Assembly: GCA_029953675.1 (NCBI GenBank)
Contig: JAMWBK010000005.1
Coordinates: 1,860,001-1,924,000, forward strand
DNA length: 64,000 nt
Source: Rhodosorus marinus CCMP1338
Lineage: Eukaryota > Plantae > Rhodophyta
Direction of reading: 5' to 3'
Part shown: one piece after another, positions 1-64,000 of the stretch
Numbering within the stretch: the stretch's first letter is position 1
Layout: each line of letters begins with the position of its first letter
Notes under the pieces: model-generated
What the model was told of the DNA's origin: nothing
The model's input: only the letters and a program-made list of their open reading frames with translations
Databases searched by the model: none
Position numbers and translations under genes: made by a program

Positions 1-312
1 AGTGCTTGTAGAAAATCGAAGTAGTTCTTAAGCAGCAGTAGCAAGTCAGTTTTCATGCGACCAGACGATTCGTCATAAACCCGATCCCTCCGTCAGGACC
101 GGCATGTGGACGACGGGGGAGAAGTCGTCCCTGACACCGCGATGGTGAAGATGAAGCCGTGCATCGATCGGTAGCAGAAGTCTTGCGTTCTTAACAAACG
201 AAGGAATTCTGAACTGATGCAAGATATAAGATTAGAGCGGAAGCTTGAGTGTCTTGGTAGGAACGAGTTGATTGCTTGGAGGTTTGGAGGTGATTGGAAC
301 TGCAAGTAAGAG

Positions 313-819
313 ATGTTCGGTCTAGGTTTGGGTGGAGTCGTGCGCGGTGCGATTCGAGGCCCGACTGGCCGTAGTTTTGTTAGAGGATATCACGATGCGA
401 AAACGGAGCGTCTGAAGAAGATTGGGTTTAAAGGGGTACTTGCTGGTGAATTTGATTATAGCAAGGCTCAAAGCGACTTGGAGCGCGTAACTGTGATGAC
501 AGAAACTAAAGTTCTGCCCGACGGGCGGAGAGTCGACGAGGTTCGAGAGGCGATTTTTGGAAGCGTGGTAATGAAGGGGATTACTCCTAAGAAAACTGTC
601 AGGGATGGCACAAGCTTTCTTATGAGGGAGTTGAAGGGGAAGAGACTAGACGCGTACTACCCTAAAACCCACCGAGGGAATCCCCACACACCATTTGAGC
701 AGACACCCAAGCAGGAGAGGTGGGCTGCAAAGATGGAAACTTTGAAAGCAAAGAACAAGAAGTTTTTCAAGTTTCCTAAGAGAGGGGAGGTTAGATTCAC
801 GAAAAAGAAGAGGAGGTGA
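313..819 (+). CDS. MRPS33: Mitochondrial ribosomal small-subunit protein mS33 (Rsm27-like), 168 aa
   Basis: Single ORF with an Arg/Gly-rich presequence-like N-terminus. The core IFGSVV...RDGTSFLMRELKGKRLDAYYP resembles the mS33/Rsm27 pattern (IFG...RxGxKxLxxxLxGxxxxxYYP). Lys-rich C-terminus. Confidence 0.7.
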   Translation: MFGLGLGGVVRGAIRGPTGRSFVRGYHDAKTERLKKIGFKGVLAGEFDYSKAQSDLERVTVMTETKVLPDGRRVDEVREAIFGSVVMKGITPKKTVRDGTSFLMRELKGKRLDAYYPKTHRGNPHTPFEQTPKQERWAAKMETLKAKNKKFFKFPKRGEVRFTKKKRR

Positions 820-1629
820 GAGAGCCGAGAGGGTGTACAGGCCTTTAGAAAGCAATGTCAATTATTTGAAGGCAGAAAGGTTACAACGGAGAGCGAGCTG
901 CATGGAAGAGCACATGCTTAGTTGTCATGTGGGTTGGGAAACAGCTAGCTGTTATAGCTGTGCGCTGACTCACAAACCCGTGCGGACCGATCAAGTATGC
1001 AATGTTATTGCTAAAAATCCCGGGCCCCGGGCGTGTAGGATACGACTGCCGGCAACAACGTTGAAAAGAATCGTTATACATTCCCACCAAAATTGGTCCA
1101 ATTTCTTTAGGGCGAATTAGCTCTAAAAACAAAATATTAAACGCCATTCCCAGAGGGGAAGTTTTTCCTAGCCCGTTTCAACAACACCCAAGCAGGCGAT
1201 GACAACTGTTGAGCGCACTTTTGAAAGCCCAGAGTACGAGTGAAACGGCGGATTTAGGATCGCAACCCTAGTGACGACACAGCACGGAAAAAGAACACCA
1301 CCGGAAAATGCGATCTTCTCCTACTCGGAGCCAGGCCTGCGCAAAGCTTGGATTATCTAGCCAAGATTCTCCGACCGCGCGCTGCGGACTCCCACAGCAC
1401 AATCCCCTGCTCTGGTGCTCAGTCTAACATATCCTCTCCTCCGCTGAGTCAGGAGCTTCTTCAGACGCCTCCCTGCTCTCCTCTGTGTCGCCAACCTCCT
1501 TTCTGCCCGCGGAAGCTTCGCGCCAGAGCCAAGACGGTGCCTGTTTGAGAAGCGAAGAAAATTTAGAAGAAGCACAAAAAAAGTTTGTAAGAGCTTATGT
1601 TGAAGCAGTTTGCAAAACTGGGAGACATG

Positions 1630-3607
1630 TCATTCTCCCACCTTGGCCGATTCTTCCCCATTCTGATCGCCCCGAAAGGTCGAGTTGATCGCGACCTCCT
1701 TGGAACAGCGCTCCAGGGCCAGCTCCAGCAGGCGATGATTCCTAATCTGTTCCAGCTTACTGAACGTCTGAATTTCGGCAGCGGCACTGGACCGCGCAGT
1801 ATACTCCACTGTGGGATTCACGTACAATCCTAGCAGGTCCTCTAAGCCGAGCTCGGGGGTTATCGTCACGTCACCCTCATAGGGCTGGACAAAAATCGGG
1901 AACAACGCGCGAACAATACCCGGGACGCATCCCAGTTGCGTAAGTTGCCAGTATCGGAACTTAATCTCAGCTTTAAGCAAACTAGCGACACGTGTTTGTA
2001 GAATCCAGCTGTTCCTCAGGAGAACGAAATGTGCATTCACTTGGCTCACGATGAAGTGGTTCACGTTGAAAAGCTCTCCCAGACGTGCCAATGGCACATC
2101 CGCTCGTATGGATCCATCAGCCCACTGTGAGCCGTGTGGATGAACCGCAATTTTTACCCCGCTTACAGATCGACTGTAAAGCTCCACTGGAGCAAAAACT
2201 CCCGGAAGGGCACAAGAAGCAGTCACAGCACTCCACACAAGCACATTAGGGGCCGTCAGGTAGTTCAAGAGAAGCGGAGCTTCCGATCCCTTGGACGGTG
2301 TCACCGTGATGTTCAGAATTCGCCCAGAACGTTTGAAAGCCTCGGCGAACGTGACATCCCCAAAGAGCGATTCCATATAGCTGGCCAAGTGGTCGATGTC
2401 ATGTAGGTTCCCTGTGCGGAAAACGCGCATCAGCTTTGTGAACAAACTGTCATCACCAAAAAAATCGAACGTAATCGGGTCTCCATTCTCCGGGTGTCGT
2501 ACGCCTTCCCCCTCCAACATTTTAGTCAGGACATGATCGCTGAGCAGCCCGACAAGCGCAGCGACGATCGATCCAGCGGACGTTCCGGAGACTACCATGG
2601 GAAGCAATCGCTGTTTCAGCAGCACGCGGACGACGCCAAGATGGTAGACGCCCATCGAGCCCCCACCAGAGAGCACGAGAGCCGTACGTCCGTAGGCGTG
2701 CCGGGTTTCATTGAAGAAAGTAAGCGCTTCGTGTCCAGGGAGCTCCTCATGCTTCCGCGCAATTTGCTCCAGAAGAAATGCCACCACGTTGATGTAGTCT
2801 TCGACGATCTGTTTCGTGCCCCCCGCCGCACACACAGAATACAACTCTGGACTACTCAAGCCAGCAAACTCGCGTGTCATTCCAGAGCGAATCGAGTAGC
2901 ACAGCCCGCTCGTATCCCCCTCATCGTATAGACGCTTGAATTCCAGAAGACGTTTCCTCAGCAGGTCATAGTCCACACTACCCGATGAGCACTCCTCCTG
3001 TTTCCAGCTGAGATTGCCTTCCACTCTATCCAACTCATGTGCCTGCGTCCTCCATGCTTCGTAAGTTGTGCACTTTGCCTGGTCGCAGAAAAGCGGACAA
3101 GACAAAAACATCAGAAATGAACGATAGCTCCGAAAGCAAAACAGGAATTTTTGACAGAGAGGAACGAGGCAGGCTGGTCTCATAGATGAAGCTCTGGGAC
3201 AAGCAATCGTACTATCCAGTGACTATCCTCCGAGCTGTGAAAACACAACCTACCAGTTTCCATTTTGCCGCGGTCACGCGAAAATACCACCGAATCCAAA
3301 GAATCCATCCGAAAAGGACAAGCACGATTACATCAAGGACTGACGCCAGCAGCGTCTTCCTTTCCGATTCGATCTCGGTTTCCTGACTATCTTCAGGAGA
3401 CATTTTGAGCCATCTCTCAATCGAATCCCTTCGCACGGTAGGATAAACTGTGCTGCCAAAAATTGGCGGTTCTGAAGGGTCATCCAAGGGAGAGCTCTTT
3501 CCAACGAGTAGCTTCCGGACCCCACCTCCTGCTCGGCGTAAAGGAGACTGCGGCATTGGAGCGTACATCAGCGAGGCCCTATGTGGAGCATAATGGTGGG
3601 CCCCCAT
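1630..3607 (-). CDS. SDP1: Patatin-domain triacylglycerol lipase, SDP1/TGL4 family (about 600 aa, 2 exons)
   Basis: Motifs LVLSGGG (oxyanion), SGTSAGS (catalytic Ser), WADGS (catalytic Asp), TYEAW...LD, ILNITV, PNVLVWSAVTASCA, NHFIVSQVN. An in-frame GT..AG intron at 3253-3079 joins an upstream exon with a hydrophobic segment (from ATG 3607, MGAHH; start uncertain) to the 1630-3078 exon. Confidence 0.9.
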
Positions 3608-5834
3608 CCAATCCCTTCCCAAAATGAACCCTCCACAGCCGCAACGTACCAAAGCGACTCCACAATCCCAAAAACAGCAAAACCCAACACTCAACCGGCT
3701 GCCAAATCCTACGACGAGACCACCCTGCAGTGTCTTTCCCAATCCTTCCCTAACCCTTCCCCCACTCAAAACCTCAGCTGCTCGCTGGAAGCTGTAGTCC
3801 AGTCAACAAAAGAAAAGAAAAACATGTTCTTCACACTACCAGCTGCGTCTTCTTCAACCACATCTCCCTAACCGAGCTCACAACATCAAGGGTCCGACAA
3901 CCCAACTCCCTCAGTCCTCTAAACCTATGTAAACGGATTCCTCCCTATTGATAAACGAAACCTTCAAGAAGCCAAAAAAAGAAAAAAAGAAGCACTAGGA
4001 TGGATGCTGGAGTCACCGCTCACCCTCCTCCAACCTCCCTCCCCAAACGAAACAGATTGGGATTTTTTTGAATTGGTCAAGAAGCACTGGAAGCACACAC
4101 TTTGTACTTCTCCTTTAGTCTTCAGTGAGCCATTTTAGAAAAAAAAAAAAGAAGAAAACTTGAGCTTTCGATTTCTTCCACACTCTAAAATGGATCCCAT
4201 TCGGACCTTTCTGTTAACCCAACGTTGTTCCTTCTTCTTCAATCTGGAAGCAGTACAAAAAGCAGCGAGACGGACTGGTCCATGGAAGGTTTAGTTAAAA
4301 ACCTCTTTTGTTGTTCTTCTTCAGAACTTTGGGATCCACACAACCCCTCTCCCTCGAGGGATTGGCGTAGCTATCTAACTCGTTCAATCCTTCAAAAGAA
4401 ACGCTCTTTCTACTTCTGATGTGATCCCTTTAGAGCGATTAAAAGAAGAACAAACTCCAGCTGTTATCGTTCAACATCTTCTTCGTCACTATCTCCAAAG
4501 TCTCCCAATACTCTCAACTGAAATCTCGTCAATCTCCAAAAGCAGTGGACCCAAAACGATAGCAAAGTTTCCAGCGCACTGGAAGTCATTTGGATATTTG
4601 CTTTACCCCCCTGAAAGGAATATGAAAACGTGGAAGCACAAATCCGAAATCGATGGTATTTTTTCTATATTTGATGAAGTTGCAGGTATTCCACAAGAAG
4701 TTTTGCGATGATGATATTAGGGGTTGGAGAACTGAGATAAATTGGATTGGGTGGTTGCTGTTATCAAGCAAGAGGGTGCTCGAAACCTTTCGTGTGGACA
4801 TTGCCGAGCTGGTTCAGCAGCTTGGTGCTGCATTTTTGGGAAGAAGCTTTTACAACAGACCATCACGACGACACAGATTATGCAGGATTTTTCGTTTTGG
4901 ACGTTTTGCGTGTCTGTGAGATGTGCCGAATTTCGTGGGATGAAGCCGGTGGTGGAAAAGGCAAGCGCTGGATGCAACTTGGAGTTGTTCTGACAGGAAT
5001 AACGGTCGATGGGTGGTATTGAGCTAGGAAGGACACGCGGTGCTCGCTTCCGGCCACCGTTTCGGTATGCAAATAGTTCTTATCTCCGTTTCGTTGAGAT
5101 TTCGAAACCTCGCGTATTGTCAAAGCTCACCGTACTCGAGAGAAGGAAGGGGCCTGCGCATGAGCTCGCCCTGAAAGTCATCCCGACCTGAGTCTATCTA
5201 GCTATAACCGAACTTCTTGAAACGAGCTGACGCGTCGGTGCATTTCTTTCCAAAGGTTCAACTATTTCATGTCGCCCTCCACTGCCAATATACAATTCTA
5301 GCCTCGCCGGTGGGGGGGGGAGGGAGGGGAGGGGTTCCACACCTCGCCAACCAAAAAAGGAAATTCCAGAACACAATCGCCGCATATCCATTGTCAGTTT
5401 CCGCCTTCCTGCGATATCTCAAAGTTCATTCATCGTCACCACGCCTTGTCTGACAAAGAGTGGCGCTTGAGACGCTCTCTCTACTTCCTAAGCTCACACT
5501 CAGACCTGAACCGCGGTTTTTGGAGGCATTTATTCAACCTCTTGAGCAAAAGCGATGGGGAGTAGTATCAATGCCATGTCTACTAGAAATGACGTCTGCG
5601 TCCTTCCTATCCCATTTGTCTACCGTCCTAGCGAGCAGGTTCTCTACCATAACTACGTACATATAGCGTCTCCCCTGTTGGCTGGTCTTAAGAGCGTTTG
5701 GGGGAGGAGGGCATTGGTAGGGTAGTTTATCTTACGACAAGGGGTTAAAGTTTGTCAACTCTTGGTCTGGAACAGAGCTGGAACAGAGCTGAGACCTAGA
5801 GCCGTTTTAATTGAGTGCAGAAGGAGAGTAGCAG

Positions 5835-6633
5835 ATGGATTCTGACGTGGATGGGTAGGTTTTTGGATGATGATGCGGTGATGTTGTGTACTCTTTTTCT
5901 GAGCTTGGCGTTTTTTGTTTTTTTTCGAACTTTAGTGCGCTTAGGCCATCTGTTTTCTTGAACGTTTACGACTTGCAGGATGCGAGTCGACCTGAGTGGA
6001 TTACGAACTTGAATTGGTACTTGTACTCCATGGGGTTGGGATTGTACCATTCCGCTATCGAAGTTAATGGTAGGGAGTATGCTTTCGGAGGGCACGACAT
6101 GGAAGGAACCGGAGTTTTTGAGAACGAACCTCGTCAAGCATACGGCGCTGTTTTTAGAGAAGCTATACCGCTTGGCAAATCAAAACATCGCGCACAGGAA
6201 ATCCCCAGTATTATTGAAGAGCTCGCAAGGGAATTCAGTGGAGTCTCCTACAACCTGTTCACGAGGTACGTGTTCAGGCTAGAGCCCCAACCATGACCGA
6301 AGAAAAGGGGCTAATATTCCTTGTGAACTAATTGACGAGGAACATCGTTTCAGGAACTGCAATAATTTCTCAGACGAGCTGGGCGAGCGCCTTACTGGAA
6401 AGCGGGCACCCACGTGGATAAACCGACTTGCAAGCTACGGAGAGTCTATTAAGTGCTTTTTACCTCCTGGGGTAGATTCTCCTCATATGGCCCCGGTTCA
6501 GGCACCTCAGGCTTCGATAGGTTACGACAGGGTTGCGTCCGAAGAATTGAGCAACGGAGGTGGTTCGGCAGTGACGGGAACCACGGGAGTTGATCAGGAT
6601 ACAGCCGGAAGACAGCAAAAATCCGCATCGTAG
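5835..6633 (+). CDS. DESI2: DeSI/PPPDE-family deSUMOylating/deubiquitinating peptidase, 209 aa, 3 exons
   Basis: VFLNVYDL, GLYHSAIEV (catalytic His), EYAFGGH, YNLFTRNCNNF (catalytic Cys, formed across a splice junction), P.WINRLA. Exons 5835-5854, 5936-6265 and 6354-6633 total 630 nt; introns are GT..AG. Confidence 0.9.
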
Positions 6634-7256
6634 GATGTAATGTATCATCATCGAACGCGAGACAATTGTGAATTAGACACCTTTGTTCCGTTGAGCAACA
6701 ATGGGTTTTGGGTCTGAACGTTTTTTGACTTTTGTAAAGTAGCCAAGCATTCTCGAGACCTTTTGATGCGTTGGCGTGACCATGACCTGGCAGACAATTC
6801 TGTGAATGAACCCAACTTGAAGATTCAGAGTTCGAGGAATGCAAATTCTGTTTGTCACTCCAGAGGATGATGAAGTACAGAAAATGAGGATATTATGCGG
6901 AACGTCGGGAACACTAGCACCTGTTATTCCTTGACCTGGAGGAACACCTATCCGGCCAATCCATCCCGGATTTAGACTTACTTGTATTTCTGTTTATCTA
7001 ACTTCGTCGTGAGGTAGCATTTATCCGCCTGGAACAATTTAAATTGTCCACCAAGTCTGTGACGGAAATACAAAAATTAACGGGCGTGGAGGCCCTGCAA
7101 CAAAGTCGAAGTTGGGAACAATTTGATAACAAAAAGATAACAACAAGATGAAGAAGCGATGGCAGATTCAACTCTTCCTTCTATTCCATATGATTCTACA
7201 TCACAATCTTCTCTCCGATCGTCTGGTTCAGTTCCGCACCTCGCGGACGCCTCTTT

Positions 7257-8362
7257 TTAAGAGGAACAGCAGCTGTTGCTGCCTGACGAAACTGGAGTGT
7301 CCGTCTCCCGAACACTGATGGTCGCACTCTTCTTGTCTTGAGCTACATCGCTCCCAATCCTGTTTTTGGAATAGGTAGCAACCGGCAACCGCCAAGATTC
7401 AGACGCAACGCTCTTTCCAAGTATCGAAGTGGGGCGCATTAATGAGGGGCTCTGCTATGTTGCAGTCTCCCATATCCAAGTAGGTGTCTACTTACTGCTG
7501 GAAAACTTCTCGCGTCATTGTCAGGAAAGCCTCCTCCACGTTTTCAGCTGTTTTTGCCGAGGTTTCCAAGAACTTCATTCCATTGCTTTCGGCAAGCTCC
7601 TTCCCCCTCTCAGTTTCAACCTCCCTCTTGCCGGTTAAGTCGCTCTTGTTACCAACCAAAAGCTTGTTGACGTCTCCAGATCCATATTTGTTAACTTCAC
7701 TAAGCCACATCTCGACATTTTCAAAGCTCTGCTTGTTTGTCACATCTACAGGCCGCAAATATTTGGGGATATGGCCATGAGTTTGATGGGAACGCGAGGA
7801 CCAGAGAAGCTTTCGTTCATTAGTTTAAAGATTAGTTATTTCTTGAATAGGGTTCTCCTGGAATGCTCACCGTAGACAATGATGATGCCTTGTGCCCCTC
7901 TGTAGTACGCAGCTGCGATCGTTCGGAACCTTTCCTGGCCAGCAGTATCCCAAATCTGCAGTTTGAACGTTTTCTTGTCCAGCTCCAAGGTACGAATTTT
8001 CTACACGAGAGGATTCAGGAGTGTGTGGAAATTTTTGAATAAGTTGAACGTAAAACGGTTAAACAATAGGCCCTTTCTCTTCCCTCTTTTCCCCGTTTTG
8101 TTCCCGCTGCGCTTTCAAATATGCAGGTCAAGTGCTGCGAATCCAGTCAAGGCACGAACCCAGACACAAAGAACAATCTGGACACAGACTGGCTTTTGGA
8201 TTTCGATAAACTTACGAAATCAACTCCGATCGTGCTCATCTGACTCTCGTTGAAAGAGCCATCAGAAAACCTCAACAACAAGCAGGACTTGCCCACGCTC
8301 GAATCTCCGATGAGCAACAGCTTGAACAGATAATCACTACGCAAAACGGATTCGACAGACAT
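7257..8362 (-). CDS. RAB1: Rab1/Ypt1-like small GTPase, 209 aa, 4 exons
   Basis: [38 protein letters not shown] and a C-terminal CCSS prenylation motif. Exons 8362-8216, 8000-7871, 7745-7496 and 7359-7257 total 630 nt; all introns are GT..AG. Confidence 0.9.
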
Positions 8363-8944
8363 GGTTTGAAGTCAGCATTAATCCGGCTACCTTCATGTGT
8401 TCCAAACAGAAAGCTTGTGAATCAAAATTGTTGGCGAAGTACGCACTAATTGGAATGTTGAGCCATTTGGACTTGTAATCGGATCCAAGCTCTCACCAAC
8501 GTAAGTCAAGCTTGAGATCAATCACCAGAACAAACGAGCTAGCGGGTAACAACAACAAAATAGGCGCTCCTTTCACTCCCAGATCTACTCCCAAACCTGA
8601 TTGGAAATAAAACCCCCCAAATAACAAAGGTATCCCTCCTATTCCTACCACACTAGCCAAACTTTCACCTTCGACTCCGTTCATACAAGCCCCGTCCCAC
8701 CCCCCGCCCAACTACCCCGAAAGGAAAACGAACAAAATGTTCTATTAGTGGCGACTAATCCCCATCCACCCCAGCAGGCATATGACTCAAGAAGTGGTCT
8801 CTGCTCTCTGAATTCCATAAGAAAAACTATACCATCAGCATCTTCTCTAAAACAAGAACGAGTGGCTCCAAAAATAAACCCAAAAAGGGCTATCCCTCCT
8901 AAATAAATTCATCAAAAAACATATCCATATTCTTGGATACACTA

Positions 8945-8953
8945 TATACCCCC
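8945..8953 (+). promoter_or_regulatory. TATACCCCC motif (one of seven intergenic TATAYCCCC copies)
   Basis: Lies in the AT-rich island upstream of the Rab gene. Other copies at 28797, 28922, 29317, 41711, 42979 and 63899. Confidence 0.4.
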
Positions 8954-9413
8954 TCCATATGAGGATCACCAAACATTTTTCTGTACCATTTATTTTAGTA
9001 ATTTTAAATTTTAGACTAATCTTATCGCTTCCGTACAGTCATATAACAGCCGTTGTAGATATTTAGGAGATAAATAGCATTATCTACGACTGTCCAAGTC
9101 TATGCCTCCTAATCAATAATAAGTGTTTTTCTACTTTTCGTGAAGGGAAAAATTAAAAACTTTTTGGTTTTATGATGATTGAGTATTGCATATAATGATA
9201 TTTTTTTTTGAAAGGCGTTGCTGTTAGTTTGAAAACGAGAGACGTTTTTCTGTTCTTGAAAGTTGAAAATATTAATTGCGGGTGCTTTTTTAGAACCTTT
9301 TTTGACTTTTTCTTTTGCCTCTTTCTAGCCGGAAGGCTCTGTTTGACGAAGTTTTCGGGTCATCGTGGGAGGCGTGCCATGTGTGCGCTTATTCGCAAAC
9401 TGCTGGCGTTTAA

Positions 9414-9541
9414 GGCTGTGTCCCTGGAGTAGCACCCTTGGATGGTTCAGGTGCTGTGAAAGTCTGCTGGAAACTCTCGCAGCGAGTATATGACATAACC
9501 CCCAACTGCATCTGTCCCTGACTTTTGGCGGGCTTACGGCT
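9414..9541 (+). ncRNA. Candidate RNase P/MRP-like structured RNA core (tentative)
   Basis: A hairpin (AGCACC/GGTGCT, 9431-9455) directly precedes GAAAGTC (9458-9464). AAGTCTGC (9460-9467) can pair with GCGGGCTT (9528-9535), which runs into GGCTTA. The flanks GGCTGT/ACGGCT can pair. The region is ORF-free, but the spacing is much shorter than in known P/MRP RNAs. Confidence 0.25.
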
Positions 9542-10062
9542 CAAAATGTGATTTCGCCGTAAATCTGAATCATTGTGTGCTTTTGACATGAGATCAGTTT
9601 AGTTCGTTTTGGTAGTGAGGGCATTTGTGAGTTCTACAGACGCTTCCTTTCCGGTGACGCCCAGTCCTCGCTCTCCACCAGCCCTGGTAAAACGCTTTTT
9701 TCTGCTGGCCGGAACTCGGTTTAACAAGCATGCCTCACGCCGCCCTGCCCTAGAAGGCTGGCATGTAGAGCACCTTGCTAGGCTCCTGAATTGTGTTACC
9801 CGAGGCGAAAGCTGATTCAGGTCTTGGCTTCCTTAGAATGCAAACTCTCTTTATCAATGCGCCTAAACCACTGTAGCCTAAAATGCGGGTGAAACTCGTG
9901 CCGACTCGGCGCTCGGCCCACGAGCCATTGGTAGAAGGGCAGCTGGTACGTTCGTTTGTCGCGAAGAACGCTGAGCGAAAACGAATGAGTGTTGATTATG
10001 CTCAGATCAATTGAAAATGGGTTTCTGAAAAATCGCAAGAAGCTACAGGAAACGCTCAACAT

Positions 10063-10394
10063 TTAATGATCCACAGTTCCGTTCCCATTCGCTACAGCAC
10101 CGTTCCCGTTCGCCGTCGTGCTATGTCCATTAGTTTCAGCCTTGACGAGCTTTTCCCCTTCTTCAAGGGAGATCTTCGCAGCGGATTTCTTCCTGTGGAC
10201 AGCGACGATAACCTAAACAAGCACCGCACCCAAAATAAACTCGCGAATCAGTTCAGAAGGAGCCGAAATTGTCCAGCGCGTGGCGACGCGAGGGCTGTAA
10301 TTCTTTGCCTAGTACGCACCGTGATTGTGGCAATCACACCGGCGGCAATGCCTACACCAGCGATGATCTTCTCGTTGTCCGTCAGCGTCCTCAT
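10063..10394 (-). CDS. 74-aa single-pass membrane microprotein, 2 exons
   Basis: Exon 10394-10320, intron GTGCGT..TTTAG (10319-10213), exon 10212-10063. Product: MRTLTDNEKIIAGVGIAAGVIATITVIVAVHRKKSAAKISLEEGEKLVKAETNGHSTTANGNGAVANGNGTVDH. The transmembrane segment is completed only by splicing and is followed by a basic RKK cluster. Confidence 0.75.
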
Positions 10395-12945
10395 TGTCCC
10401 ACAACACTCTTTCAAACCCTGAAATTCGTTACTCTGAACAGTTCTCCCACTCTAGCGAAGCTTGCTTGGCTGACTGCCCGAATCTACTCAGTCGAGTGCC
10501 CGTCACTAGTAACCATCCATCTCCCACCCATAAGAAGTGTAAAATTCTCAAAAACTCCAAGCAATGCAAATGCTGGCAAACCCCCTAGATGAATCACCTA
10601 ACGAAACTCTCACATTCCAAAACAGTCTCTAATATAATATTAAGACAGTAAAAAATGAATACATTTTGCAACAAAGTAAGGGGGTAATAAATCCCATTCG
10701 ATATCGCCCTAGGGTTCCAGAAGGTTTGCCTTCGCGAATTGTTTTCGTTTTCCATAGCTTTTGGTAAAACTGGACTTTTTTTCGGCTGTGCTCCTCTGCG
10801 CTCGCTTCCGGGAGGGTGTCGGACCGTACGACATATAGTAAATTTATAATATTTTCAATTGACATAAAGGCGGGCGGGTTTAAACGAAGAAGAAATTGAA
10901 ATTTTGAAAAACCCCGAATAGATTATTTTCGTTTGAAATTAAGGGGAAAGATTGGGTTCTTCCCTGAATGGTCGCGGGAGTGGGAAAAAGTGAGGATTGA
11001 TTGAATGTCTATCTTCTGGAGCCCTCGCAACCGCGGAGTTCTAGTCTGCAAGAGCACATGACCCCCCCACCACAGACGATCAGTGGGTTTTTGCTTTTTT
11101 TCGTCATCAGAAAATTTTTCTGATCCGATCAAGTCTCCTTTTCACGGAGCGAGAGGAGGATACCATTTACAAACCCAAACCCCCCCCCCCCGCGCGCCGC
11201 GCCCTGCCCAGTTTCGAAGGAACGGAATAGTTCGTAGGCTGCTGCTGGAGTGATTGCTTTTCTTTTTGCTTATTTTGATCTGTAGCTTCTGATTCCGGAG
11301 TCCAATTGCATCCTTTCGCGCCTGCCAACTGCACAGCAATCCGGTTATGTCGGAAGTACTCCTTGCACATCGCTCCGGTAGGAAACGTGAGGACTCTGGA
11401 ACAACTCCTTGACCACTTGATATCTATTTATGGATGGCCTTCAGAATAGCTGGAGAGAGGGTAGGTCTACTGCGGGACGCGGATTCCTCAGCATAATGCT
11501 TGCTCTATTCGGAAAGCGACCGGTAAGTAATTGTTTCCGTTGTCAGCCAAACTTGATGCGAATGATTTGTGTCCTTGCAGAGAAAAACTAGAACTTGTTT
11601 AGCCGTTGAGGCTGTACAGAATGGTCAAAGTCAGAGGGAAGGGGGGTCGTCACTATCTTCAGCAATCGCAGTTTCAATCTAGTCCTAGTGGCGAAGGCTT
11701 TTGTGGGATTAGCTGTTGCTGGAGAATGTACCTCCGTCGAGGAAACTTGCCGTCCAAACTTCTAGTACAGTCCAAAAGATAACAAAACAAGGACAATCAC
11801 ACAGTACGTGCTTGGGCGTAACCAAGAAACTCAGGAGCATGTATGCTGGGCTCTCCCTCAAGAGGCAAGGCCGATCGAAGCGAACCAGTTCATCGAGTTA
11901 CAGACCGCCCCCAAGGGCCTCAACTGCCGAAAATCATGGTCTGGGATATTTCTGCGCGATCCGATAGGTTTTGGTTCTCTGTATTCATCAACTCAACGCC
12001 GGCTTGTCCAACACCGGTTGTCAGCTGAGCCATCCGACACAACAAACCGAACACTCTCTGCCGTTATTGCCTTATAACCCCAAGAACCGCGATTCCTAGC
12101 TTTTGACGACAATAAACCACAAATAAGAAAATACCACAAATTTAGAATCATAATATAGCTATTCATATCATGATTAAGACGGTTCTATCCCAACCGTGCT
12201 CCATTGGAGGTATATATTCTAAAATAAGTACAAGATTCTTCTACTTGCAATTCATAATAGCCCAAAATAATTCTAAATAAGTCCCAAACTCTCCTCGGAA
12301 AACGAAAAATCGTTTTATATTCAAAACGCATCGTTTTTCTAATCCCTTTTTTTACAAAATCAATGCAATTGCGTTTATTAGGCTAAAGACGATAAACCGT
12401 CGGACCTCGCCAAAAGGGGGAATTTTTTTTTTTGGACAACCGAAAGGGGGGGCATTCCAATTTTGTTGCCGTGGTCAAGAGAAGCACGAAAATGTAAATA
12501 TATTCATGAAATCGAGCTCACTAGGCTTGCCGGTTGAAGGGGTGGGATTGTTGAAAACTGAATTGGGTTTTCGGTTTTGGGTGAAGGTGGTCGGTTTCAT
12601 TTGTTCCTTTTTTTTTGGTTTTGAGAGAGATGATGGAATGTTGGGGACATTGACTTGATGATGGAGGGGGGCATTTTGAGGGGGGGGAGGGTGGCTGCTG
12701 TATGAAGTAGTTGGGAGACTAGTTCACAGGGATAGGCTGTGGTTTGAGCACTTGTTTGGTGGTTTTGAAACTCCACTTTCGTATGAAGTTGGGGGAGATA
12801 TTGATGCGACTTTGAGATCGTTTCAGAGGATGCGGTAGAACGGGGTTGGAGTGGGGTGGGGTCGACCTGGAATAATTTTTTTTAGAGGTGCAGATATGTG
12901 GAGGAAATAGAATAGAGACGCACAGGAGCTCTTTGTGAAAGGCTG

Positions 12946-14917
12946 ATGTCTGGAGAAATTTGTTTTCTGGGCTTGGGGCTTCGCGGAGGCTCAGGTCTCC
13001 GACGTGACCGGCAACCTGAGAGAAGGGAGCGATGGCGCCGAGGGTTGTGCGTTGCTGCATCACGAAAAGGTTCAAAGAAGAAAAGGGACGGAACTGGCCT
13101 GAATGGCAGCGATGGTGAACCCGTATTGAAGGATTTGGATGTGGTATTATGTCATATGCAAGCAGACTATGACACGCTCGCGGCAGCGGTAGGACTGGCA
13201 AAACTCTGGGGCAATGAAGCTGTGGTTGTTCTGTCCGGGGGCTCAAACCCAGCAGTCGAAAGGTTTTTAGGGCTGTTCCGTCCGATGTTTCCTATTAGGT
13301 CCGGGCGCAGCATAGATCCTCGCAGGATTCGGCGCATTGGGGTTGTTGACACGGTTAGGCGGGATAGGCTGGGCTCTTGTGCGGACTGGACCATTGGTGC
13401 GCACTCTGTGGAGGTAATAGACCACCATGTGGGTTCTGCATCAGATTCTGACCGGCAGGGTCGTTCTGCAAGCGAAGAACAATGTGACATATACAATGAT
13501 AGAGGAGCGATCACGCTGATACGGGAGAGAGTCGGGGCGGCAACAACCATGATTGTGGAGAGACTCATGGACTCTCAATGGCGGCTCACTCCAGGAGAAG
13601 CCACGCTGATGGCCCTTGGAATACACACGGACACTGGCTCGCTAACCTTTGAGAACACCACCGCGAGGGACGCAAAAGCCCTGGCGTGGTTGCTTGAACA
13701 GGGTGCAAACCAATCGAGTGTGGCAGAATTCAAGACACCGCAGCTGAATCAGGATCAGATGGACGTGCTTAACCATGGTCTCCAAAAAGTTGAAAAAATA
13801 CCAACGAATGGAGTGATGTTGGGCTACTGCCTTATAGAAACGGAGGATTTCGTCAAGGGCCTCTCCGTTGTTGCACAGGATGTCATGCAACTTAGCAATA
13901 TTGATATTCTGATTTTCTGCGTCGTTAACTATGTGAAGTCTCGAAACGGGAAAGTCAAGGAGGAGGACGGGCGTGTTCGTCGTCAGATATCGCTGATTGG
14001 GCGCGCACGTCCGCGAGTTGACGACCGGGTTAACTTGAACGAAGTCTTTAGCGCGCTCGGCGGAGGTGGCCATCCGAAAGCTGCTGCGGTGACAATACGC
14101 ACCGACGAGGATCCTGCTGAGGTACGTTGATTGGCGGTTCTAGCTTTTGCTTTTGCTTTTGCCTTTGCCCGCGTTGGAGTTTGCAAGCGTCTAAAAGTGC
14201 TTGCCATTAATGGCCAGTTTCCTTGGCGAATATCTGGTTGCCTGGACCCCTTAAGATTTGTGGCGGGCTCCCGTGGGTTCTTCGTTCTCATCTTTTGTTT
14301 TACGATTTCTTGTGCAGATATTGGAGGAGGTGGTTGAGTCCATCCGTGAGCAAATCCCTGAGGAGAAGATGACGAAGGACTTCATGTCGACGGATATAGT
14401 GGTCTGTCGGCCTGACGACCTCATTTCTGAAGCACAGGAGCTCATGTACAGTCACTGCTTGAGTGGCCTGCCAGTGGTGGATGCAGAGAACGAGTTGGTA
14501 GGGACAGTGCTCCAGTCGGACGCCTGGACTGCAGAAAAACAAAACCGGCTGGATGAAAAGATTTCGCACTTCATGCGACGGGGTTCTCATGTGGTAACCA
14601 TCAGCCCAGAAACTACGCTCCCGGAGGTGGAGAGGATATTGGCGCTAGGCAAGGCTGGCCCGTTGCCTGTGCTTAGTGATGGGCAAATTGTGGGTGTGGT
14701 TACCAGAATTGACATCCTCCGTGCGCGGCACCTTTGGAGCCCGGATGATGGAGATGGAGATGATGAGCCTATTCTTCAAGTAGACTCTGTCAAAGAGCTA
14801 CACGAAGCCACCACTCCCCCAGACGTTGCTGGAGATGAGCCTATTATTCAAATAGACCCTGTCAAAGAGCTACATGAAAGCAACACTCCCCCGGACGTTG
14901 TTGCTTCTTCTAACTAG
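12946..14917 (+). CDS. DHH/DHHA1 phosphoesterase with tandem CBS domains, probably plastid-targeted, 591 aa, 2 exons
   Basis: HMQADYD, VVDT, IDHH, GIHTDTGSL and GGGGHPKAAA (DHHA1) motifs, then two CBS repeats (DFMSTDIVVC..GLPVVD; FMRRG..GPLPVL..GVVTRIDIL). Phase-0 intron GTACGT..TGCAG at 14122-14317. Arg/Ser/Gly-rich N-terminal extension. Confidence 0.85.
14762..14905 (+). repeat. Imperfect 72-bp tandem duplication in a coding C-terminus
   Basis: Units 14762-14833 and 14834-14905 encode DEPILQVDSVKELHEATTPPDVAG and DEPIIQIDPVKELHESNTPPDVVA. Confidence 0.9.
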
Positions 14918-15459
14918 GAATGAAACTGAGATAACTATATAACTGTCACTATTGTGCTAGATTTTTTTCTACTTTGGGCCCGAGAATGGTCACGATCAAA
15001 TACCTGCGTGGTGGCCTTGGAAACTGTTTGCTGTTCGAACGCATGGGTAGAAGTAGGGTTGTACAGTCCCTAGAAATTTCTATCGACTTGAAGACGCCGC
15101 CTTGCAAATTTGCAGCAGGAGCGGTTGCTTTTGCTGCGCGGTGTCAGAGCTGTTATCAAAGAAGAGCACCAATCCATCTTCACCCCAAAATGATAACGAT
15201 AAATCCATATTTTTCATTTGCAACATAAAAAAAGCACAAGTAACATAACAAGCAAATGCGGCAATGCTTTCGCCTCAGTACAGAAACTTCGAAAACAACA
15301 GGCGAAACAATCCAACACCGCCCCGTAGAATAAAAAGGCAATACACGCTCTGTTCGGTGCATCGCTATACACACACGCTAGCTCCACGTCGGGCCGACGT
15401 GCCAGACCCCATAATGCCCAACTTGAGCGCATAGTACTCGAGACCGATCACACGCGATC

Positions 15460-15711
15460 TCACACTGTGCCGGAATAAAAGGAGTCCATGCTTGCCCAAA
15501 ACTCCCTTTGCGGTTCCGATTCGTGGGCTGAACGCGCCTGCATACCGTCATAATCCGTCCCGAACGGGCACTTCGAGCGCGGCTTGACCGGGTGGCTCGA
15601 GAAGGTGTGAATCCACGAGGCCGTCTGCACCAACCTATTCGCGTCCGCCCGCTCAAGCTTCAGTGAGGACGCCTTCAAACCAGCCAGCTCGAAACCGTTC
15701 ACGCTCGACAT
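15460..15711 (-). CDS. Possible small protein; 3' structure unresolved
   Basis: 83-aa ORF from an ATG, preceded by a G/T-rich leader like those of real genes here. It contains a GTATGC donor-like site and a CACAG acceptor-like site. No recognisable domain. Confidence 0.3.
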   Translation of the reverse strand: MSSVNGFELAGLKASSLKLERADANRLVQTASWIHTFSSHPVKPRSKCPFGTDYDGMQARSAHESEPQREFWASMDSFYSGTV

Positions 15712-18316
15712 TCTTATTTCCTTCGCAAAATATAACCTACAATACCCTCTCTCTTACAGCTTATCTCTCGAATAGAGCCTCCTATATACCTACACGTCCC
15801 TCCTCAACAACCTCACGCCTCACCAGTTTCCCCGACGAGACTGCGTGCGCATTTAACTGTTTTCCCAACAGACCTAATCTTCCCCAAAAAAACCGTCTTG
15901 GCCCAAAAACAATATTCCCCAATTCAGTCCAATAGAAAAGTTGACTGAGCTTTATCCACCAGATTTTTTAACCCCTCTACTACAAATCGTTGAATACTCA
16001 ATTATTGAATAATATAAATAAAACATGAATATGTATCCAATCATTCAAATTATATTTCACCACCCCCACCCCTCCCCGCTCCCCAGAATCGAAAAGCCTT
16101 CCTATCAAGTTTGAGAGGCTTCGGGAGCCTCCGACCCAAATCCGTCTCTTGGATTTTGGAAGTTCATCGCATTCGTCTCTAAATTAACCTTTATCAAGAC
16201 CATAAAAATCGAAGAATTAAATGGTTAAAATTAGATATTGGTCCGCACTAGAACTAAATTTGGGGAGTCGATTCTAGTTTGGATATTTTTAGTTTTTACC
16301 AGTGGGCGGGGGTTTCCTCGTAAGATACACTTTCAGATCACATGTTTTTGAAGCAATTTGACGGATTTGTTTGATTCGACGATATCTTGGAGGGGGGAGG
16401 GTTAGTAGTCGGGGAGGAGGACTTGTATCCCTATAGGCTTCATCTAAACTTTTAATTAGCGTCAAGAGCCGCTGTTGTCGGCTGTTGTTGTTTTTTTGTT
16501 CTTTTTCGGTTGAAAGCGGGAGTGAAAGGACAGAAGGTGTTCGTGCGGCGTTTCGATGTAGATGGCAAATTTATCTGCGGATGGTTTAGTTTTGATGGAA
16601 AGGGAGTCTGGTGATTGGAGAGGGAAGGGTTGGGAGGTGGATCTTTTCCTGCTCTGGTTTCCCAAACGGTGTATTTGATGAGAAAGCACTGCAACGTTTA
16701 GGAAGATCTTTTTCGTTTTGCACGTGCGAAGCGTCACTTCGAGTGGGATTCCTGTGGATGCAGGACACCATGCTGTGTGTCTGTTTTTCTTGCGGTAGCA
16801 ATGGTGTGGAAGCCCTCAGGGAGAAGTGAGCGGACCGCCACTGGTTTTGCTTCCTTTTGTTACCAGACTGGTCGGCTCCTTACCGACGCACGAAACTGTA
16901 CTTGGGCCGGGCTTCGCAGTCGTCTAAAGAGCTCCACAAATCCACCTGATCATATGAGATCGTATGTCAAACGTGTTGGAGCCGGCACTGAAACTACACT
17001 CCCCCTTCCTGTTAGAACTTGCGATGCGCCGAATGGGTCGAGCCGCGCAATTGATCAGAGAAGAACCAATAGTCCTACATCTCGTGCATGACCGGGGGGC
17101 GCTGTCATTCGTTGAGGACGTGCAATGCTAATAGTGTGGGCTCCGAGTTGCTCCGGACTGATACAGGAGGTGCTCCCCGAATATGCCCATGCTTCTGAGA
17201 GGTCGTCTTCAGTCTCAACGTGCAGCTAAGAGCAGCGGGTAGCCCCTATCTTCGCTGAAGAGACCTAGGTTACTTGTGCTGGTGCAATACCTCTAGTCAA
17301 TTTCAAGCCTAAGCATCCGCTGAACGACATCTCGAAAACACTGGCGCGAAGATCGAAAAACTCTGAAATCTCTATCATCGCGCGTGCTCGGCACGTTCCA
17401 CATTTCTGAAACTCCCACGCGCTCCTAGTTCTCCAGAGGTTTCACCTAGCTCAACCAGCCCCTCGATAACGCTTGCTTGAAGGCAGATTGGAAACCAGTA
17501 AATCTAGATTGGGTGGCCCTATTCCGCCTATAGTAAGTACTCATCTGACCCGTTTCACAAATCGAGTATCAACATCAACAGGTCAAGAGGTAGCTTTCTC
17601 TCACACAGTCCGAGCCCAAAGCAGTCAGACGGAACTGCGCAGAGTGCTGCTACTAGATCTTAGCCAACATCCGAATCCTGTCTGTTTCTAAGAAGACCCT
17701 AGGCCTGGGTTATCACATTCAGAGTCGATGACCTTCGTGACCTCACCAACCCTCCTTCCCGCCAAACAAGAATTTCCGTTGGTGACCCTACATCGCCCTT
17801 CGGGCAATAGATGAAGTGGTAGTTTCGTCTAAGGCCGGGTAACCGAACGTTGTGATATCAGCCGCGGGATTTGAAAAGCGCGAGCATGCCAATCGGGCTG
17901 CCTTTCTCTGCGTTGTAGGGACTTGTATCACTGCTCATCGAGTGGGTATAAACTGCTCCATCGAACACGTATTCAACGAGGTCACACCAAGCTCTTGAGT
18001 GATGAACCATCCCAAAGGACAATGAGAAGAAGATAACAAGTCGAACGAGAAGAACTGGGAAAAGTAGATATCAGGAATTGAATAAAGCGGTTCCCAAACG
18101 AACTCGAAACGAGTGAAGCCATTGACACTGTCCCAAACTCGGATTGAGGGCTTGGACTCCGTTGAGGGGGTGTTAGTCCCAAGTCATCACATAGTATTGC
18201 TTCTGATGATGAGGAGGTCAAGGACGCTGTGGATTGCTAGCGCAGAAGTTGGGTTTTAGGGAGTTTGATATGTAGCCGTACAGTCCGATGTACTCGTTAA
18301 GTTTCGTCGTGAGCGG

Positions 18317-19346
18317 ATGGATAAGACTAAACGTCGACACAAGAAGCCTCGAGCTAGGGAAACGGAAGAGATGTAGGGTGCGGGTATCTGCTGAGCGAGG
18401 AATGCTCCGTCACACGATAGATAGTCTCGAGGGCGCTATGCATGAACCTGTCGCGAGATCTAGTGGTGTTCCTCAAGCGTCTAGTTTAGGTTCCGCCGTG
18501 GTCTGGTTGACGATGATGTCCTTTGCGCTGTTTTTCTGCTACGATGCCCTTAACAGGTGAGCTTGGAGAGCCTCACACACTAGTGTGGATGGGAGCTGCT
18601 ACAGTTTTGTCACCTGCCACGCGTTCGCATTTCGTCGAACAGGTACCAACGAGAACGGAAATACTTCGAGTCGCTTCGCGAGGCAAAAGCCGGCATTGCC
18701 AAATCAAACTCGACGTTGGAGGACGAACGGGGAGGACTTGAGGAACGAATCCGGTCCATGCAGAACGCGAAAGGCCGGACTACAGAAACTTTGAGACTTA
18801 CCCGGCAAATCCTCAAAGTTGCTGAGGCAGACATTGTTAGCTTGCAGTCTAACCTCGCAAAGATAGAGGATGAGCTCAGTCAAACACTGGATACGATTGA
18901 CCAGGTCGATGCATCTTACTACGATGTAAGCCAGTCGTCAGTCGCCATTTCGATTGAGCCGCCTCTGATAATCGACCTGTGATACCTTCTCAAAACCAAC
19001 TCCAGGAGCTCGAGGAAGAGATTCAGAAAGTCAAGGATGAAACTGAACAGGAGCAAATGGCGCTCGATGAGAAGGTGAACACTTCAGCGTTGGAAGCAAA
19101 CATGACGTTGAGTATGAAGGATGATATTCTCCGAGAAGTTTCGCAAGCTGAGCAAGACTTCCTGTACTCAGTGAAGGTGAGAACCCAAATGAAAGTAGCT
19201 CTTGAGCGGTGCATCTTTTCATCTCCACCCGTCCAACGAATCTAACGCTGATTCATTTCCATATCTGGGTCCAGAGAAAGGTTGAACTCTACGCACGACT
19301 ACTCAGGACGATAGAAGCAGAGCAGGACTATTTACCCTCAGTGTAG
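18317..19346 (+). CDS. Type II membrane protein with long coiled coil, 237 aa, 5 exons
   Basis: Exons 18317-18372, 18425-18556, 18643-18925, 19006-19176 and 19275-19346 (714 nt, all GT..AG) give one open frame: basic N-terminus, TM AVVWLTMMSFALFFCY, then heptad-rich Glu/Lys/Leu sequence. Start codon uncertain. Confidence 0.7.
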
Positions 19347-19902
19347 TGCGCATGTTCTCACATCCTAGGGATGAGGTGGTCTCCACAAACCGCCACGTAC
19401 ATCTTGATGTTCCAACGATTCCGAGATAGATCACCAGACGCCGGTTGCTCCGCATCGTCCTCGCGAAAAACCGTGCCGCTGCGGGCTAGGCTAGAGGACG
19501 CCCTTATGATACGATCCCTTAACCTCGTCGCTTCTTTATTGGAATGCCTTCGACTTTTTTTTTGTGATTGGGCGTTCAAGAGCACGAAGCTTCTGCTCCC
19601 AAGCTCCCAAGGGCTGATCTTCGAAGAATGCGTGTTCATGCAGTATACTAATAAACACCACCTCAAAACATGCTTCTGGTGCTTTCCCCACAACACCATT
19701 AACTATTGACGACGTTCCAGTCCAATGCAAGGCAGCTCCAGCTATGGATCAAAAGAATCAACCGAGGTGGGGGGGGGAAGGGGAAGGGAACAATTCCTAT
19801 CTTGGCCAAAGGCTCCAGTTGACATCCCACTCCATCAGCCGTTTATCCCATTGAGCACATCGACCGCAATATTTATTCCTCGATATCGGGCTAGAGGCAG
19901 GC

Positions 19903-20909
19903 TCAGATGAGCTCTACCTTGAGCTGTCCTCTCGGTACAAGCTGCTCCTCACCCAAAAGCCGTGTTGAATCTTCTTGCGTGTAGGTTTTCCTCGGATACT
20001 GAGAGAGAAGCTTGAAACCCTGTCGAGCCACCTCGGGTCGTTGTTCTGCAATCTCCTCCCAGACTTTCCCAAGCGAATCCGAACCGTTCACTGGGAGTTC
20101 CATGTTTATTCCATCTGGCATCCTGAGAAGCAGTTTGCCACTTGGGAGAACAAACAGAAGGAAGCAACAACTTTAGGAAACCTCACAAGGAAGGAAACGG
20201 GATAGTTCTCGAGTGGAGAGAATGATAACGCTTACCTCAACGAGGCGATATCTGGAGTTGCTTTGGGCTTCGCGTCAGTGGCCTCAACGCCGTTGTCCTG
20301 ATCGCTCATGGCTGCCAACTGGTCAACAGCAGAGCCAAGAGACTCATTGCCAGTTGCTGTGAGCGCCGCCTCGGATTGAGCTTTTCCGAATCCCAGTTCG
20401 AGAAGTTGTTGCAGCAACGCCTGGTCCGGCTCAACAGATTTCTTTGCAGGTACCTGGCTTGGCTTCTCCTTCGCGACAGGGGCCTTAGGTTTGGATGGTT
20501 GGACTATGTTCGCATCCGAATTGGGAGAGGCCTGTGTGGTTGCTCCCCCAAGCCTACGCCCTGCGCCCTCGAAAGCTGCTGTTCGAGGCGCATAAGATTG
20601 GATGGCCGACTCCACTCTTCCTATGTTTGCACCCACGATTTCTTCTACTCGCCTCCCTTTTGAATACACGTGAAACGTGGGCATAGCCTTAATTCCACAG
20701 TGTCGAGCAACGTCCTTGGCCCTATCCACGTCCACTTTTGCAAAAACTCCCACGTCCGCATACTTTCTCGAAAGCTGCTCAACTTGCGGGGCCACCGCAC
20801 GGCATGGGCCGCACCATGTGGCAAAAAAGTCCACAACAACAACCCTCGGACCAGCTCTCGACAAGAGAGCGTCAAACTCTGTCATCGAACCAACATCAAC
20901 AATCCCCAT
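19903..20909 (-). CDS. Thioredoxin-SHP box-UBA-UBX fusion protein, 297 aa, 2 exons
   Basis: VVVDFFATWCGPC...GIKAMPTF (thioredoxin), FEGAGRRLGG (SHP box), LLQQLLELGFGKAQSEAALTATGNESLGSAVDQL (UBA), and LRMPDG...FKLLSQYPRKTY...LVPRGQL (UBX). The intron GTAAGC..CTCAG at 20235-20123 joins the two ORFs in frame. Confidence 0.85.
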
Positions 20910-21494
20910 CTTGCTCGTTCAGAACGCTGCCTTTCACCCAAACCGTTGTGTATCACACAACCCCCAAAAACAGCAAATAAAAAAAGCAAACCTCCCCCAA
21001 ACAAAGCCGAACCAGAGCGGCTCGTCCAGATATACTTTCGAACTTCAACCTGATCACTAGAAGAGCTTCATGTAATCAGCCGAAGACCAATACAGCAGGC
21101 GACAACACACCACATCCTCAACACCAACTTCCGATCCTCCATATCTCTCTTCTATCATAGTATCCACCAATGACAGATATCTCAAAAAAGGTTTCCACTA
21201 AGGGTGGAGGCGGTTTCCAACTGTTCCAGCCCATTTGCGAGACATCGGTAATTCATCCCGGTCCAACTGTGAGCTCATGATGATGAGGATATAGATTAGT
21301 TCTAGAGGCGAACCACTACGAGAAGGCTAGGCTGTGAGCGCACACACGTCGAGTGTGTGGGTTGACGTTAATTGGTCCTGCTCGACGAATGTTGTGGAAG
21401 GTGAAAATCTGTTGGGACTAGGGCTCACGCACGGAGATATGCCTTCCGCCCGAGCGCGTGTTGCGTTTCGAAGCACTGGATGATATTCGTATCG

Positions 21495-21541
21495 AAAAAA
21501 AAAATACGACGGCATTACTCCTTGAGAATAATGCCGTCGTA
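21495..21541 (-). other. 13-bp perfect inverted repeat followed by T10 on the minus strand
   Basis: TACGACGGCATTA (21505-21517) and TAATGCCGTCGTA (21529-21541) are exact reverse complements, adjacent to A10 at 21495-21504. Confidence 0.8.
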
Positions 21542-21764
21542 CGAAAATCGGCCGTGATCTCCTGGCTTAGGTACCACCGCGTCTAGATAGGGTATGACGG
21601 TTCCGTGAACGGGGTGGACGAGGGGTACCCCACACACAAAAAAAGAGTTGGAATAACTTATCCGAGGACGGCACGCATCATCGGTAGTGTTTAGGAAGCT
21701 CATACATCCTGTCTTGATCTACTCGGCAGGTTACTAGTAGAGACACTCTAGTGCTGTCCAGACT

Positions 21765-21815
21765 AGTGTGCTTCCTGTTGAAAGGTTACCCGTGATCTGC
21801 AACAGGAAGCACGCT
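21765..21815. repeat. 16-bp inverted repeat (13 bp perfect core, one mismatch that is a G-U wobble on the + strand), 19-nt loop
   Basis: AGTGTGCTTCCTGTTG (21765-21780) and CAACAGGAAGCACGCT (21800-21815). Confidence 0.8.
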
Positions 21816-22777
21816 GTACAGTCTATTCTCCACCTGGCATCGTGCAGTCGTGATCCCCATGAATTGCCATCCCAATTTTCAGGGTTCGCCAACTAAATGT
21901 CGCTCCACGAATCGTCTAACACACACACATCATTCCCGAAACTAGTTGGAAGTTATGGTAGTCTTCCATGGTCGGAGAAGCAGCCACTAAGGAGCATATC
22001 GGAGGAGACTTCGAGATAGGATTGCTGTCACCATAGTTCACGCAAGTCATCCAGCTCCAATGTGTTGTAGACTCGTGTGGGTCCCTATCAACTCGGCAGC
22101 GCACATCGGGACTCAAATCTTGGGTTCGTACAGATATCAATGCTAGAAACGTTAGCCTGTAAGCCCTGAGTGTAGCCACCCCCGTCCATCCTCCCCAAGT
22201 CTCAGACAGCTCCCCCAAGTCCAAAGATCTCCTCTCATCCATTGGAATGAGCATCCATCCCCTTCCATCGATTATACGACAAACCCAATCGGAAATTAAT
22301 ATAACAAAATTTCCAAAAACTCAAATCCATATCGAAATCTTAATCGGGTTGGAAACAAAAAGGCAATCAGGAGTTATAATTCCCGCGTAAAACTTATTTG
22401 GCGCTTGCATCACTATTTTGATGCATCCAAATAGTGTGGATGGTCCAGATCTTGAAAGCTCTGAACTACATGAGTTGAGTGCGCTCAGAGTCTTCTTGTT
22501 GGTTTTGTTTGGAAGCCGTTTTGGGAAGTTGGTTTGGTGGGAAGGAGGAAGATGATGGGGTGCTGAGGAAGGCGCTTGTGCTTGGGAGGGAGGGAGGGAG
22601 AGAATGAGTAAGGGAGGGAGGGCCATTTACATAGCTCATTCCGGTTATGTGGGGAATAACGTCGAAGGAAAGGGTTCCTGTTAGTCTGGGCAGTATTTAG
22701 GCCGCTTGAGTGTTTGTGTGCGTTTTTTTGTTTCCTGAGAACTCTGTTGGCTTGTGTGTTATTTGGATAGTGGAAAA

Positions 22778-25089
22778 ATGTTTTACTCTCAGTATATTTT
22801 GACAAGGAGGGGCCCGCTGTCGAAGATATGGCTCGCCGCGCATATGCAGAACAAGCTGACGAAGACGATGGTCTTCAGTATCGATCTCGTGAAAGCATGT
22901 GGTACGTATACAAGTCATTGGGTTTCAAGTCTGTAGGTTCGGGTTTGATCACTATGAGTACCAACCTAGGAGTTTCGTGTCTTTTCTTTCATATCTTTAG
23001 AAAAAATTATTGCTCCCGAAGCCCCCATGGCACTGAGGCTGACTAGCAACCTTCTCTTGGGAGCTGTTCGAGTTTTTTCACGAAAGGCTCGATATCTCCT
23101 CAGCGACTGCTCAGACGCCGTTTCAAGAATCAAGCTTGCTTTTAAAATATCCACGGTCATTTGCTCCCTTCAAAAAACAACATCTTCGCTGGCTCGTTCA
23201 TTTGCGCTCTTTCAGCACATCCTCAACTGTTTCAAGCTTTCTTCTACCGCGTTCAGGCTCCAGTTGACCTTCCTCAAGACTCTACCACTGCTGCTTACGG
23301 TCAGGTAACTCTGGATGAAGCCACAGCTGACACAGTTCGTGATCGAGTAGCGTACGACATTGCTTTCGATAGAATGACGCAACTGCAACTGGAGCCCATG
23401 CTTCCGCTGGATCTGACCGGTGAGTTTCAAGCAGCCGAGGAGGATATCACTATGGCACCGGAGGCAGCATTCGAAGATGGGAATCTCCTGGAGACAGCAG
23501 AATTTGAGCTTGAGGGAAGGTGAGGCTGTTTCTGCCGTCCCCGATGGTTGCACAGAGACTGGATTCAGCGTTAGTAACTTGCGCGTTTCTACTGGCAAGG
23601 GCCGTGGTAAAAGTTGTGGACGAGGAGGCCCCGCTCATCTTCGAGCCGCTCAGAGCCTCTGCCGATGGCGACGGTAAGGCTTTTGAGGAGTCTCCTGAAA
23701 TCACTCGGAGAACCTCCGAACCGTCTTTTGCACATGCGGATGAGATAACACTGGAGACGCCGAGACTCAGCGACGGTGTAGTTCCAATGGAAATTGACGA
23801 GGAGTCACGGGCTCTTGAAAAGGAGACTCTAGACGTTTCGCTGCCGGGCACAACAGAAATTACGTTTTTGGAAGAACCAGGGATCGGGGATGATGATGGC
23901 ACCTACTTGCCAGTTCCAGATACTCCAGGTACGGAGGACCTACTGGATACTCCGGTAACGATACGACCGCGCAGACGGCGGAGATTAGTTCCAGCTAGGT
24001 TCGATCAAGAACCAGAAATTTCAGATTCTGCCCTCCGGACTGGCAGGAGAAACGCGTCGGCGCTGAAAAGAACCCCAAAGAAGAGACAGAGAATTGAGGC
24101 ATCCGTGCTGTCCACCGATGAGCTGCTGCAGTCCTCTCTGCTGCGCCAGGGAAAAGAACTCGCTGTTTTCTATTCCAAGTGCCTGAAGGCTGGGATGGAC
24201 TCTGTTGCCTCCAAGCGCGCCATGATTGAAACTCCAGAGGTAGCACGTGCGGGACGGGACAGGCGTGAAGAATCTGAAACCGGACTTGAGCCACAACTAA
24301 CTCCTCTTGAAGAGGAGAAGACCGCTGACCTCAGCGTGGAGCTTGCACGCGACACTCCAGTTCATGTCGACCAGCCTGAGCTGGCTCTAGAAGCCTCACC
24401 TCCGTTTGCAACTGGCGAAGGTTTCGAGTCTTCACCCGCAAAGGATGATGCACTTTCGCCTGTTGGTGCGCCAAAGATCTCCGTACCAAATGCCCAAAGC
24501 CATCCAAACCTCCAACCGGTCTAAAAGAGTATTTTTTTCTCACTTCTAACTGAGCAGTCGCGGAGCCCGTGCCGGAGCTTCCGCTTGAGTTGGAGATCTT
24601 CGCTTCTCCTCGCGCAGCAAGTCCCATTCCAGCTGATCTGGAGGTTGCAGGATCTGGCGCCGAACACCGTGAACGCGTTACCCTTACTGAGGTAATCGAT
24701 CGATACTTGTTTCTCTCACCACTGACCTGCAATGGGCACCCAGCACTGTTTGTATAGTCACTCATGCTTTCTGTCTCTCTCGCGTTTTGCTCATTAACCA
24801 GATCGCGCTCACCAGCGTAGAGGCCAGAGCAGCGGACCTGAGAAGCGCCCGGCAGGCGAAGCTCGCTAGTCTTTTGGACCGTGCATTCGAGTCATCTGAA
24901 CCGGAACTGAATTTCACGAACATGCTGAGAGAAGAGAAGCGAGCTCAACCGAAAACTTCTCGCCGCACGGCGGCCAGAACATTTCTGGAGCTCGTCACAT
25001 ACGCTTCAAACGCAAAAGATGTTTCTCTGTCGCAGGCTGAGCCATACTCTGATATACTCATAGGGAGGTTGAACGCGGTGACTGCGTAG
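22778..25089 (+). CDS. RAD21: Cohesin kleisin subunit Rad21/Scc1, about 609 aa, 6 exons
   Basis: N-terminus MFYSQYILTRRGPLSKIWLAAH...ALRLTSNLLLGAVRVFSRKARYLLSDC. C-terminal winged helix RRTAARTFLELV...LSQAEPYSDILI. Several ExxR separase-like sites. Exons 22778-22901, 23001-23155, 23257-23519, 23600-24465, 24558-24691 and 24802-25089 keep frame; some internal junctions are weak. Confidence 0.92.
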
Positions 25090-25531
25090 TTCGTGCAAAC
25101 GGACGCAAGATCTGGAGCTTTGGAATGCTCTGTCTTTCTTATGTAAACTAACGTTACCCATCCTAATTAGCTAGTCCCGCCTGACGAGAGTGCTCCGGAA
25201 AGCCGCGGCCAATGCATGAAGTAGTTCTCCGCAGACGTCAAAGGTGAGGGATCGACCTAGATAGACTTTTCCAGTAGCCCTACACATCGCGCTAGCTGCT
25301 TGGGCGACATCCAGGGTCAAGACAGTGTTCCGGGTAACAGGAGTGACGGTGTGTCATGTGCTCGGGAACAATGACTGTCGCAAACAACGATTTTCATGTA
25401 GTTTTACTCAGCCTACTCTCTGAAACGGTTTTGAGCTTTCCAACGAACGCTTTCCAACGATACTTTTCAAGCTCAGGGATTTTCTTCTGCGTGTAAAAAA
25501 AGTACATGTTGCTTTCGCGAGCGACAGTTGC

Positions 25532-28451
25532 TCATACAGTCTTGTATGCCACCGAACTCGGAACAAATGGAGTCGCCTCCAGATTCCAAATTTGTTCTCC
25601 GTATTCACGAATGGTACGATCAGATGAGAACTTGCCCATCCTCGCGACGCTCGTAATCGTCTTCTTCACCCAGCTGGTCTGGTTCTTGTACTCCTCATCA
25701 ACTCTGGCTTGAGCATCCATGTATGACGAAAAGTCGCGCGTAACAAGGTAGTAATCGTTGTAAGGCTGCAAGTTCTTCAGCAGAGGTTCCGAGACATCCT
25801 TCCCGCAGTATTTATTTGCCTCGATCTGCTTCATCGCTTCCTGCAACCGGCTGTCAGTGTGCTGATAGCCTCCATACTTGAGCTCATTACGCGCACGGTC
25901 GATCTGTTGCGTGATAGAGACGGAGAAGAGCGTCAGTGTGAGATCTACATCAACCTCGTGTGAAGAAAAATGAACAATCCAGTCTCACCTCTTCCTCGAG
26001 CAGTCCGAAGATGAACATGTTGTCGTTTCCAATTTCCTCGCGGATTTCGATATTTGCGCCGTCCATGGTACCAATGATCAACCCTCCATTCATTACGAAC
26101 TTCATGTTCGAAGTTCCTGATGCCTCCATTCCAGCTGTAGAAATATGCTGCGAAATATCATTGGCGGGGATGATATCCTCTGCAAGCGTCACGTTGTAGT
26201 TGGTCATGAAGAAGACCTTGAGCAGGTCTCCGACATCCTTGTCGTTGTTGACCACCTTGGATACACCGTTGATCAGACGAATGATATGCTTCGCGATAAC
26301 ATATCCAGCAGCGGCCTTTCCACCAATAATGCACACACGGGGAACGCATTCCTCCTTTTCAGCGGGGGTCATTCGCTTGATAGCGTTGTACCGGCAGATG
26401 ATTGAGAGTACGTTCATAAGCTGTCGCTTGTACTCGTGAATACGCTTGACCTGAATATCGAACATGGCGTCAGTGCTAACTTCAACCCCAAATTCTTTCT
26501 TGATCCGCTCAGCAACACGCTTCTTGTTAGTGCGCTTCGCCTCGCGGAACTCGCGCTGCATATCAGCGCTATCAACAAACTGCTCTAGGCCGCGGCACAG
26601 TTCATAGTTGGAAACCCACTCGTCAGTCTCCAGCCATCGGGAGATAACCTCAGACAGGGCCGGGTTGGCACTCTGCATCCACCGACGGGGGGTAACTCCG
26701 TTGGTCATGTTCAAGAACTTATCGGGCTGCTCCTTGTAGAAATCTGGGAACAACCTGGACTTGACGAGCCCAGAATGAATCGCAGCGACACCGTTTACGT
26801 GGTGGGAACCGACCACAGCAAGCACTGCCATACGAACCATCTTCGGGAAGCCCTCCTCGATGATGCTCATTCTCATCAGCTTGTCACCATCGCCAGGGTA
26901 CTTCTTCACCACCTCCTCCAGGTGACGTCTGTTGATTTCGTAGATAATTTGCATATGTCTCGGCAGCAGCTTCTCCACGAGGTCCACAGACCACCTCTCC
27001 AGAGCCTCCGGGAGGACGGTGTGGTTCGTGTAAGAGAACACCTTCGTTGTGGTTGCCCAGGCGGCACTCCAACCCATACTCTCGTGGTCCATGAAAATCC
27101 TCATCAGCTCTGCAATTCCGATAGTTGGGTGAGTGTCATTCAACTGGATTGCAACCTTAGTATGCAGCTCGGTGAGCGGCCTATCCTTCTTCTTGAAACG
27201 TCGAACGACGTCCTGAAGGGTTGCAGATACGAAGAAGTGCTGCTGCTTCAAACGCAGTTCCTTGCCCGCCTCAGTCGCATCGTTAGGATACAGAACAGAC
27301 GAGATCTTTTCAGCTGCCTCCTTCGACGCAACCGCAGAGTAGTAGTCTCCTCGAGAGAAAGAGTCGAGGTCAAACTCAGATGCAGGTGTTGCGGACCACA
27401 ACCGAAGGTTCAGAGTGTTGTACGTGTCGTATCCCGGAATAGGTGAGTCATACGCAATTGCGGTCACGACCTCCCCGCCCTGCCACTCGTAATGCTTTCC
27501 GTTGTGCTTGATCTCTCCATAGAACCTGACCGGATACTTCACGTCCAGACGTTCAATCTCCCAAGGGTTGCCTGCCGTCAGCCAATAGTCCGGAATCTCA
27601 ATCTGGTACCCCTCCTTAGAGATCCTCTGTTCGAACATGCCGTACTTGTAGCGAATACCGTAGCCCCAAGCTGGATAGTTGATGGTTGCGAGAGAGTCCA
27701 TGAAGCATGCGGCGAGTCTGCCAAGACCTCCATTTCCGAGACCCGGATCCCTCTCCTGGTGCTCAACCTCATCAAGGTCGAAACCGAGCTTCTTCAGAGC
27801 TCCTTGGTACTGGCTCTCAATTCCCAGATTGAGAAGAGCGTTATTCAAGTACCTCCCCATCAAGAATTCCATGGAAAGATAGTAGACACGCTTCACATCC
27901 TTCTCGGTGAAGTACTGTTGCGTGTCGTTCCAGGACTCGATCAAACGATCGCGAACGGAGTAGGCGGTGGCCTGATAGGCATGCTGCTCGTCAAAGTTGT
28001 ACTTCGTCCTTGCAAGCGTGTACTCTACATGGTTCACGATCTGCTTCAAGATAGAGTCCACGTCTGGCGGATGAATTACATGACGAAGGAAAGAAGGAGA
28101 CTACGCTCAGGAGCGGACTCTCACAACTGTGAAAAATTTCTGCAACGATCGCCTTACCGCGTGGCAGATACTGAGTCATGATATTGTGGATAATCTTATC
28201 CTTCTCACTAACCTCCACAGCAGCATCCTGTGGTGTAGTGTGGCCAGTGGCCGTCGCATGATAACGAGCCTCGGGCGCGGAAACCTTCCCCGCCGCTGAT
28301 CAAAGCAAAAACAGAGGCAAGGAACGAAGCGTCAGCATCAACGAGAGCCGTCTTCACAAATTCAAAACGCCCATTCCCCAAAGTCCGGCGTTTTCCGATC
28401 ACATCGTAGCTTACCCAAATCTTGGAATGACGCTGTCCTCTTCCCCTGCAT
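25532..28451 (-). CDS. PHO: Cytosolic alpha-glucan (starch/glycogen) phosphorylase, 873 aa, 4 exons
   Basis: [47 protein letters not shown] (PLP lysine) and [12 protein letters not shown]. Exons 28451-28415, 28295-28158, 28063-25989 and 25903-25532 total 2622 nt. No transit peptide. Confidence 0.96.
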
Positions 28452-31350
28452 TTTTGTTGATCCAACCTTGAAACCAACCCTCCACACACACCCACAAAAC
28501 AAAACAAAAAAAAAAACAAAAAACCCAACCCTCCCGCTCCGACCTTAGCAACTTGAGCAATCTACAACAACCCCATCATAGCAACTTTTGAATCTTCACG
28601 TTTGACTACCCACTCAAGCAGCCCCTCTTCCGGCAACGGCTTCTCACTTCCAAGAGCAAAGCAAAAAAAAAAATCGGTTTTTTGCCGCTGATTTAACCTA
28701 AGAAAGGAAAACGGAATCAAATGTCCCGCCTCCATTTTCCCTACCCCTTAGCATCATCCATATTGATTTCTAAATGTCAATTTAATTAATTTTATGGGGG
28801 GTATAATATATCAGTCTATTGCTAATAGATCTTCTTTCCTGAGAACAATACAAACATTCGTATTTATACTGATAAATTTTACCCCTTTTTGCTTTTAAGA
28901 ACTCGGGGTGTTGTAAATTTTTATACCCCCTTTTCTCGTCCCCAAACTCCCCACCCCCGGCTTTCCGCTCTTTTTGCCGTGCACGCCCGCAAAAGGAAAT
29001 ATTATATGAAAAAGAAACAAAAAAAAAAACTATCGGACAAATGCGACATGCCTACAGACTAGATTGGATGTTCTGAAATCTTCATGAAATTTAAGATGTC
29101 TCAGCAAATAGGTGTAGTTCTCTGCACTTCATTGGTCGACAGTCTGGGACACATCTAAATATTTAATAAAAACCGATTCCGTTAGAACTGGGCAGGGCTA
29201 TTAACCAATGAACATTGAGAATTATTCACATTTAGTTAGGGGTGCCCCCGCCTCTTCAGTTTCCGATCTAGAATTTAGCAAACCTGTCAGTGAGGATGTT
29301 CATTTTTGAAATAAAGGGGGATATAAATTGCTTAATTCATTTTTTATGTCGGAAAGAAAGAAGTTTGCCTACCCCTAAATTTCGTTTTCAGATGTTGGTG
29401 AACATGTTCCGTACCCTCTTGATAAGGAGTTTAACTATAAAAAATCTACGCCGGCCATTGGCGCTGGGGTATGATTGGACGATGTTATAGCGAAATCGGG
29501 TCTGATGAATGAAACTCTCATTAAAAAAAAGATCTAATCGCCTCGTTAAGAATCCTAATTTGGATATTATGTGTTTGAGTGAAAGGTGTAAAAAAAACGC
29601 GTCTGTTGGGAGGAGGGGGGGGAAGTTGGATTTCCCTTGCTCTGGACTTCCAAGAGTTCGGCTACGACGTGTTCTTGTGCTATACGTATTTTGAAATCAG
29701 TTTGAAGGGGGTTCATTCATCATATCGATGAGAGTATGTGTCCCATTCCGACTCGGAAAGGTCGAAGTGGTTGTGTTAGAGAATCATGATATTGGTACAC
29801 ACATCGGTCGCAGTCGGGAGTGTCCAAAGACCTTTTGCAGAAATGCTCAAGATCGGGGGTTTACCACGGTGACCGGTGCACGTTGTCTCCTAAAGAAATC
29901 GGTTATCTATTCTTTTGCTGGCTTTGGCCTTACCGAGATAGTCGTGTATTTTTGCCCTTCTGAATGTTCGGCCTCGGTGTGGCCGTCTACAGGCCCGTCG
30001 AATTCACGGGCTAAAAGTTTTGAGGTCCTCAACCGAGGCTGTAATTCGGATGCTGTCCCCTCCCAGACATGCACAATCGGATCAACTGCGTTCGTTTTTA
30101 GAGTTTGGAGCCGACGAACGAGACCGTACAAGCGTATGAACGTATAAACAACCTAAAAACCATATTGTATATTGGTACAGTTCCGTCAAAGCTCTGATCG
30201 CGACCACTACCCGCCTCCAAGAATCGTGTCTGCTCATTACGCACTTGGAATTGTGCCTAAATGGGTTGACTACTATTGTGACAAAACCTTTTCCCTCATG
30301 CTGATCGAATTCGGGAAAACACCTTTTCTACCATCGGCGCACAGGCTACTACTTCGCCGCTATCCGATCCGCCTTTCAATCAACGAGCACCGCTCGCGAA
30401 GATTCTTAACGAACAAATCGCGTTTTCGAGGCGTCAGAAATGCAAAGCGCCTCGCCAAATTCCCTCGATGCCAACATCGATGGAAATTGAAGCTACTTCA
30501 ATTTCCATCGCAGAAAAATGATTGCGATGATATCCGCTTTGGGCATTAAACAAAAAGCTTTTCGTGTAGAAATCCGGGCAAAAATCTTCAAAATCTGATT
30601 CAAAGATACTCTGAAATGTTAAAGTATTTAGATCATCGCGGGAAATAAAACTATATCATTGGTTAATTGTGGCTAAATCGTGGTTTCGTTGGTTATAAAA
30701 TATATCATTGACCTATGATTTCTTATTTTCCTGATAGCACCACTGAAACAACTATTCTCGGAAAGATTCAGCAGAGAAGATCCGGAGAGCCACATAAAGC
30801 GGTCCTTGCGGTTGGGATGCTCAGCCTGTAGAACAATGCTTCAAGGAATCCGAGTTCAGGAATGATTCTCCCTGGGACGAAGAAGATATGTCCATTGTCA
30901 TAAGACTGTACGCCTAGTAGGGTGCATCCGAACAATTACAGAGCTGTTCTGTACAGCATGCGACCTTCAGAGCGTCGAAACGATTGTTAAATCGGATTTG
31001 AATTTATACGTTTCCGTGATTGTGGGACGCAATGTACAAACTCCTAGTTTGGATTCAGTTTGAGATGGAGCGTTCTGAATCGCCACCCCCTGAACTCTCC
31101 TCGGCACGCCTAATGTCTTGTCAGATGGTAAGCAAGTACTCGAGGCAGACTGTTCGCTTCGAGGAGCGCTGCAGCAGCATGGAGTTCGAAAGGCGTATAG
31201 TCGTGCTTACTCAAGCACGACTACATAAGAGCAAAGTAGCTTGGAATAATCAGCAGGTTGGCGCGGAAAGGGAAGGCAGTTCGGAAGAATCTCGAACTAT
31301 AGTTGCCCCCGAGACAAAGTAAACCGTCCATCGGAAGGGGGGGTGCGCGG

Positions 31351-31390
31351 AAGACGCTTTCATGCTTGCCCGAAAGCATGAAAGCGTCTT
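31351..31390. repeat. Perfect 17-bp inverted repeat with 6-nt loop
   Basis: AAGACGCTTTCATGCTT, GCCCGA, AAGCATGAAAGCGTCTT. Confidence 0.9.
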
Positions 31391-34176
31391 GACTTGTTTG
31401 GTCGGAGCGTAGTTTTTTACAGCCGCTTCAGACCGCTGGAGAAGCAGTCGAATACCAATGTCGGTCTCGATCTGGCGAGTTTCCATCGCAATACTTCCAA
31501 GGATTGACAAAGGATGCAGGTCTCGCTTGAGGTCATCAATCGCATCGTGCTCGAAAAACGTTGGCGCAAACCGCTGGATACGTATTCAGCATCCCTCCCC
31601 AATCTCGATTCCAGTTGAGGCCAGTCTTCGGGAGTGGTGGACATAGGGTCACCGATCCACGCGATTCGCTCGAACCTTGCAAAAAAATACAAGAATCTCC
31701 GGATCTGGGGGGACGATGCCCAGCTTGAGGCGAGCAAATGTGAACGCTTGCCCAAAACTAACAGTAAAACCAAAACAACGACTAAGAAAAACTAGAATTA
31801 TTAAATTGACTAGCTCTCAATCAAAATAACTCCCAAAGATTTCGGCCTTGCAACAAGCCAAGGTTCTTTGCCCTAAAATTGAGCTGAACCCCTCAAAGAA
31901 CCGCGAGCGTGAAGCACAAAACGACGAACCGGAGGGACACCTCGATGACTATCGGGACAGACTGATGTGACACGGCCGATTTCAGGACGGTCATGTTACT
32001 GAGGGTTTCCTGGTACGCAACCTCTTTGCGGCGGCGCTTGATTAGAGCAGCCACACACGCTCCCGAGTTGATGGCAATAAATATCGCGAGGCAAGAGGGT
32101 ACATAGAGAAGAGTCAGGCCAGCGTACGGTGGTGTTTTGTTTTTTTTGAATCCTGGACAATTAGTGTACTCTGAAATCCGCTGACTTTCAAAAACAAAAC
32201 TAGAAAAATGTGACGTCAGAGAAAGAAAATGGTTTGTTTACGCATCATATCCCCCAAACGAGCATGATGAAATTTTTAATATTTCCTGATGGGGGAATCA
32301 GTCGACTCTGAAGGACTTGTTGCGGTGAACCCCCGCCAAAATCAATTTGCTTTAAAAAACTGTGATACTGGATGGGAATCTATTTTCTCCTGCGATTTCT
32401 GGGGAGGCGGTGGAACTGTTTTTTACTGTGAGCGCACCCATTTATCACCGCCATCGAACGGAAGGAAAGGACAGTCAATACGAGAAAATCTGTGATCATC
32501 GGTCTACTATTGTTGAGAGGAGTGTAGAGCAGCCCCTGCGCGAAAGCCCCGTAAGCTTCTGTAAGAGCTGATGACCTCGCCACGGTTCGCGGTATGCGAG
32601 GCGTTCAGTTCTGAGCAAAGCGTCCATGGTGTTTGTGGGGGGAACTAGTTGACCCGGTCGGCAAGGTGAATTAATAGTGGTACAATAGGTTCGTAGCTGC
32701 GCGATTGTCCGACTCTTCAGAGGAAACGGTGGTACGCTTGAGGCGGCCGATTTGGTACAAAGCCGAGCACTCGACAAGAAACATACAAGTCGACACAACA
32801 ACAAGTTTTGAAACATATTTTTTCACCGCTTCATGTGTCAATCCTAAAAGAGTCCATTTATTCTCACATTAAGGAGACCCTCAACTTTGTTTTGTCCTCA
32901 AAATACATATCCCTTTTTCGATTAAAAAACATTGGTTCATCTCTAGGGAAATGAAAACTCTCAATATGCGACCCTTGGAGAGAGAATGAAACATTGGCCG
33001 AGAGAATCGTCGCCTCAAGGCATTTGGCAAAAATAAATATACAGATTTTCATCCCTCTGTAAGAAGTCTAAAGAAAAGCCGCCTGCCCCTACCAACAGGT
33101 ATTCACTCTTTACCAGTTTTTAGTAAAAATATTAATACACTGCGGAGTTATCCAATCACTATTGTTTTCAATCTTGTTTTTAGCTTATTATTTCAAGGGA
33201 TATATTTTTATCGATGATCCTTTAGGGGGTGGGCGGAGAGTAGTCGACCAGTGTAGTTCAGATATATATCCATTTGAGAATGTATTGTATAGGAAAAGTT
33301 TACCCGAAGTTTTTCGGAGGTCCACGACCTACCCCGACTTATTTTTTAATGACCATACTTGATCTCCATAATGATTGAATCCCATTTTTGCAGGCCCCGA
33401 TCGAAAATCTACGATGAAACTGAACAAACAACAAAAAATTCTGGCGGTGCCGACACCAATATAATTGGTTTTTAAATAAAAAATAGTACTCGCCTCTGGA
33501 TGTGAGTTCCCATCCTCACCACTTCATGTAACAAAACTATAGACTATGAGTATCTATTGCATCTCAACCGCTGCTATAAACGAGAAAACCGGCTAAATAA
33601 CAAATCTTGCAGGGCTTTTGGCAACAAAAGGTCTATGATGCGTGGGACACACACGCTCTCCGTGGCAAAGCAAAAAGAATTGATTTACTGGAACTGTTTT
33701 TTTGTTTTTTGGGGGTTTTGGTTTTCCGCCAAACAATGACTAAAATAATAGATGAATATGTTCTAAGTTTAGGACTTTTGTGTTTACTGGAAATTTTATT
33801 GTTGTTTATTTATATTTTTGACCTGCCCCACAAGGCATGAGAAATCGTTTAGTGCGTCTGTCTGACATGAGTCACTGTTTTAGAATCATCCTATAAGCAT
33901 CTTGTGGCAGATGTTACCAAGTCAAGTGCATTTATCTGGGGGACCAAGTAGTAGTTCATGGGTAGCGGTGGGGGAGGGGGAGGAGGTGTGTGTCTCTGAC
34001 AATGGTGTGAAGGGATCAGTGTTGATTGAAGTGGTTTTTTCGTGTATCCCAGGGACTTTCGGGTTTTTGGCGAATGCCTTGGGAGAGGAAGCGGTGAGGG
34101 TGCGGGAAAGATTTTGAGGAACCGTTTGGGTTGTGTGGGGGTTTTGGTTTATTTGCCACTATAGAAATCGGCTAAG

Positions 34177-35284
34177 ATGAATGGAACTCTGATCGAGTCT
34201 GAACTGTTCAGGCGTGTGACGTATTTGCACCCTCTTGAGGAACTTAGAGTACCGGAAAAGTTTCCGATTGCTTTGGTTGCATGGATGTTAATGATGTTCA
34301 CCTTCCATTTCCTTTGCGGAACGTTGGAGATTTGTGACCAGAAGAAGTGGCTGGTTCAGTTCCGCAGAAAGCCTGCCGGGGATAGAAAAACGTACAAGGA
34401 GGTGAGAATACGATTATAGGATACCTCTTGTTTTGTAGAAGCATAGCCAAGTCCGCGCACCTTGTTACTCCTGAATTCTACGAATCGCGAGGTGTTGACA
34501 TATTCCGCATTTCTTTGCCTGCCTCTATCCCGTGAGATGATGCCGAGAATTCTTATCAATCAGATATTCCTGATGCTCCCTTGCATGATCATCGCCGAGA
34601 AACTGGGACTGTGCTACCAGAGTAAGCAAGTCCTGATCTCGGTTCCGAGTTTGGTGTACAATTTCTTGGTCATGGGAATCGGCCACGACGTTATTTTCTA
34701 CGTCGGTCACCGGTACCTGCTGCATTCCAGGTGGGGATATAAGCTTTTTGGACACGACGTGCATCACTCCACTAGCGCGAACTGTGCGTTGAGTGCGTTT
34801 TACATGGTATGACGTGATCATTTTCATCTGGAACCCGGTTTATGAGTGGCCGTGGTTATTCTTGTCAGAGGACCCCAGAGACTAGTTGGTCTCTAGTTGG
34901 TCTCTTCCCGACGAGGTTCTAATTTGCGCTTTCTATTGACTTTTTTTCGACTTCCAGGCGAACGTGGATTTTTGTTTTGAAATCCTTCTTCCGTACCTAA
35001 TACCTATGTGGCTCATGGGCCCAGAGTCTTGTGTTGCTTTCAGCCTACTTGCTCCTTCTATCGGCGCCGTGGGTGGGCTCTACGAGCACTCGGGTTACGA
35101 ATTTTTCCCGAATCTGTCGATTGCAAGTACCAAGGCGCATTTCATGCACCACAACCTCGGATTTGTCAGTTTTGCGGATGGGTTCGGTTCGCCGGGTCTC
35201 ATGGATTGGACTTTTGGTACTACGTACGAGCACTACCAGAAGAAGAACACGACCCCCGTGGAGAATGGGGAGAAGTCGGACTAG
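34177..35284 (+). CDS. Fatty-acid-hydroxylase/sterol-desaturase superfamily di-iron membrane enzyme, 273 aa, 3 exons
   Basis: His boxes HRYLLH, HDVHH and (EHSGY)...HFMHH, C-terminal MDWTFGT and hydrophobic helices. Exons 34177-34401, 34537-34806 and 34958-35284 total 822 nt; the intron 1 acceptor is GAG and less certain. Confidence 0.85.
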
Positions 35285-36425
35285 GCCCTGTCCGCGTGTG
35301 TATTCCCTAGTCTTACGCTCACGTTAATGTGAAAGTTGTACCATCATCCCCAGAGAAGAAAGTTCGTATGTCCTTATTGGTGTTAAGGAGCCGGACCGAA
35401 TGAGCGCCTCCGGAGAAGATATCTCCTTGCACCGGTTTTGCCAACTTTGAGTTCTTAGTTCCTGTACTCTTTAGCAGTGATTTTGAAGTTTGAATGAACC
35501 CAGGTAGTTTAACCGCTAAAGACTCTTCTAATTTTTTGTTATCTCACCCGCAACCACCCGTCCACGGGAGAAGTGAAAACCAGAGACGTCTTCACTGCTT
35601 ACAGGAACCAAGCCCAGAACGATTGCGAATATTCAGGGCTCGGAGCTTTTCTTGTGCGAGGGAAACGGTCCATAGAAATCGACACTCGGCGTCTTCTGTG
35701 CTCGGCAGGACTCTACCCGCTCTGTAGGCTCTCAACGATTCAATGTCCCTGAGCACGGTCCGATCACGGCTATCGTAGTACTCCCCGTACCAAAAGGAAC
35801 TACTTGTTCTGACCTTAGGGGTTTTCCGTTGGCAAAGCTACTTGGACGCCCATTGTTTCATTCCTTCACAGACCACAATGCACCACGATTCATACACTGC
35901 AAGAAAGACGTAGAGTGTCTGCCGTACCACCGTTAAGTTAAGTCCTCTTGAATAGTCATTCTCAGAGGCAGTGAACTTCTGTTAAAAAGTACGAGATCAC
36001 GTGCTGGCCATCCCAAGCACCGATGAGCGGGCTTTTAGAATCGAGGCTTATGGAAACCAAAATTTTTCAGTGTTCTAAGTATGGGGGTATGAAAAACGAG
36101 AGCGTTTTGGAGACCACTCCAGGACTGTTAAAGCACTCACCCAACCTGCCATTAGTACCCCTTCCAGACACAGCTTCGGTCCAATGTGCGCGAATATTTC
36201 AGAACATGATCAGATTAAGCATCATCAAAAATAGACCATTTTCGTTTATTCTGAGATGACATTGTGCCGAATTGATGGTAAAGCTTTGGGATAGTAAGTT
36301 GGAGTGGCGAGTTGAGGAGGATGATTTAGAATCCAAAGTACGAGGTTGAAAGTCGGTCTAAGCGAAGGACTTACGGTCTTCGATGGAAGGTCTGCAGAGA
36401 ATTTAGTGACAAGAAGTGAGAGAGA

Positions 36426-37830
36426 ATGGCAGTAGGATTGAAGGGTGATCGGCTGAGGCTTTTGTTGGACATTGTGGAGAATGAAGATGAGCCGCTTAGC
36501 AGTTTGAGCGCGCGGTTTGCGAGAGAGTACGCGGGAGAGGCCGAACTGGTGGCTTCCGGGGTTGTGCTGGCCAGTCTTGTTCAGGATGGTCTCCTTCGCA
36601 GAAGCTCACAGATAGTTACAGCCATGTATCTCCTGAACGAACTCAGCCAGTTGCGACCAAGTGGATCAGATTTGTCTCCGTATACGGGCGTGCTCATCGA
36701 GACCTTCGACGAACCTCTCAGAAGCGAGGAAGATCGCCTATTTCTCTCCCTACTTATAGAATCCAATCTGGTATGTATTTATTATCTAGGCATGAGTCAT
36801 GGAAACACTGGATCATGATCAAAACAAGCTTCTGACCGCAGCTGCCCATCTACTGCAGGCCTCCAGGCAGACGCTTCAGCAACTTCGAGGAAGGACGTCG
36901 GCACAAGTCTCAAAGCTGCTCGCAGATGAAATTGCGAAAGGCCGGACTGCTTCGGAATCACCCGGGCAGACCGAACTAAGAGTTCAGTGGAAGGCCGTCT
37001 GCGAAGGAAGTCGGAAGGAGGATGGCATAATGCCAGTTTCCGGAGTCATTGGCTTAGGAGTTGAGGACTCCTTTGGGAGCAAATCCAGTCTCAGGGATCT
37101 ACTCGGAGACGAAGTGATGACGATAGACATGGTTCCCAAATTTGCGAGACCAGTGCCTCCACTAATGCCGGTGTCGGAAGGTGAACTGCGGTGGATGGAC
37201 CCCGAGGCTTATCACGAGGTGATATGGGATACAACCATGTCTCTGGAGCCCGATCGGGGTGCCGAGCTAAGAGAATTAATATCAAAGGCGCTTCGATCTC
37301 CGCTTCAGCCGGCACAGCAGAGACAAGTCGAGGTGCAACTGAGAAGCGATCCCGGACTTGTTCACTGTTGTGGACTAACCCCTAAAAAGCTGCCTGATTT
37401 GGTGGAGAAGAATCCGCACGTTGCCGTTATGGTTTTGCTTAAGCTCGTCTCCTCACGGCAAATGCCACAGTACCTGTCGACTCTGGTCAACATGGACCTC
37501 AGTTTGCATTCCATGGAGGTAGTCAACGCCGTTACCACTGCGGTGGAGCTCCCACAAGAGTACGTTCACAAGTACATTTCCAAGAGCATTCTTCGGTGTG
37601 GCAACATCGAGGACAAGTACATGCAGAACCGAGTAGTGAGGCTCGTGTGCGTGTTCCTCATGAATCTCATCAAGAACAACATTATCAGCGTGGAAGGGAG
37701 CTTGTTCGTCGAGGTGCAAACATTCTGCGTGGAGTTTAGCCGGATAAGAGAAGCCGCCGATTTGTTCCGGCTTTTGAAGAATGTTAACCAGAACAATGCG
37801 GGGTATATGGGACACATTCAACTCTCGTAG
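36426..37830 (+). CDS. CNOT11: CCR4-NOT complex subunit 11, 438 aa, 2 exons
   Basis: C-terminal LTPKKLPDLVEKNP...SLHSMEVVN...DKYMQNRVVRLVCVFL..LI...FVEVQTFCVEFSRIREAADLFRLLK is the conserved CNOT11 region. Phase-0 intron GTATGT..TGCAG at 36771-36858. Confidence 0.92.
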
Positions 37831-38350
37831 CCGCCATGAGCCTGCCTGTTTATAGTGGAGGACTAGGAAGAACATCCTGAAAGCGAGAGAGGGCGGCCCA
37901 GCAAATGAACCTGTGTTGGATAAATATATGCTTGGAATATGATTGTGAATACTTTTGCATTGGAAGGTGGAGACAAGCGGTTACCACATGTTGGGGATCG
38001 TCATTCAGCAACTACCTGCTCTCCAGAAAAATGATTCGCAAGAAGCGGTTGCATTGAGCGCAACTGCAGCGCAAGGGAGAGGTGGACTGGTCGCGCGGAA
38101 AGGTCCAACTACGGAACTGTCTTCCAGTACATAGTCACGCTTTGGTCCACTGCTGAACTGTAGTCGTGATCAGATTCCCCTGGAGCACACAGCTATGTAT
38201 CTACTAGGAGGAACACGAAATGAATAAAATGCTTCTTCATTGTAAGAAGGTCGTTCAAGGATCCGCATGTCAAGTCAGTTTCGCAACCCTTATACCGACC
38301 GCTGTCAATTGCGAGGTCGTCCTATCACAATTCGCACACACTCCTTCTCC

Positions 38351-38472
38351 GCGACAGGGAGCCCTTAATTCTTATTCGAGGCGTTCGTTAGTCTATACTT
38401 CCTTGTGAGTGCGACAGGGAGCCCTTAATTCTTATTCGAGGCGTTCGTTAGTCTATACTTCCTTGTGAGTGC
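38351..38472. repeat. Exact 60-bp tandem duplication spanning a stop codon
   Basis: 38351-38410 is identical to 38411-38470, with 2 further matching nt. The unit includes the last codons and TAG of the 38453-39850 gene. Confidence 0.95.
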
Positions 38473-39850
38473 TTTCGAGAGAAGTTTCTCCTTCAGCCTC
38501 TGAGTTGGTACACGTAAACAGGTCCAGGACCGCGTCCACTTCGCGAACGAGAACCTCGTTCCTCGATACCTTCGCCGTCTTCACCGTGACCACAATCATG
38601 CTGCATACAGCTATTGTATAGAATATGTATGCCAACAATCCGCCGATTCCGCTCGCCCGAGTGCCTAGTCCTTGAACAACTGGGATATAGACGCGCCTGC
38701 GGTAGTCTATGCCGACAACGAGCATGAGCACAATCTGGGACAAGAAGCACAGGCGTTGAAACCTCGTCTTGGACGCGAGTAGAGCAAATAGGATCAACAG
38801 CATCATCCCCAGGTATTGCGTGGCTAGCCACAACTGAGTTATCACAACCGCCATTTCATGCTGCGAGTCCACTAAGGCGCCGAAGGGATCGCGTCCCAGC
38901 GTTGAGTAGAGTATCAGAGACGAAAGCAGGAAAATCAGGTTCGAAAGGTGGCCAACAAGGATGTACTGGCGAACCGAGAAGACGACATAGGATCGGTAGA
39001 CACCGTACAGGATAAACGATAGAGGAAGAAGCAGCATCAGGAAGATCACAAACTGTGCAATCGGCTGCGAGTATTTGACGCCAACAACCGGAAGAAGCTC
39101 ATCATCAAGATCCTGCTTCATTTTCTGGGTCCTCCTCAAAAGCTTCTTAAGGTTATCCTCAAAGGCTCTTCCAACTCTTTTCGAAGCAAGAAATTCTCCC
39201 ATGTTCTGGGTTCGCTTCAGGATCCACTCCGAGAGTTGCGGGTCTTGCACTTCCCCAGAGACCTTCTCGAGTGCTCCCTTAAGTTCCTTTAGTTGTCCGA
39301 CAAGTTCTTTCTGAAATTTAGTATCGAGGTCATGCTCATCCTTCATGAACTGCAGCTTTTCCTTCAGATTCCTGACCTCCTCTGAATCACCCCTGGTAGC
39401 CGTTGCAGTGAAAGCGTCCTCGTCGTCCTCATCGTAGTCCTCGTCTTCGTCATCGTAGTCGTAGTCTTCGTCTTCGTCTTCATCCTCATCACCTGCACCT
39501 CTGTGCGCACCCCTTTTTCGTTCGTACTGTTCTATACTATCCCGATCATCCTCTCGGATAGCTGATTCTTCATCTTCATCTTCATCTTCATCTTCGTCTT
39601 CATCTTCGTCTTCGTCTTCGTCCGGGTCTTCGCCGGCATCACCCTCTGCGTTGGCTGCGTCGTCCTCATCGTCCTCATCGTCCTCATCACCTGCCTGTCC
39701 TTGATCTCGAATTCTATTGTTGAGCTTACTCGCAGCAGCTTCTAGTAGAGCGTCAGTTTCATCAACAGCATTTTCCTTCTCTTCCGAAACCACAACGGAA
39801 AACGCGCACAATGCGAGGGTCAAAAGCAGTAGTAACGACAGCTTTCTCAT
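38453..39850 (-). CDS. Uncharacterised membrane protein: signal peptide, long Asp/Glu tract, coiled coil, about 5 TM helices, 465 aa
   Basis: Intronless 465-aa ORF. Signal peptide MRKLSLLLLLTLALCAFSVVVS, (DE)n runs encoded by TCx microsatellites, heptad region, and five hydrophobic segments near the C-terminus. Confidence 0.85.
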   Translation of the reverse strand: MRKLSLLLLLTLALCAFSVVVSEEKENAVDETDALLEAAASKLNNRIRDQGQAGDEDDEDDEDDAANAEGDAGEDPDEDEDEDEDEDEDEDEDEESAIREDDRDSIEQYERKRGAHRGAGDEDEDEDEDYDYDDEDEDYDEDDEDAFTATATRGDSEEVRNLKEKLQFMKDEHDLDTKFQKELVGQLKELKGALEKVSGEVQDPQLSEWILKRTQNMGEFLASKRVGRAFEDNLKKLLRRTQKMKQDLDDELLPVVGVKYSQPIAQFVIFLMLLLPLSFILYGVYRSYVVFSVRQYILVGHLSNLIFLLSSLILYSTLGRDPFGALVDSQHEMAVVITQLWLATQYLGMMLLILFALLASKTRFQRLCFLSQIVLMLVVGIDYRRRVYIPVVQGLGTRASGIGGLLAYIFYTIAVCSMIVVTVKTAKVSRNEVLVREVDAVLDLFTCTNSEAEGETSLESTHKEV

Positions 39851-41778
39851 GTTTATAAGAATTCTGTGACGTTCGACTCTGTGTTTCAGCTAGCGTCCAC
39901 TTCGGACGATCTCAGTCCTCACCCAAGCCCCACTCCAGCCAAAACAGCAAAACCAAAACTCAAAGGGTCCGCGATTGAAAGTCTGAATTAACTAAAATCC
40001 GCTCAAGAATCTAGGAAAAGATACCCTCGTCGCTTGCAAACAAAATAATCCCCTTTCCTTCACTCAACCCACAAGGCTCCCGCTCGTAGATCAAGATTTT
40101 CAGATATGGATTCTACAAAAAGAAAACATGGAGTCTAACCTCTTTCCTTCTTCGTCCATCACATCCAACCCTCGTCCGCTCCGTCCGTGTTAACACACTC
40201 ACAGATACACTACTCAACGAGGCTACCTCCTCCCTCAAGTCAACCTTGCCAAGGCGGGGACGCCCACTCTTAAGTATCCTCACTCTGCACAGCCAATCTT
40301 CCTTTAGAAGGGGGGAGGGGGAGAGTGCGGGCCAAAAGCTCCTCGCGACCAATGTTCCTCAAGGCCAAATATTTCTCAACAACCAATGTTCCTAAATCCT
40401 AAACGGCTAATGCTCCTCGTCATTCAGAGGGCCGATGTTACATAAAGTCTAGCCCCAGGAGCTTCAGTCCAAAACAGTACTGGGCCATTCCGGGACGAGT
40501 AAAAAACTATTTAAAAACTATGTGCTACGTCTTGCACGATATCTAATTGTTCTAAAAATGCGAACAACCTAAGGAACAAATGGCAAATAATGAATATCGT
40601 CATTTTGCTCCTACATGTAATGAAAAAAAAGCAGGAGATTTTCGGTGTTCAGATAGTTTTGCAGTACTATTCTAGTACTGTTCCATCCAAAAAACGTGTC
40701 CTCGGAATCCAGCAGGGTGGGCAAGGATAAGTTAGGCCTAGTGCTGGAAAGTCTAGTACTGCCGTACATTTCCTGTTATGTCGAGGTGCATAGGAGTGTT
40801 CTGGTTGAACCTGAAGGTGGTCTTCCAGGAACAAATTTCCTCTTGAGCAACGAGGAAGACAGCGCTCGTGTTGGCAACCTGCTGACGATCGATCCAAGCC
40901 TCGAAGCAGAATATAGTTAAGATTTTTATTTGATTTACATAATAAATTAATATCGTTGCGTGCCTTTTCCCAATCCACGAGTTTTGCTTCCGAGGTATCC
41001 AGGCTGGAATCCTGCTCGCCCAAGTTGTGGCGTTGTCCCAGAAAATAGACCCATATCTACTTCAAATCTACAATTATAATAAGTTTTAGGAACCAAAGGT
41101 GCAATTGATTCTTTAAAGTAGGGAGAGTCGAATCTCATGTACAAGTAGGGTGTTGGATATTGCGTCATTATCAAGTATTCGTCCTTTTCTTCTTATTTTA
41201 CCCCCTTGCTTTGAGTTTATGGGAAAGCTGTCAAGTGGGTTTTGATTTCTGTGAGAACCTCCCCGAAGAGTTCTAACAATTTCATAGACAACAGGCCTGT
41301 AATTTAGGAAGCGAATTTTCCACTGGTCACGCGATAAAGCACGAAAGTCCCGGTCCTTCCAAGATGAGTTCTCCCGCTCGGATAGGTCAGTTCCCAAAGC
41401 TTTTCTTCACAAAGCTAGTTGAGGAACCAGCAAATCGCTGGCCAGCTTTGCTCTACTTGCAGTAGGGTGCGAGTAGAGTGCGAAGATCTTTGAGCGAATT
41501 AATCGTCATGTTATTAAGCGGGTCCTGCTTTATCCATACAAAGATAAATATATGCTTGGTCTCTATTCAATTACGTCGACGTGCGTGTTCGTGCACCGAC
41601 GCCTAATTTTCAGTGAGCTACGTTAGAAAGAAGAGGCACATGTATGTTCAAACCCGCAGCAATGCCGCGGGTGCCTAGGTCCAGTAAAAACCAACGTATC
41701 CAAAAAACTATATACCCCCTTTCCTATTGTCCGTCGGGGTCATTTTCTGTCCATTTTGCCGCCAAGCGACTAGGTGAG

Positions 41779-42612
41779 CTATTCCTGCGCTGAAACAGCA
41801 ATTGAGTCTCTGCTTTGCTGCACTCCTATCCCAAACGGATAGGGCACAAACGATTGTGTAGCATTGTTGGCTTCGCCACTGCATGATGATCTCCGCATCG
41901 CGCCAAACACCGGGTGACCATAAGCCTGAACATCCGACAAATACTGCTCGGAAGTCATGAGCAGGGAGATCCGATCACCAAAAATGTCCATCGTCAATGC
42001 GGGTAAGGGCACCCTATTCGACACGGTCCTCGCTTGCGAAGGATACTGGTACTGCTCCCCTCTAGGATAACCGTACGCTTCCGGTGCGTGCATCATCGAC
42101 TGGTGCATTTTTGGGGTGTCTGCAACTATGACCGGACGCCCATGCGTATACTCTACCGGCTTTGTAAGATATACTGCTCCCTGAGGTTCCACATGGTTCT
42201 TCCATCCCTTGGCAACTTTGCTATGCTCACAGTAGGCACACAAGCATCCCTTGCCGGTATGGCCCAAGCCTGCACCTTCTAGTACATACGACTGCTGAGC
42301 TGGCGCACTTGGATAGTACACACCCCTGGAATCACTCGCGTATGCATACGGATGGTGTACAAAATTCTCCCAAGAACTTTCCTTGGCTCGTACCGTCTCA
42401 CCAGTATGTTGCACGAAGCCACCATAAACCGGTCCTCCTACTGACATTTGGAGCTCTTCTTTCACAAGGTGAGTCTCACTTGGTGATGAGGCTCTAGGGC
42501 CTTGGACACCACCGTTACGCTTCGCACCTCCCTTTTTCACTTTCTCCTTCGTCTTTGAACGCTTCCCACTGCTGTCGGAAGATCTCGTACGACCTCCCTT
42601 CCTCTTCTCCAT
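41779..42612 (-). CDS. Orphan protein, 277 aa, basic NLS-like N-terminus, Tyr/Pro/Gln-rich body
   Basis: Long ATG-initiated ORF preceded by a G-rich leader. Contains a CLCAYCEH Cys/His cluster. No family recognised. Confidence 0.6.
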   Translation of the reverse strand: MEKRKGGRTRSSDSSGKRSKTKEKVKKGGAKRNGGVQGPRASSPSETHLVKEELQMSVGGPVYGGFVQHTGETVRAKESSWENFVHHPYAYASDSRGVYYPSAPAQQSYVLEGAGLGHTGKGCLCAYCEHSKVAKGWKNHVEPQGAVYLTKPVEYTHGRPVIVADTPKMHQSMMHAPEAYGYPRGEQYQYPSQARTVSNRVPLPALTMDIFGDRISLLMTSEQYLSDVQAYGHPVFGAMRRSSCSGEANNATQSFVPYPFGIGVQQSRDSIAVSAQE

Positions 42613-43229
42613 GGTTCCTCCTCTTGCCTCAAGCTCCTTCCCCCGTCATCATCCTTCGATGATAACCCAGCTACAAGTGTCTTCGACTTCAACCACGGAA
42701 TCCCTGCTTCTACAATCACGACCTAGTTAGTTACCCCCTGCAGTAGCCCTTCCCACATCCCAAACGCAACCGCCACCCGCCCCACAAACTTGTATACGCC
42801 GAGGAGCACTTTTCGCCAAACAATACCAAAGAAACAACCGCTCATCAATTCAATCAAATTTTATTCGAAAAGTAAAATAATAATACTATATTCAATCTGG
42901 TTTATCACATACTCAAGTCCCAAGCCACTGCTGACCCCATTGTTGTGGCTGTGGCCTCTGCTGCGTGATTGTCTAGGGGGGGATATAGTTGACGCAAAAA
43001 CTAGGCGGATCTATAATATTACTAATATTCATGACGATTCACGATTTGCCGCCCCAAGATGAGGGGCTCTGTTATTGTTGATTTGCAAACCGTGAAATGT
43101 TTGCAAAGAATGGAAAATATCTGTCTCGTAGAGACGGAGCTCAAAGTATTCATTGCTCCTATTGGATAAGTATTGAGTGAAATCTTCTTGAATATCTTTG
43201 ATTTTATATTTCAGGACCTCTTATTGGTA

Positions 43230-43750
43230 TACTAACCGGCGAATCCAAGCCCCAGAAGCTTTTCCCAATCAATACGAAAGGATGCACGAATCTTAAGCCA
43301 ATCATATGAGTGATTCCGCGCAAAAAGGTGCCATCTTCCTTGAGAGTAAGGAAATAATAACGTCAGATATACCAAAAAAAAAAGTTGATATTCATGGGCA
43401 CTGTTGGTTCCGGGGGGGGGCGAGTACTTGAAGAATTGTACGTGCTCAGCCATGTCAGGGATCAAGAAAGAAGAGCAGCGGGTACAGGTTCTGGGGATAA
43501 ATTGGGGGAAGTCCAACTTGGGTGAACAGAAGTCTACCGTTGGAGCGAAGACTTCCTCGTAGTCCACACCTTGCCCCGTTGCACGAATCCTCCAGCGACG
43601 AGGCGTACTTTGAAACGCTGTACTGACCCGTAAAATATTTGGGCAATGCATCGCCGAAGGATAGGAAGACAAACGATTGGATAACTGAAAACAAACGGAC
43701 CACTGAACATGCTTGCTACGTTGTATACTGTTTGCAGAACCCACTTTTCA
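43230..43750 (-). mobile_element. Degenerate Ty1/copia reverse-transcriptase relic
   Basis: The minus strand around 43630-43530 reads GSVQRFKVRLVAGGFVQR, then after a 1-nt frameshift QGVDYEEVFAPTVDF. This matches the copia RT start motif DGSxERYKARLVAxGFxQxxGVDYxExFAPV. Flanks are decayed; no LTRs recognised; boundaries approximate. Confidence 0.75.
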
Positions 43751-46700
43751 TGTGGGAGCGAACGGGAGTTTTCGTTGCGAAGGCGATGGGAACTCTTGAA
43801 GATAGCCTTAGTCTTTTTTTCCCCTCGGAGTTTTTTTTTTCAGCCTCCGATTAAAACCATTCGTTCGTTGGTTCCAGGGGTCGCAGGGGAGCGAGAACAG
43901 GGGGGAAGAAAAAGAAAACGCACCAACCATTGTGATGATGAAGAATTCCCACCACGTTGCAGCAAAACGATTGGCCCCTTGGTGGCGGATATTTGGAGGC
44001 TTGTTTCAACCCCGTATATTCTAGAGTGTTGCATTTATTTTGAAAACAAATATGTACTAAATCCGTAAAAAACGTGCACACATCTGGGGGGTAGGTATGT
44101 GCAATTTGTCCTGGTACGGGTGCTTCCAACTTTTCGACTAAAGATCTTCGTTTGGTGGCTGAAAGGAGGATTTTGGGAATGGAGACATAGTGCTGAACCT
44201 TTCTGATTGGACAAAAAGCCGACGTTTCGTGGTCTGGTTCAAGATCGTTTCAACTTTCCATTTTTATCTTGGATGAACGCCTAACGGACTGAAGGATCGT
44301 CTTTGGGGAGGCTTTTGAACGCGATTTCTTAATTTTTGGGCTCGAGCGGAAAGATTGACAGCCCGACCATTTGGTTAGTCGTTTGTTCAGGAAACGAAGT
44401 GTACTATTTATACTAGGTGGGTTTTCAGCAAACTAAGGGAGGACTGCCGGTGGCATTTTGCAATCAACGATCCGTTCCTTCGACAGGCGTTTCGGGCTCT
44501 CAAGAACAACTCGCACAAATCTGCCGAGCTAGTGTCTAAGCAAGTCGTAGACTGTTCCTCCCCGCTTGCCAGATACCCTGCAAAGCTGAGCTTCCTTGCG
44601 CACAACAGGCTCGTTCCTTGCGTACAGTGCTGCGTTCCCTTCCCGAGGTTGCTAACCCTCGGACGAAGGTCTCAGCATTGACAGGACGTTTAGAAGGAGA
44701 CGCGCCAAGAACAGGAAGGTGAAGTATGCCGCAGACTTGCTCTTGTGATTGGATGGCTATTTTGAGAACGTTGCAAGTACGTGGCAGTCACAGCCTAGCA
44801 AAACAACGAAGCAGCAGCTATCCGAGCGCGTTCTAAACCGACTTCGTTCTTAGCATTTTTGTAGGCTTGTTGTAGTTAAATAGAGAGCCACCAACGGGGC
44901 TGGAACGTAGCGAAAAGCTTACTCAGCGAGCGAACGGGAGCCGTGAATCACCTTTCAGTTCTAGACATAATCTCACACCGCTTCCCGCTTATTGGACCTG
45001 TGTCCTCATGCATCATTCGCGGAATGGAAGTGAAAATGGTTTGTGACCACAAGGACCACAAGGGTAGTTCCTCTCTCTCTTGAGTGAGGACTCCAAGACG
45101 AGGACACGTATTCATGCACTCATTGAGTTTTCCATATATGTTTGTTTTTGGCTTTTGTTTGCGTTTAACGTGACCAGGTTGGACTGGAAAAGCCACCGCG
45201 GCCCGGATGCTCAGTTGTCCGCTTCCGTGAATATGAAAAAATGGGCGACAGTGAGCCAGAAGAGACCACTACCGAAACCATTAACAAGGTAGAAACATGC
45301 AAATTTATTACACGCAGACATTGCCCCTCTCCGACCTCGACTTTTGCGAAGGCGCTTTTGGATCCGAACCACAAATCCATATGGATGGGTGCTGACTCAC
45401 TTCAATCGATAGATCATTGGAGCCAATACCTCATCGTGCGCATGTCCGTCACTTGCACGTGCCCTGCAAGACTGTTCATATATAGCCACCAATTTACCGC
45501 AATTTGAAACCTTCTCCAAGCCTCAATGTTGGACTAATCCATTCAGAAATCCATTTTGAAGCAGTGTCCCGCCTTTTGACGTTCGCTCCTAGTCTTGCTG
45601 CGGCTGCTTTTGATTGAGACGTTTCTCTCCTGCGCATTTCTGGATTGGTCGGGGTTTATGGATGGCGGGATTTGCAACCGATAGCTCAGGCGTGGGTTTA
45701 GCCCCAACAACGGAAGGACATCGCTATTACTGTTTTAGATCAACTCAAGTAAAAGAAATATCGTTTTCCTCTCTGATCATGATCATTATATGCCCGGGAG
45801 CGAGGGATCAAGAGTTTGGCATTCTTACCTTTTTGGTTTTGATATACCGCGATAGAGTCGAATATCCACTATATGATTATCCTGAAAAGAGAGGAGCCCC
45901 AAGTGTTTCGCCTCGATGAACTCGTAACCGACCAGTTGCACTCTATGAACAACTCACAACTTCTCCAACCCAGCCATAGTGAGGATACTAGTAGAAATCA
46001 GAGTGTAGAAGTGATTGTTAACCCCTCGATGCCACTTGTTCAATGGCTGGTCGTGTACCTCACAATTGAAAAACCCGTAAGTTCCTGGAAAGATTGAGCC
46101 TCGACCTCTGACGTCGGAGCTCGAACTGGAACTGCACCCAGCCAGTGGCTGCTTAGCAGCCTGTGGAAAGACAACTACTCCCTTGAAACAGGACTGAGGG
46201 TTGGAGCCTCTAGGAGGCGAATACATCGCCAGTAACTTGCTCGACAGCCGAATACTGGCTCACAACTCCCTCCAAACAGAGCAGTCAAGACATCGAACGC
46301 TAATTCAAGGGCTAACCCATCCGCGTACCCTTGGGTTGGAGGATTACAAACGCGCTCATCTAAAAGATAGCTCGCAGATAAGATCCACGATCTTAGCAAG
46401 CCCGGGACCTACTGACACAAGGCCCAAAAAAAGAAAGAACAAACTGTTTTGGGTCAATCAGGAGTCGGGAGGACCGTGAACTCCTTTCTGGGAGGCTTGT
46501 CTGCGCACGATTTTGCAACCCTTGTCCCCTCGTGATCGTGATCAGGAAGGAGTCTGGAACGCCGTGGGGATACTAGGGTAAGCCTAAACTACAAAGCTCA
46601 ATCCCACTTCCGTACATGGGCACCACCTGCCAACGAATCAACACCAATATCGAATCAATGTTCAAATCCTGATGACACAGTCCTCGCCCACACGGGCCTT

Positions 46701-48276
46701 CCAAAATATCCACAACTTTTTTAAAAAGTACGATTTCGAAGCGGCTGGCGGGAGAAAGCGCTCCACACAGACATCACCTGGTCCCTCCCTTTTCCAGACT
46801 CCAAAAACCCAAGTGGAGATCCCCAGAATAGATATCTCATTAACAATAGCCAAACCTTTAAGAAAATACACCGCTTTTTCCAGGTACTATACAATCTAAA
46901 AATAAATCTCAATAGATTTTTACGCGCTAATAAAATCCATCAAAGCAGAATTTACGATATCTCTCAAGTCTTCGTTCCATCAATCCGCAAAGCGCGAAAT
47001 TAGAAATTCTTGACGTAAATGGAGGAAGCTCGCAATTATTTTCAGGTTTTACTTATGTTACACCTGAACGTGACCTACCCAATCAAGAGATCGATCAAGC
47101 TCGATTCCAATCCGCTCTCCAATCAAAACGCTCGAATCGGTTCTATGTTCTAAAAACATGTTTAATATTGTGGGCTCCCCTTGGCTCACTGCTCGCAGAG
47201 TAGGTACGACTTACATAGTAACCACACGATTAAAAAATAACCAAAAGTTAATAATATTACAAACTATATGATAAGAAGAACGATATAGATACACCTTGAG
47301 GTGACCGTTCGTGTAACTATCAAGTCAGTTGCCTTGACATGAAAGATGCCATACCTCGGACAAACCGAGTACGTACAAGGGTCCGTACCATGCGGAGAAA
47401 TTATTACCACTATTGTTTTTGATATGTTTTTTATTGCATTAGAAAAGGTCATTAGAGAATTCCTCCCACCCCTAGATTTGGCTTTTTGCAAGACGGCATT
47501 CACTACGTGCGTTTTATTTACGCGCTCCCGAATGCGGGAGGAAAAAAGGAGAAAACGGGGGTAGGGGTGGTTAAGTGCTGCTTGTTCGCCCTCGCTGAAG
47601 TCACGAGCGGGACTTTCGCTCCCCATTTTGTTTTTCTCTGTCTGTTCGGCGGAAATCCCGACTCGAATTTGCGACATTCACAATTACGACTCGTTTACAC
47701 TTCTGTGCTAATCATCCGAAAAACGTTCCGAATGGGAATATTATAAGGGGGGTTTTGAGAGGCTTACTTTCTTGCCCGTATCTTCATTCCATGGTTACTT
47801 TTTTAAAGCGTTGGCGATGGTAGAAAGTGGGGCAACGTTAACAGACTACTATATATACAGCTGCCAGAAAACGGACAGGATTGGTACTGCCAGCAGGCCC
47901 AAATTTTATTTTTTTTGTTCTTCTTCTGTAATTTTTCCTGGACAATCTTAGGGTTTTGAGGCTCAACAAGAAAAAAAAGGCGTATTTGGGGAAGGAGTTT
48001 TCTTGTGGGTAATAGGGTTGAGGAGGAGGAGGTAGGAGGAGGAGGGGGAGGGGTAGGGTGTGGGTGTGTTGCATCCAGTGGTCTTATGCTTCTTGGTGCG
48101 GTTGGGTGAAACGGAGGTTTTCTATAGGGTTGGTCGTGGTTGTCAAATGGATGATCGGATGTGAAGGACAAACGAGAGCTTTTGTAATGATAGTGCCTAC
48201 TGCGAAGTTGTTTGAGGCTGAGCTGTGTGCTTGTCATGGTTCGGAGGGTTGCGTGTGTTTACTGCACGAGCGGACT

Positions 48277-48651
48277 GCTATGACATATAGCAGGCTGCTG
48301 AGTCGACTGGAGGATGGACCCTCTGACTCGCGGAATTGTCAAATGGCGCGTGGCGGAAGAGTTGAAAGGGGAAGGGTGCAGAAGAGAAAGGACAGTGTGA
48401 GCCCGCCCCGGGCTGGCTTCAGAAAAGCTGGAAAGAAGCCCACAAGGAATGAGAGTGCTCGGTTGAAGAGTAATGGGAAGCATAAGGAGGCCTTGGAGAA
48501 TGCGTTGCGAGAGAAGCTGAGGACAGAAATGATGGTTAGCACTGAGTTGCAAGCATGCTTTACGTCGATTTCGCTGGGGATGGAAAATGAAGCCACTGTC
48601 CGTGGTCGCGAAGCTGTCCGTGGTCGCGGACTTACCCTTCGCTCAGATTGA
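48277..48651 (+). CDS. Possible small basic protein (about 100-124 aa)
   Basis: Lys/Arg-rich ORF (MTYSRLL.../MARGGRVERGRVQKRK...) after a G/T-rich leader. An 18-bp tandem duplication near 48596-48630 encodes TVRGREAVRGRG. No domain recognised; start uncertain. Confidence 0.4.
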   Translation, partial: AMTYSRLLSRLEDGPSDSRNCQMARGGRVERGRVQKRKDSVSPPRAGFRKAGKKPTRNESARLKSNGKHKEALENALREKLRTEMMVSTELQACFTSISLGMENEATVRGREAVRGRGLTLRSD

Positions 48652-49365
48652 TGGCCTGAACCTTCGATATAGTCAAGTTGATATCTGTCTAGTTTATTAT
48701 GGGGTGCGTCTAACATAGTGTGTACATAGTAGTCTAACTGAATTTGGATCAGATTTGTAAGTATCGTGAATTAAAAGATGTTTAAAATGATTAATATGGT
48801 CTAAGTTGTCTTCTGCATCTACTACGCGGACACCTTTCGAGATGACAGCAGTCCACTTAGAGCCAGGCGTTCAGTACAAAGCTGGCCACGCTTGAACTTT
48901 GTTGGCATATGTTCTGATATATTGTCCGAGGGCCTAAGCCTTCAGCAGGGTGGCTTAGATGTGGTCTCGTCTGAATGTAGCCAATCCCGAACATGGAGCG
49001 GTCGCCTCCAAGAGCTAATTGGGCATCGTCAACTTTTCGCGATAATGGGCAGCTGTAACGGGCAGTTGTGCGCTGGATCCGCCACTCACGTAGTAAGCGC
49101 TTTTATTTCAGGTTCAAGTTTAGAAACTGTCCTCCTCGCCGTTGCTCTCGAAAGCAACAACCATCGGCAATCGTTGGCTTCGGTGGAACAGAAGGGGTTG
49201 TCCAAACGAACTCAACGATCTTCTCGTTAAAGGGAGAAAGTACTGTTTGCCTAACTCTTGAAACTAGCCCGCAACATACCCTATCTCATCGTGGCGGTGA
49301 AGATCAGAGGTCGGTTTTGTCAACCTCCCTTAAAACTAACTTATTCTATGCAGGCAGAAGATGCC

Positions 49366-49748
49366 TCATCCCGACATACGCTTCAGTTGCTGCAGGCATG
49401 TCCTCTTAACCCAAGACTTGTCTCTAGGCTCATACATCCCGGCTCCAGAGCTCAGGACTAGGCAGGCGAGATCAACTTGCGAATCAACAAACCTATTCAG
49501 ATCGTTTGTGTCATAAGACAACTCCCCTCTTCTGTTCGAGCGGAGCTCCTTCTCATACAGACTGCAGATACCTGCTCAATGTAACCACAGTCTCAAAAGA
49601 TCAGTAGACGGTAACTCCCGATTCCACGCTCCTCGCAAACGCGCTAAAGCAACCTACCTCTGACCATGTCCTGAACGGATGGATACTCATACCAAGTTCG
49701 AGAACTCTTCTCAGCACTAGGCTGAAGGAGCAAGATTGTATGACTCAT
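49366..49748 (-). CDS. ERH: Enhancer of rudimentary homolog, 98 aa, 2 exons
   Basis: MSHTILLLQP...SRTWYEYPSV...GICSLYEKEL...LSYD..DL..FVDS..DLACLV...YEPRDKSWVK matches ERH. Exons 49748-49658 and 49571-49366 total 297 nt. Confidence 0.93.
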
Positions 49749-51485
49749 TTGTCCACTTACCGAACAAAAATTGTCTATCTGACGGTGCGCAATCAAAACA
49801 AAAAACGGTCGCAATTCCCAACTCACTCTCGCCCTCTTCAGCCCTCGACCTCAAATTATGAAAAGGACGTAAACAGTGTTAACGCTCGTTCAGATCTAAT
49901 GGTTTCAACTCTCCCGCCGAGAAGCTTCGATCAACTTTTTGAGGACGATGGGCAGAGCAGACCACATCCCTGCCGACCTGGATGACCAGGACTGCTGAAG
50001 ATGGAACAGGCGGGAACGAAGCGAGAAAGTGTCGGAGCAGGCGGTGAGAAAGAGGGCAAGATCCTTTTCCACTCGATGAGAATGTTAAATGGCGCGCACC
50101 AAGCTCAGAAGGGCTCGGATTGTTGGTTCGAAGGTCTTCGCTGGGGTCTGGCCAGAGCCAAAGTATTCTAGAAGAATGTTGGTGCTGACGTGTGACTCCA
50201 CTCGCTAAGAAACAACGCTGTACCAGCTCAGCTCATGATTGGCTGTGGAAGTGCTGGACGCTGCTGAATCTACCACCCTGCGTCAGAAGCTTGATATAAC
50301 GTCTTAACAAGACGGTTCTTGTTAAAGTGTTGTGTCAATTCGTCAGTCCAATTCTATCTACAGGAGAATCCAATCTGGTTGAAACACTGTCTGAAAGAGT
50401 CTTTCTCCCACACGTCCCGCGTTAGCTTTCTGCGGTGACTGATTCTGTTGAGTCTTCATCGTGACCGCCAAGGGCAATCGTTCCGGTTTGGCTCCGGGGA
50501 GGAATTGGATGGTCGAAGACAAACGAAAAAACGAAGAACGAAGCTGCGAACCTGTACATGTCCTGAAGAGCAACAACAGAGCATGCTTCCGTTTTCCCCG
50601 TTCAGTGTATATCCGAGTGTCTTTAGTGTCACGCAGAAGTGTAGCCCCACACTTTAGGGTTCCTGGTCCAGGCGGGAATTCCTATGCAGCCGCATTAACT
50701 ATGTGATCCTCACCAACAGAGAAGGGACAAGCAATGTGTCAACAACGCAAAGGGCAGTTTCTAGCAAGCTGTAGCGGTCTAGACGGCACCAATCTCAAGC
50801 GCTAGGCGTCCCAAGCCACATCAACATTGTCTGGTGCTACTGAACTATTCCGTCATCGGCCAGAACACAAGTAGCGGAAGAGCGTGGTGTACTTGTCCCG
50901 CATGTTCAAACTCCGGAGATCCAGGTTTGTCACCTCTTCAAACGGAGCCAATTCCATGTTGAAGCGGAGCCGGGGGATGATGAGCTCTATTAACGGTTCT
51001 CTCTCAAATCAACAGAAGACACTGGTTATGCATGGTCAAAAGGTTCTAGTCCACCATCTACAAGCTTCTCGGGTCCGGATTCTTTCCCTCTTCGGCTCTC
51101 CGGTGCTACCCTGAAGCATATACGAGGACACTAAGGGATACTAACCGTACTATGCATATTTAGATGTGGCGTGGAGGAGGAAGGATCGCCGCTTAAGAGG
51201 GAAAAAGGCGGGCAGTACTGGAAGAAAGGAAGACAGGCTTCACAATTTCATTGTTGTTGTTGTGTTCTTGTTCTGAGAGATAAATGAGTTTCTGGAGTGT
51301 CTTTGGGTCATAGCTGAATGCCGTTTGCGGAACCCCCGGGGGGTGGGGGTTTGGGGTGAGGTTTTGAGTTCGGAAATGAATGGCCTTTTCCTGAAGGGTG
51401 GAGGAGCGGTTGGCATTTCAAGCGTCTAGGGGGGAGGGTTGGGAATGTGTGAAGAGTTGAATTCTGAAAACTGCAGACCGCGTTT

Positions 51486-54400
51486 ATGTCGCCTCCACTG
51501 AAGCGAAGTGGAGGCCTGTCAGTTTCACCTGAGAGATCTCATAGCTCGTCGTCAGCACTATCGTCTCACGGAGCGACGTCGGACAAGTTTCTAGGGACAA
51601 AAAAACAGAGACTAGAGGGAGTTACTCCTCAGAGAAAATCACAAAAGCCGATTAACAGAGGTGCAGGCTCTTCTTCGTCGTCAACGAGCTTCCAGCGCCA
51701 AATTTCGAGAGGCATGGAGTCTCCTGGGAGCAGGATGGGGCAGAATCCTGCTCAAGCTCGAACCTCATCAAAGAAGCTCCTGATTCGTCCGTTCTCAACA
51801 CCACCTCAGATGCCTGATGAGTACTTTAACCAAACCTGGGAGAACGAGCTGCTCGGTGCAATTCGAGCGATCCAGGACAAGCAGCCTGTGAGATTCTCGT
51901 ACGAGGAGCTGTACCGAAAGGTTGAGGATCTCTGCCGGGGGAATAAAACGACGCAGCTGGTCGCCAAGCTCGAGGCCGAGTGCGAGAAACACATCGCTAA
52001 GCAGTTAAAGGATCTGGAGGATTCAACCCTATCTCAAGAAGACTTTCTCGCTTCGATCGATCGAATCTGGGAGGACTATTTCAGCGAACTCTTGACGATC
52101 AGGAGCATCTTCCTGTTTCTCGACAGAAAGTACGTGATCCACACTACCTATGAGAAGAACCTCTTCGATATGGGAGTTCAGGTATTTGTGAAACGATTCA
52201 CTGCAAGCACCAAGGTCATGGACACCTCTATCAAGGGGATTGTATCGCTAATTGACAAGGTAGGCACTGCTGGCTGGAAGCCAGGCTTTGAATTTCCGCT
52301 CTATGCGGGTCTGAGCCGCTTCTATCAGGACTTTGACAAATGTTTAAGAGCTTTGCGCATACTTTGTGTGATGGATGTGACTAGGATCGTATGGGAGAAG
52401 TCATTGACAAGTCCCTCTTCAAGAGGCTCCTGACCATGTTCGCTTCCACCAAGTTGAATACGTCGCAGCTGGAGCAGAGCATTCTCACCGTTTCGACTGA
52501 CTACTTCCGCGTGAAATCCCTGGAGAACCTCCAAGAAAATGATATTGTTACTTATTTGAGGTGGGAGGACGGAAAAAGCATTTTTACAGGGCGGCTGAAG
52601 CAATGGAGTATGTATCACGTGTCTAACGAAGAGTGACCTTCGTTCTTGTTTGTTCACGCGTCGCTGCCGGTCGATGAGTAGATATGTTGAACGACAAATG
52701 TCGCTGGAGTCGGAAAGAATCTCCTGCTTGCACCAGTCTACACGGAGGGCTCTCAGCGTGGTTTTGGAGAAGAATCTTCTAGTTAACCACTTGTCGTCAA
52801 TACTTGCAAAGGGCTTTGATCAGCTATGCGACGAAACCAGGGTTGAGGACCTCAAGCTCTTGAATAGGCTCTTTGGAGTGGCGGACTTGCACGACGGGTG
52901 CGAGGCTTATTCCATGTTGCGAGATAGTTTCGGGGAGTATGTAAGGGAGAAGGTCGACCAGATCGTGTCGAATCCGGAGCAGGTATGAAGGTCCACCTCG
53001 AGCAGCACAAGGCAATGTCTTTTGCGTAAGCCCGAAGGCTGTTTATACCTGATTCCCATGTCAATCCCTGGCCTGATCCCATAGGACGATTCCATGGTCC
53101 CAAATTTGCTGGACTTTATGGAGAAAAGAAAGGTGCTATGCGAAGAGGCGTTTGAGAACAACGAGGCCATCGCAGACTTCTCGAAACAGACTATGGAGAA
53201 GCAAATCAACAAGCGGCCGAACAAGCCTGCGGAGTACGTCGCGAAGCACATAGACCACATTCTCAAGGCCGGCAACAAGAAGTACAGCGAGGACGAGCTA
53301 ACATCTACACTTGACAAGCTGATTGTCCTGTTCAGGCGCATTCAAGGGAAAGATATCTTCGAAGCGTACGTTTTCCAGACAAGGAATTAGCTCTTAGGGA
53401 CAACTTATCATGGTCGCGGGGTCCCTATGTTAGGGCTGAAGGAAAGGGTCCTTCTGACACCAGTTCTCAACTCAACCTCTTGGGTGTTGTTTCTGTTATC
53501 TGCTCAGGTTCTACGAAAGGGACCTTGCAAAGAGGTTGTTATTTGACCGTTCAGCTTCCCTAGATTTGGAAAATAGCATGATATCGAAACTTAAAGTGGA
53601 ATGTGGGGCGTCATTCACGCGAAAGTTGGAGGGAATGTTCAAAGACGTCGATTTGTCGACTGATATTATGCACTCATTCAGAGAAAATCGTCGATCAGCC
53701 GGCGCGTTGGGCGATATCGAGCTGAAGGTGGATTCTTTCTTCAAGCCCGCTTCGCCCGTTCTGCGCCATGCTGTCTGTGTCTACCCCGCTCACAATCTTT
53801 GACCGGCTTGCGTGCTCGTGCAGGTCAACGTACTAACGACAGGTTTTTGGCCTAGCATGGCGAAGGAGGAGCTGAAGTTGCCGCGAGAGTTGAATGACTG
53901 TCAGGAGACTTTCACGACGTTTTATTTGGAGAGCCATAAATCGTAAGAAGCTCACCACGCAACTTCACTTTTGTTCTCAGCAGACGAATTGAGTGGATCA
54001 TGAGTCTGATCTAGCGCCCGGTCTCATTCTGCGGTGGTTCTGCTCCGCTTTGGAATGCTTTAGGAGGGTCCTCCGATGGCAGTATGGCAATGGCTCGTGC
54101 GTGTTATCGGCGACGTTTCCTAAAAGACGACACTTGCTGTCCGTCTCTCTGTACCAGACTCTGATCTTGCTGCTGTTTAATAAGGTCGAAACCCTGACGT
54201 ACAAGGAAATTCTCGCTGCTACGGGGCTCAGCGAGTCGGAATTGAAAAGAGCGCTCCTGTCCTTAGCATGTGGAAGACATAGAGTGATATTGAAGCAACC
54301 CAAGGGAAAAGTGGTTGACGAGGATGACTCCTTTGTTTATAACAGTGGATTCGAAAAGCCACTAGTTCACCTCAAGGTATTTGAGCAATAGAAACGCTAC

Positions 54401-54754
54401 AAGCACGACCAAATGGCTGGTGTAGCTCACCACACGACCTGACGCCGTTTCCCTTCCCCCCTCGCCCCGGGCCCCTAGATCAATTCAATCCAAGCTCAGT
54501 CAACGCCTGAGGAGAAGCTAGAGACCACGGAGACCGTGTTCAAGGAGCGGGTTCATCACATCGACCTGGCAATTGTGAGAATAATGAAGATGCGACAGAT
54601 GATGACGCATTCGCGGCTGATCACGGAGCTCTTGGAGCAGCTCAAGTTTCCTCATCCAATCCCCCTCTTGAAGAAGCGCATCGAGTACCTGATTGAAAAC
54701 CTCTACATTGAGAGGGATCCTACAAACCAGCAGAAGTACAAGTATCTAGCCTAA
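51486..54754 (+). CDS. CUL4: Cullin-4, 819 aa, 8 exons
   Basis: N-terminal KKLLIRPF (CUL4-type KKLVIK motif), [80 protein letters not shown] (neddylation Lys). Seven GT..AG introns starting at 52260, 52561, 52983, 53366, 53728, 53943 and 54377 give a 2460-nt open frame. Confidence 0.95.
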
Positions 54755-54937
54755 CCTTTCTCCAATCCGGTCTGTACAAAGGCTGCATCGGCCCATCGGG
54801 GTATGTAGCCGCTCTCTTGGCTTTTAGAGAAGATCTAATTTAGTGAAATATTTCATTAAGTACGATTTACAACGGCCGAACTAGTTTTCTTTTTGAGCGC
54901 GGAAGGTATCCGTTCAGCTCCTTCACCTATGTGCATT

Positions 54938-57730
54938 TTATCCCCTATCCTCATATGCGTGATTCTCAGAGCTCTTGCCTGCCGAGTCCATTCCGCTCCC
55001 CCGCTGGTCCAGATCAGTGTCGTCCGGGGTTTGTCCGTCGATGTGCTGCTGGAAGGCTTTACTCCTCACCCCAAGCATTCGCTGCTGATTGATCACAACA
55101 ACCTCCGGGTTGCTGTAATTTCGTTTGAGGATGTCAACATCCCGCCTCGGCGCGATATCGCGCAACTGTTCAATTCTCTCTGCCGGTGTGAGCTCCCTCT
55201 CCTCATCGATCTCAAGTTCAACCCTAAGATCACGGTCCACCCCCGTCGCTAGAGATATTTTCTTCATCTCGGCGAAAATGACCTCCGGGTCCAAGATCAC
55301 ACCATCTCTCGCGATCGACGCTCTGAAGAACTCTATGGCCTGCTCCGGAGTGAAGGACCCCTCCTCCATGACAGCCCGTGCTAGAGCTCTATACGAGCTT
55401 GGGTCGGCTTCGATCCTGGCTCTATCCATTCTCAAAATAACATTCCAACACTCCTCGACCAGTCCATTCACCGCGAGTAGCTCCATTACGGCCGTGTATG
55501 GAGCGGGTCCGATAATACCCTGGGACAAGCAAAATTGGAGACTCCGAGTCAGCAAACAACTCTAGGCAGTGACCCATAGATGGAAACAGATGGAAGAGGT
55601 GCAGGATGGTTACCTTTGTCTCAACCTCTTCAAGTATCTCCATTGCCTTCTCCAAATTACCATTGTCTGTTTCCAGTCGAACAAGTATGGCAAAGGTGTC
55701 GGCATCGCGATCTACCTCTAGACGATCCATATCCGATAGGACTTGCTCAACACCTGCGGAGATTTTGGGGGGTCAGGTTTCAAGAATGTTGGGTTTTTTG
55801 GGGCCTCAGTGGCCGGTCTGATTGTACATTGGCCTCACAAACGCACCTTGTCTCGTATCCTGGAGATCCAGAACGGCGTTGAATACCTTCGCTGTTATCG
55901 GTATACCGTTCTCCAAGAGCTTTTCAGCGAGCTCTGATGGATTTGGGCAGTTGGCGACGGCTGATGCTAGGAGTCTCTGTGAGGGTATTGCACCGCACCT
56001 CTCTATCATATCGGTAGCGGCTTTAACAGCTCGGTCCAGGTCTCCGGTCCGGCTAGTTCCTAGTAGTAATCCTCGAAACGCTATGGCGCAGTCGCGGGTG
56101 AAAGGTAGACGAAGCTGCTGCCAAACACGTCTTTCCATCCAGGGCTCCTTGCTCCCGGCGTGCTGCATCAACAACCCTACCAGTTCTAAATCCAAGGGTT
56201 TCTTTGAAGTATATTGCCTGGCCAGCATCAAGGCCTTACCCTCTTCGCCGCACTCTGCCATTGCTACGATCAACGCTTTGGCGACCTATAGTGCAAATAC
56301 CAAGAAAGAAAAAGCTGAGGCGTTCTGCATGATTACCATTGCACCCACATGTCCTCTTCTCCTCCGAGTACACAACCTACCAAAGGACTGTCGGGACGTA
56401 TATCGTGCAATCGCCTGGCGTTGATTTCGTCCTGAAGAGCCCCATAAGCCCTCACAGCTGAAGCAACGGCCATTGGCAACGGATCTTCTTCTATCGCGGG
56501 AAGCAAAACGTCCAACGCAGCTTGAGGATCTCCAGCAGCAAGCCTAGCTCTGCCAATCCCCGAGGCGATTGCGGAGGGTAACACAGACATTTCATGGGCT
56601 TTGCCCGTCCCTAGTACTCGGTTGGCAACTTCTTCTGGTTCAAGGCCACCCAAAGTAATGGACTCTGAATAGTACACCACACTCTCTTCAGCGGGTGGTA
56701 CGCCAGCGAATTCCATCCTCTCCCAAACACTCTGCGCTCCTTCGTGGTCACCACTGGATGCACAAACCCGTAAAAGCTCGTCAGCTACCTTTGGGCTCAT
56801 CCGCCATCCAAGTTTCAGCTGTTTCAGACGAATTCACACAAAAAAACGGTAGACGTACGAAATGGGTTTGCGTCAAGAGTCTGCGGATACATTGGGATCC
56901 ACTCGGATGATGACAGCCATGTGTCTACGATCAGACTGATCCCGAGAAGTGCGTCTGTCGGTGAGATCTGGGAGTAGAAGACCAGGTTGCGCTTACCATT
57001 TCTAATGCCATGTGGATGGCTTCTTCGGACCCAAACGCGCATCCGTACGCGCGAACGACATCCTCACAGACTTTGTCATACCTTGGAAGATCGGCAAGTG
57101 GAATTTGGCTGAGGATATCGATGGCGCCAACTTCGTCTCCGCTCGCCAGAACGCTTCTGAGCAGTACAGCAACGTCCGCCGGTTTAACATCCAAACCGAA
57201 GGTTGGTCCGAGCTTGTCGAAGAACCTTCGCGCGTCCATCCCACGCCCAGATCGACCACTCGCTAGGAGTACAGACCAGCACATCGAGCGCGTTGGCTGT
57301 TGAGTATCCCCAACTTTGCTGTCAGACCCGACAAAGCTGTCTTTCAAGAACCTTGACATCACCATCAGGTGTTCAGACTTGAGGAGATGAACGCGCAGTC
57401 TCAGACCATATAAATCCTTCACATCAAAGTTTTCGTACGCCAGTCCACGACCTGTGCAGCTCCTTTCCTTGTTCACCGCATCTATCATCAGGCTCAATCC
57501 GCCGACGTCCTTAAGCTTGTACAACTGGTTCGCTACCAAGCTCAAATCCGACGTACGTGGAGCCGGTAGCTTTGCCAGCGTTTTTACCTCTTTCTTACTG
57601 GACAGCTTCAATCGCCTGCTCAGAGCGTTTAGCGTCTTGGGCAACAAGTCCATCACCCTACCCGCTCGAACAGGATGTGAATGAGCCATCACCGCCAAGT
57701 GCTGCAAAGCAACCAACTCCTTTGCGCTCT
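54938..57730 (-). CDS. Multi-exon helical-repeat (PPR-like) protein; 5' end unresolved
   Basis: Consecutive minus-strand ORFs separated by intron-like gaps contain PPR-like helix pairs: AQSVWERMEFAGVPPAEES, DRDADTFAILVRLETDNGNLEKAMEILEEV, and WNVILRMDRARIEADPSSYRALARAV. Stop at 54938. Exon boundaries only partly resolved. Confidence 0.7.
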
Positions 57731-58836
57731 GTCCGTTGTTTCAGCCAACCTGAACGCCTTGAAACCCCAATGATATCATCTTGAGGATCGCAGTTCTACC
57801 CAAGAAAGAGATCTTTCCTGTTATCATAAGCTCTGCCTAACTCAATAATCCTCCGCCGTCAGCTTTTCCGCAGCAAAGCTTCACTCTCCTCAACAAGGAC
57901 ACCGACGGTGATCAAGCTGTCCCCCGGGCTGTCCCGGACTGTCCCAAGATTCCTTGAAGAAGCTCTTGAAGAAGACGACGGGAAGGCAAAAAAGCTCTGG
58001 ATATTGGCAGAACGATTTCGGATTTTTGGTCATCAAGTCGGGTAACCTACCGTTCTGAGTGTGTCACGGTCTTAAATTACACAGCGGTTTTGTCCGGGGC
58101 TGTCCCAAAATCCTTTGAAGCAGATGTTCAAATGACAGACCGTCCATTTGTTCCAGACTGGCAACAAGCGCTCGAGTATTTACAGGACAGCTTCGGGTTT
58201 GTGCATGAATCGGGTAGACGGCCATATTGAGGGCTTGGATCTCGTCACGTGCACATCGACACGTTGACAAGAGTGGATATAGTTCGTGTCCAATGCTCTG
58301 TCCCAGAAGTTATCTTGGGAAGAAGCTGTCGAAAAGGATGACGGCAAGACAAAGGTCTCGACTTTGCCTCTGGACAGTGACAGAACAATTTTGGAGTCTT
58401 CCATGAATCGGGGAGACCCCTCATGAAGAGGATCATATGCAACTCTCGTCAATTCCAATTGTTCTCGGTCACGGTCTTCCCGATGGTTTTTTTCGCTGTC
58501 AACACCCGTGGTATCCGTACTGGCTTACTAGCTATGTATGGCTTTGTCATGAACGCCGTAGACAGCTCTCCGACCGGAGCACTGGTCCGGACATGAAGTC
58601 CCCGTCTCAAAGCATAAAAGCCGCCCAGCTTTTCACCAAGATCAGCTGGTGGCAACCGAGGTGTGGCCAAGCGAATGTAGAATAGAGTTAATGGTGTAGA
58701 AACGGTGCCACCGAGTTCGATTACTTACTGCATATCCAGGGCGCCCCATGAAGAGCTCTGAATCGATCGAGAATGACGTCGTACGAATGTGACTAAACAG
58801 CACTCCATTCCTTTAGTTGGTGCCTTGGATGTGAAG

Positions 58837-59918
58837 ATGGGAACTAGGAAGAAAACCCTAGAGTCGCTGTGGAAGACGTTTGAAGGAGTTGGCTGCTACA
58901 GGCCGAATTTGTCGAAAGTGCCGTTTTTCCTTTTCTGCGGACCGAATGTCGTGGAGTCCACAGATCACTTGCTACGAGTTGGTTCGGAAGTCAAATCGAT
59001 CGCCACCAAGCTCGGGCTTCCATGGATCTTGAAGAGCAGCTTCGACAAGGCAAACAGGACGTCCCCGTCTTCTTTCAGAAGTATTGGATTTGAACCAGCT
59101 CTTGCCACTTTGAGAGAAGCTCGACGGGTGCTGAACGTGCCCATTGTCACCGACATCCACGAATCGGTACTGACTGAAGCATCTCCAAAACGAGCCAGTG
59201 TTTTATGTCTCAATCTACCAGGCCGGTGATCTCTAAACTGGGAATGCTCTCCGTCTTCTTCCTCTCTTTTCTACATGATCGAACTACACGTCGACGGCCA
59301 TCCACCTCTGCGGATCTAAACGGATCAAAACCAACCTCCTTCATTGGAATGGAATGGCGACAGTGGCAAGCTGAACCTGTATCCCAAGTGGCTGATATCC
59401 TCCAGATCCCTGCGTTTCTTTGTCGCCAGACAGATTTGCTTGAGGCGGCAGCGCGTACTGGAAAAGTGGTGATGATCAAGAAGGGGCAATTTGCTTCAGC
59501 GGAAGTCATGCGAGGAGCTGTGGCAAAGCTCCACGTGGTTGGTGGGAGCACAGCGATTGTCTGTGAGAGGGGCAACAGCTTTGGCTATGGGGATCTCGTA
59601 GTCGATTTTCGGAACTTGGATCGACTGAGAGCGGCAACTGACGCCTTAATTGCGTTCGATGCATCACACTCCGCTCAGCAACCTCCATCGTCGCTTACCG
59701 AGAGCTCCGTCAGTAGCGGGAGTTCCGAGGATGCGCTTCTTCTCGCCCGAGCTGCTGTAGCCGTCGGGATCGATGCGCTGTTCCTGGAAGTACACGACAA
59801 CCCCCAACAAGCACCGGTCGAGCGATGCACGCAGCTCAAGGTTGATAAGCTCGAACCCTTGCTCAGTGAGCTCATTTCTGTGGCAAGGGCAACGGGCAGG
59901 TTGTTGCCTGATCCATGA
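58837..59918 (+). CDS. kdsA: 3-deoxy-D-manno-octulosonate 8-phosphate (KDO8P) synthase, 294 aa, 2 exons
   Basis: GPNVVES, KSSFDKANRTS, TDIHES, ADILQIPAFLCRQTDLL, IKKGQF, CERGNSFGY, DASHSAQQP and FLEVHDNP. Phase-0 intron at 59167-59363. Confidence 0.92.
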
Positions 59919-60000
59919 TTGATCGGGTACTTTTCAGGGCGCCGCTGACAAGACAAAAGAGGAGCGTATGAAATTTTTCCTTTCGGCGTTTTTTATACAA

Positions 60001-61068
60001 TCATTCCATCAAATCAACAACCTCGCCCCCATAGAACAGGAGGTAGCCTACAAACGAAGCTGCACAGGCGCCGAGGAAGTATCGGTTCCACTCACGACGA
60101 AGGGCTTCGGAGCGGGATAAACTGCTGTCAGAGCTGGTCTTGGCTTCGCTTTTCGTTTGAGAAACGTTTCGCGGCTGGGCACCCTCCAGCCCCGCCATGT
60201 CCGGTACTGAGAAAGCGTAGGAGGTGAAGTAGCTCTCACTCACGCGAGCAGTGTGTTGGACCAGATTCGGTGCTTTGCGCAGTGCCCCCCGGAGCCTCGG
60301 ACACGGGGCCAGCATCACGAACAGAGTATATGCGAACGATAACGCGTCTAGAGCCGTCGGCTCAGTCCCATAAAAGAAGCTACTTCTAGATCCAATTCGC
60401 GATTCCAACGCCGCGATGCACTCCTCCGCATCGCTGATCATGTCCTCATCTGTTCGATTGCTGGGCATATGTCTACGAACGTATGAGCTACGCAGTCTTG
60501 GAATGAACGGTCTCAACACAAGAGGCAATTCAGCAGCGTAAGCTTGTGCAGTACCGGAGAAAAAATTGTCCTCGATCGCCCACGCCTCTGCCAAGGATCC
60601 TGAGCCAAGCTTTGAAGCAATCATGGAACAGAACGCGCGAGCCTCTGCCTTCTGCGCACGCGTCAATCGAAAATCAGCGCCTAAATTACGAAGCTTCAGA
60701 GTTCCATAAACGTCGCCGAATCCCGACAGAGAAGGCAGACTGAGGAATCACGACGTAATCAAAGGAAAGGGCATCAGTCAGCAATGGACGTAAGCGAGTG
60801 GGTCAGCAGCCGTAGAAATCGTGGTGTTGATATCCTGAACTAGCCATTTGCGACCGTAGGCGCCCTGAGTAGCAACTCACCCTTCCTCCATGTCCTCTTT
60901 CAGAATCACACAGGTGTCCACAGGCGAAACACTAGGATTCAACTGTGCCGTGGAGACCACATTGACGGGAATTCCGTTGAACCTCAAAAGGGCAAGCGCC
61001 GCCGTATCCCCAGGGTTGAGCGAGGGCATGCCCCATGCAGGGCATTCAGTTCTCAGATCGAAAGCCAT
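60001..61068 (-). CDS. MTX1: Metaxin-1/Sam37-like mitochondrial outer-membrane protein, 308 aa, 2 exons
   Basis: AWGMPSLNPGDTAALALLRF, AQKAEARAF..MI..KL, W...NF, ECIAALESRIG...FFYGTEPTALDALSFAY (GST-like C-domain) and a C-terminal TM. Phase-2 intron GTGAGT..CTCAG at 60880-60740 keeps frame. Confidence 0.85.
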
Positions 61069-62885
61069 TCGATTAATTTAGGTTCCCTGCTGCTAGACCT
61101 CCCGGCGGAAACGAGAAGCAAAATACCGAACAATATTCAAGCCGACAACATCTCGTCGACTCTAATACTATCTCTCTTTCTCTCGGCCTCTCTCTCTGTG
61201 CATCTGTCAATCTCCCTCGAGGTGTCTCTCGATCTGCGTTAACGAAATAGCAGTAACAAAGGTTTCAAATTGAAGCTTGCTCATGGACTCGTATCTACTC
61301 CACTCTCCCCACAACCTCCACCTGCACCAGAACGTCAACGAATGTTTTCGAATCGTTGGAAGCGCAAAGGCACCAACGCGTTTTGGAGTGATTTCGTTCG
61401 GACAAGATGACGACCCATCGCTCCAGCGGATAGCATTCGTCTCGGATCTTGTTGAATAGAGCAAGCCGTTGTTGGTGTGGCTATCCCTCTGACAGTTCAG
61501 TGGACGCCCTGGTGGTGGTCATGATTGTACCACCAAAGGGGTCGGGTAGTATGGGCGTAACGTCTCCGATGGGAAGGGCGATTTAGTCTGTGCTGACAAG
61601 AAATTAATTCGTCCTTGAGGTCTCCTCCTCCAAGTATTCAATAGAGAGCTTTCGTGCATCTGGTTCTTTGAAGCTTTCCGATAAGCGCTCCCCACCCGGG
61701 CTGTGAAGTGGGCGAAAGCTAGGTTTGTCATCTTCTCGAGTCGGTCATACAGCCACTGTGATGACTAAGGTATCCTGCTATACGAACAACCCGCTCACTA
61801 GGAGAGGTCTATTATCATCTGGATTTGTTTGGCTTTAGAGTCTATCCATACTCCAGAGCCGAGGCCGCTTTGGCTTGTGTTTTGTGTGTTCCACATTCCC
61901 TAGAACAGGACTCTGGCTGAAATCTCACACGTTTCAGCCCGTTCTTATCGGAAAGGGCTAGTTTAAGTAAACCACTGCCTCCTCCTACTCGATGCTTTGA
62001 GCCAGCTCAGCGTAGCGTCCCAGCTGGTCACTCGGGGCAGGTTCTCTGAGATACGCTCTGTCTGTGCGCTTACTCCGTCAGAGAAGGAATCATGAGCGAA
62101 GTGGACTTCTAAAAAAAACACCAGAAACGCGTCTCAACAACCCAACCCCGGGTTGGATTTTCTCGTCTTTGATGAAACCCCCTTCCAGATCCGACGTTTC
62201 TCTGCCGAAAGACATAATTCTAAGATAGCGACAAGATGGCAAGAGAAGACATCCACCTAGCTGATAAATGTTTTCGTTTTAACCTATGGACTTGACATAC
62301 CCATGATAGGACCGATCCCTTACGAAAGTCATCTGGTCGGTACTCTCTGAGCCGGATAGGCCGGAATGTCAAGATGCTCCCTCCTGGGATGAAAAACGAA
62401 AAAGCACTGATCCGCTTGGATCGGATTTGCACTGGCGTATAGTGTAAGAGGCCTCCGAATTTGCGGGAGAAGTGCATCCTCTGTCGTTGGTTCGACGGTA
62501 GTGTGAGAATCGACCTTTCCATCGCTTCTCAAGAGTTGGCCTCGAAGGGAACGCAGTGAGTCTTTCCGTGACCGTAAAGAATGGCCCATGGAAATCTATG
62601 AACCAAGAGCTGGTCATGGATGTTGCAGTCGTGATTTACGGACCCTTTTTTTGCGTGAACGGCTGAACGCTCAGGACCTGACCCCGGCTAGTTCAAGGCG
62701 CTCCGCTGATAGTTTGGTCCGATGTGGGAGTGCCACAAGGCCTCAGCGGGTATCTGTGTCTATGTAAAAAAGAACAGTATTATTTATTATGCAAGATCTG
62801 AGTTATAATTAGAATCCACGACAGCCGTGAAGATGATACAAACAAAAGTTCGAGACCTAGATAAATTCGTTGCGCCAGGTCTATC

Positions 62886-63437
62886 CTAGCCACTAGAGAT
62901 ATACGTCTGCACGAGAAACGCCGGACCGAGCTTTTTGTGGTCTGTCACGTATCGCACTCTGTCTATTTGGCAGTAGGCGAAGAGGCTATTCTGCGGAACA
63001 GATACTAGCTCCAAGAGGCTATCGATCATTTCGTTCACTCGGGTGCCAACAACATGCGGCTCTTCGTTCATAAAGACGAGTTGAGGTTTGGAAATAATCA
63101 TGGGCAGCAAATCTAATTCCGCAACCACCAACGTAAACGAGCTCAAACTGCGCAATATTTTCATCTTGGCTTTCAAGGTTGCGACCAGATCATCTACTGT
63201 TTTGGAGGACGCCACAATGTCCGTCATCCTCCACAATTTGAACTGCTTCATTCCACCATGTTGTCTGTCCTCACTCCTCAACGTCAAAAACAGCTCATCT
63301 ACAGACTCCTCTCCAGCAGCCAACACATTGCTCCCTGATATCGCCTTTTGCGCCCAAGCCGCTGTCCTCCTCGAGCCAGTGCCATCGCTTTCTGCATCGG
63401 ATCGTTTTCGGGTAAAAGATGACATTATCGTGCTCAT
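62886..63437 (-). CDS. Orphan protein, about 183 aa
   Basis: ORF from ATG 63437 (MSTIMSSFTRKR...) with globular alpha/beta-like composition, preceded by a strongly G/T-rich leader. Family not recognised. Confidence 0.65.
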   Translation of the reverse strand: MSTIMSSFTRKRSDAESDGTGSRRTAAWAQKAISGSNVLAAGEESVDELFLTLRSEDRQHGGMKQFKLWRMTDIVASSKTVDDLVATLKAKMKILRSLSSFTLVVAELDLLPMIISKPQLVFMNEEPHVVGTRVNEMIDSLLELVSVPQNSLFAYCQIDRVRYVTDHKKLGPAFLVQTYISSG

Positions 63438-64000
63438 GTTTTTTTTAAAACAAACCCTCCCGTCAACCCCAAGACTAAACACTGAACACTCAACGCATGC
63501 CCCTCCGTTGCCCAAACCACAATCCAGAACAACCCAAAACCCCTTCCTCCTCCTTCACAGACCGAACAACCCTTCAAACCCTCCTCCTCAGAAACCAAAA
63601 CCACATAATAATTTGTTCCTTCCTCCTAGTTGCACAAACTCATCCCCTGTCTACCCAACCCCTCCCCCCTTAACTGACTCCAAAGCATCCCCAACAAGTA
63701 CCCCAGTTCACCCCAACCCAACTCCCCCATCCCACGCCTGTTGAATCCATACCAATACATCCAACCAACCCCTCTGTAACCATTTCAATTCCCAACTTCT
63801 ATTTTTTCTAACATTGTCTCTCCCCCCCTTACTCCCAATTTAAAGAAAATCTTCCACCATCCATATTAGAATTCCATTTTTTTACAAACCGCTCTAAATA
63901 TATCCCCTTTTAAAATAATAATAATACTACATATTACAAACTTTGTTTTCAAGCCTTCTTTTACCCCTCACCTTCACCCTCCACCCGATACCCCTTCAAC

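What the first reader, a model, noticed from the sequence alone, without database searches (positions are those of the whole stretch)
19903..20909. Catalytic thioredoxin fused to a complete p97/Cdc48 adaptor (Trx-SHP-UBA-UBX)
Seen: splicing two ORFs at 20235-20123 gives one 297-aa protein with an intact WCGPC thioredoxin, an FEGAGRRLGG SHP box, a UBA domain (LGF loop) and a UBX domain (YPR loop). Known: UBXN1-type adaptors are UBA-UBX; FAF1/UBXD7/UBXD8 carry only a redox-inactive thioredoxin-like UAS domain; Txnl1 is Trx-PITH. Inference: this protein could bind ubiquitinated clients and p97 through two sites while reducing client disulfides, i.e. a redox-coupled extraction adaptor. I do not recognise this four-part architecture from characterised proteins.
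Basis: partly seen in the sequence, partly recalled or inferred. Interest (0 to 1): 0.75.

Follow-up and report, generated by a model that had tools for sequence, protein, structure and literature searches.

The report
Thioredoxin fused to a Cdc48/p97 adaptor
A red-alga gene really does encode an apparently active thioredoxin joined to three modules predicted to dock onto ubiquitin and the Cdc48/p97 unfolding machine. The layout is old and widespread in eukaryotes outside the usual model organisms, and I found no study of it.

Summary
The minus-strand gene at 20909..19903 encodes thioredoxin (WCGPC), an SHP box (FEGAGRRLGG), a UBA domain and a UBX domain. All three domains score above Pfam's curated cut-offs and fold confidently in AlphaFold2.

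A Rhodosorus transcript contig and two transcript-derived proteins show the intron is 20235..20141, giving 303 aa rather than 297. The six restored residues form strand 1 of the UBX domain.

The window is nuclear DNA of a Rhodosorus-like red alga. The protein is not a one-off. Trx-SHP-UBA-UBX occurs in four red-algal classes, glaucophytes and Amoebozoa. Trx-SHP-UBX without UBA occurs in early-diverging fungi and the charophyte Closterium. At least 81 clusters at 50% identity carry Trx plus UBX.

The UBA-coiled-coil-UBX body of the longer orthologues matches metazoan UBXN1/SAKS1 over nearly its full length.

Full-text searches found no paper on this architecture.

Most likely function (inferred, not shown): an accessory Cdc48 cofactor that holds a disulfide reductase at the Cdc48 N-domain. 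This would parallel TXNL1 on the proteasome.

It is a new variant of a known kind, of moderate interest.

The parts
20236..20909 (-). CDS exon 1 (aa 1-224 plus two bases of codon 225). It encodes the thioredoxin domain, the SHP box, a linker and the UBA domain. The start ATG is at 20909-20907.
   Evidence: ORF list, sequence and translation. Transcript contig L001 aligns without a gap to window 21460-20236.
20141..20235 (-). Intron of 95 nt, GTAAGC...pyrimidine tract...CCCAAG.
   Evidence: L001 cDNA junction. P0001 and P0002 read ASLSGKLLLRMPDG. P0003 (225 aa, ending ASLR) matches the unspliced form.
19903..20140 (-). CDS exon 2 (third base of codon 225, aa 226-303, stop TGA at 19905-19903). 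It encodes the UBX domain.
   Evidence: Pfam UBX covers aa 227-300.
20586..20909 (-). Thioredoxin domain, aa 1-108. It is of the cytosolic Trx1 / h type.
   Evidence: Pfam PF00085, E 9e-25. PDB phmmer: 45-49% identity-range hits to catalytic thioredoxins, E down to 3e-29. AF2 pLDDT 93-97. Foldseek TM 0.9-0.97 and rmsd about 1 A to human Trx1 and Chlamydomonas Trx h1.
20802..20816 (-). Catalytic motif W32-C33-G34-P35-C36.
   Evidence: Sequence. W32, C33, P35 and C36 are invariant and G34 nearly invariant across 32 family members, as are D27 (buried Asp) and P77 (cis-Pro).
20544..20573 (-). SHP box F113-E-G-A-G-R-R-L-G-G122. It starts about 5 residues after the last thioredoxin helix.
   Evidence: Matches the consensus F-x-G-x-G-x-x-h (PMC8181520). 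It lies in a disordered linker with pLDDT below 50. It is a conservation island: F 0.8, G 0.8, G 1.0, L 1.0, G 0.8, against 0.2-0.3 in the flanks. The motif is present in 54 of 81 Trx+UBX representatives and 3 of 57 Trx-only hits, Fisher p = 4e-14.
20295..20432 (-). UBA domain, aa 160-205: a three-helix bundle with an L172-G-F174 loop.
   Evidence: Pfam UBA_7 E 4e-9 and UBA E 8e-5, both above cut-off. AF2 helices 163-171, 176-186 and 191-204, pLDDT 93-96. The best PDB match is 1WHC, the UBA of UBXN1/SAKS1.
19906..20140 (-). UBX domain, aa 225-303 (codon 225 spans the intron). R231 lies in strand 1.
   Evidence: Pfam PF00789 E 5e-8. AF2 gives a beta-grasp fold with pLDDT 88-97. It aligns to the FAF1 UBX domain of p97-N complexes. 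R231 and P274 are invariant in the family.
19990..19998 (-). Y273-P274-R275, the counterpart of the FPR loop that UBX domains insert into the Nn/Nc cleft of the p97 N-domain.
   Evidence: Sequence. It aligns to FPR of FAF1. [FY]P[RK] is present in most family members.

Best explanation
The gene encodes an accessory cofactor of the Cdc48/p97 unfoldase of the UBXN1/SAKS1 (UBA-UBX) type. It also carries, at its N-terminus, a catalytically competent cytosolic-type thioredoxin followed directly by an SHP box.

Proposed mechanism:
- The UBX domain (R231 and the YPR loop) docks into the Nn/Nc cleft of a Cdc48 N-domain.
- The SHP box binds the outer face of the Nc lobe of the same or a neighbouring N-domain. 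Only about 5 residues separate it from the thioredoxin fold, so it would pin the reductase onto the N-domain ring at the substrate-entry side.
- The UBA holds the ubiquitin chain of the client.
- The thioredoxin then reduces intra- or intermolecular disulfides in oxidised or cross-linked ubiquitinated clients, so they can be unfolded and threaded. NADPH-thioredoxin reductase would recycle it.
- This would be the Cdc48 counterpart of TXNL1 (Trx-PITH) on the 26S proteasome.

Shown here: gene structure, expression in relatives, domain identities, predicted folds, motif conservation, and homology of the long orthologues to UBXN1.

Inferred: Cdc48 binding, ubiquitin binding, reductase activity and the nature of the thiol substrate.
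For: - Domain calls are all above Pfam cut-offs.
- The thioredoxin catalytic set is complete and conserved: WCGPC, D27 and cis-Pro77.
- AlphaFold2 gives three confident domains joined by disordered linkers.
- The SHP motif is a conserved island in the linker and is tied statistically to the presence of UBX.
- The UBX p97-contact signature, R in strand 1 plus [FY]PR, is conserved.
- The UBA is closest to the UBXN1 UBA, 1WHC.
- The Chondrus orthologue's UBA-coiled-coil-UBX body matches metazoan UBXN1 over 93-95% of the query at 36-40% identity, E 1e-30 to 1e-44.
- The fusion is maintained across red-algal classes, glaucophytes and Amoebozoa, and in fungi and Closterium without the UBA.
- Catalytic thioredoxin is also fused to two other Cdc48-binding modules in other lineages: PUL in Emiliania huxleyi and PUB in another eukaryote and in diatom sPUB. 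This points to a Trx-Cdc48 link (PMC3101018).
- TXNL1 precedent: the authors propose co-degradational reduction of substrates at an unfoldase entrance (PMC12700817).
- UBXN1 is one of the UBA-UBX proteins discussed with p97-UFD1-NPL4 (PMC9377798, title, abstract and term counts only).
Against: - No biochemical datum exists for any member.
- The cytosol is reducing, so disulfide-bonded clients may be rare.
- Animals, Dikarya and land plants apparently do without the fusion. This rests on my recollection of characterised UBX proteins (yeast Ubx1-7 and the human set) and on the PUX review's description of Arabidopsis PUX domains (PMC8181520).
- The F225 and N233 contacts of the Ufd1 SHP box are not conserved here (T110, R118).
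- The SHP motif is degenerate in a minority of members, for example Bangiopsis and Purpureofilum (MGPGHRLG) and Galdieria.
- The Rhodosorus protein lacks the coiled-coil of UBXN1.
- Several family members appear to lack a recognisable CxxC, although some are N-terminally truncated models.
Confidence: 0.5

Rival explanations
1. The anatomy and docking are the same, but the thiol substrate is Cdc48 itself. The tethered thioredoxin would keep redox-sensitive Cdc48 cysteines reduced, or reset them after oxidative stress. Candidates are the conserved N-domain Cys (yeast Cys115 / human Cys105) and oxidation-prone ATPase-domain cysteines. The protein would then be a dedicated repair or regulatory factor for the ATPase.
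For: - The SHP box lies only about 5 residues after the Trx fold, so the active site would sit on the N-domain Nc lobe (SHP site in PMC5042407).
- Yeast Cdc48 Cys115 lies in the N-domain near the UBX-binding region and is reversibly oxidised (bioRxiv 10.1101/733709).
- Trx1-3 associate with Cdc48 in stationary phase (PMC12137173).
- In Arabidopsis the thioredoxin-family protein NRX1 interacts with and reduces oxidised CDC48A (PMC13616930).
- The fungal and Closterium members lack the UBA. Ubiquitin-client capture is therefore not essential to the conserved core Trx-SHP-UBX.
Against: - The UBA is retained across red algae, glaucophytes and Amoebozoa, which suggests ubiquitinated clients matter.
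- Free cytosolic thioredoxin could do this job.
- Whether the Rhodosorus Cdc48 has the relevant cysteine was not examined; its gene is not in the window.
Confidence: 0.27
2. The thioredoxin acts as a redox sensor or a redox-independent holdase rather than a turnover reductase. Oxidation of the CxxC, or of C71, would change the adaptor's conformation, SHP accessibility or client binding, and so switch Cdc48 targeting under oxidative stress. Alternatively the Trx fold simply chaperones unfolded clients.
For: - TXNL1 has an ATP- and redox-independent chaperone activity in addition to its reductase activity (PMC10570131, title and abstract).
- UBXN1 in animals is largely a regulatory or inhibitory cofactor (my recollection of the UBXN1/SAKS1 literature; PMC10897191 abstract).
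- A few family representatives show no recognisable CxxC.
Against: - WCGPC, the buried Asp and the cis-Pro are invariant or nearly so in 32 diverse members. At least 67 of 81 representatives keep WC[GPA]PC, and a looser pattern finds an active-site motif in about 70 of 81. That level of conservation is what catalysis predicts.
Confidence: 0.13
3. The four-part protein is an annotation artefact. A thioredoxin gene and a separate UBA-UBX or UBX gene lie side by side and were joined only on paper.
For: The UBX is on a separate exon, and one transcript-derived ORF (P0003, 225 aa) stops in the intron.
Against: - Trx, SHP and UBA share one uninterrupted 225-codon ORF.
- A transcript contig and two transcript-derived proteins span the junction in frame.
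- The same fusion occurs in dozens of independent genomes and transcriptomes.
Confidence: 0.02

Closest known systems
UBXN1 / SAKS1 (metazoan UBA-coiled-coil-UBX cofactor of p97)
   Same: - The UBA is of the same subtype; the best PDB match is 1WHC.
- The UBX is C-terminal.
- The longer red-algal orthologues (Chondrus, 467 aa) align to UBXN1 over 93-95% of their UBA-to-UBX body at 36-40% identity.
   Different: - UBXN1, as I recall it and as its hit lengths of 270-300 aa imply, starts at the UBA. It has no thioredoxin, and from memory no SHP box.
- The Rhodosorus protein has lost the central coiled-coil.
p47 / Shp1 (UBA-SEP-SHP-UBX)
   Same: Bipartite binding to the Cdc48 N-domain through an SHP box plus a UBX domain, combined with a ubiquitin-binding UBA (PMC8181520; PMC5042407).
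   Different: - There is no SEP domain.
- The SHP box lies upstream of the UBA, directly after a thioredoxin.
- The thioredoxin has no counterpart in p47.
FAF1 / UBXD7 / UBXD8 (UBA-UAS-UBX)
   Same: A UBA-UBX cofactor that also contains a thioredoxin-fold domain.
   Different: - The UAS domain lacks CxxC and lies between UBA and UBX (PMC8181520).
- Here the domain is a canonical PF00085 thioredoxin with WCGPC, placed at the N-terminus.
- No UAS hit appeared in Pfam.
TXNL1 / TRP32 (Trx-PITH, 26S proteasome cofactor)
   Same: A catalytic thioredoxin tethered through a docking module to an AAA+ protein-unfolding machine. Its authors propose that it reduces substrates co-translocationally (PMC12700817; PMC12700798).
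   Different: - The docking module is PITH, which binds Rpn11/Rpn2/Rpn10 of the proteasome, not SHP/UBX on Cdc48.
- TXNL1 has no ubiquitin-binding domain.
- Trx-PITH proteins among the hits lack the SHP motif.
Diatom sPUB (thioredoxin + PUB domain, periplastidal compartment)
   Same: A thioredoxin fused to a Cdc48-binding module. It has been proposed as a redox regulator of sCdc48 (PMC3101018; PMC12412216).
   Different: - PUB binds the Cdc48 C-terminal tail, not the N-domain.
- Its thioredoxin is reported as YbbN-like (PMC12412216).
- It is restricted to stramenopiles and chromerids, is targeted to the periplastidal compartment, and has no UBA or SHP.

Membership tests
UBX-domain cofactors of Cdc48/p97 | A UBX domain (Pfam PF00789) with a beta-grasp fold | tested here: met
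   PF00789 E 5e-8, 33.4 bits against a cut-off of 21. AF2 model aa 225-302 has pLDDT 88-97 with beta-beta-alpha-beta-beta topology.
UBX-domain cofactors of Cdc48/p97 | The p97-N contact signature: a conserved Arg in strand 1 and an FPR-type loop between strands 3 and 4 | tested here: met
   R231 and Y273-P274-R275 align to the FAF1 UBX Arg and FPR. R231 and P274 are invariant in 32 members.
UBX-domain cofactors of Cdc48/p97 | Physical binding to the Cdc48/p97 N-domain | not testable with these tools
   This needs a pull-down, ITC, or complex modelling with the cognate Cdc48.
UBXN1 / SAKS1 subfamily (UBA-coiled-coil-UBX) | A UBA of the UBXN1 type upstream of a C-terminal UBX | tested here: met
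   The best PDB hit for the UBA is 1WHC (UBXN1), for both the window protein (E 7e-4) and the Chondrus orthologue (E 3e-13).
UBXN1 / SAKS1 subfamily (UBA-coiled-coil-UBX) | A central charged coiled-coil between UBA and UBX | tested here: not met
   The window protein has only a 20-residue disordered linker, aa 205-224. The coiled-coil is present in florideophyte, bangiophyte and Galdieria orthologues.
UBXN1 / SAKS1 subfamily (UBA-coiled-coil-UBX) | Near-full-length sequence homology to metazoan UBXN1 | tested here: inconclusive
   Met for the orthologue P0012 (93-95% coverage, E to 1e-44). The window protein is linked only through that orthologue family (45-49% identity over the Trx region). 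No phylogeny was built.
Catalytic thioredoxins (Trx1 / h type) | WCGPC active site, buried Asp and cis-Pro in a PF00085 fold | tested here: met
   W32-C-G-P-C36, D27 and P77 are all conserved. PF00085 E 9e-25. Foldseek TM 0.9-0.97 to human Trx1 and Chlamydomonas Trx h1.
Catalytic thioredoxins (Trx1 / h type) | Disulfide reductase activity, recycled by thioredoxin reductase | not testable with these tools
   This needs an insulin or DTNB assay with NTR and NADPH.
SHP-box (BS1) linear motif | Consensus F-x-G-x-G-x-x-h in a disordered region | tested here: met
   F113-E-G-A-G-R-R-L120 matches the consensus in PMC8181520. It has pLDDT below 50 and is a conservation island. The equivalents of Ufd1 F228, G230, G232 and L235 are kept; those of F225 and N233 are not (PMC5042407).
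SHP-box (BS1) linear motif | Binding to the Nc lobe of the p97 N-domain | not testable with these tools
   This needs peptide binding or a co-structure.
UAS-domain UBX proteins (FAF1, UBXD7, UBXD8) | A redox-inactive thioredoxin-like UAS domain between UBA and UBX | tested here: not met
   No UAS hit was found. The domain is PF00085 with an intact CxxC and is N-terminal.
TXNL1 (Trx-PITH) | A C-terminal PITH domain (PF06201) | tested here: not met
   There is no PITH hit. Trx-PITH proteins form a separate set among the homologues.

The most novel reading that the evidence does not exclude
The catalytic thioredoxin was part of the ancestral eukaryotic UBXN1-type cofactor and was later lost in animals, Dikarya and land plants. 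Together with the Trx-PUB and Trx-PUL fusions, which look independently evolved, it would reveal a general and so far unrecognised requirement: Cdc48/p97, like the proteasome with TXNL1, works with a dedicated on-board disulfide reductase that reduces cross-linked clients as they are unfolded.
Probability: 0.3. Interest if true: 0.7.

Novelty: new variant of a known kind. Interest (0 to 1): 0.55.

Why it matters
Cdc48/p97 threads proteins through a narrow pore, and disulfide cross-links are an obvious obstacle to that. How the machine copes with oxidised clients, and how its own redox-sensitive cysteines are reset, are active questions (NRX1-CDC48A in 2026; yeast Cys115; TXNL1 on the proteasome in 2025).

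A conserved, natural covalent fusion of an apparently active thioredoxin to two Cdc48 N-domain docking elements is Rosetta-stone-type evidence that the two activities are coupled. It also supplies a ready reagent: a small soluble 303-aa protein for testing substrate reduction against ATPase repair in vitro.

The family is absent from human and, as far as I recall, from yeast and Arabidopsis. That would explain why it has been overlooked. It also raises the evolutionary question of whether UBXN1 lost a thioredoxin.

Tried and rejected
1. It is in frame, but it is rejected as the main form by the transcript contig and the transcript-derived proteins, and because it deletes UBX strand 1.
2. Foldseek of the whole three-domain model against PDB. 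It returned only thioredoxin hits. It is useful for the Trx domain but uninformative for UBA and UBX, so sequence matches to PDB were used for those.
3. Literature searches for any paper on a Trx+UBX protein: 'thioredoxin domain' + 'UBX domain', 'SHP box' + thioredoxin, Trx-UBX and similar. They returned only omics gene lists, reviews mentioning the UAS fold, and Drosophila Trithorax/Ultrabithorax false positives.
4. UAS-domain and TXNL1 membership. Both were rejected on Pfam evidence.
5. Gene-fusion artefact. Rejected.
6. Genomic context as a functional clue. The neighbours are unrelated housekeeping genes of a eukaryotic nuclear genome: patatin-like lipase, DHH phosphoesterase, alpha-glucan phosphorylase, CNOT11, cullin and DAHP synthase. 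No link was found.
7. The diatom SELMA sUBX as a descendant of this family. It is not supported: sUBX is reported to belong to the Ubx3/PUX10 group (PMC12412216).
8. Modelling a complex with Cdc48. This was not possible, because the tool predicts single chains only and no Cdc48 gene is in the window.
Full report
**Gene structure**

The feature lies on the minus strand.
- A 225-codon ORF (20909..20232) begins with ATG and runs into a GTAAGC donor at 20235.
- Two AG acceptors downstream are both in frame with the next ORF. One is at 20142-20141, behind a long pyrimidine tract. The other is at 20124-20123.
The first gives 303 aa.

Evidence from relatives settles the choice.
- The closest database proteins are transcript-derived (MMETSP) sequences of the red alga Rhodosorus marinus. 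P0001 (303 aa) is 91% identical and P0002 (302 aa) is 92-93% identical.
- Both read ...PDIASLSGKLLLRMPDG....
- P0002 is encoded without interruption on contig L001.
- L001 aligns to window 21460-20236 and then 20142-19274.
- The intron is therefore 20235..20141 (95 nt) and the product is 303 aa.
- A third transcript-derived ORF, P0003 (225 aa, ending ASLR), corresponds to the unspliced message.

**Domain content**

Pfam calls three domains, all above their curated cut-offs.

| Domain | Residues | E-value |
|---|---|---|
| Thioredoxin | 10-96 | 9e-25 |
| UBA_7 | 162-205 | 4e-9 |
| UBX | 227-300 | 5e-8 |

The 303-aa form scores slightly better for UBX than the 297-aa form: 33.4 against 31.7 bits, and it starts three profile positions earlier.

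An AlphaFold2 model built on a 32-sequence family alignment has mean pLDDT 84.
- It shows three confident domains: Trx 1-110, a three-helix UBA 163-204, and a beta-grasp UBX 225-302.
- Two disordered linkers join them, at 111-157 and 206-220.
- UBX strand 1 is residues 225-231 (SGKLLLR).

The Trx domain superposes on catalytic cytosolic thioredoxins (human Trx1, Chlamydomonas Trx h1) with TM 0.9-0.97 and rmsd about 1 A. It is 40-49% identical to them. W32, C33, P35, C36, the buried D27 and the cis-Pro P77 are invariant across the family. This is a canonical thioredoxin, not a degenerate UAS-like fold.

**The SHP box**

- F113-E-G-A-G-R-R-L-G-G122 fits the published consensus F-x-G-x-G-x-x-h (PMC8181520).
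- Compared with the Ufd1 SHP box (FRAFSGSGNRL, PMC5042407), it keeps the equivalents of F228, G230, G232 and L235. It does not keep those of F225 and N233.
- It lies in the disordered linker, only about five residues after the last Trx helix.
- In the family alignment it is an island of conservation (F 0.8, G 0.8, G 1.0, L 1.0, G 0.8) in a linker otherwise at 0.2-0.3.
- Among the first 120 homologues the motif appears in nearly every UBX-bearing protein. It appears in none of the Trx-PITH, Trx-PUL, PUB-Trx or plain Trx proteins.
- Among the 150 best representatives of an exhaustive profile search, it is present in 54 of 81 Trx+UBX proteins against 3 of 57 Trx-only proteins, Fisher p = 4e-14. 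A looser pattern raises the first figure.
- This is good comparative evidence for a functional linear motif coupled to the UBX. Binding itself is untested.

**Origin of the window and spread of the family**

The window is nuclear DNA of a Rhodosorus-like stylonematophycean red alga.
- It is 82-89% identical at the nucleotide level, by aligned piece, to a Rhodosorus transcript contig (taxonomy).
- It has short GT-AG introns.
- Its neighbours are ordinary eukaryotic genes.

The architecture is not unique to it.
- Trx-SHP-UBA-UBX occurs in these red algae: Stylonematophyceae (Rhodosorus, Purpureofilum, Bangiopsis), Florideophyceae (Chondrus, Agarophyton, Gracilaria), Bangiophyceae (Porphyra, Pyropia) and Cyanidiophyceae (Galdieria).
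- It also occurs in the glaucophytes Cyanophora and Gloeochaete.
- It also occurs in the Amoebozoa Acanthamoeba, Mastigamoeba (with an extra ZZ finger) and Ceratiomyxa.
- A shorter Trx-SHP-UBX form without UBA occurs in Mortierellomycota, Entomophthora, Basidiobolus and the charophyte Closterium.
- An exhaustive profile search of 1.84 billion representatives put at least 81 clusters at 50% identity with Trx+UBX among the top 150. Of these, 57 also carry a UBA.
- Deposited names are generic, such as 'thioredoxin domain containing protein', 'thioredoxin, putative' and 'UBX domain-containing protein'.

**Relation to known cofactors**

- The UBA of both the window protein and the Chondrus orthologue is most similar to 1WHC, the UBA of UBXN1/SAKS1.
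- The UBA-coiled-coil-UBX body of the Chondrus protein retrieves metazoan UBXN1 over 93-95% of its length at 36-40% identity, E 1e-30 to 1e-44.
- The family is therefore best described as a UBXN1/SAKS1-type cofactor with an added N-terminal Trx+SHP module.
- The stylonematophycean members, including this one, have lost the central coiled-coil. They are 302-319 aa, against 411-519 aa in other red algae.
- It is not a UAS-type protein (FAF1, UBXD7, UBXD8) and not TXNL1.

**Mechanism**

Shown: a single expressed polypeptide with a catalytically complete thioredoxin, a conserved SHP motif, a UBA, and a UBX carrying the canonical N-domain contact signature.

Inferred from established knowledge of these modules:
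- UBX binds the Nn/Nc cleft of the N-domain.
- SHP binds the far face of the Nc lobe, a separate site (PMC5042407).
- UBA binds ubiquitin.

The protein should therefore bind Cdc48 at two sites and hold ubiquitinated clients. The short spacing between Trx and SHP would pin the reductase on the N-domain ring at the substrate-entry side.

My preferred reading (confidence about 0.5) is that it reduces disulfides in oxidised or cross-linked ubiquitinated clients to allow unfolding. The parallel is TXNL1, whose Trx domain sits near the proteasome's channel entrance and is proposed to reduce substrates co-degradationally (PMC12700817).

The main rival (about 0.27) is that Cdc48 itself is the substrate.
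- Yeast Cys115 in the N-domain is reversibly oxidised (bioRxiv 10.1101/733709).
- Thioredoxins join the Cdc48 interactome under oxidative conditions (PMC12137173).
- Arabidopsis NRX1 reduces oxidised CDC48A (PMC13616930).
- The conserved core in fungi and Closterium lacks the UBA, which favours this rival somewhat.

A sensor or holdase role is less likely, given the strict conservation of the catalytic residues. A gene-model artefact is excluded.

**Novelty**

Full-text searches found no paper that describes a protein combining a thioredoxin domain with UBX or SHP. The concept does have precedents.
- Diatom sPUB (Trx+PUB) has been proposed as a redox regulator of symbiont Cdc48 (PMC3101018, PMC12412216).
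- TXNL1 couples a thioredoxin to the proteasome.
- Among the homologues I also saw catalytic Trx fused to PUL (Emiliania huxleyi) and to UIM-PUB.
- Thioredoxin has thus been joined to three different Cdc48-binding modules. That pattern supports a real Trx-Cdc48 functional link.

I rate this a new variant of a known kind: real, conserved, unstudied and directly testable, but a domain-fusion variant rather than a new principle. The interest score is 0.55.

Noticed in passing
window 20232-20909 (-); protein P0003: One Rhodosorus transcriptome holds an intron-retaining ORF (225 aa, ending ASLR). It would give a Trx-SHP-UBA protein without the UBX. It could be unspliced pre-mRNA or a real short isoform that could still dock through the SHP box alone.
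   Followed up: partly
window 18204-19274 (+), seen through locus L001 2797-3685: The same transcript contig continues into a convergent neighbour gene with no Pfam hit and a coiled-coil-like ORF at 18979-19245. Alignment gaps suggest three short introns at about 19175-19273, 18925-19005 and 18557-18639. The 3' ends of the two genes abut or overlap closely enough to be assembled into one contig.
   Followed up: no
proteins P0084 (Emiliania huxleyi), P0099, P0083, found as homologues: Catalytic thioredoxin is also fused to other Cdc48-related modules in other eukaryotes: Trx-PUL, UIM-PUB-Trx, and an AAA ATPase fragment followed by Trx. Many unnamed metagenome hits (ENA, JGI, Logan) are Trx-PUL.
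   Followed up: partly
proteins P0025, P0030 (about 275-290 aa) and P0036, P0049 (about 222-230 aa): Mortierellomycota carry two paralogous Trx-SHP-UBX proteins. The longer one has an extra hydrophobic or amphipathic insert between SHP and UBX (for example APYHIRLWTAVGHLSSGILNF...), which might be a membrane or lipid-droplet anchor.
   Followed up: no
window protein and P0004, P0005, compared with P0007-P0020: Stylonematophycean members (302-319 aa) lack the roughly 100-residue charged coiled-coil that other red-algal, glaucophyte and metazoan UBXN1-type proteins have between UBA and UBX. Bangiopsis and Purpureofilum have also lost the Phe of the SHP box (MGPGHRLG).
   Followed up: partly
window 1630-3183 (-), 12946-14130 (+), 25950-28061 (-), 36799-37830 (+), 51486-52433 (+), 59205-59918 (+): The long ORFs elsewhere in the window are ordinary eukaryotic genes or exons: patatin-like phospholipase with DUF3336, a weak DHH/DHHA1 phosphoesterase match, alpha-glucan phosphorylase (E 8e-278), CNOT11, a cullin N-terminal part, and a DAHP synthase part. 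None has an evident link to the finding.
   Followed up: partly
window 20910-21460 (-): The transcript contig L001 aligns without a gap for about 550 nt upstream of the start codon, and a 46-codon ORF was called just upstream in L001. This is either a long 5' UTR with a uORF or read-through assembly from the upstream neighbour.
   Followed up: no
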